A program made the position numbers and the translations under genes. DNA of 64,000 nt, from assembly GCF_009914755.1 (NCBI RefSeq), contig NC_060925.1. One strand, written 5' to 3'. The notes beneath the pieces are model-generated. The model worked only from the letters and a program-made list of their open reading frames with translations, searched no databases and was not told the origin of the DNA. Below are positions 1-64,000 of this stretch, in pieces; position 1 is the first letter of the stretch; each line of letters starts with the position of its first letter. The stretch is from the human T2T-CHM13v2.0 reference genome, Homo sapiens.

Positions 1-37
1 ACAGACATGAGTAAAACTTGGTCCTTTTTTAAATTTC

Positions 38-862
<825 letters not shown>

Positions 863-1274
863 CCATAAAACTTGGTACTTGCCTATAAGGAGGCTTCGTC
901 CTGCTTCCTGCTGGCTGCCAGGCCTCCTTGCTGGAGGTGCAAAGGAGGAGAACAGTAATAACAGTTAACATTTGCTGAGTGCTTGCTTCATGCCAAGCAC
1001 TGTTTGAATTATTTTTCATGTATTAGTGCATTTCATTTTCCCAGCGAGCCTATGAGGCAGGTCTTGGTAATAGGCCCACTTCACAGCTGAGAAACTTCAG
1101 GCATGCAGAGGCTGGGACGCACAATCAGGCAGCTCCAGAGTCGGAGCTTTAACCACCACCCTGAAATGAGGACTGCCATGAGGGAGGGGGTAAAGGGAGA
1201 AGAGCAGGCGTTGGAGGGAGGGTGAGCTGAGGGGAAGGGGCAAACCAACCTGATCTGCCTCCCTCCTCCTTTAG

Positions 1275-1455
1275 TGCTCAGTGGGCCCCTCCTCTGATAA
1301 GGCCCTGACCTTCATGAAGGACCATTTCCTGATGGATGAGCAAGTGGTGGGGACGCCCCTGCTGGTGAAATCTGGCGTGGAGTATACACGGCTTGCAGTG
1401 GAGACAGCCCAGGGCCTTGATGGGCACAGCCATCTTGTCATGTACCTGGGAACCA
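1275..1455 (+). CDS. SEMA4A: SEMA4A internal coding exon (Sema domain, CSVGPSSDKALTFMKDHFLMDEQVV...MYLGT)
   Basis: TTAG acceptor at 1271-1274 and GTGAG donor at 1456; translation matches semaphorin 4A; phase fits the next exon. Confidence 0.96.
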
Positions 1456-2263
1456 GTGAGTAAAGAGTTCCGGGACATCCCCCAGAGGACTAGAGCAGAG
1501 GATGCCCCCAGGTTGAGGAGGGAAACCCTTGAGTTCATTCACTTATTCATTCAACAACTGTTTACTGAGCACCTGCTATGTGCCTGGCATTCTGCTAGGT
1601 TCTGGAAATACAGCAGAGGAGCAAAACAGTCCACTCCCTACCCTTTCTGAGCTTCCTATGGTGGGGGAGGCAGACAGGGAGGTCTTTGGTGGCTTTATCA
1701 AGAGCTGTGTGTCTTATGAGGGAAGCTATGTTAGAGGAATGAAAGGTGAGTGGGTGGAGGGGAGCTGGAAACCGCACATGTAGAGATCACTCCTTCAGGA
1801 AGCTCGTCTGTGAAGGGAGAGAGGAAGGAGGTGGTGGCTGGAGCACGGAGTGGGGCGCAGCTGGGGTTCTTGGTTTTGTTTTTTCCCCCTCCTTGCCCCC
1901 AGGGTTCTTGTTTTATAGACAGGAAGGACTAAGCATCTAGTAGACAGGGGGATGGCAAAGAGATGGGTAGAAGAAGGGATAAGTGGCAGGTAAAGTTGTG
2001 GCGGGAGCAGGCGGCCAGAGTCCAGGACACATGTCGAGCTGGGCAGCTGTGGGTGGCGGGGGGGACAGCACCTGAGCTGGGCTGGGAGTGAAGCTGTAGC
2101 AGCGGGGTGTGACTTGGTGGGTGTGCAGGCTCAGGGTAGGAAGCCAAGGGAGCTCTTATTTGAAGGCTTTTGTGTTCTCTATGTAGGTGGAGGACACAAG
2201 GTCATGAGCTGGGAGTGAGGGGGCAGGAAAGGTGGGAGGTTTGAGGAGAGAGAGGTAGATTCA

Positions 2264-2570
<307 letters not shown>

Positions 2571-3270
2571 ATAGCCATTGTGGAAAGAGGGAGACGGAGT
2601 CAGCAGAGAATGCAGCAAGACTGCCCAGGCAGACTGCTCAGGCAGGATAACCTTGAGGGTCAGTGGAAGAAATTTGTCAAGTTCATTCATTCCTTCAGGA
2701 CAGATTACTAGGCACTGTATCAGCTGTGCATGTATTGGGTATACAGCAGAGAACAAAACAGTCAAAAATCTCAGTCTTTGTGGAGTGGATGGAGACAGAC
2801 AATAGCATCCTGAATAAGTAAATTACATGGCACATCATGAGATTTGAGTCACGTAGAGGTGTGTGCGGGGGAATCAGGAATGCCAGGTAAGGAGGTTGCA
2901 CCTGTTAAAAGGGTGGCCAGGTAGACCTCACTGAGGTGCTTGATGGATGTGAGGGAGGCAGGTGATGTGATTTTCTACAGAAGCACCCAGCCGCCCACTG
3001 TTTCATGCCTATGGAGAAATAGCTGGGTTTCTCCAGGGACAAAGTTTTGTCAGGGAGTTGCAAAGGAAGGACAGGGGTCCAAGGGATTTTAGTCATTTAC
3101 AAGAGACTGCCATCTCCATGGCACAGAGGAAGGTGAATGATCTGGCTGACCCGCGCCCAGTACATATCACCCTCAGAAGGAGCTTTCTTACAGCTGGGGA
3201 GGCCCCCGGAAGTTGGGAAGGGATCTGTGGATGAGATGAGATGACTTCCACTCTCTCTGTCTCCCCATAG

Positions 3271-3389
3271 CCACAGGGTCGCTCCACAAGGCTGTGGTAA
3301 GTGGGGACAGCAGTGCTCATCTGGTGGAAGAGATTCAGCTGTTCCCTGACCCTGAACCTGTTCGCAACCTGCAGCTGGCCCCCACCCAG
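3271..3389 (+). CDS. SEMA4A: SEMA4A coding exon (TTGSLHKAVVSGDSSAHLVEEIQLFPDPEPVRNLQLAPTQ)
   Basis: Polypyrimidine tract plus ATAG acceptor; CAG|GTGGG donor; Sema-domain sequence. Confidence 0.96.
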
Positions 3390-3534
3390 GTGGGAAGGGA
3401 CCTGACCATCAAATGGCCTTCCAGTGGGGCTGGCCTTGGGGGCCTGTTGGGCTGGCTCCCTGGGCCTGCACCAGCGTGCTGGGACTTTACTAGATGTGGC
3501 TGGGGCTCCCTGACAATCTCCATCTCTCTTCCAG

Positions 3535-3692
3535 GGTGCAGTGTTTGTAGGCTTCTCAGGAGGTGTCTGGAGGGTGCCCCGAGCCAACTGTAGTGTCTAT
3601 GAGAGCTGTGTGGACTGTGTCCTTGCCCGGGACCCCCACTGTGCCTGGGACCCTGAGTCCCGAACCTGTTGCCTCCTGTCTGCCCCCAACCT
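3535..3692 (+). CDS. SEMA4A: SEMA4A coding exon (end of Sema and PSI domain, GAVFVGFSGGVWRVPRANCSVYESCVDCVLARDPHCAWD)
   Basis: CCAG acceptor, GTGAG donor at 3693; PSI cysteine pattern CxxCxxxxDPxCxW. Confidence 0.96.
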
Positions 3693-4004
3693 GTGAGTGC
3701 CAGTCCTGGATGGTGGCCTGGATGGCCAGCCAGGACCCTTCTCAGCCAGCTTCTGCTACTGTTCTTCCTCTCTCCAGGGGCTACTGACATATTCACTCCA
3801 AGAGTCCTCCCATCCTGCAGTGGGTTCCTCCAGGGATGGAGTTTCCAGGCAGTTTTGAAGCTGCTCTGGCCATTCCGCGTTCCTCTCTCTGTTCCTAGTC
3901 TCCCCTGGCCTACCTTCTTCCCTACTGCACTTCCTCCCTTCCTCCTTCCTCTTCCCACTTTCAGCTCTTTTGAAGGATAATTTTTACTTTCTCTGCTCTC
4001 TTAG

Positions 4005-4105
4005 GAACTCCTGGAAGCAGGACATGGAGCGGGGGAACCCAGAGTGGGCATGTGCCAGTGGCCCCATGAGCAGGAGCCTTCGGCCTCAGAGCCGCCCGCA
4101 AATCA
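4005..4105 (+). CDS. SEMA4A: SEMA4A coding exon (NSWKQDMERGNPEWACASGPMSRSLRPQSRPQI)
   Basis: TTAG acceptor, GTGAG donor at 4106; phase consistent with flanking exons. Confidence 0.95.
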
Positions 4106-4853
4106 GTGAGTGTAGGACCACTCACCAGGGGAGGTGCAAAGGCTCTGGAAGACTTTTGGGCAGGGGTGGGCATTCCTGCTCCAATTTCCTCCCCCAGCAC
4201 CTGCCTGGCTTGAGATCTGAACACCCGAGTTGGGATGGATTTGGGTCCTGGCTATAGGGAAGAGGCATAGGAATTCTGAGCTGGAGGCCAAGCTGGGATT
4301 CAGGATTGAGGTTGCAGTTGATTTTGGTGTCTGAGTTGGAGTTAGGTGGACTGGGGCTTAGTTTGGGGTCCAGACTGGAGATTAAGGAGGAGTGAAATTT
4401 GAGTTTGGGATTGAAATGGAAGTTGGAGATAAGAGTTAGGGTCCAGGCCAGGCTCAGTGGCTCACTCCTGTAATACCAGCACTTTGAGAGGCTGAGGCGG
4501 GACTCCCTTCTACCATTGTTTGAGCTCATGAGTTTCAGACCAGCCTGGCCAACATGGTAAAACCCCATCTCTACAAAAATTAACCAGGCGTGGAAACACA
4601 TGCCTGTAGTCCCAGCTATTCGGGAGGCTGGGGTGGAAGGATGCCTTGAGCCCAGAAGGCAGAGGTTGCAGTGAGCTGAGGTTGCAGTGAGCTGAGGTTG
4701 TGCCACTGCACTCCAGCCTGGGCAATAGAGCCAGAACCTGCCTCAAAAAAAAAAAAAAAAGAGGGCTGGGGTCCAAAGATAGGTTAGAGACTCTCTCCTG
4801 TCTCCATCCTTCACTTCTCCCTTAACCCTTTTGCTCCTTTCTTTCTCCTACAG

Positions 4854-5446
4854 TTAAAGAAGTCCTGGCTGTCCCCAACTCCATCCTGGAGCTCCCCTGC
4901 CCCCACCTGTCAGCCTTGGCCTCTTATTATTGGAGTCATGGCCCAGCAGCAGTCCCAGAAGCCTCTTCCACTGTCTACAATGGCTCCCTCTTGCTGATAG
5001 TGCAGGATGGAGTTGGGGGTCTCTACCAGTGCTGGGCAACTGAGAATGGCTTTTCATACCCTGTGATCTCCTACTGGGTGGACAGCCAGGACCAGACCCT
5101 GGCCCTGGATCCTGAACTGGCAGGCATCCCCCGGGAGCATGTGAAGGTCCCGTTGACCAGGGTCAGTGGTGGGGCCGCCCTGGCTGCCCAGCAGTCCTAC
5201 TGGCCCCACTTTGTCACTGTCACTGTCCTCTTTGCCTTAGTGCTTTCAGGAGCCCTCATCATCCTCGTGGCCTCCCCATTGAGAGCACTCCGGGCTCGGG
5301 GCAAGGTTCAGGGCTGTGAGACCCTGCGCCCTGGGGAGAAGGCCCCGTTAAGCAGAGAGCAACACCTCCAGTCTCCCAAGGAATGCAGGACCTCTGCCAG
5401 TGATGTGGACGCTGACAACAACTGCCTAGGCACTGAGGTAGCTTAA
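4854..5446 (+). CDS. SEMA4A: SEMA4A last coding exon (Ig-like domain, transmembrane helix, cytoplasmic tail ending CLGTEVA*)
   Basis: Long polypyrimidine tract plus CAG acceptor; ORF 4916..5446 contains Ig motif GLYQC and a hydrophobic TM segment; TAA stop. Confidence 0.97.
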
Positions 5447-6174
5447 ACTCTAGGCACAGGCCGGGGCTGCGGTGCAGGCACCTGGCCATGCTGGCTGGGC
5501 GGCCCAAGCACAGCCCTGACTAGGATGACAGCAGCACAAAAGACCACCTTTCTCCCCTGAGAGGAGCTTCTGCTACTCTGCATCACTGATGACACTCAGC
5601 AGGGTGATGCACAGCAGTCTGCCTCCCCTATGGGACTCCCTTCTACCAAGCACATGAGCTCTCTAACAGGGTGGGGGCTACCCCCAGACCTGCTCCTACA
5701 CTGATATTGAAGAACCTGGAGAGGATCCTTCAGTTCTGGCCATTCCAGGGACCCTCCAGAAACACAGTGTTTCAAGAGACCCTAAAAAACCTGCCTGTCC
5801 CAGGACCCTATGGTAATGAACACCAAACATCTAAACAATCATATGCTAACATGCCACTCCTGGAAACTCCACTCTGAAGCTGCCGCTTTGGACACCAACA
5901 CTCCCTTCTCCCAGGGTCATGCAGGGATCTGCTCCCTCCTGCTTCCCTTACCAGTCGTGCACCGCTGACTCCCAGGAAGTCTTTCCTGAAGTCTGACCAC
6001 CTTTCTTCTTGCTTCAGTTGGGGCAGACTCTGATCCCTTCTGCCCTGGCAGAATGGCAGGGGTAATCTGAGCCTTCTTCACTCCTTTACCCTAGCTGACC
6101 CCTTCACCTCTCCCCCTCCCTTTTCCTTTGTTTTGGGATTCAGAAAACTGCTTGTCAGAGACTGTTTATTTTTT

Positions 6175-6180
6175 ATTAAA
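6175..6180 (+). terminator. SEMA4A: SEMA4A polyadenylation signal (ATTAAA variant); 3' UTR about 5447-6200
   Basis: ATTAAA preceded by a U-rich stretch and followed by GT-rich sequence. Confidence 0.75.
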
Positions 6181-7560
6181 AATATAAGGCTTATGTATGA
6201 TGGGTGCTGTGTTTGCTGGAGCAGAGTGCTCCGGCAGAGAATTGCTGGGATGTCAAGGGAGCAAGCAGTCCAAGCACATCAGTTGGGAGGAGGACTAGGT
6301 TTGTGGGGGGATTGTTCTCTCCAACTCCAGACTACCTCCTCTGCCCTGCCAGCTCCCCACCCAGAACCAGCCCACCCAGAACCAGCCCACAGCACTTTCC
6401 TCCACTCTGAGCATTGCTAGAGGGTGCTGCAAACTTTTGCCTTTTGGGCCAACCACAGGTTGGTGTTGACCAGGCTCAGCTTGTATCCTTCTGCTAGACA
6501 GGCGATACCTCATCCATCACTAACTCCCCTGCTGCGGCCCCCACAGTTGCTGTCCACACCTCTCCCACACTTCTCGTGACTCCAATTCAGCCCTGCTTCC
6601 CCACTGCAGCAGTTGGCTTCAACTGTTGGTAGACAAATTTATAGAAAGACTGTGCATCCACCCCCATCCTGGCCACATCTCTCTCAGTATCTGATAATGC
6701 TCTGTCCACACCTCCACACCACCTTCCTCCTCTACCCTCTGTCACAAAGGCACAGGTCCCTCTTCCACCAAGACTAACCAGCACATCTCTCCCCCCATCA
6801 CTGCCAGGGATCTGTTCTCTAATCATCTGACCTCCAGCATCCCCACTCGCTTTACCCACTTCCTCATCTTTCATCTCTCCTCTCCCACCTACAGGTGTGT
6901 TCAGGCGTTCTCTAGATAAAAAAACAACAGAACACTAATCTTACCACAAACTCTATCCATTCACGTCACCCCCACTCAGTCTCTCTTTCCTGGTACCACC
7001 AAACATGGGAGTGAGTCCATTCTGGCTGCCCCCACCTCCCTCCAGTGTCGCCTGAGCTCTCTCCAATCCCCTGAGGTCTAGCTTCTTTCCCCACCTTTCT
7101 GCTCAAATGGCTCTCTCCGAAACTACCCATAAACCCCTAATGCCAAATCTGACCTTGGTGTGTGTATGCCCCTCACATATTGACCACCCCATTCTCACAA
7201 TTTTCTTCTATTATGTGTTCTCAAATTTTTTTTAATTTAAATCTTGGTTAAAAAAAAAACAAACCATACAACGTACCCCCTTAGCCATAAAAAAAAAAAA
7301 AAAGAAAAAAAAAAAAAGGCCTGGCACAGTGGATCATGCCTGTAATTCCAGCATTTTGGGAGGCCGAGGTGGGTGGATCACCTGAGGTCAGGAGTTCAAG
7401 ACCCACCTGGCCAACATAGCGAGACCCCATTTCTACTAAAAGTACAAAAAATTAGCCAGGTGTGGTGGCAGGCACCTGTAGTCCCAGCTACTCTGGAGGC
7501 TAAGGTAAGAGAATAACTTGAACCCAGGAGGCAGAGTCTGCCGTGAGCCGAGATTGCGCC

Positions 7561-7562
<2 letters not shown>

Positions 7563-7614
<52 letters not shown>

Positions 7615-7619
7615 TGTGT
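7563..7619. repeat. (TG)n microsatellite between a truncated sense Alu and an antisense Alu
   Basis: Seen directly. Confidence 0.95.
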
Positions 7620-7671
7620 ATTTTTTGAAACAGAGTCTTGCTCTGTCGCCCAGGCTGGAGTGCAGTGGCAC

Positions 7672-8639
7672 TGTGGGGAAAAGCAAGAGAGATCAGATTG
7701 TTACTGTGTCTGTGTAGAAAGAAGTAGACATAGGAGACTCCATTTTGTTATGTACTAAGAAAAATTCTTCTGCCTTGAGATTCTGTTAATCTATAACCTT
7801 ACCCCCAACCCCATGCTCTCTGAAACGTGTGCTGTGTCAACTCAGAGTTAAATGGATTAAGGGCGGTGCAGGATGTGCTTTGTTAAACAGATGCTTGAAG
7901 GCAGCATGCTCCTTAAGAGTCATCACCACTCCCTAATCTCAAGTACCCAGGGACACAAAAACTGCGGAAGGCCGCAGGGACCTCTGCCTAGGAAAGCCAG
8001 GTATTGTCCAAGGTTTCTCCCCATGTGATAGTCTGAAATATGGCCTCGTGGGAAGGGAAAGACCTGACCGTCCCCCAGCCCGACACCCGTAAAGGGTCTG
8101 TGCTGAGGAGGATTAGTAAAAGAGGAAGGAATGCCTCTTGCAGTTGAGACAAGAGGAAGGCATCTGTCTCCTGCCTTTCCCTGGGCAATGGAATGTCTCG
8201 GTATAAAACCCGATTGTATGCTCCATCTACTGAGATAGGGAAAAACCGCCTTAGGGCTGGAGGTGGGACCTGCGGGCAGCAATACTGCTTTGTAAAGCAT
8301 TGAGATGTTTATGTGTATGCATATCTAAAAGCACAGCACTTAATCCTTTACATTGTCTATGATGCCAAGACCTTTGTTCACGTGTTTGTCTGCTGACCCT
8401 CTCCCCACAATTGTCTTGTGACCCTGACACATCCCCCTCTTTGAGAAACACCCACAGATGATCAATAAATACTAAGGGAACTCAGAGGCTGGCGGGATCC
8501 TCCATATGCTGAACGCTGGTTCCCCGGGTCCCCTTCTTTCTTTCTCTATACTTTGTCTCTGTGTCTTTTTCTTTTCCAAATCTCTCGTCCCACCTTACGA
8601 GAAACACCCACAGGTGTGTAGGGGCAACCCACCCCTACA
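7672..8639 (+). mobile_element. HERV-K(HML-2) LTR5_Hs solo LTR, 968 bp, inserted into an antisense Alu
   Basis: Starts TGTGGGGAAAAGCAAGAGAGATCAG, ends CCCCTACA; 6-bp TSD TGGCAC (7666-7671, 8640-8645); Alu sequence resumes on both sides; AATAAA at 8464. Confidence 0.95.
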
Positions 8640-9214
8640 TGGCACAATCTCAGCTCACTGCAGCCTCTGCCTCCCAGGTTCAAGCGATTATCCTGCCTCA
8701 GCCTCCTGAGTAGCTGGGACTACAGGCGCCTGCCACCACACCCAGCTAATTTTTGTATTTTTAGTAGAAACATGCTTTCACCATGTTGGTCAGGTGGGTC
8801 TGGAACTCCTGGACTCAGCTGATCCGCCCGCCTCGGCCTCCCAAACTGCTGGGATTACAGGTGTGAGCCACTGCGCCCAGCCTAACAAGTACATATTTAT
8901 TTTTTAAAATTAGAGACGGAGTCTGACTGTCACCCAGTCTGGAGTGCAATGGCGTGATCCTAGCTCACTGCAGCCTCATACTCCTGGGCTTAAGGGATTC
9001 TCCTGCCTCAGCCTCTTGAGTAGTTAGGACTACAGGCACATGCCACCACACCTGGCTATTTTTTTTTTTTTAGAGATGGGGTCTTGCTATATTGCCCAGG
9101 CTGTCCCGAATTCCTGTCCTCAAGCAACACCCCTCCCTCAGCCTCCCTAAATGCTGGGATTACAGGCATGAGCCACCATGCCCACCCCCAACCCTTCTTA
9201 GCCATCTCTACCTA

Positions 9215-9376
<162 letters not shown>

Positions 9377-9420
9377 CTAAAAATAATAATAATAATACGA
9401 AAAATAAAATATATTAACTA

Positions 9421-9880
<460 letters not shown>

Positions 9881-9909
9881 TCAACTGTATAAATAAGTAA
9901 GCTAGGTAG

Positions 9910-10870
9910 TGTGGGGAAAAGAAAGAGATCAGATTGTTACTGTGTCTGTGTAGAAATAAGTAGGCATAGGAGACTCCATTTTGTTCTGTACTAAGAAAAA
10001 TTCTTCTGCCTTGAGATTCTGTTAATCTATAACCTTACCCCCAACCCCGTGTTCTCTGAAACATGTGCTGTGTCAAACTCAGGTTTAAATGGATTAAGGG
10101 CGGTGCAAGATGTGCTTTGTTAAACAGATGCTTGAAGGCAGCATGCTCGTTGAGAGTCATCACCACTCCCTAATCTCAAGTTCCCAGGGACACAAAACAC
10201 TGCGGAAGGCGGCAGGGCCCCCTGCCTAGGAAAGCCAGGTATTGTCCGAGGTTTCTCCCCATGTGATAGTCTGAAATGTGGCCTCATGGGAAGGGAAAGA
10301 CCTGACCGTCCCCCAGCCTGACACCCGTAAAGGGTCTGTGCTGAGGAGGATTAGTATAAGAGGAAGGCATGCCTCTTGCAGTTGAGACAAGAGGAAGGCA
10401 TCTGTCTCCTGCCTTTCCCTGGGCAATGGAATGTCTCAGTATAAAACCCGATTGTACGTTCCATCTACTGAGATAGGGAAAAACCGCCTTAGGGCTGGAG
10501 GTGGGACATGCGGGCAACAATACTGCTCTGTAAGGCATTGAGATGTTTATGTGTATGCATATCTAAAGCACAGCACTTAATTCTTTACCTTGTCTGTGAT
10601 GCAGAGACCTTTGTTCACGTGTTTATCTGCTGACCTTCTCTCCACTATTATCCTATGACCCTGACACATCCTCCTCTCCGAGAAACACCCAAGAATGATC
10701 AATAAATACTAAGGGAACTCAGAGGCTGGCAGGATTCTCCGTATGCTGAACCCTGGTCCCCTGGGCCCCCTTATTTCTTTCTCTATACTTTGTGTCTTTT
10801 TCTTTTCCAAGTCTCTCGTTCCACCTAACGAGAAACACCCACAGGTGTGGAGGGGCAACCCACCCCTTCA
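9910..10870 (+). mobile_element. Second HERV-K(HML-2) LTR5 solo LTR (older-looking LTR5_Hs/LTR5-type), 961 bp
   Basis: TGTGGGGAAAAG...CCCCTTCA ends; own 6-bp TSD AGGTAG (9904-9909, 10871-10876); highly similar to, but distinct from, 7672-8639. Confidence 0.93.
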
Positions 10871-11119
10871 AGGTAGGGTACATTAGATGATGATGTACTA
10901 CAGGGAAAAAATGGATCTGGGGAAAGCAGTTTGGGAGTAGGAAGGGTGTCTACAATTGTTTTTTGTTACAGTTAACAGGGTCTCACTCCGTTGCCCAGGC
11001 TGCAGTGCAGTGGCTCAGTTGTAGCTCACTGCACCCTCAACCTCTTGAGCCCAAGTGAGCTTCCTGCTTAGCCTCCCAAGTGGGTGGGACTATAGGCATG
11101 TGCTATCATGGCTGGCTAA

Positions 11120-11460
<341 letters not shown>

Positions 11461-11953
11461 TAGAGACAGGATCTTACTATGTTTCCCAGGCTGTTCTTGA
11501 AATCCTGGACTTAAGCAATCCTCACTCCTTGGCCTCCCAAAGTGCTGGGATTACAGGCATGAGCCACATTGCCTGCCTTTTTTTTTTTTTCTTTTTTGAG
11601 ATGGAGTCCCACTCTGTCGCCTAAGCTAGAGTGCTGCAGTGGCATGATCTTGGCTCCCTGCAACCTCTGCCTCCCAGGTTCAAGTGATTCTCCTGGCTCA
11701 ACCTCCTGAATAGCTGGGATTACAGGTACCTGCCACCATGCCTGGGTAATTTTTGTATTTTTAATAGAGACAGAGTTTTGCCATGTTGGCCAGGCTGGTC
11801 TCGAACTCCTCAGGTGATCTGCCCACTCGGCCTGCCAAAGTGCTGGGATTACAGGTGTGAGCCAAGGCCCCCGGCCCTTTTTTTTTTTTTTTTTAGAGAT
11901 GGGGTTCTCATTATGTTTCTCAGGCTGGTCTTGAAGCAATCCTCTCACTTTAG

Positions 11954-12229
<276 letters not shown>

Positions 12230-12404
12230 TGAACTCCTGACCTCGTGATCCACCCACCTTGGCCTCCCAAAGTGCTGGGATTACAGGCGTGAGCCACCGC
12301 GCCTGGCCACAAGTAGATTTTATATATACATGTTGTCAAGTCTGTCCCACAGACTCTGGCCGAGCAATGAATGAAAGGAGTACTCAGACACGGGTATCCA
12401 GTGA

Positions 12405-12626
<222 letters not shown>

Positions 12627-13519
12627 TAAATATTTTTAGGAGAGACGGGTTTCACCACTTTAGCCAGGATGGTCCCGATCTCCTGACCTTGTGATCCGCC
12701 CACCTCGGCCTCCCAAAGTGCTGGGATTACAGGCGTGAGCCACTGTGCCCGGCCTATTTAGTACAGATTTAACGACAAGGGCTTGGAGCAAACACAATTT
12801 GTGGGTAATAAACATTGTCGACCCCCCAAGTAGAGAGCAGTCCTGCAGGCGAATGATCAAAGGTTGGTTTCTGCAGACAGGAGTAAACAAATTTATCTAG
12901 ATAAGTTCCTTTACATTCCCTTGTTATCTACCCTTTGCTCTCAGGCTCTGGATAAGAGAATTTGGCTGCCTTCAGCCAAATTTTATTTCGAAGCTTTTGC
13001 AAAACCTCCCGGCCTTCCAAGAAGGTTTGTGTCTTTCCCTATAATTTCTTCCACCACCCTGACCAATTTCCTACATCTCCCCCTTTTCTGTTTTTTGCAT
13101 CAGGTTTTGTTGATTGAAGAGTACAGATGTGTGCAGCAACAGGTTTGTCAGGCGTAGCGGTCACTGCTTGTATTTTGGCTTTGCATCCTAGAATTAGTAA
13201 ATAACGTAAGACAAACCTGAGTATAATCAGTAACATTCCTTTCCAATCAAGGAGTGACATGTAGTGTTACCTAGCACCTCAGTCTAATGTGTGCCATTAC
13301 TGAGGAACCCCACTTGGGGTAAGTCAATCCCTTCTAGCCTAGCAGTTGCTTTATTAGAAGCTGGGAAGGGGGTGTTTGTCTAAGTAACAGGGTGGAAGAA
13401 AGGCAGAATTAGAAGATGGGCCTAATAGAGTGTAGCAGGTACAGGTAGTAGGCAAAGTGAGAGAATAAAAAAGGAACAAATTATTTGGAGTGAACATGTT
13501 TGTGTTTGGAGCAGGATTC

Positions 13520-16520
<3,001 letters not shown>

Positions 16521-16530
16521 GTTGTTTACA

Positions 16531-17544
<1,014 letters not shown>

Positions 17545-17676
17545 GATGAAACCCTAGCATGAACAATTCCCTTGAATTTGGAAATCCCAAGTGGGCACCA
17601 ATGACTTACTGACTTACTGACCGCACAGTCTCTTCACCTTCGTTTTCGAGGGTTCCATTGCAATCCATTGCAGCAC

Positions 17677-17694
17677 TTCTCACATGGGGCACCA
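17677..17694 (-). other. Primer binding site TGGTGCCCCATGTGAGAA, resembling the elongator tRNA-Met complement (reported for HML-5)
   Basis: Lies 2 nt after the 5' LTR end; differs at 2 positions from TGGTGCCCCGTGTGAGGA as recalled. Confidence 0.75.
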
Positions 17695-18226
17695 CCTGCT
17701 AAGTCTGTCCCTCAGACTCTAGCCCAGCGATGAATGAAAGGAGTACTCAGACATAGGTATCCAGTGAAAGAGCGGGATAGGGAACTACCAGCACTAGGGG
17801 CCGAAGAGAGTTCGCAGCCCCACTAAGCTGGTGACACTCACATTTATTTAGTACAGATTTAATGACAAAGGCTTGGGGCAAACACAATTTGTGGGTAATA
17901 AACATTGTCACCCCCCCAAGTAGAGACCAGTCCTGTGTGTGAATGATCAAAGGTTTGTTTCTGGAGACAGGAGTAAACAAATTTATCTAGGTTAGTTCCT
18001 TTATATTCCCTTGTTATCTACCCTTTGCTCTCAGGCTCCGAATAAGAGAATTTGGCTGCCTTCAGCCAAATTTTCTTTCGAAGCTTTGCAAAACCTCCCA
18101 GCCTTCCAAGAACGTTTGTGTCTTTCCCTGTAATTTCTCCCATCACCCTGACCGCTCTCCTACAATATATAAAATTTATAATATATAAAAAGTATTATAA
18201 ATAATGTGTAAAATATGTATATATAG

Positions 18227-19240
<1,014 letters not shown>

Positions 19241-19326
19241 CTAAGATTGAAATGTCCATTAGATATTTTAAGGCAGTTATAAATAAGTCTGGAGTTTAGA
19301 AGGAGGGACCCATCCTAGAAATATCA

Positions 19327-20490
<1,164 letters not shown>

Positions 20491-20615
20491 TTTCCTTTTA
20501 TTTCTTTTATTTCACCTGTGACTATAGACAGGCTCCAAAGAGGAGTTTTCCAGTCTCTTTCCTGGGTTTAATGGAGACTTACCTTACCCTTCTGTGTTAT
20601 TTTTTAATTTGGTTG

Positions 20616-21602
20616 TGTGGGCGGCAAGCCACCCAGGTGCCGACACAAGAGACCGAGGACATGAGCTGTTCCAGTATAATAAAATATAAAATAAGAATAG
20701 TTATACCAGATATAGATCTTAGATATGATTATATATATCATTAATCAGTAGTTTGTAGCAATTACTCTTTATTCCAATATTATAATAATCCTCGCTCTAT
20801 AATCATAACCTAGGAAAAACCAGGCCATACAGAGATAGGAGCTGAGGAGACATAGTGAGAAGTGACCAGAAAACAAGAGTGTGAGCCTTCTGTTATGCCC
20901 AGACAGGGCCACCAAAGGGCTCCTTGGTCTAGCGGTAATGCCAGCGTCTGGGAAGATGCCCCTTGCCAAGCGGACCGTGGTCTAGCAGTAGCGGACCGGG
21001 AAAGGGAGTCTTCCTTTCCCCGGGGGAGTTTAGAGAAGACTCTACTCCTCCACCTCTTGTGGAAGGCCTGACATTAGTCAGGCCCGCCCGCGGTTATCCG
21101 GAGGCCTAACCGTCTCCCTGTGATGCTGTGCTTCAGTGGTCACGCTCCTAGTCTGCCTTGATGTTCCATCTTGTACACCTGGCTCTGCCTTTTAGTTAGC
21201 AGTAGCAAATTAGCGAAAATACTAAAAATCTCTGATAAGCAGAAATAATAGTGTAAGCTGTTTCTCTCTTTCTCCTCTCTCTCTCTCTGCCTCGGCTGCC
21301 AGGCAGGAAAGGGCCCCCTGTCCAGTGGACACGTGACCCATGTGGCCTTACCTATCATTGGAGATGGCTCACACTCCTTATCCTGCCCCTTTGTCTCGTA
21401 TCCAATAAATATCAGCGCAGCCTGGCATTCGGGGCCACTACCGGTCTCCGCGTCTTGGTGGTAGTGGTCCCCCGGGCCCAGCGGTCTTTTATCTCTTTGT
21501 CTTGTGTCTCTATTTCTACACTCTCTCGTCTCCGCACACGAGGAGAAAACCCACTAACCCTGTCATTTTTCTCCACCTTAATGTCATTTTTCTCCACCTT
21601 CA
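20616..21602 (+). mobile_element. LTR13 (HERV-K13/HML-4) solo LTR with altered 3' end
   Basis: Starts TGTGGGCGGCAAGCCACCCAGGTGCCG; AATAAA at 21404; GGTTG on both flanks (20611-20615, 21603-21607). Confidence 0.8.
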
Positions 21603-22299
21603 GGTTGTCCCCCATTGCTGCAGTTTTTTGAGTTCCCAAACTTCAAAATTGGCTATGTATCCTCAGTGATTCCTGCTGCATGTTGTCCTCTACTATTTTG
21701 GCTCTATAAATAATGAGAAATGTGGCAAGCGCAGTGGCTCACGCCTGTCATCCCACCGCTTCGGGAGACTGAGTCCGCAGCATCGCTTGAGCCCAGGAGT
21801 TCAGGTTACAATGAGCTATGATCTTGCCACTGCACTATAGCCTGGGCGATAGAGTAGTATTTTGACTCTAAAAAACAAAAAAGAGGAAAGAAGAAAAAGT
21901 TATACAAAAATCACACATTAGATTTGTTCTTTTTTTTTTCTTTTTGAGACAGTCTCGCTCTGTCGCCGTCCAGTGGCACGATCTCGGCTCACTACAACCT
22001 CCGGGTTCAAGCGATTCTCGTGCCTCAGCCACCCGGCTAGCTGGGATTACAGGCGCGCGCCATTACTCCCGGCTAATTTATTTCGTATTTTTAGTGGAGA
22101 CGGGGTTTCGCCAAGGCGGCCAGGCTGGTCTCGAACTTCGGACTTCAGGTGATCCGTCCGACTCGGCGTCCCAGAATTCTGAGATTACAGGCGTGAGCCA
22201 CCGTGCCCGGCCTTGATTTGAATATAAAGGTTCCAACACTCCCAAACACAAGGTGACCCCATTTACAACTGGATCTTCAATAAGCGTCTGGTGATTCAA

Positions 22300-22950
22300 T
22301 TTCCGCCAATTAGAAAGAGCCCAACCAGAACACGCAGGCGCCTTAACGCTGAGGGCATAACGAAGGTAAAGAAGGCGTGGCTACTGCCCAAATCCAAGAT
22401 GGCTACCAGGAGGCCGTCAGTTCTCGGAAGTGCGGCACATCCTCACTCCTGGGAGGCTCAAAGGCTCAAACGCCATTGGCAGAATCCCCGACAGCTCATC
22501 CTCCGCCCCCTGCAGGGGGCGGTAATGACAGAGTCCTAATTTCCGGTTCCGGCAGTACCGGTAGCCCAGTCGAGATGGAGGAAGATGCGACCGGCAGACG
22601 GCATTCGCTGGGAACGACGGATAGACTGGGGGCTGCGGCCTAGAGGTCCGGGCTTGGAGTTCGCCTCAGACGCGGTGGAGCCGCCGGAGTCTGAGAAGGT
22701 AAGAAGCCGCCGGCTTGAGGTCCCTGACAACTAAGGTCTCTGAGGATCTGCACTTGTCAGGGAGGCAAAGGATGCCTGGGGTGTCAGGCTGCGGTACCAT
22801 GCAGTTTTGGGAATGAAGGACAACTGCGGTGAGGCGTCTCTTCCTGGCAGAGGATCGTGAGATTCGCTGACAGCGAAGAAGCACGGCAAGGGGCATGTTC
22901 GAAGACCCAGAGTTGGGTGTGCGGGGGCCAGGACAGAGGCTGCATAAAGG
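22300..22950 (+). promoter_or_regulatory. SLC25A44: SLC25A44 CpG-island promoter (YY1-like AAGATGGC, GAS-like TTCTCGGAA, reverse CCAAT, palindromic CTCF-like site, ETS TTCCGG x2)
   Basis: CpG-rich, motifs seen directly, immediately upstream of a first-exon donor. Confidence 0.85.
22555..22698 (+). other. SLC25A44: SLC25A44 non-coding exon 1 (5' end approximate)
   Basis: Strong donor AAG|GTAAGA at 22698/22699 within the CpG island. Confidence 0.75.
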
Positions 22951-23492
22951 GGGTGTCCCACGGAGTATCTTGAGAGGATTGTCATGTGGTGTCTGTGATG
23001 AGGGATCACGTGGGTACCTATGGAAGACCAAAGGAAAGCTGGGTGGGAATCTCACCATGTCCGAGGTAGGGAGGAGATGATCTCGAAGGAGGGTTCGGAG
23101 GCATCCCCAGGCATTCCCCTAGGGAAATGTATATTCAGTAGGACAGGTGGGCAAGCATGTACATATATTCACGTTCATGTGGTAGATAGCTCCCAGGATG
23201 CAGATGCAATAGGGAGAACAGAAGGAATGGAGGATGTTGGTCTCTATTCCCTGTTTCCAGCTGAGAAATGGGGACCCATGGGTGTCTTGTCAGGAGTTGT
23301 AGAAGATGATTTGATTTGAAAAGATCTGATTATTATAAAAGTTTGGTTCTTATTCAGCAGGTCTAGGGTGCACCCTGAAATTCTGTATTTCTAACAGGCT
23401 CCCACGTGATGTCCATGATGCCAGTCTGTGGACCACCTTGGGTGGCAAGGACTTAGAGCATCACTGTCCAGTAGAACTTTCTGTAATGATAA

Positions 23493-23759
<267 letters not shown>

Positions 23760-23844
23760 TAGCCAGGATGGTCTCGATCTCCTGACCTCGTGGTCCGCCC
23801 GCCTCGGCCTCCCAAAGTGTTGGGATTATAGGCCCGGCCTCACC

Positions 23845-24064
23845 TCAGTTCTCGGAAGGTCAGCCCATCCTCGCTCCTGGGAGGCTCAAAGGCTCAAATG
23901 CCATTGGTGGAATCGCTGACAGCTCATCCTCCGTCCCCCGCAGGGGGCGTTAATAACAGAGTCCAAATTTCCGGTTGCGGCAGTACCGGGAGCCGAGTGG
24001 ATATGGAGGAAGATGCGACCAGCGGACGGCATTCGCTGGGAACGACGGATAGTCTGGGGGTTGC
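23845..24064 (+). repeat. Ungapped 220-bp diverged duplicate of the SLC25A44 core promoter/5' exon 1 (22417-22636)
   Basis: Manual alignment gives 24 mismatches in 220 nt (about 89%) and no indels. Confidence 0.95.
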
Positions 24065-25990
24065 ATATCATATACAGCATTGATAGGCTTTATTAGCCCG
24101 ATTCAACAGACAAGGAAACTGAATTTCAGTGAAGTGACTTGGTTCCAGTCTTACACTACTGAGTAATGGAAGTGAAACTCAACATGGATCTCCTGATTGC
24201 TGGTGTTCTTTCCGTTGTATGACCTTGCCTTCTAGGTGACACTACCTTCTCTCGAGCCAGAATCTTATCCCAGAACCTAGTGAATAGTCAGTCCCATGTG
24301 AATTTTCTGGTACAAGGAGAGTAGAGGTGGAGAGGAGGAGGCATATGCCCCTGGGCCTATTTGTCCCTTTCCATTGGTAGGGTCAATAGTGAGAGCTCTG
24401 CCTCTAACATTTCACTTGATTACTTCAGGACAAAGTGCTCACTAATTCTGCGTCACCTGTTAGGTCCCTTGAGGAAGCACGTCAACATTTGTGCCTGAGC
24501 AGTGTTAAAAAGTGGAAGAAAATCCGGAATTGGAGCCATGCACATGAGGGTCTGAGAAAGAGCCCTAAAGAAGTTGGGCTGACTAAGTTGGGAGAAGGGA
24601 AGGCTGGAGGAACTTTGCATACAGGTATCTGCAAAGAGGATTTTTTCAGAGGGTAAAACAAGAAGAATGGGATTGATATTTCCGCAGGAAGTTTGGAAGT
24701 TATGTAACAGAGCAGGTTGAGATCCTACCTTTTAGGAGCAGCCTGCCCCTTTTGAAGGGGTAAAGGGAGTGGGTGCAGTGCCCTCTCTTCTGTTGTAGTG
24801 GCTTATCCCTCTAAGGCATGACCCTTGGATAGGGGTTACCTGCCTCGGAAAGTCCCCACTTCCTTGTGGGAGTTTAAAATAGATTGGCATATGTGAGAGA
24901 TGGAGACAAGGTGGGAAATCGGATCCTGTCTTAGGATTTCTCATCAGGAGATGCTGATACTTGGTGTTTCAGCTTGATAAATTGAGAAGGTGCCATGAAA
25001 CCAGGTCCTGGAACAGAATCCCTGGTTGCTCTGTCTTTTAGCTGCTCTGACCCTCTGCCCTGCAGAGCATGCATTTTGCATGTGCCTGGCAGGAGGCCCT
25101 CCTGCTTGAGCCCTGCTGTATTTGTCTGTGTTGACAACGTGACTGCCAGCCATTAAGCTTGGTCAGTCCACAGACACACTAGGAAAGCAGAGGCAGCTCT
25201 TGGTTTCTCTGGAACAGAGCTGCAAGAAGTCTCTGGGCATCTGCATGGCCAGGAGCTTATGCTTAACTGTTGAGTGACCTGCAGCCATAAGGGCATTAAT
25301 TCTGCCTTCCAGAGGTGGGAATGACTTGGCTTTAAACAGTGATTTGTGTGAGAATTCTTCAAATCCCATAAGGTAGAAGGCATGGTGGAGTAGAGGAGAA
25401 ATCTTGGCTCATATCTGCCTCTTCCATTGACCAGCTGTGTGACCTTGGGCCTGTTACTTTTAACCTACCTGACCCTCCATTTCCTCATTTATCAGAAGTG
25501 TCTAACTGTACACAAGTTAAACTGTAAGGATTACATGAGGTAGTAGTCAATCCTGGTGTTTCTCTGTATCTTCTCACTTCTCACTGGTGTTGGAAATATG
25601 ATCTTGCGACCCTAGATGGCAGCCACTCTGGGGCAGAAGAGACAGTGACCACCTTTTGAAGAGCTCAAAGGAGAATATTGCCCCACAGGGCTTAGTGGGT
25701 CCCCCAGGCTGAGGCTGGGGAGGAGGGCCACCTTTGCCTACAGCAAGTGGCATATCATTGTTCTAGGGGTTCTCTTGACGGCAGAACTTTGCCTCTAGCT
25801 CATTTTCCACAGCCTAGATTTTCCAATCTTGCCAATCCAGTTGACTTCTGTCTTCTCATTTCCAAGCCATTGTTCTCTCTCTTTCACTATCTACATGGAT
25901 TATCCTTCATTCAAACTGCTTTGTCCCGGCCGGGTGCGGTGGCTCATGCCTGTAATCCTAGCACTTTGGGAAGCCGAGGCGGGTGGATCA

Positions 25991-26308
<318 letters not shown>

Positions 26309-26921
26309 TCAAGTACTCAGTTTGCACTGCAGGTAGTCCCTATTTTAACGAAAGTTATACGGTCCAGCTCAGGGAATCCTGAAAAGCTGCCCTTGCTTCC
26401 ATGGTAATCAAAAGGCAGTTCTCATGGAATAAAAGCTACCTGAAGCCTGAGTTGGGACCTTTGGCTGGGGAAGGTGGTTGAGGACGTTCTCTGATTAGAT
26501 GCTTGGCATGAGGTTTGCTACTGGAACTGCTAGTGTAGAATGTTTCAGCCCCCTAGAGTTGTCCCTGTGATGTGGCTACCTCCTTTCTCTGGGATTTCTC
26601 TTAAAGTCTGGGGAGCCCCTGCTTCTCATTTCCTGGAATTTATCTTCCCAGTCTCCCTTTCTGGCTGAAAATTTCTAGTATCTTACAGAACAGCGGTGGG
26701 ATACACTGGAGCACATCATATTACCACTAAGTATGTCTAATAAATGATGTCCTCTGATTTGACATTTCCTAAATGTGAAGCTCCTGATTTTATACAATTT
26801 TGAAATTAGTAAGCTTGTTAGTTTTGTTTGAAATTCTAGGCATTGGATACACTTAACATGAGGGCTACATGTGCATCAACATACTCTGGTTTCCTTCCCT
26901 CTGTATCTTTTTTTTTTTTGA

Positions 26922-27083
<162 letters not shown>

Positions 27084-28298
27084 TAGAGACGGAGTCTCCC
27101 TATGTTGCCTAGGCTGACCTTGAGCTCTTGGGCTCAGGTGATCCTCCCACCTTGGCCTCCCAAAGTGTTGGGATTATAGGCGTGAGCCACTGTGTCCAGC
27201 CTTTTCCTCTGTATCTTGTATCCATTCCCCAGAGCGATACTGTGTATCCTTGAACAGACGGTTTCTTGAAGTCAGAGTCTATCTCCTCTGTCACTTCTCC
27301 CCCTTCATTATCTAAGACTGAGGTTGTGGTTTATATGCTTAGAGTTGAAAGCATGGGGTCCAACGTGTTCTGTACTCTGTAGTTCCCCAGACTCTTCAGG
27401 GAAACTACTTAGCTCTCAGGTGGTTCTTTTCTGTTTTTCTCAGAGCAAGTTATCTAATAACTGAAGAGGACTCTGCCCTTTGGCCTGTTCCTGACTTTCT
27501 AACTCCTTTTGCTGGAGGAAGGGGAGGTTGAGGGGGGTGCCCTGTGGTGTGAAAGCCCCACTTGCCCTCTCCTCTATACTTTCTTCCAATGCAGACGGGA
27601 GAAAGTATCATAAATGTAGTGACTGTGGGTCAGGGGAGCTCTGAGAGGCCAGCACAGGAAACCAGAAACAAAATGAGTCAGTTCGTAGGTGGCGATCAGA
27701 GGCACCCTGCTGAGGGTGCAAGGCCACAGGTGATGCCTCCTCAGTAGGCCCAGGAGCATCAAAACGGGAACAGTCCCTTTCAGCCTTCAGGAGCCTCCCA
27801 AATGTCACTTAGTGATGTCCCATTCACCTGCTTAAAGGCCCTGCATCCTGCCAGGTAGTTGGTTTGTCCATAGCATCCTGAGCTCTGCTTGGGTGAGCCA
27901 GACAAAAAGAATGATTCCTGGCCAGAGTAGTGATACCAGGGCCCAGACAGAGGCAGAGAGTCCGGATAGAAGATCCTGTAAGCTGGGGTAGGGAGCCGAG
28001 GAGGCCATGGAGCCAGGGGAATCATTGAAGTGAGGGACAATTTCTGGAGGAGGGAAACTGAGTAAGGAAGGCCTGGCCAAGGACCAAGAAGGGGACAGTA
28101 TCCTGATCTATGAAAGAAGACTCAAGTGGGGATTGACAGAGCCAGATTGGGTGGAGTCCAAGCTTTGGGCAGGTGAGTGTCCAGGAGATGAGGGCTGAGA
28201 ATGGGCCTTCAGAGCCCAGCCAGAAGGGGAAAGCACAAAGCTCCACCCTCCTTCTTCACATCCCTCCATACTGCTCAAATCCCAGGTCTTCAGGCACC

Positions 28299-28923
28299 AT
28301 GGAGGACAAACGCAACATCCAGATCATCGAGTGGGAACACCTGGACAAGAAGAAGTTCTACGTGTTTGGTGTGGCAATGACAATGATGATCCGTGTCAGT
28401 GTCTACCCATTCACCCTCATCCGCACCCGGTTGCAAGTTCAGAAGGGGAAGAGCCTCTACCATGGGACCTTCGATGCCTTCATCAAGATCCTGCGAGCAG
28501 ATGGTATCACTGGCCTCTACCGAGGGTTCCTGGTCAATACCTTCACCCTCATCTCTGGCCAGTGTTATGTCACCACTTATGAGCTCACCCGGAAGTTTGT
28601 AGCTGACTACAGCCAGAGTAACACAGTCAAATCACTGGTGGCTGGTGGCTCAGCCTCCCTTGTGGCCCAGAGCATCACAGTGCCCATTGATGTAGTCTCC
28701 CAGCACCTGATGATGCAACGCAAGGGTGAGAAAATGGGCCGCTTTCAGGTGCGGGGGAACCCAGAGGGACAAGGGGTAGTTGCCTTTGGCCAAACCAAGG
28801 ACATCATCAGGCAGATCCTGCAGGCTGATGGACTTCGCGGCTTCTATCGAGGCTATGTGGCTTCACTGCTTACCTATATCCCAAACAGTGCTGTCTGGTG
28901 GCCCTTCTATCACTTCTATGCAG
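28299..28923 (+). CDS. SLC25A44: SLC25A44 exon 2 coding part (MEDKRNIQIIEW...), mitochondrial carrier and BCAA transporter; exon starts at 28286
   Basis: Kozak GCACCATGG; carrier signature motifs PFTLIRTRLQ and PIDVVSQHL; donor CAG|GTAAG. Confidence 0.97.
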
Positions 28924-29339
28924 GTAAGCAGGGGCCAGGACAGTGGGGGAGGAAGGTGGGATTTCTAATGGGGCTGAGATACTGTTGCTTTGTGCATGTT
29001 AGAGTGGAGGTGAGATTTAATGGGGGAATGGGTCATTCACTCAGCAAATGTTTGAATCCAGGAGGATTTAAAGATGCATAAAACATGGTTTTTATACTTT
29101 CAAGGAGCTTCTAATGTAGTGAGGGAAGCAGACAGGTATAAAGGCTAGAACAGTGTGCAGCATATGCTCTGTGTGCTTTGGAGTCACTGGAAGGTGGGGG
29201 AGGACAAAAGCCATGGGATGTTTAGGATTTGAAGTTTAGGATGGGTAATAGTGAGCTTTTGACTTGGATGTTTTCCTCAGCATTTTTTTTTTTTTTTTTT
29301 TTTTTGAGATGGAGTCTCACTCTGTCACCTAGGCTGTAG

Positions 29340-29522
<183 letters not shown>

Positions 29523-30029
29523 TGATCTGCCCGCCTCGGCCTCCCAAAGTGCTGGGATTACAGGAGTGAGACACCAGCCCCTCAGCATTTTAAATTCAAG
29601 GTGTGATATAACCTTGAACCTCTCCACTCCTGTAATGTATCTTTGTTCATAAGACATTTTACTTTTTAAGTATTTCCTATTTCCTAGAAATGGGGTTACT
29701 GAGTCAAAGATAACATTTTTGAGGGCTTCCATAAACATACTGCCAGATTGCCTTCTCAAAGGGCAGGGTGCATTGTTGAAGAGCAGGACTTGAGTGTGCC
29801 TGCTACCCTGGGACATCCACCCACAGCTTTGAGTAACCATGAAATTCCCGTTAGGGCAGCCTATGTTTGAAGCCTCCCTAATCCCTGCTGTTGGCTCCCA
29901 ACCCTTGGTAGTGGGCATTCTGTCCCACCCCATTGGAAACTTCTGACCAAAATTTTCATGCCTTCTTAACCTGTAATGATTTTGTTTCTGTGGCTCTGTA
30001 CTTTCCTGGTGCTTCTTTTGTTTTTCTGA

Positions 30030-30160
30030 TTATTGCTTCTTTCTTCTTCTTCTTTCTGCTTTCTTCTTCTTCCTTCTTCCTCCTCCTCTTCTTCTTTTGT
30101 TTCTTCTTCCTTTTTTCTTTCTTCTTCCTTCTTTTTCTTCTTTCTTCTTCTTTTTTTGCT
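30030..30160. repeat. Degenerate (CTT)n polypyrimidine low-complexity tract in SLC25A44 intron 2
   Basis: Seen directly. Confidence 0.85.
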
Positions 30161-32081
30161 AGCTCTATTACTTCTATTTAGCACAATGTTTCCTCTGGGG
30201 TATTTGTTAAAAGTCAGGTTCCTGGACTCTACCCTGACCCTTTAATGTTAAAAAAGCTTCCCAGGAAATGTGAGCATTTTCTCTGGAGCCTGTCTTTAGC
30301 CTTCTCTCCTCACTTGACTGCATTTACAATTAGAGCTGCATTTTTCTGACGTGTCCATCATCTCTACTTCCATTCTCAGACTAGCCTGTCGAGAGTTCTG
30401 GACAGACATTCTGACTGTAGGACTTCTCCATCTACATGCATCAACTTATGTCTAAAACTTTCTTCAATTAACTAGTCTTCATCCCAAGCTGGCTCTCTTT
30501 TCTGACTTACTTTCATTGGTCAGTGGCCTTGTTATTCTTCAGTTCACTGAGACTGAAGTCTTGGGGATTGTGCTTGACTACTCCTTCTTTCTTGTCCCCA
30601 TGTCTAGTCCTGGTAACTCTAGAATTTCTCTCCCAACTTTCTCTTCATACCTGCTGCCTTCCCTGGAAACCATGCCTCTGTTACCTTCCTCCCAGACTGC
30701 TGCATCAGCTTTCTAGCTGTTCCCTCCTGAGTTCTCTTCCTTCCCGTCCATCACATACATCTCTAATGGACTGACCTTTTCAACTTGCGTTGTCATGTTC
30801 AGTGGCTTCCACTGCTTACTGAATAAAATCCAAACTCTTCAGCCTGGCTTCAGTCTCCCTTCACAGTGAAATCTCTTGCTTCTCCCCTAGGTATAGGCAG
30901 TCTGTGCTGTAGCCTGGGCAGGTAGTGCACAATTCCTCAACCATACATCACCTCTCCTACCACCGTGTTTTGTTCCTGCCACCCCTCTACCTAGATGCCT
31001 CCCAGGTTTGCTTACCCCTGGCGCAATCATGACTTACCTTAAGTGCTCCTTATTGCCTCCTCTTCCTTCCTCTCCATGTAACCCTTAAACCCAGAAGTGA
31101 TCTTTCCCCTTTTTCATCCCCATGACATTGAATCTTTCTTAAGGCAGTTATACATTTGCCTTGATGTTATTTGTGTGTGCCCTATCTCTTCTGCTATGTG
31201 GAAAGGTTCTTGGAAGGGGGAGGAAACTAACATTTATTGAATGCCCATGTGTGCCAGGGCTCTGTGTGAGGGCTTGTATATCTCATAATTCCAACCTCAC
31301 AATAACCCTGCGATGTAAGTGGTCTATAAGAACAGGGATCATGTCCGTTTCTGTTCACTATTGTACCTCCCAACACCTAGCTCAGGGTCTGGTGAAACTT
31401 AATTGCTCAGTAAATATTTTTTGAATTAATAGACTGGTTCTTGCTACTCCTTTTTGCTTAAAATCTGCCAGTGGTTCCTTACCGGCATCTAGAATAAAAT
31501 CAGTTTTCCTTTCCATGGTCTATACATCTCTATTGCTCTGACTCCTGTCTGCTTTTCCAGCCCCACCTTGTGCCACTCTGCTCTTCCTCACTGCTCTTCC
31601 CTCAGTTCCTGGTATACATCAGGCTCTGTTCTTGCCTCAAGGCCTTTGCAGATACTCTTCTCTGCCCGGACACCCTTTCCCCTGTTCTTTATGTGGTTGG
31701 CTCCTTCTCATGCTTCAGGCTTCAGCTTACATGTCACCTTTGCGAAAAGGACTTTATTCTATTGGAAAGAGGGCTCTTTCTGTTTTATATTTCAGCACCT
31801 TGTTTCCTTCTTAGTACTTGTCATAATTTGCAGTTATTTTACCCCCAACTCCCAGCTCCTTAGTTAGAATATAAATTCCATGAAGGCATCTCCCTGTCCA
31901 TGTCTCTGTTCTATGTCTGGTACTTATCATGGTGCCTGGCATCTATTATTAAGTACTCATTTATATCATTAAATACTTGTCCAGAGTCAAGCCAGTCTTA
32001 GCCAAGTGGGACTTAAACCAAGTCAGCCTGAGTTCATCTTTTGCCTGGTAGATAAGAGATTCTTAAATGTTTCTTGAATGA

Positions 32082-32336
<255 letters not shown>

Positions 32337-32387
32337 TAGTAGAGATGGGGTTTCACCGTGTTAACCAAGATGGTCTTGATCTCCTGA

Positions 32388-33118
<731 letters not shown>

Positions 33119-33384
33119 TAGTAGAGATGGGGTTTTACCATGTTGGCCAGGCTGGTCTTGAACTCCTGACCTCAGGTGATCCACCTGCCTCAGCCTTCGA
33201 AAAGTGTGAGCCACCACGCCTGGTCCAGATGCTACAGTTTAATGATTGCAAAATGCCTTTTTCTTGGGAGAAACAGGATACCAGTGAGGCTGAGCCACCA
33301 GTTCACTCTGTTTCTGTTTGTATGCTGATTCTGGGGAAGAGAGTATATAAGAACTGGGGGAGAGGTGGTTCTGGTGAGGTTTAG

Positions 33385-33774
<390 letters not shown>

Positions 33775-35575
33775 TGAGCCACCACGCCTGGCCGAGGAAA
33801 AAATTCTTAAAAGGTATGATAACTGAACTATAGAAGAGAAAACCCTAAGTGACTTACCTCTTGGATCTCATATGCTGTTCCTTCCCTTACTCATACTGCT
33901 CCAGGGTACTGGGCTTGGCTGCCCCTCGAACACTTGCTGTATGCTTGTCCTCAGGGCCCTTGCATAGGATGTTATCCCTTGCTTTGAAAGCTCTGTCTAC
34001 AGATCCATGTGGCTTGCACTGTCTCCTTCAGGTCTTTGCTCAGACTTCACCTTCTTGGAATGGGCTTTCATCCTTTATCCCTGAGAGGTCTCAGAAAATA
34101 AAAAATAAAATGGCAACCCCTTCCCTTCCACTGTTGGCCTCCCTATCTCCCTTTCCTGCTTTATTTTTATCTATAGCACATACCTGCTGACATAGCTGTG
34201 TATTTTGCTTTTTATTTGTTTATTATCTCTTCACACTAGAATATAAATTTCCTAAGCACAGGAATTTGAGGCTCTTTTATTTACTGTTAAATCCTCAGGA
34301 TCCAGGATGACCAGCTCATGGTAGTCACTCAATAAATCTTTGTTGAATAAATGAATGAACATGTTGTCTTTCACCTCCAGAGAGAGTAAAAAGAAAATTC
34401 AATTGCAGGTAGACTTCTCAGTGGTACTGGGATGGGTTAACCTGGGTACCATTCCATCTTCATTAGCATTTTGAAAGATGAATTTTCTTTCTTGATATAG
34501 GCTGGAGAAAAGTGCTTATTGTAGGATGTGACTTTCTATTTTAATATTGTTTTTATTTTTTAAAACATGCACATGTTTCAAAATTCAAAAGTTAAGAAAG
34601 GGTATGTAGTATGCAACGAAAAGGCTCCTTACCCACCTGGTTCCCTTCTGTAGAGACAGTCAGTGTCACTAGTTTTTATTTCATTTTTAATTTTTTTTTT
34701 TTTTTTTTGAGATGGAGTCTTGCTCTGTCGCCTAGGCTGGAGTGCAATGACGAGATCTCAGCTCATGCAGCCTCTGCCTCCCAGGTTCAAGTGATTCTCC
34801 TGCCTCAGCCTCCCGAATAGCTGGGATTACAGGTGTGCACCACCACGTCCGGTTAATTTTTGTATTTTTGGTAGAGACGGGGTTTCACCATGTTGGTCAG
34901 GCTAGTCTCAAATTCCTGACCTCAGGTGATCTGCCCACCTCTGCCTCCCAAAGTGCTGGGATTACAGGCGTGAGCCACCACATCCAGCTTTAATTTTTCT
35001 TTGAGACAGGGTCTTACTCTGATGCCCAGGCTGCAGTGCAGTGGCGTGATCATGGCTCACTGCAGCCTCTACTTCCAGGACTCAGGTGATCCTCCCACCT
35101 CAGCCTTCCAAGTTGCTGGGACTACAGGCCCGCACCACCATGCCCGGCTAATTTTTATATTTTTGGTAGAGGAGGGGTTTCACCATGTTGTCCAGTCTGG
35201 TTGCAAACTCCTGGGCTCAGGTGATCCACCCATCTTGGCCTCCCAAAGTGCTAGGATTACAGGCTTGAGCCACCACTGTCTGGCCATGTCACTGGTTTTT
35301 AATGTATCCTACCAGAGTTACTCAATGCATATAGAAGCAAATATTTAGTGTGTGCTTTTCTAGCCTATGAGTTGGGAGGAACAGGGCAAGAGGCATAAGG
35401 CTTTTACATCAGGAAGGATTTTCTGCCCATCAGATGAAAGGAGTCAGCAAGCAAATTTTGAAATCTCCCTCTCCAAGGAATCTTGTCCTGTTTAAATGGA
35501 CGATGTTGGCCAGGTCCAGTGGCTCCTACCTGTAATTCCAACACTTTGGGAGGCTGAGGTGGGAGAATTGCTTGA

Positions 35576-35836
<261 letters not shown>

Positions 35837-35933
35837 TAGCCAGGATGGTCTTGATCTCCTGACCTCATGATCTGCCCGCCTTGGCCTCCCAAAGTGCTGG
35901 GATTACAGGCGTGAGCCGCCGCGCCCGGCACTA

Positions 35934-36137
<204 letters not shown>

Positions 36138-36337
36138 TCACCAAGATGACTCCTGGAAAGGGCCTGAGACTTAATAGTTTTTTGAAGGAAGCAGAGAAAA
36201 TAAAAGATAGGACTTAGGTGGTGAAGGGTGGAGGGTTTGTCTGGGTTGGGAAAGCCACCTGGTAGAAGCAGCAAGCACAGTGAGGGCAGACCGGTGGTGC
36301 TTTGTGTCTTTAGCCATTGTCTTTCCCTGGATTCCAG

Positions 36338-36465
36338 AGCAGCTCTCCTACCTGTGTCCTAAGGAGTGCCCTCACATTGTCTTTCAAGCTGTCTCGGGGC
36401 CCCTGGCTGCAGCCACTGCCTCCATCCTCACCAATCCCATGGATGTCATACGAACCCGTGTGCAG
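36338..36465 (+). CDS. SLC25A44: SLC25A44 exon 3 (EQLSYLCPKECPHIVFQAVSG...PMDVIRTRVQ); alternative in-frame acceptor at 36314 adds 8 aa
   Basis: CCAG acceptor, CAG|GTAAG donor; third carrier motif PMDVIRTR. Confidence 0.95.
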
Positions 36466-38691
36466 GTAAGACTGACCACTTCCCTCACCCTCCTCCTGGA
36501 GAAGCCATTAGAAGCATGACCTTCAAGCCCTCCAGTGTTGCCCTGACCTCTTTGTGTCCTGGCCCTCTAGTCCAGTCAGTCTTCTCCTGAACATCTAAGC
36601 CCCTTCTGTGTGCTTAGCATCTGCAGAAGCCAGCCCACAGCCAGGCACAGTGGCTCACGCCTGTAATCCCAGCATTTTGGGAGGCCGAAGCGGGCAGATC
36701 ACCTGAGCCCAGGAGTTCGAGACCAGCCTGGCCAACATGGTGAAACCCTGTCTCTACTAAAAATAAAAAATTAGCTGGGTGTGTTGGCATGCGCCTATAG
36801 TCCCAGCTACTCGGGAGGCTGAGGCAGGAGAATCACTCGAGCCCAGAGGTGTAGGTTGCATTGAGCCGAGATCACGCCACTGCACTCCAGCCTGGGTGAC
36901 AGAGTGAGACTTTGTCTCAAAAAAAAATAAATAAATAAAAGAAGCCCGCCCAGCACTTAAAGTACCTGGAATGCTTCTCACTCTGTCTGCTACCTTGCAT
37001 ACCTCTCCTCCATCACATGCCCATGCCTCCAGGAAATCTTACTGGTTTCTTCCAGCCTTTATTGGAGTCCTATTCCATAGCCTATTAGCATAGCCTATCA
37101 ACGACTCTTTCCTTTACCTTGCAGGTTTGTGGTTATAAGAAATATCGATTTCAGTTAATTCATAAGTCTGTCTGGTTTTTCCAGTAGGCCATAAGTTCTC
37201 TGTGGATTATGAGAGTGACTTAAATAGGTTTCACAGATTTTATGGTGTGGATGCAGCAAAACCCTGACAAAGCCCATAGTAATGGTTGTCTTCAGTCAGC
37301 TTAAAGACAGTTACACAGCACCTAGACCAGGGAAATAGAATCTGAATGATGATATGTAATATGCAAATAGTAGGTGTTGCCATATAAAGTTTTATGTCTG
37401 ATTTGAGGTGGAGAATCAAAGTTGTACAAGAGAATGAAGTCACTGGGTTATGGTGAGGGGAGGAGGGAAGGAAGATAACCTTAACAGGTTGGAGATAAAA
37501 TCAGCTTCCCTAGTACCAGGATGTTGGGAAGCAGATAAGTAACAAATATAGGTATTTTTGTTCCTAGGAAAGAATGCCCCCTCATTTGAAAATGAATACA
37601 CTGGCATCTGGTTGGTTTGCAAATAATAAAGTGCACAGGGTCAGTCCTCATTCTTTCCTGAGCCTTGTTCTGGGCGTTCTAGGAGGAGATCCAAGGGAAA
37701 GGACAGGTCTCTACTTTGAGGAGCTTCCAGGCTGGAAAGACCCAGAGGCATAGGTGAAAAAGTCCTTGACATGGCTGTGGAAAAAGTGGAAGGGTTAGGG
37801 AAGCAGAGACGGTCACATGAGAGAGTATTGGAGAGGAAGAAGGGAGTGCGGAGGAGGGTGCTGAAGGAGGTAGGGCGGAAGCGGGGGATGTTCTTAGCCA
37901 TGGCTGGGATACCTTGTGAAGGTCATATCATATAAAGGGAGGTATGAACAAGGAGTGAGTCTGTCCTGTATTGGCCGAGGGGCTGAGGAGTGGTTTCTAA
38001 AGGTGTAGTTTAGGGGTTGGGGAGGGTGTGGGACTGTTGAGAAAGAAGAGAGAAGTGATTTCTGCTTGGCCAGGCTTTCAGTGTGAGAGGGAAGATGCCT
38101 ATATTTGTTCATGGGGTGTGTGAGAGATGGCAGAGATGGAGAGGAAGGTTCCAGCTCTGGGGCTTCAAGGGATTGAAATGATCAGAATCAAAATCAGACT
38201 GGCAGAGCTGCAGAGGGTCTTAGAGAGGATTTAACCCAGCCTCCCTGAGACCAGAGAGCAGCATCTAGTCCGAAGACTCATAGCTACATAGATTATCTCA
38301 TGATATCAATGATAGCTAACATTTATTGTACACTTAACTATCTGCCACCACTCTTGTTAGTATTTATGAATATTTTTTTTTTCTTGCTCATAACAACCTC
38401 GTGGTGCAGGTACTATTATCACTGTTTTATATTTGAGGAAATTGGGGCACAAAGAGTTAAGTAAATTACCCAAGGTTATGTTGTTAGTAGGTTGGGGAGC
38501 AGAATTCAAACTCAGGCAGTCAGGCACCAGGGCTCATACTAAATCACTGTGCTGTACCATCCCTCACAAGCAGAATCCACACCTTCCGACGTCGGAGTCT
38601 GGTTCTCCCCACTTTAGCCTAAGGCAGAGGGAGATTGAGCAGAGGGGCTCTGACTACAGACAATGGCCCTCCACTGTGTTGACTTTTCCAG

Positions 38692-38883
38692 GTTGAGGGC
38701 AAGAACTCCATCATCCTGACCTTCAGACAGCTGATGGCAGAAGAAGGGCCTTGGGGCCTCATGAAGGGCCTCTCGGCCAGAATCATCTCAGCCACACCTT
38801 CCACCATTGTCATTGTGGTGGGCTATGAGAGCCTCAAGAAACTCAGCCTCCGACCTGAGCTGGTGGACTCGAGACACTGGTAA
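38692..38883 (+). CDS. SLC25A44: SLC25A44 exon 4 coding part (VEGKNSIILTF...VDSRHW*); spliced CDS is 314 aa
   Basis: TTCCAG acceptor; 625+128+192 nt = 315 codons including TAA. Confidence 0.96.
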   Translation, partial: VEGKNSIILTFRQLMAEEGPWGLMKGLSARIISATPSTIVIVVGYESLKKLSLRPELVDSRHW

Positions 38884-39505
38884 CCAGTGGTGGGGAGAGA
38901 AGCCTGCTGTTTTCCACACTACCGTGGGTCAGGGGCAGAGTGGAGAGGACAGCACCCTCTCCAGGTGCTCCCACCACACACCCAGCCCTGCCCTGGGCCA
39001 AGTGGCCTATCTGGGATAGGGATAGAGACTTTGAACTGCTCTTGCTGAAGAGGCTCCACGCCTGGATCCCTTGCCCCCACTATTTAAAATTCTCTTCTGA
39101 GCTGGGCTCCCTCACTCAGTCCCTGTATTTGATACTGGCCTAAAGACCCCACCCCCCACCCTGCCAGCCCTTCTTCTGGCTTCCCCTTCCATCTGTGTCC
39201 CTGAGACCCTGAGAAGAGCTGTACATAGAGCTTGCTTACTACCACTGGTTCTTCCTCTTGGGCTTTCAGCCCAGACTCCAAGCAGCTGCTATCAACCCTC
39301 TCTCCCTTCATCTCTTAGCCTTGCTTATTTTTATTTTGGGACCGAGCTGCCCACTAGATGACTCTGCTTTTCCCTGCATTTGGGGCTAAGGTGCCAGGTA
39401 CTTATTTGCACAGGGAGCAGGAGCAGCAAAAAATCTCTGGTTCTCCAGAGCACTCGTCCTCTCTTTGGAGGGGTTATTAGGTTGGGAGAAATGTTGATAC
39501 TTTTG

Positions 39506-39509
<4 letters not shown>

Positions 39510-39554
<45 letters not shown>
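39510..39554. repeat. (TG)n microsatellite in the SLC25A44 3' UTR
   Basis: Seen directly. Confidence 0.95.
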
Positions 39555-39558
<4 letters not shown>

Positions 39559-41224
39559 AACATCTGTGAACCAGGCTATTAGTCCTGCTAAAGCGCCAAT
39601 CCTGCTGTCAGAGCTCACCCCCTTCCTAAGACAGGTAGAAAAATGTAATGTAGCTTTTTCCACAAGCCACTTCCCTGTCCCTTCAGTCTCAGGAGCCCTA
39701 GGAGAGTCTAAGCTGGGGCATCCCCTGGCCCAGAGGACTCCCGTGGTGGGCACAGTTCTAAGTGGATCAGGCTGTCTTGGGTGCACTGGACTTGGAGCAC
39801 TACCTTGAGAAGTCAGGTTGAGAAAGTAGTTGATCTAGAAGGCAACAAGTGGGCATGTGTTCCCCAGCACATTACCCAGGCCAGCAGAGCCAAACCTAGG
39901 AGAGGGCAGTGGGTAGATTCTCTGCCCCAGGCAGCCATGACATACACATAAATACCCCAATCACTCAGACTTACGGCAACAAGTGTTGTCTCACTATGGT
40001 GATCTCTAAGATCCACATCACTGGATGCGTAGTCATCCCAGTCATGGTACCCTGTGGAGGAATGCTGGAAGAACATAAAGAGCAGTTCAGAAAGTCACCC
40101 AATACCAGGACCACTGCATTTACCAGCCTGATACTGCCAAGATTATCTGATGCTCTCCTCAGGAGCTAGGAGAGGAGTGCTCCTTCCTCCCTACCGCTAC
40201 TCTCCCCAAGCCTGTGTTGCAGGTAGAGAGGTGCAGCAAATAGAGAAGGCATGTCAAACCCTGCATTTCTACCTGAGACGTGTGACCTGGATGATCCTCC
40301 AAACCCTATTGGTCCCACCCCCTGGGAAAGGCCATGGTGCCAGTTTGAAAGGTGCTAGCTACCTGAAGCCTTGATATTTCTTCATGGCTGCCGCACATTC
40401 TTCCACCTTGGCCAGAACAGGTTCTGAAAACCACTTCTCTACCTTCACCACCACCACTGCCCATCTTGATCTCTTTGAGGGTTTTCCCATTTCACTTGAT
40501 CTTATTTTTGTTTATCCCTTCCTGCACTTTGTCAAGAGAGTCCTCCAGTTTCTATCCAGGAATGTTCACATCCAAAGGGTTGGACCCACGGATCATTCTG
40601 AATCTTCCTGCCCCTCCTCACTGCTTAACCCTGAGAACCACAAATATAATGGAAGCAGTTCCCCCCACCCTCACCCCATCTCTTTAAGCTCATCCTAGCA
40701 AGACCTCTAGAGACCCTAGAGACTCGACTTTAGTCCTTCCCCGCCATGGCACAGTGGGGAAGGTGTCAATGGGGAGTGTCACGGACAGGAGGTAGGATCC
40801 TGCCGCTCGCGTCTTAGTGTTTCTCCCTCAAGACTTTCCTTCTGTTTTGTTGTCTTGTGCAGTATTTTACAGCCCCTCTTGTGTTTTTCTTTATTTCTCG
40901 TACACACACGCAGTTTTAAGGGTGATGTGTGTATAATTAAAAGGACCCTTGGCCCATACTTTCCTAATTCTTTAGGGACTGGGATTGGGTTTGACTGAAA
41001 TATGTTTTGGTGGGGATGGGACGGTGGACTTCCATTCTCCCTAAACTGGAGTTTTGGTCGGTAATCAAAACTAAAAGAAACCTCTGGGAGACTGGAAACC
41101 TGATTGGAGCACTGAGGAACAAGGGAATGAAAAGGCAGACTCTCTGAACGTTTGATGAAATGGACTCTTGTGAAAATTAACAGTGAATATTCACTGTTGC
41201 ACTGTACGAAGTCTCTGAAATGTA

Positions 41225-41230
41225 ATTAAA
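41225..41230 (+). terminator. SLC25A44: SLC25A44 distal poly(A) signal ATTAAA (second candidate at 40936-40941)
   Basis: ATTAAA preceded by TGTA, at the end of a long Alu-free 3' UTR. Confidence 0.7.
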
Positions 41231-41239
41231 AGTTTTTAT

Positions 41240-41830
41240 TGAGCCCCCGAGCTTTGGCTTGCGCGTATTTTTCCGGTCGCGGACATCCCACCGCGCAGAG
41301 CCTCGCCTCCCCGCTGCCCTCAGCCTCCGATGACTTCCCCGCCCCCGCCCTGCTCGGTGACAGACGTTCTACTGCTTCCAATCGGAGGCACCCTTCGCGG
41401 GAGCGGCCAATCGGGAGCTCCGGCAGGCGGGGAGGCCGGGCCAGTTAGATTTGGAGGTTCAACTTCAACATGGCCGAAGCAAGTAGCGCCAATCTAGGCA
41501 GCGGCTGTGAGGAAAAAAGGCATGAGGGGTCGTCTTCGGAATCTGTGCCACCCGGCACTACCATTTCGAGGGTGAAGCTCCTCGACACCATGGTGGACAC
41601 TTTTCTTCAGAAGCTGGTCGCCGCCGGCAGGTAAAGTGGACGCAGCCGCGGTGGGAGTGTTTGTTGGCACCGAAGCTCAAATCCCGCGAGGTCAGGACGG
41701 CCGCAGGCTGGCGCGCGGTGACGTGGGTCCGCGTTGGGGGCGGGGCAGTCGGACGAGGCGACCCAGTCAAATCCTGAGCCTTAGGAGTCAGGGTATTCAC
41801 GCACTGATAACCTGTAGCGGACCGGGATAG
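41240..41830 (+). promoter_or_regulatory. PMF1: PMF1 CpG-island promoter with tandem CCAAT boxes (41378, 41407) and GC boxes
   Basis: CpG-rich, CCAATCGG twice, CCCCGCCC motifs upstream of the ATG. Confidence 0.85.
41470..41630 (+). CDS. PMF1: PMF1 exon 1 coding part (MAEASSANLGSGCEEKRHEG...LVAAG), MIS12 kinetochore complex subunit
   Basis: ACAATGG-like start context (CAACATGG); donor CAG|GTAAAG; recognised protein sequence. Confidence 0.95.
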
Positions 41831-42387
41831 CTAGCTACTCCTTCCTACAGGAAGCCCCGTTTTCACTAAAATTTCAGGTGGTTGGGAGGAAAGATAGAGC
41901 CTTTGCAAATTAGAGCAGGGTTTTTTATTTTTTTATTATCTTTGAGATAGGGCCTTGCGTTGTCGCCCAGGCTGGAGTGCAGTGGCGTGATCACTGCAGA
42001 CTCGACCTCCTGGGCTCAAGCGATCTTCCTGCCGCAGCTTCCCAAGTAGCCGGGACTACAGGCTCGTGCTCCCGCGCCCGGCTACAGATCAGGGTTTAAG
42101 TCGCGGCCCACCACTATGTGAGCAAGACGTAAGCCCCCTCTCCCTCGTCGGCTTCTTGTCAGTCAAGTGACAGCAATAGTACCTTTCTCATAGGGTCGTT
42201 TTGAGAATTAAATGAGTAAATACACCTAAGGCGCCTAGGACAGGACCTGACACATAGAAAGATTTGTTAGCTATTATGAGAATATCTTCTTCACTGGGAG
42301 ATTGCCAGGACTAAATGTGTTACCATGAAAAGAAACATTTTTCCTGTCTCGACTTTTATTTTATTTATTTTTATTTTTATTTTTTGA

Positions 42388-42648
<261 letters not shown>

Positions 42649-43057
42649 TGAGCCACCGCGCCCGGCCTTCACTTTTATATAATTTATATGACTCGAGAGT
42701 TTTGCCCATGATCCCACCACCCCAGCACATCAGTGTTGAAACGCTTCCAGGAGTTCGGTGCCCTGACCACAGCCTCTCCTTCTCTAGCCCTCTCTATCCC
42801 CACTTCCCTGTTCTTTGGCTTCATCAGGACTCTCATCTGTTCCCAGTCCATTCCTCCTGGGTTCAGCACTTTACCTTTCCTACGCATAATTAATGATTTG
42901 TCTTCACTCATGACTCATCAAATATTTGAGTGTCAGCTGGGGATACCATGAGGCAGACAAGGCCTCTTGTCTTTTTGGAGCTTGCATTCAATGCGTAGAG
43001 ACGCCAACAACATCATCACATAGGCTGGTAAGATAGTAAGGCCATTATTATGTGTCA

Positions 43058-43195
<138 letters not shown>

Positions 43196-43302
43196 CTAAA
43201 AAAGAAAAAAAAAAAAGATAATGAACAGGTAATGATACCACTAGATAGGATGCTTGGGGCGCCCATTCTGAGATGGCATTTCAGCTGGAACTTGAAGGAT
43301 GA

Positions 43303-43665
<363 letters not shown>

Positions 43666-44199
43666 TAGGAAAAGGGGACAGCCTGTGCAAAGTCCCTGAG
43701 GTGATCAGATATTCCAGGAACTGGCAGAGACCTTCTTGGCTACAGCATAGTGATCAGAGTAAAATGAGATGAGGCTGGAGAGGCAGGTAACAGCCTTATC
43801 ATGCAGGGCCTAGTTTGCCATAATAATGAATTTGATAAAATAATTTGTAATCACTTTTATGAACCAATCATGGCACGTCATCATCATATGTCCTGGCACG
43901 GTCCCTCCCCTGTTGTATTTATTTTTCCCTACTCATTCTTGCCCTTGTCTCCCCTCCCATAGTCCCCACTTTCTCTTAGTTATATGTCCCCCCATTTATT
44001 TATTTATTTATTTATTTTTATTTCTTTTAGAGATGAGGTCTTGCTGTGTTGCCCAAGCTGATCTCAAGCTCTGAGGCTCAAGTGATCCTCCCACCTCAGC
44101 CTCCCAGAGTGCTAGGATTACAGGCATGAGCCACAGTGCCCGTCCCATTTATTTATTTATGAGACAGGGTCTTGCTCTGTTGCTCAGGTTGGAGTGTAA

Positions 44200-44361
<162 letters not shown>

Positions 44362-44546
44362 TGAACTCCTGACCTCAGGTGATCCGCCTGCCTCGGCCAC
44401 TTATTTATAACACAAATATTTACTGACCATTGACAGTGTCAATAAATTTGTTCTAGTTCTAGTAGGGTTCTAGTTGCTGGAGATAAGGCAGTGATCAAGA
44501 TGGACAAGGTTCCAATCTTCTTGGAGTAGACATTCTGGTACCATTA

Positions 44547-44705
<159 letters not shown>

Positions 44706-44893
44706 CTAGTGGCGCATGCCTGTAATCCCAGCTACTCGGGAGGCTGAAGCAGGAGAATCGCTTGAACCTGGGAAGCGGAGGTTTCAGTGAGCCAAGATCC
44801 CACCATTGCATTCTAGCCTGGGCAACAGAGTGAGACTCTATCTCAAAAAAATAAATAAAATAAAATAAAATCAGTGTAAAGGAATAGAGAGCA

Positions 44894-45319
44894 GCTGACA
44901 CGCTGTCCTCTGGCGACCTGTCGCTGGAGAGGTTGGGACTCTGGATGCGTGCGGGGCTCTGGCCTACCGGTGACCCGGCTAGCCGGCCGTGCTCCTGCTT
45001 GAGCCGCCTGCTGGGGCCCGCGGGCCTGCTGATCTCTCGCGCGTCCGAGCGTCCCGACTCCCGGTGCCGGCCCGGGTCCGGGTCTCTGACCCACCCGGGG
45101 GCGGCGGGGAAGGCGGCGAGGGCTACCCTGCCCCCGTGCGCTCTCCGCTGCGGGCGCCCGGGGCGGCCGCGACAACCCCACCCCACTGGCTCCGTGCCGT
45201 GCGTGTCAGGCGTTCTCGTCTCCGCTGGGTTGTCCGCCGCCCCTTCCCCGGAGTGGGGAGTTGGCCAGGGCCGATCGACTCGCTGGCCGGCCGGCCCGCC
45301 TCCGCTCCCGGGGGGCTCT
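44894..45319 (+). pseudogene. Retrocopy of the 47S/45S pre-rRNA 5' external transcribed spacer, from +1 to about the A'/01 site
   Basis: Begins GCTGACACGCTGTCCTCTGGCGACCTGTCG (Pol I +1); GC-rich ETS sequence ends at CCCGGGGGGCTCT. Confidence 0.92.
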
Positions 45320-45709
45320 AATGTGGCACATATACACCATGGAATACTATGCAGCCATAAAAAATGATGAGTTAATGTCCTTTGTAGGGACATGGATGAA
45401 ATTGGAAATCATCATTCTCAGTAAACTATCGCAAGAACAAAAAACCAAACACCGCATATTCTAACTCATAGGTGGGAATTGAACAATGAGATCACATGGA
45501 CACATGAAGGGGAATATCACACTCTGGGGACTGTGGTGGGGTTGGGGGAGCGGGGAGGGATAGCATTGGGAGATATACCTAAGGCTAGATGACGAGTTAG
45601 TGGGTGCAGCGCACCAGCATGGCACATGTATACATATGTAAGTAACCTGCACAATGTGCACATGTACCCTAAAACTTAAAGTATAATAAAAAAAAAAAAG
45701 AAAAAAAAA
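45320..45709 (+). mobile_element. 5'-truncated L1PA2-like 3' end with poly(A), fused to the 5'ETS copy
   Basis: ORF2 C-terminus [17 protein letters not shown]; 3' UTR with GACGAGTTAG and CTTAAAGTATAATAAA; shared TSD AAAGGAATAGAGAGCA at 44878-44893 and 45710-45725. Confidence 0.92.
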
Positions 45710-47016
45710 AAAGGAATAGAGAGCAATGGGGAAGAGGGGTCAGGGTGAGGAGGAGGTTAAGGAAGTGGCATTTGACTGTATCCTTGTAAAATATGTTATA
45801 TTTTTGTCTGTGTATGTTTTAAATTTATATGAATGATATTGTGCTACATATGCCATTTTTTACTCAACAACATTGTTTTCAAGATCTAACCATGTCAGGC
45901 CAGGTGTGGTGGCTTACGCTTGTAATCCCAGCACTTTGGGAGGCCGAGGTGGGTGGATCACTTGAGGTCAGGAATTTGAGACCAGCCTGGCCAACACGGT
46001 GAAACCCCGTCTCTACTAAAAATACAAAAATTAACCGGGTGTCATAATGCCCACCAGTAATCTCAGCTACTTGGGAGGCTGAGGCAGGAGAATCACTTGA
46101 ACCCAGGAGGCGGGGAAGTTGCAGTGAGCTGAGATTGCGCCACTGCACTCCAGCCTGGGCAACAGAGCTAGTCTCCAACTCAAAAAAAAAAAAAAAACAA
46201 AACTAACCATGCTCTAAAAGTGCACATGCACATGGTTCATAGCTTCTTAGTGCTGCCTGTCAGTCCTTGATATGCATCCACCACTTACCCATTTCCTATC
46301 AGCTCCTCATCCATAAATTATTCCAGGGTGAATATCCTTGTACATTTCCACAGGAGCTAGTGCTAGAATTTCTCTGAGACATGTAACTGGGAGAGGGATC
46401 ACTGGATCCTAGAGTTTACACCTACCTCTGTTCCATCAGATTACTTTCCAGAAAAGCTGTTCTTGTCTGCCACCTTCTCACCGTCACTGGGTTTTTTACC
46501 ATTCTAATATTTGTCATTCTGCCAGGTGTGAAAGCGGTATCTTGTTTTAATCTGTGTGTCCCTGATTCCTGGCAGGTTTGGGCATTTCTTCATGTACTTA
46601 GTCATTTTGGCTTCCTCTTCTGAGAACTGCCTGCTCATTTCCTCCAGCCTTTCATTTTCAGAACTTTTTTAAAAATGGGTTTTTTATCTTGTTGATTTGC
46701 TAGAGTTGCTAGTATAGAAGGAAATATCTATTGGGTGATAACTTTGTTGATGATGTCCTTTGAGGAACAGAAGTCTTCAATTAAATAAAAAGCAGCACAC
46801 ATTTCAACTGTTTCCATTTTCCCTTAAGAGGATGACACAGAAGGGAAATGCAGTTATGCCTGCAGACCCTTCATGAACTGCATGGATCCTCCTGACTCCT
46901 TTTCTCAGCCTCTTGACTAACTCAAAGAGCCATTTAAAAAAATGCCAGATATAGGCCAGGCGCAGTGCTCATGCTTGTAATCACCAGCACTTTGGGAGGC
47001 TGAGGCGGGCAGATCA

Positions 47017-47298
<282 letters not shown>

Positions 47299-47306
47299 TC
47301 ATGTAA

Positions 47307-47609
<303 letters not shown>

Positions 47610-48058
47610 TGATTCGCCCGCCTCAGCCTCCCAAAGTGCTGGGATTACAGGTGTGAGCCACCATGCACCAAAAAAGACCTTGGGGTCTTTTTTATAAAGG
47701 CTATGCCCACATCTAGGTCACAAAGATAATCTCCAGTGTTTTCTTCTCTTAGCTGTTTCATCGTTTTACTCTTTAAATCTTTAATCTGGCTGGATTAAGG
47801 TATAAAGTGATAGTCTCAAGCCAGGCTTATTTTTCTAACTTTCCCAAATACCATCAACTACACAGCTCATCTCCATTGCTTGATGGAGCCCCCTTACCAA
47901 TGGCCAGCTCCTAGCCCACTATGTCCCTGAGTCTCTCTCCTGCCCCACCGATCTGCCTGTCTCTGCCAGTGCATGTGGGTTGTTAAAACCAGGCCCTTGT
48001 AGGAAACCTTATGTTTGGTCCAGCAAGTCCCATCTTTTCTCTTTATTTATTTATTTAG

Positions 48059-48654
<596 letters not shown>

Positions 48655-49345
48655 TGATCCATCTGCCTCGGCCTCCCAAAGTGCTGGGATTACAGGCGTG
48701 AGCCACCATGCCCGGCCTGCCCATGCTGGTCTTGAACTCCTGGGCACAAGTGATCTTCCTGCCTCAGCGTCCTGAGTAGCTGCCTGAGACTACAGGCATG
48801 CACCACCTCACCTGGCCAATTTTTTAATATTTTTGTTTAGATTTTTTTGTAGAAATGGGGTCTTGCTACATTGCCCAGTCTGGTCTCCAACTTCTAGGAT
48901 CAAGTGATCCTCCCGCCTCAGCCTCCTAAAGGGCCGGGATTACGGGTGTGAGCCACTGCACCCAGCCTGTCTCCAGTTTTTCCTCATCTTGGGGCATTCC
49001 GCCACCCTTCCTTTAAAACTACCCCGTTCAACGTAATTAATAACCTCTTTGTTGCTAAATACTTTGGAGATATATACATGTATGTGTGTGTGTGTGTGTT
49101 TGTGTGTATATATATTTTATTTTTTTTCAGACGGAGTTTCACTCTTGTTGCCCAGACTGGAGTGCAGTGGCGTGATCTCGGCTCATGGCAACCTCCACCT
49201 CCTGGGTTCAAGCAATTCTCCTCAGCCTCCTGAGTAGCCGGGATTATAGGTGCCGCCACCACGCCCAGCTAATTTTTGTATTTTTAGTAGAGATGGGGTT
49301 TCACCATGTTAGCCAGGCTGATCTCGAACTCCTAATGTCAGGTAA

Positions 49346-49447
<102 letters not shown>

Positions 49448-50855
49448 TAGGCTTTGACATTGTCAACCACTCCTCTGTTCTTCAGATTTCTCCCTTGGTT
49501 TCCGACGTCATTCTCTGCCCCTTTACCTGACTAGCTGCTCCTTCCCGGGGTCCTCTTCTCTTGTCCTTTAAACGTGTGAATGTTGCCCTCTCCTTACTTT
49601 CACCCCCTCCTCCCATCTGATGTCTTGCTGCTACTGAAAGCCTTCGGTGACTGTCCATTGCTCCTCACCAGGGCTTCTAGGCCCGGGCTACCTCTTGTGC
49701 CCTGCTGCACTCATACTCACTCATACTGACCTCCTCATTGCCTGGAACTTCAAGTGCTTTCCTGCCTTGGCATCTGCACTTGCTGTTTGCTCTGCCAAGA
49801 ATGGTCTTCCTTCATCTCTTCCCTGACCCGCTCTAAGGCCACCTTGCTCCCCTGGTTATTTGTCATGATAGACACCGGTTATTTATTCCTTCATAGCACA
49901 TATTGCAGTCTGCTGTTCTGTTGTCTGCTTGTTTACTTATTTGTGGTCAGTCTCCCCTACATAAAACCTAAGGTCCTTGAGGGCAGTATCTTGTCTGTCT
50001 TGTTCATCATTCTCTATTCTTCACTCATCACGGTGCCTGGTATACAGGAGGCATTCAGTACATAGTTTTAGATAAATGGGGATTCCCAAGCAATATCTCC
50101 CCTGAGTTTCAGACCTCTAACTCCAACAGTCTACTACTACAAATCTCCATTTGGTGTCCCACAGAATCATCAGCTCAGCATGGGAACAGGATTTCTCTTC
50201 CACCTCTTCCCTTCCTGTGATCCCTGAGTTGGTTGAAGGAATTACCACTATCCATTCTCTAGGCTAAAGATTTGAGAGTCCTCATTGGCCTGTCCATCCC
50301 TTTCACTTCCATTCAACTGCCCACCCCTGTTGGCTTCAGCCTCTCTCGCCTCCGACTCCTCCTTTCCATCCTTGCTGACACTGTCTGAGTTCAGGCCCTG
50401 ACTGTCTCTCACTGTGACTCTTGCACCTGCCTCCAAACTGGCCCTCCAGCCTCAGTCTTGTGTCCTCCCACCAGTCTACAGCTCAGATTTGATCCCCTTC
50501 TCCTGCTTAAAATGTTTAATTGGTTCAGGGTTGCTTCCAGAATGAATGCAAGCTCCTTAGCACAGTGTACAAGGCCATTCCTTCCCATCTCACCAACCCC
50601 AAGTCAGGGCCGTGGGAGTACAGCGCATGCACACCTGAGTGCCAGTGCAGACCACACATGGGCACGGAAGCTCTTCTGCACCAAGTGCTGCCCCCCTGCC
50701 TTCACCCCTGCCACCTTGTCTTCCCACTGCTGCTTCTCCTCAGTAGAACATCCTTCTCCTCATTTGATTAAATAGGAACTTACTCTCAGCTGGTTTCCAG
50801 AGAAAGGGCTCAATAAGTGTCATATATGAATACATACTTTTTTTTTTCTTTTTGA

Positions 50856-50960
<105 letters not shown>

Positions 50961-51151
50961 TGAGTAGCCAGGATTACAGGCATGAGCCACCACGCCCGGC
51001 TAATTTTGTATTTGTAGTAGAGATGGGGTTTCTCCATGTTGATCAGGCTGGTCTCAAACTCCTGACCTCAGGTGATCTGCCCGCCTCGGCCTCCCAAAGT
51101 TCTGGGACTACAGACATGAGCCACTGCTCCCAGCCGAATACAGACTTTTAA

Positions 51152-51280
<129 letters not shown>

Positions 51281-52948
51281 TAGATGCCATACTTAGAGAT
51301 GTCCTTGTGGTTCAGTCTTCTGGCCTGGGATATGCCGCACAGGGTAAGATGTGTAAAGTGACTTAAAGCCTACGTCTGGCAGTGACCAAGAAAAGAAAGC
51401 GAATTGCATTTGTAATGAACTAGTGCCAAAGACTGTTGGTGTTCATAGGAAATAGTTCATCACAGGAAAAAGAGTGGTTTAATATATAAACTATTCTGAC
51501 TATAAATGCCCTGGAAATATCTCACCCTCTTTGAATATGCAGGTGATGCCTGCTATTGGTGGTGTTTTGTTTCTGAAGGGTGGGCATGAGTCATCAAACT
51601 GTGGTGTGTGGCTCCAGGCCTGGCATGCTCATACTTTCCCTCCGTATGTTTCCAGACCATCCACCTCTTTCTGTCCCCACTGTTTTTGCCTTGCTCCAGG
51701 CTGCTGTTGTCTCAGCTGTGCTTCCTGAAGCCACCCTCACATAGCAGCCAAGTGCATGTCCTAAGGTGTAGATCTGTTCATATCACATCTCTGCTTCAGT
51801 CCCTTTTCTAGCTCCTCCGGTCATGATACATCCACACTCCAGACTCTGTGTCTGGCCCTGCATGGAAGCCAACATGGCCAGATGGCCTGGATTGAGTCCC
51901 AGCTGGCTCCATCACATGCTGGTTGTGTGACCTTGGGCAAGCTTCTCTCTGCCTCAGCTTCCTCATCTGAAAAATGGGGGTGATGATAATAGAACCCCGC
52001 CTCACAGAATCATGGTAAGGATTCAGTGAGTTATGTAGAGTACATAGAACAGGGCCTGGCACTAATCAGTCCTCAGTTTCCTATTATTACTGCATCTTCA
52101 CACACATGCACATATGTGCACGTGCACACACACACACACACACACACACCCGCCCTTCAGCTACACTGCCTGAACTTAGTCCATGCTGCTCTTCTCCTGT
52201 CCTGTGGCCAGCTCCTGCTTCTCTCTCTGACATTGCTTCCTCTAGGGAGCCTTCCCCGAGCCCCTGCTAAGGCCCCATGCTGTCTCATACCCATTTTCCC
52301 AAAGGTTGATCTGCAGTCCCTTTGACGGCAGGAATTGTACTGTTTCGTCTTTGGGTTTGTACCACCAAGCTTGGCCTGGTACCTGGTCGGTGCTCAGTAA
52401 GTATCTATTAAATGAATACAATTATCCTGCTGGCATTTTTTATCTTCATGCTAATATTTATCAAACCACAAAGTTTCTTCCATCTTTCTCAGGAAAAGTA
52501 TCCCAATTTCAGATTTTTGAAGTTTTCCCAGCAGTTTTCAAAGGAAGAAGCTAAACAATAAAAGACTAAATTAGTCCAAGAGACCAAATAACCTAAAGAT
52601 ATAATTAGGATTAATTTTAAGTATTTATTTTTAATTGACACATTGTAATTGTACATATTTATAGGGTACATATCTATGTTGTATAATGATCCAATCAGGG
52701 TAATTAGCATGTCATCTCATAGATTTATCATTTCTTTGTGGTGAGAACCTTCAAAAGCATCTCTTCTAGCTATTTGGCAATCTGCAATATTTTACGGTTA
52801 ACCACAGTCACTCTACTGTACAACACCAGAATCCTAATTGTACCTGTCGAAAGGCTAATTTTTAAAGGATAACCTTTTAATACAACGATTCATCTTGAAT
52901 CACTGGCCTGGAGACTTTCCTCTTATTTTCATTAAGAAACATTTATCA

Positions 52949-53590
<642 letters not shown>

Positions 53591-53736
53591 TAATCCGCCC
53601 ACCTCAGCCTCCCAAAGTACTGAGATTACAGGCATGAGCTACCATGCCCTGATGAGAAACATTTCTTAATGAAATGGACAGCCGTATAGTGAATAGGGGA
53701 TGAAGAGCAAGAATTTCTGTCACTCCAGTCCTCAGC

Positions 53737-53768
<32 letters not shown>

Positions 53769-54011
53769 CAGTAGTTTTTTGGGGAACAGGTGGTGTTTGG
53801 TTACATGGATAAGTTCTTTAGCGGTGATTTCCGAGATTTTGGTGCACCCATCACCCGAGCAGTGTACACTATACCCAGTATGTAGTCTTTTATCCCTCAC
53901 CCCCCTCCCACCCTTTCCCCACAGTTGGCAAAGTCCATTGTACCATTCTTCTGCCCTTTGCATCCCCAGCTTCTGTTTGTTTTGTTCTCAGCCTGTTTGT
54001 TTTGTTCTCAG

Positions 54012-54123
54012 CTCTCCACTCCTTCATTGGGACGGAAGTGCTGGTCCCCGCCTGCCCTCTGGTGGACAGTCTGTGAAACAGGCCTTCAGTTGGGCGGCGT
54101 GCAGGTTACCACAGGGGAGGAAG
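54012..54123 (+). CDS. PMF1: Candidate PMF1 alternative exon (SSPLLHWDGSAGPRLPSGGQSVKQAFSWAACRLPQGRK) with GC donor, frame-equivalent to exon 2
   Basis: TTCTCAG acceptor; AAG|GCAAGT donor; 112 nt, phase 2 in and phase 0 out like the 106-nt exon 2; no stop. Confidence 0.6.
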
Positions 54124-54334
54124 GCAAGTCCTGGCTCCTTTTTTGGCTCCCTTAGCACTGTGTACACCGTGATATTGTGTTACCCTCTTTTATCTTTCCA
54201 TGCTGTCCTGCACAATTTATCTGCATATGTAAACCAACAGATTGACAAATGACCAGAGCCTGATTCTGTGCTTAAATATTTTGAAGTCAAATTTATTTAA
54301 ATATTTTTATTTATTTGTTATTTTTTTGAGGTGA

Positions 54335-54628
<294 letters not shown>

Positions 54629-56408
54629 TAAAAATTTTTTTGTGAAGACAGGGTCTCACTATGTTGCCCAGGCTGATCTTGAACTCCTGGGCTAAGTGAT
54701 CCTCCTGTGTTGGCCTCCCAAGAAAAAATAACAGGTTAAAATCAGTTAATATAGTCATCTCAGTTTTGAAACTCAGTAAATGTGGTTTTTAAAAGTTACT
54801 TTCATTTCTGATAAATTTAGCCTTTTTGAGGCCACAATTTGGCCTTTTCTCTCTAGTGGGGACAAATCCTGACAGCTGGTTCTTACCCCTGCTGGGTTGG
54901 TTTCTGCATGTGCAATTGCACACAAGCCTCATTCACTAGCACCTGCCTTCCACCCGGGAGGAGACTTCCCAGCTCTGGGGAGCCAAGTTACTGACTTCTG
55001 TACTTCAGAAGGGCAGTGAGGACTGTTATTTTGAGATTAGTAAGAATAATTGTAGCTCACATGAAGCATTTCAATGTGCTGGGCACCGTACTGAGGACTT
55101 TATATATTTTACCTCACTTAATCTGCACAGTAATTTTGTGAGGCCTAGATAGTTATTATCCCCATTTGACAGAGGAGGAAATTGAGGTTTATAGAGGTAA
55201 AGAAGTAGTCTGAGGTCACTAGTTGATGAGTGGTAGAGATAGGATTTGAATCCAGGGAAAATGACAGGTAGTCTGTCCAGAGAACCAGTAAAGTTACCCA
55301 GTATGCATTGGGTAGCTGGGTGACCTCTTATGTACCCTTGGAGGCCAGGGCCAAGAGACCATCCCGTCATGGGGTGAAGAGGGGCCTTGGCAGAGAGGTT
55401 GCAGAGGAGGCTCCTGGGGGAGGACTCCTCTTCCCAAGCTTTTCAGGTCCTGGGATCCTGGGGTCCAGGGTGGGCAGCCCAGGCCTTACCTTAGCCCCAG
55501 TCACCCAGTCTACAGAGCGTCTTACATGCTGCTGTGCATCTGACATGGTTGTGGGCACCCTGGAGATCCCAGCAGCATTGCAGACGGCATCCTTGTCCAC
55601 AAGGATATTATAATTTGCGTAAAAAGATAAAATTTGACACTTGGGGCAAATGGTCATGAATTAAAAATTTTTTTTTGGCCAGGCTCAATGGCTCACGCCT
55701 GTAATCCCAGCACTTTGGAAGGCCGAGGTGGGTGGATCACCTGAGATTGGGAGTTCAAGACCAGCCTGGCCAACATGGTGAAACCCTGTCTTTACTAAAA
55801 ATACAAAAATTAGCTGGGCGTGGTGGTAGGCACCTGTAATCCCAGCTACCTGGGAGGCTGAGGCATGAGAATTGCTTGAACCCAGGAGGCGGAGGTTGCA
55901 GTGAGCCAAGATTTAAAATTTCTTTTAATTTTTTAAAAAATTTATTTTATTTTATTTTATTTTTTTTTTGAGACAGAGTCTTGCTCTGTCGCCCAGGCTA
56001 GAGTATAGTGGTGCGATTTCAGCTCACCGCAATCTCCGCCTCCCGGGTTCAAGCGATTCTCATGCCTCAGCCTCCTGAGTAGCTGGGATTACAGGTGCCT
56101 ACTACCATGCCTGGCTCATTTTTTATATTTTTAGTAGAGATGGGTTTTCTCCATTTTGGTCAGGCTGGTCTCGAACTCCCGACTTCAAGTGATCCCCCTG
56201 CCTTAGCCTCCCAAAGTGCTGGGATAACAGGTGTGAGCCACTGCGCCTGGCCTTAAATTTTTTTTTATTGAGACAGGTTCTTGCTGTGTTGCACAGGCTG
56301 GTCTCCAACTCCTGGGCTCAAGTGATCCTCCTGCCTCAGCCTCACAAAATGCTGGGATTACAGGCGTGAGCCACTGCACCTGACTATGATTTTTTTTTTT
56401 TTTTTTGA

Positions 56409-56768
<360 letters not shown>

Positions 56769-57316
56769 TGAGTATATTTTTCAGAAAATCCACAAGGGCA
56801 TTCAAAACATTCCCAATTCTGCATTGGCTCTCAAGAAAGACATCACCTTCTTCCTGTACTCACTGACACTGGCACCAGTCTGGCTGCCTTTCTCCTTGGT
56901 TAAGCCACATTGTCCTGTTAGCATATATTTCATCTTGTGTCTGTGTATGAGTGTGTGTGTTTCTGTGGTCCTTCACTTTCACTGAATTATCATACCATAA
57001 AGGAGACCTCAGAACAGGTCACAGCCAGCACTGGTGGTCAGAATTTGCTTCACCCCTGCCCTGGGCCCTATCCGCTGTCAGCTGCCTGAGCTGAAGAGAG
57101 ATGCGTCCAGCTCAGACCCTCCGCCTGCTGAGTAGGCTGGGTGGAGGAACAGGATCTCCCATGTCTAAGCCAAACCTGTTTTAAGCCACAATTACCCAGT
57201 TTCAATTCCAGCCCTGCTTGGTCAGCATCATGTGTTCCTCCACGTTCCTCCTGGTAGCCACAGACTGCGTGGCTAGTCAGGCCAGCAGCAAAACAAGATA
57301 TCTGGGAGTCTGCTGA

Positions 57317-57487
<171 letters not shown>

Positions 57488-57983
57488 TGAGTAGCTGGGA
57501 CTACAGGCATGTGCCACCACGCCCAGCTAATTTTTTGTATTTTTAGTAGAGATGGGGTTTCACCATGTTAGCCAGGATGGTCTCCATCTCCTGACCTCAT
57601 GATCCGCCCGCCTTGGCCTCCCAAAGTGCTAGGAATACAGGCGTGAGCCACCGCGCCTGGCCTACTGTATTGTTTTTTAGGTACCTAAGCTTAGCTTCCA
57701 AGGTGTACTCACATGGAATGTGTATCACTGAAAAGGTGAGAGACCGCCACTCTGACCCAGAAGTGTACTGGTAGTTGCTTACAACCAGCTCTCTGAAAAG
57801 AGAGCCCCGGTTTGCAGTGTTTGCCAATTTCCAAGGTGTAGATACTCCTAAGCTACCAACATGGCATCACTAGATACAGTGTTGAGAAGAGCTGGGCAGC
57901 AGCTACCTTGATCCAGTATTTCCACCAGACAGAGACAATATATACAAATTACCTCAAGAGCAGAGTAAAAGGTGGTAGAATGA

Positions 57984-58337
<354 letters not shown>

Positions 58338-59482
58338 TAAAGTTAATTTATTGTCAGTTTATGTAATTTAATTCTTAATAATGGCTGTGTTTAACACTTG
58401 GCCCAGAGTTCCTGGAAATTTGGCAGTTCTCTCTTGCAGGCCACTGTGAGCTGGCTCCAGTATACCACTGCTCTTAGTCTTCACCTGTTTCCAAAAACAT
58501 TGTTTGGGGGCGGGTTTCGTGAGGAGGCTTAAAGAGCCATGAGAAAGGGAGGACCCAGCAGTGACTCCCTGGCTAGGGGTGGGGCTTTGTGTTGGGCATC
58601 AGGGCCCTAATGCCCTGTTTACCCAGTGGCCCGCCAGCCTGATCCTCACAGCCAAGGAGCATCCTGACCTACAGTACAGCATCAGTGTGAGCTTTTGTGT
58701 ATTTGAAGATCTTCCTTGGTTCAGGCGCTTTCTGCAAGTCACTCGAACACCGCTTCATCTGACCACACCCGCTCCCAATTTAAAGAAGATCGTTGATACA
58801 CTGTTAGCCCTATAACTCTGGCCTTTTTCTTTTAAACCACTCTCTACAAGAGATGATTATCACTTGCATGTGAGTTTCTGCATTTCTGCCATCTCTCCTT
58901 CTCTACTGGAAGCTCTGGGAGGGCCGTGTCAGTCTTATCCACCTCGAATACCCAGTTCCTGGTGGGTGATCAGCATATAGCAGACACTCAGTGAATATTT
59001 GTTGAAGGGGAAGGGCCTGAGAGTGGACAGAGAGACACAGGCAAGGGAGAGGGAGGAAACAAAGGGGAGGGAGAAAAACAGCCAAAAGAGTTCATTTAAC
59101 TTGAGTTTGTCTGTCCAAGAGGAATGAGCCATTGGGAATATACTGGATACCATTGAATACTTCCAGCTGCAAAGGATTTATCAGTGAGGAGCTCTCAGCT
59201 GCTAGTGGCAGAGACCTGATTTAAAATCAGGCTTGGCTGGGCATGATGGCTCACCCCTAGACTCCCAGCACTTTGGGAGGCTGAGGCAGGAGGATTGCTT
59301 GAGCCCAGGAGTTTTTTGAGACGAGTCTGGGCAATACAGTGAGACCGCGACTCTACAAAAAAATAAAAATAAAAGAATTAGCTGGTCATGGCAGGCACGG
59401 TGGCTCATGCCTGTAATGCCAGCACTTTGGGAGGCCGAGATGGGCGGATCACGAGGTCAGGAGATCAAGACCATCCTAGCTA

Positions 59483-59701
<219 letters not shown>

Positions 59702-59877
59702 TTAGCTGGTCATGATGGTGTGCACCTGTAGTCCTAGCTACTCAGGAGGCTGAGGCAAGAGGATCCCTTGAGCCCAGGAGTTGGAGTTGGAGGTTGCAGT
59801 GGGCTCTGATTGTGTCACTGCACTCCAGCCCAGGTGATGGAATGAGATCCTGTCTCAAAAAGAAAAGTAGAAAATCA

Positions 59878-60264
<387 letters not shown>

Positions 60265-60774
60265 TCAGGCCAGGGCCCCCATGGTTGCCAAAGAGCATCA
60301 CCTGGATATGGTAATGTCCTGCCGAGAGAGCATCAGTTGCTTTCTATGTGGCTCTTTTTAGGAGTAAGCCAATCTCTCCCAGATGTCACATGCCCTGTCC
60401 TAATCCAAGTCCCTCAGGGCACTGGAATGACCAGAGGCTCTCAAAGTGTGGTTCCCCAGACCAGCACCATCAGCCTAACCCGAGAGCTTGCTAGAAACTG
60501 TGGAAGGAGTGAGGAGTAATCTTCAAGAGATAAACACTTAAACTCACCTGGGGCTCTCCTAAGAAGGAGTGAGGATGCTGATGGGGCATTGATGGGGTTG
60601 AACCATCCTCGGTGACTCGTGCTTAGATGAGAGATTTGCATCCACTGGCTTTAACCAGGGCCATGAAGTGGACAGAGCTCAGAGTCCTGTAATGCGAAGC
60701 GGAGGTACCCAGGCAGGCTGATGGCCGGCCTCATGCTTGGCCCTCCCCACCTTTGCTTCTCTCCTTCCCGCCAG

Positions 60775-60880
60775 CTACCAGAGATTCACTGACTGCTATA
60801 AGTGCTTCTACCAGTTGCAGCCTGCGATGACACAGCAAATCTATGACAAGTTTATAGCTCAGTTGCAGACATCTATCCGG
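60775..60880 (+). CDS. PMF1: PMF1 exon 2 (SYQRFTDCYKCFYQLQPAMTQQIYDKFIAQLQTSIR)
   Basis: Polypyrimidine plus CCAG acceptor; CGG|GTGAGT donor; 161+106 nt in frame. Confidence 0.95.
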
Positions 60881-61362
60881 GTGAGTGGCGGGAAGCCTGG
60901 CAGGTGCTGTTGACTTGGGTTCTGTCTCCAGATTGTCAGTCCCCTGAGGGCAGTGGCCCCACCCTCTACACCTCTGTCTCCTCAGCCCCTAGAGCTGTCC
61001 TGGGTGCCCAGCAGGCTGCAGCATCCATCGTCACTCCCCTCCAAATGATGCGGGTATCTTAGATGCAGCCTTTGCTCACTGTCCTGTATTGTGATTATGT
61101 GTTTTATGTTGCCTGCTCTCTAGACCATGCAAACTCAGCAAAGGCTGATGGGGTCTTTTTTTTTTTTTAAGTCAGGATCTTGCTCTGTCACCCAGGCTTG
61201 AGTACAGCGGCATAATCACAGCTCCCTGCAGCCTCAAACTCTGGGCTCAAGCGATCCTCCCACCTTGGCTTCCCAAAGTGCTGGAATTACATGAACTACC
61301 AGCCTACAGGCTCTTTTTAAATATTTCCCACTTTAGGCCGGTACAGTGGCCTAAAATTTTAA

Positions 61363-61551
<189 letters not shown>

Positions 61552-62082
61552 TAAATAAAAATAAATAAATAAAACATTTTCCCCACTTTATATTTTATTT
61601 CCTTAATTATTTTTGTTTGCTTTTTTGAGGCAGAGTCTCATTCTGTTGCCCAGGCTATAGTGCAGTGGCGCAATCTCGGTTCACTACAACCTCCGCCTCC
61701 CAGGTTCAAGTGATTCTTGTGCCTCAGCCTCCCGAGTAGCTGGGATGACAGCTGAGTGCCACCACATCCAGCTAATTTTTTTTTTTTTTTTTAGTAGCGA
61801 CAGGGTTTCACCGTGTTACCAGGCTGGTCTCGAACTCCTGGTCTCAAGTGATCCACCCACCTCGGCCCTCCCAAAGTGCTGGGATTACAGGCGTGAACCA
61901 CGACGCCCAGCCTATTTTCTTAATTATAAAAGCCACATGTAGAAAAGTTGGAATGTCAGGGAAAGCATAAAGACCTAGAACAGAAATTAGCCAAAATCTT
62001 ACCAAGTGCTGTCAGCAGTTTAGCATATTTTTGCCATGAGCTCATCTCGTGTCATTACAGCTCTTTCCTCCTTTCTCTTCAG

Positions 62083-62183
62083 GAGGAAATCTCTGACATC
62101 AAAGAGGAGGGGAACCTAGAAGCTGTCTTGAATGCCTTGGATAAAATTGTGGAAGAAGGCAAAGTCCGCAAAGAGCCAGCCTG
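62083..62183 (+). CDS. PMF1: PMF1 exon 3 (EEISDIKEEGNLEAVLNALDKIVEEGKVRKEPAW); gene continues beyond the window
   Basis: TTCAG acceptor; CTG|GTGAGA donor; matches the end of ORF 61948..62187. Confidence 0.95.
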
Positions 62184-63541
62184 GTGAGAGTGGGGTGGGG
62201 AGGTGAGAAGGTACAGGAAAGAGGCAGCAATTAAGCTTTTTTTTTTTTTTTCTAGAGTCAGGGTCTCACTATGTTGGCCAGGCTGGTCACAAACTCCTGG
62301 CCTTAAGCTGTCCTCCCACCTTGACCTCCCAAAGTGCTGGGATTACAAGCTTGAGCCACAATGCCTGGACAGTTCAGCTTCTTGAAGGAGACTTTAAGAC
62401 TGACCCAAGCAGGGAGTGGTGACTCATGCCTGTAATCCCAGTTATTCAGGGGGCTGAGGTGGGAGGATCACTTGAGACCAGGAGTTCAAGAGTTCAGAAC
62501 CAGCCTGGGCAATATAGTGAGACCCTGTCTCTAAAAAAAACTTTTAAAAGGCTGACCCTGTGTCCACCATATCCATGAGACTCTGGGCTTGTTGCCCCTG
62601 AGAGAGAACCTTTTGACAGGGACAAGTAGAGCAGACAGACACCAAACAGTAAGCGAAAACTGTTGTACCGCATAGTTCCCTTCAGGGGAGGAGAGCCCCA
62701 GGTAAGCCATGTTGTTGAGGGGATTAGGGAGGGAAGTAGTTTGAGGCCAGACTGAAGAAGCCTTCCTGAGGGAGCTCATTTTAGGGTCTGTTGGTCCTGT
62801 GGGAGAAAGGGTGGGTGGGGGGAGTGGGAGGAGGCAGAATCGTGAGGTTTGGAATCACCATGTACATCTTACAGGTGTAGATGAGGCTGGTGGGGCAACT
62901 GGTTTTTATACATTTGTTCATTCAACAGGTTAGGGAGCACCTACTATATGATCGATATTGTTTTTTTTTTCTATTTTTTTTAAGACAGAGTCTTGCTCTG
63001 TTGCCCAGGTTGGAGTACAGTGGTGTGATCTTGGCTCATTGCAACCTCCACCTCCTGAGTTCAAGCAATTCTCCTGCCTCAGCCTCTTGAGTAGCTGGAA
63101 TTACAGGCCCCCACTACCATGCCTGGCTAATTTTTGTATTTTTAGTAGAGATGGGGTTTCACCATGTTGGCCAGGCTGATCTCGAACTCCTGACCTCAGG
63201 TGATCCTCCTGCCTCGGCCTCCCAAAGTGCTGGGATTAAAGGTGTGAGCCCTCGCGCCCAGCCTCGATACTGTTTTAGATGCCAGAAACTTAGCAGTGAA
63301 CAAGACAGACCAAATACCTGCTCTCCTGGAGCTGACATTTCAGCAGCAGCCGGCTACCTGGTACACCAAGTGCAAGGTGGAGAAGTGGGGCCTGGGATGA
63401 GCCGTGGAGAGCAGGGGCCAGCAAGACCCCAGCAGCTGAGCCCCTGCCTCCTGCAACCCTCCCTCCCTTAGAATCCTAGGCCAGAGGGAGTAGAAATCTT
63501 TTTTGTAATTTCCAATTTTTAAAAATGCTCTGTGACCTTAA

Positions 63542-63912
<371 letters not shown>

Positions 63913-64000
63913 TGAGACAGAGTCTCGCTCTGTCTCTCAGGCTGGAGTGCAGTGGCGCGATCTTGGCTCACTGCAAGCTCCGCCTCCTGGGTTCACGCCA

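What the first reader, a model, noticed from the sequence alone, without database searches (positions are those of the whole stretch)
44878..45725. Chimeric retrocopy: pre-rRNA 5'ETS (+1 to the A'/01 cut) fused to an L1 3' end, a fossil of an rRNA processing by-product
Seen: one 16-bp TSD (AAAGGAATAGAGAGCA) encloses 426 nt of 5'ETS, about 370 nt of L1PA2-like 3' end and a poly(A), so this was a single insertion. Known: the ETS part starts at the Pol I +1 nucleotide with no upstream promoter. It stops at GGGGGGCTCT, just before the conserved GATCGATGTGG motif, where the first 47S cleavage (A'/01, about +414 to +422 in older numbering) maps. The captured piece therefore matches the normally degraded +1-to-A' spacer fragment. 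No microhomology is visible at the CTCT|AATGTGG junction. U6/L1 chimeras share this architecture and have been attributed to RtcB ligation of a 2',3'-cyclic-phosphate RNA to L1 RNA. Inference: this may be an analogous ETS/L1 class, which would record the in vivo A' cut position, hint at its end chemistry, and place L1 RNPs in contact with nucleolar processing products.
Basis: partly seen in the sequence, partly recalled or inferred. Interest (0 to 1): 0.85.

Follow-up and report, generated by a model that had tools for sequence, protein, structure and literature searches.

The report
Pre-rRNA leader fused to L1 retrocopy
One old L1 jump copied the discarded first 426 bases of the ribosomal RNA precursor, joined to an L1 tail, into an intron of PMF1; it is a one-off fossil of a normally short-lived processing by-product, not a family.

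Summary
Window 44878-45725 is one L1-type insertion: a 16-bp target-site duplication, 426 nt of pre-rRNA 5'ETS, 368 nt of a young L1 3' end and a poly(A) tail. The ETS part starts at +1 with no promoter. It ends at U426 in the 45SN1 numbering, which the CHM13 rDNA copy shares. Nanopore remapping puts the site 01/A' cuts at C423^U424 and G429^U430, so the end lies between them, 3 nt from each. It marks the cleavage zone, not a precise cut. The junction CTCT|AATG has no overlap. Two things were missed. ATGTGG, which opens the L1 part, recurs in rDNA 9 nt past the junction (chance about 0.8%). The junction AA could hide an oligo(A) tail. The locus is a singleton in this genome: leader patterns give 225 matches and the stretch just past A' gives 224, all on the forward strand. 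No ETS/L1 class exists here. The 2026 L1-chimera catalogue lacks it. A 2022 paper noted ETS stretches in PMF1 without a retro reading. The joining mechanism (template jump or RNA ligation) and the A' end chemistry cannot be read from one locus. Verdict: a new member of the known L1-chimera kind, of moderate interest.

The parts
44878..44893 (+). 5' copy of the target-site duplication (AAAGGAATAGAGAGCA). The cut context GT/AAAG lies just after the A-rich tail of an upstream Alu.
   Evidence: Alu-like (7SL-related) matches at 44564-44680 and 44699-44846.
44894..45319 (+). Retrocopy of 47S/45S pre-rRNA 5'ETS nucleotides +1 to +426: the leader released by site 01/A' cleavage. No Pol I promoter. 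76% G+C, with 52 of 61 CpGs retained.
   Evidence: Site 01 positions from PMC13201660 Table 1.
45319..45320 (+). ETS/L1 junction CTCT|AATG, with no shared nucleotide between the two parents.
45320..45687 (+). 5'-truncated young L1 3' end: the remnant of the ORF2 C-terminal coding region plus the 3'UTR, in sense with the ETS part.
   Evidence: 39 of 39 other full-length scored matches are 98-99% identical; 4 of 368 private differences; frame 2 reads as the end of an ORF with a stop (its identity as ORF2 is recalled; Pfam gave no hit).
45685..45709 (+). AATAAA signal and a 22-nt poly(A) tail with one G.
45710..45725 (+). 3' copy of the target-site duplication.

Best explanation
One target-primed reverse transcription event by the L1 machinery took place in intron 1 of PMF1, in sense with the gene. 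This is shown by the anatomy. ORF2p nicked a GT/AAAG site next to an Alu tail and primed on the poly(A) of an L1 RNA. It copied the last ~390 nt of that RNA. The cDNA then continued on the 5' leader of the Pol I primary transcript, from about U426 back to the very first nucleotide.

The leader is the by-product released by the first pre-rRNA cleavage, site 01/A'. It is normally destroyed quickly by XRN2. This step is inferred from the two ends of the ETS part.

How the two RNAs were joined is not shown. I rate an end-to-end template jump of the reverse transcriptase, from a broken L1 RNA onto the free 3' end of the leader, at about 0.55 of this explanation. A short oligo(A) tail on the leader may have helped and would be hidden in the junction AA. 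I rate prior RNA ligation (RtcB-type, as for U6/L1) at about 0.35, and other routes at the rest.

The event is old, roughly 3-30 My by divergence, and unique in this genome.
For: TPRT hallmarks: a 13-16-bp duplication flanks both parts, a single poly(A) sits at the L1 end, none lies between the parts, and the target is T/AAA.

The ETS part covers positions 1-426 of the array transcript, without promoter and without gaps. The letters C423, U424, G429, U430, G443 and A444 of the 45SN1 remapping all fit the CHM13 copy at the same numbers. So the first base is reference position 1, and the last base lies between the cuts C423^U424 and G429^U430.

Abundant human 5'ETS small RNAs start at +425 (16 of 33), +426 (14 of 33) and +432/+435 (3 of 33). 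A random end in a 3,654-nt 5'ETS falls within 423-429 with probability 0.002.

Both parts fit one age. Non-CpG differences are 6 of 304 in the ETS part and 4 of 368 in the L1 part (Fisher p = 0.36).

The leader exists as a discrete RNA that accumulates on XRN2 depletion.

Sense-oriented chimeras of L1 with U6, U3 and 28S are an established kind.

For a template jump rather than ligation:
- The end at 426 matches none of the mapped major cuts.
- The downstream fragment is ligatable by T4 RNA ligase I with no kinase step named.
- Only one such fixed copy exists, although one leader is made per pre-rRNA.
Against: The ETS end is 3 nt from either remapped cut. An extra step is needed: a minor cut at 426^427, 3' trimming, or reverse-transcriptase entry a few nucleotides inside the end. 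Trimming sits badly with the report that the leader is 'invulnerable' to the exosome.

ATGTGG opens the L1 part and recurs at rDNA +436 to +441. Only 15 of 1,876 ETS ends and 49 of 7,024 L1 breakpoints would show such a match. This explanation treats it as coincidence.

No orthologous empty or filled site could be examined, so 'one event' rests on anatomy alone.

The 3' end of the leader has not been mapped directly. The nanopore source data list no significant end site near 423-430.
Confidence: 0.82

Rival explanations
1. A pre-formed chimeric RNA. The leader carried a 2',3'-cyclic phosphate or 3'-phosphate at U426 and was ligated by RtcB, or a similar ligase, to a 5'-OH L1 fragment. The fusion RNA then retrotransposed in cis. 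It is a sub-mechanism of the best explanation and is listed apart because it carries the biochemical claim.
For: The architecture matches U6/L1: sense orientation, a full 5' partner, a variably truncated L1 and a junction without overlap or filler. Moldovan et al. allow that other partners could be ligated if an endonuclease leaves a cyclic phosphate. The leader is reported as not attacked from its 3' end by the exosome. A blocked 3' end would explain that (my inference).
Against: No data on the chemistry of the site 01 cut were found (search). The downstream product circularises with T4 RNA ligase I and no kinase step is named, so it has a 5'-phosphate at steady state. A later kinase step, as known for ITS2 (abstracts), could mask a 5'-OH. 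The end at 426 is not a mapped major cut. There is one copy against dozens to hundreds of U6/L1, despite a very abundant donor.
Confidence: 0.28
2. A microhomology-guided template switch on an uncleaved or longer ETS RNA. The cDNA end copied from L1 AATGTGG paired with AUGUGG at +436 to +441 of the pre-rRNA. The 8 nt TCGTGATC (+427 to +434) were then skipped during synthesis or deleted later, with a G-to-A change at a CpG.
For: ATGTGG occurs once in the first 1,926 nt of the transcript, 9 nt past the junction. The coincidence has an empirical chance of 0.7-0.8%. CpG transitions are common in this copy, with 9 of 61 CpGs hit.
Against: It needs an 8-nt deletion exactly at the junction, in a 426-nt copy with no other indel. 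No flanking direct repeat is present to drive slippage (read). It also needs a substitution. The left edge of the supposed deletion would fall inside the 01 zone by a second coincidence.
Confidence: 0.06
3. The ETS RNA was an abortive or prematurely ended Pol I transcript, possibly oligoadenylated by the PAPD5 surveillance pathway, and not the product of site 01 cleavage. It merely happened to end at +426.
For: Truncated Pol I transcripts confined to the 5'ETS exist, and some are polyadenylated. An A tail could pair with the cDNA of the L1 A-run, and the junction AA is compatible with that.
Against: An end within the 7-nt span between the two mapped cuts has a chance of about 0.002 for a random 5'ETS position. 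Abortive transcripts were described after actinomycin D and as heterogeneous.
Confidence: 0.05
4. Two independent events or a DNA-level capture. Either an rDNA fragment was inserted next to an older L1, or an ETS retrocopy landed at the 5' edge of a resident L1.
For: rDNA-derived DNA fragments are scattered in the genome.
Against: One duplication flanks the whole unit. There is no internal poly(A) or second duplication, and no L1 sequence lies upstream of the ETS part. The ETS part has exact transcript ends, +1 and the 01 zone, which a DNA fragment would not have. The two parts have similar divergence.
Confidence: 0.02

Closest known systems
U6/L1 chimeric pseudogenes (Buzdin 2002/2003; Moldovan et al. 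2019, PMC6789731, passages read)
   Same: A non-L1 RNA copied to its 5' end is joined in sense to a variably 5'-truncated L1 with a poly(A). One duplication flanks both parts, and the junction needs no overlap.
   Different: The partner here is a Pol I spacer by-product, not a stable Pol III snRNA. Its 3'-end chemistry is unknown, whereas U6 has a known 2',3'-cyclic phosphate. It is one copy, not a recurrent family.
28S rRNA/L1 chimeras (n = 18) and the other new partners in Law and Burns 2026 (PMC13174262; sections 11, 17, 18 and tables mmc2-mmc5 read or searched)
   Same: rRNA-gene-derived RNA fused to L1, mostly in sense (83% for 28S). The authors attribute these to ligation or template switching.
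   Different: Those are internal fragments of mature 28S, which RepeatMasker can recognise. This one is transcribed spacer, which NCBI's mask leaves unmasked according to the hub note. It has both natural ends of a processing by-product. It is not in the searched tables: PMF1, 45S, ETS and '15621' gave 0 hits.
'rDNA fragments scattered over the human genome': ETS stretches in PMF1 (Tchurikov et al. 2022, PMC8954558, passages read; its Figures S2 and S3 not seen)
   Same: It appears to be the same locus. The ETS-like stretch in the transcribed PMF1 gene is reported as CpG-methylated and matched by small rRNA-derived RNAs.
   Different: That paper treats it as a diverged rDNA remnant and a small-RNA 'target'. 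The word stem 'retro' occurs 0 times in it. The L1 fusion, the duplication, the +1 start and the A' end are not described.
The 5'-A' (+1 to 01) leader fragment of pre-rRNA processing (Wang and Pestov 2011, PMC3061060; Kobylecki et al. 2018, PMC6239190)
   Same: Same extent: from the transcription start to the first cleavage zone.
   Different: In cells it is an RNA seen only when XRN2 is depleted. Here it is a DNA copy, with an end at U426 that matches none of the mapped major cuts exactly.

Membership tests
L1-mediated (TPRT) retrocopy | Target-site duplication flanking the insert | tested here: met
   16 of 16 identical at 44878-44893 and 45710-45725.
L1-mediated (TPRT) retrocopy | 3' poly(A) tail abutting the downstream duplication | tested here: met
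   AATAAA followed by 22 A-rich nt, 45685-45709.
L1-mediated (TPRT) retrocopy | Endonuclease-type target (T/AAA on the top strand) | tested here: met
   GT/AAAG is read. The same notation, with GT/AAGA scored 'Yes', appears in Law and Burns Table S4. The TTTT/AA consensus itself is recalled.
L1-mediated (TPRT) retrocopy | Copy of an RNA, not of the gene: starts at the transcript's first base and lacks the promoter | tested here: met
   The array has ...GGGTTATT before GCTGAC, and the window has the duplication there instead. The numbering fits 45SN1 from position 1.
L1 chimeric retrogene (U6/L1 type) | Two RNA-derived parts, head to tail in the same orientation, with a 5'-truncated L1 as the 3' part, inside one duplication and with no poly(A) between them | tested here: met
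L1 chimeric retrogene (U6/L1 type) | Recurrent: several independent loci with the same partner | tested here: not met
   The 5' start without promoter gave 1 match, ours. The end followed by a non-T base gave 1 match, ours. Leader patterns gave 225 forward and 0 reverse matches; the post-A' pattern gave 224 and 0. Limit: one human genome, and only copies with at most 3 mismatches in 31-34 nt.
L1 chimeric retrogene (U6/L1 type) | The 5' partner ends at its natural RNA 3' end | tested here: inconclusive
   The end at U426 lies between the cuts C423^U424 and G429^U430 and 1-2 nt past the ends implied by small RNAs starting at +425 and +426. The leader's own 3' end is unmapped.
RtcB-ligated chimeric RNA | The donor RNA carries a 2',3'-cyclic phosphate or 3'-phosphate and the L1 fragment a 5'-OH; the chimeric RNA exists before reverse transcription | not testable with these tools
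   There is only indirect, opposing evidence. The downstream 01-A0 fragment circularises with T4 RNA ligase I and no kinase step is named.
Template switching with junction microhomology | Nucleotides shared by both parents at the junction | tested here: not met
   0 nt at CTCT|AATG. Caveats: the junction AA would be shared if the leader bore an oligo(A) tail, and ATGTGG recurs 9 nt downstream in rDNA.

The most novel reading that the evidence does not exclude
The leader and the L1 fragment were joined as RNA by an RtcB-type ligase inside or near the nucleolus. The locus would then be a genomic record that the first pre-rRNA cleavage, whose nuclease is still unnamed to my knowledge, leaves a 2',3'-cyclic phosphate or 3'-phosphate end near U426. 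That would also explain why the leader resists the exosome. It would further show that L1 ribonucleoproteins meet pre-rRNA processing by-products in germline cells.
Probability: 0.22. Interest if true: 0.7.

Novelty: new member of a known kind. Interest (0 to 1): 0.45.

Why it matters
It adds a transcribed-spacer by-product to the list of RNAs that L1 has fused with and copied. Catalogues built on repeat annotation miss such partners, because spacers are not in repeat libraries.

It is a DNA fossil of an RNA that cells destroy so fast that it is seen only after XRN2 depletion. It places an L1 reverse-transcription complex next to an early nucleolar processing product.

It gives a concrete, testable lead for the unknown chemistry of the site 01/A' cut: look for leader/L1 junction reads and for the leader's 3'-end type.

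There is also a practical point. The copy is 96.5% identical to the true leader. In assemblies without rDNA arrays it will attract 5'ETS reads (RNA-seq, small-RNA-seq, Pol I or UBF ChIP) to PMF1 intron 1. That may underlie the published 'small-RNA target' reading of this gene (my inference).

Tried and rejected
- Rfam scan of 44000-46500 at E up to 1: only Alu/7SL-type and weak chance matches, nothing for the insert.
- Pfam on the 47-aa reading of the L1 part: 0 families. L1 identity rests on DNA identity to other copies.
- Buzdin et al. 2003 (PMC169886) is not held. I could not check whether its tables list a pre-rRNA partner.
- Literature searches for an ETS/L1 chimera gave nothing relevant. 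One search gave 0 papers. One search gave one unrelated paper, checked. Robicheau et al. 2017 discusses DNA-level rDNA remnants only, with 'retrotranspos' occurring 0 times.
- A search for the end chemistry of site 01 gave nothing on that site. The RNase MRP paper only lists an A' oligonucleotide, with no result for it in the passages shown.
- A sequence-string search for papers that show the A' context returned only that paper.
- The older site numbers (C414-C416, G420-U422) do not fit the CHM13 letters at those numbers (position 422 is G), so I used the 45SN1 remapping. Kobylecki's 5' ends (415-424) are in U13369.1 numbering. I could not convert them, because that record is not available here.
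- BLAST of the leader against the genome scores only 40 of 227 candidates, and all but ours are chr13 array copies. I therefore counted copies with patterns instead.
- The L1 subfamily name ('L1PA2-like') could not be tested because no repeat library is at hand. I give only divergence.
- Not done: ape orthologues (no primate genomes held), an empty-site search and RNA-seq junction reads.
- Not readable here: supplementary PDFs of PMC13174262 (mmc1, 6, 7), PMC13201660 (Figs S5-S7) and PMC6239190, and Figures S2/S3 of PMC8954558. They may bear on whether the locus, or the leader's 3' end, is already described.
Full report
WHAT IS THERE

Window 44878-45725 is bounded by two identical copies of AAAGGAATAGAGAGCA, at 44878-44893 and 45710-45725. 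Between them lie three parts:
- 426 nt with 76% G+C (44894-45319);
- 368 nt with 40% G+C (45320-45687);
- an AATAAA signal with a 22-nt A tail that carries one G.

The first AAA of the duplication could belong to the tail, so the duplication is 13-16 bp. The top-strand cut context is GT/AAAG. It sits just behind the A-rich tail of an Alu (7SL-like matches at 44564-44846; sequence). This is the anatomy of a single L1 endonuclease-dependent insertion. The insert is in sense with PMF1, in intron 1, according to the hub's gene table.

THE 5' PART

BLAST of the 426 nt against the window's own genome gave 227 first-look candidates, of which 40 were scored. One was the locus itself. The other 39 were chr13 rDNA array copies at 96% identity over 1-426.

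The pairwise alignment has no gap. Identity begins exactly at GCTGAC. In the array this is preceded by ...GGGTTATT, and in the window by the duplication. Identity ends at ...GGGGGGCTCT, after which the array continues TCGTGATCGATGTGG.

All 29 fetched chr13 copies are identical over this stretch. The chr1 copy differs at 15 of 426 positions. Nine of these are at CpG sites (52 of 61 CpGs are retained) and six are among 304 non-CpG sites. In eight further copies from chr13, chr14 and chr15, 14 of the 15 positions carry the same array base. Position 139 is C or T in arrays and A on chr1.

WHERE THE ETS PART ENDS RELATIVE TO SITE 01/A'

The nanopore remapping of human processing sites (PMC13201660; section 8 with Table 1 read) gives two sets of positions for site 01:
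- the older reported positions, about C414-C416 and G420-U422;
- the proposed positions on the 45SN1 reference: C423^U424, G429^U430 and G443^A444.

Counted from GCTGAC as +1, the CHM13 array copy has C423, T424, G429, T430, G443 and A444. The two numberings therefore coincide. The first base of the insert is reference position 1, and the insert ends at U426.

The older numbers do not fit the letters of this sequence, since position 422 is G. They belong to an offset numbering.

A preprint on small RNAs (10.1101/2022.08.22.503746; passages read) reports that 16 of 33 abundant 5'ETS fragments start at +425, 14 at +426 and 3 at +432/+435. Its 31-mer starts at +425 in the CHM13 copy as well.

Kobylecki et al. 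(PMC6239190; passages read) cloned 5' ends at 415-424 in U13369.1 numbering. I could not convert these. The nucleolin-bound motif GATCGATGTGG (PMC2919729) starts at +431.

So the ETS part stops inside the cleavage zone. It stops 3 nt after the first remapped cut, 3 nt before the second, and 1-2 nt past the ends implied by the small RNAs. A random end in the 3,654-nt spacer would fall in 423-429 with probability 0.002. Together with the +1 start, the copied RNA is best read as the leader by-product of the first cleavage.

In mouse this fragment is not detectable unless Xrn2 is depleted (PMC3061060). In human cells it is said to be removed by XRN2 and not by the exosome. Its own 3' end has not been mapped. 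The nanopore source data list nuclear start sites 423, 429, 443 and 456, and the End-site values in the passages shown (11 passages) all lie between 472 and 502, apart from a single value of 92; none lies near 423-430.

THE 3' PART AND THE JUNCTION

The 368 nt match 39 of 39 other full-length scored genomic L1 3' ends at 98-99% identity. These came from 2,147 first-look candidates, of which 40 were scored.

Against the majority base of the 11 best fetched copies, the insert has 4 private differences in 368 nt. That is 1.09%, with a 95% interval of 0.30-2.78%. This set was picked for likeness, so the figure is a lower estimate.

In 10 of the 11 copies the L1 sequence before the break reads ...TTAAGAA, so an A precedes AATGTGG. 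The array has T after CTCT. The junction CTCT|AATG therefore shares no nucleotide.

Non-CpG divergence of the two parts does not differ: 6 of 304 against 4 of 368 (Fisher p = 0.36). This fits one event. With a recalled hominoid rate of about 0.9e-9 per site per year, 1.1% corresponds to roughly 12 My, with a range of about 3-30 My. The 'L1PA2-like' label was not testable here.

First, ATGTGG, which opens the L1 part after one A, occurs once in the first 1,926 nt of the transcript. It sits at +436 to +441, 9 nt beyond the junction. Only 15 of 1,876 possible ETS ends (0.8%) and 49 of 7,024 L1 breakpoints (0.7%) would show such a match within 20 nt.

A switch at this homology would predict ...CTCTTCGTGATCGATGTGGCAC. 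The observed sequence lacks TCGTGATC and has A for G. That reading therefore needs an exact 8-nt loss in a copy with no other indel, with no flanking repeat to drive it. I keep it as a rival at about 0.06 and otherwise as an unexplained coincidence.

Second, the junction AA could come from L1 or from a short oligo(A) tail on the leader. PAPD5-dependent tailing of truncated Pol I transcripts is reported. Such a tail would be hidden microhomology.

IS THERE A CLASS?

No, not in this genome.
- The ETS start preceded by anything other than the promoter's last three bases (at most 2 mismatches in 33) gave 1 match, ours.
- The ETS end followed by a non-T base gave 1 match, ours.
- Patterns at +181 to +211 and +333 to +365 (at most 3 mismatches) each gave 225 forward and 0 reverse matches.
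- The pattern at +427 to +460, just past the junction, gave 224 forward and 0 reverse matches.

The one extra leader copy is the chr1 locus. It is listed and is among the unlisted matches. The listed array copies are all on the forward strand, and no reverse-strand dispersed copy exists.

Limits: only the first 100 places are listed per search. The searches cover one human genome and copies of roughly 90% identity or more. Older copies of a fast-evolving spacer would be missed.

MECHANISM

What is shown: the insertion was target-primed reverse transcription of an L1 3' end that continued, in sense, onto an RNA spanning +1 to about +426 of the Pol I transcript.

What is inferred: that RNA was the free leader, because both of its ends are natural processing or transcription ends.

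What is open: how the two were joined. Two routes give the same DNA.
- Route (a): the reverse transcriptase ran off a broken L1 RNA and jumped to the 3' end of the leader.
- Route (b): the two RNAs were ligated first, as shown for U6/L1, where RtcB joins a 2',3'-cyclic phosphate to a 5'-OH (PMC6789731).

That paper itself leaves both routes open for partners other than U6.

I lean to (a), about 0.55 against 0.35, for three reasons:
- The end at 426 matches none of the mapped major cuts.
- The 01-A0 fragment circularises with T4 RNA ligase I on total RNA with no kinase step named. That implies a 5'-phosphate, and so more likely a 3'-OH on the leader. A later kinase, as in ITS2 processing (abstracts), could mask this.
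- A donor made once per pre-rRNA has left a single fixed copy.

In favour of (b): the junction is clean, and the reported resistance of the leader to the exosome would be explained by a blocked 3' end. That last point is my inference.

COMPARISON WITH WHAT IS KNOWN

The kind is known: sense chimeras of L1 with U6, U3, 5S, 28S and others.

The most recent catalogue (Law and Burns 2026, PMC13174262) adds tRNA, 28S (n = 18), 7SL, Y and 7SK. Its text has 0 occurrences of ETS, 45S, 47S or pre-rRNA. Its four readable tables have 0 hits for PMF1, 45S, ETS, RNA45S or the coordinate stem 15621. That stem rests on my recalled hg38 position of PMF1. The tables use RepeatMasker names for the partner, and the hub note shows the ETS part unmasked.

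The locus itself has been seen before. Tchurikov et al. 2022 (PMC8954558) mention ETS stretches in the transcribed, CpG-methylated PMF1 gene as targets of small rRNA-derived RNAs. They give no retrotransposition reading.

I found no paper that describes an ETS/L1 chimera. Buzdin 2003 could not be read.

VERDICT

- the locus is a genuine single-event chimera of the pre-rRNA leader and an L1 tail;
- it marks the A' zone to within 3 nt;
- it is a singleton, not a class;
- it does not by itself reveal the cut position or the end chemistry.

It is a new member of a known kind, of moderate interest (0.45). It offers one bold but unproven reading, ligation of a cyclic-phosphate-ended leader, which can be tested at the bench.

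Noticed in passing
window 44894-45319: The ETS copy is 96.5% identical to the true leader and keeps 52 of 61 CpGs at 76% G+C. In assemblies without rDNA arrays it will attract 5'ETS-derived reads to PMF1 intron 1. The published 'small-RNA target' status of PMF1 may be such cross-mapping (my inference).
   Followed up: partly
L057, L058 (chr14 rDNA copies), position +7; L057-L059 and L063, position +139: Array variants: the two chr14 copies L057 and L058 read G instead of A at +7 of the transcript. Position +139 is C in 5 and T in 4 of the 9 sampled copies. The chr1 retrocopy has A at both positions.
   Followed up: no
L047 (chr5 L1 copy), around locus position 1500: One of the 11 best-matching L1 copies has a different upstream sequence that joins 1 nt from the same L1 position where our chimera breaks. 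It looks like an internal L1 rearrangement. Whether this L1 position is a preferred break point was not examined.
   Followed up: no
window 44028-44306 (-), 44564-44846 (+), 45899-46183 (+): Alu elements, seen as 7SL-related Rfam matches below the gathering score, flank the insert. The insertion site lies about 7 nt past the A-rich tail of the upstream Alu.
   Followed up: no
own genome, contigs C13, C14, C15 in the listed rows: 224 array-type copies of the 5'ETS start region are found, all on the forward strand of the assembly: 225 with the chr1 copy, against 224 for the stretch just after A'. Only the first 100 places per search were listed.
   Followed up: partly
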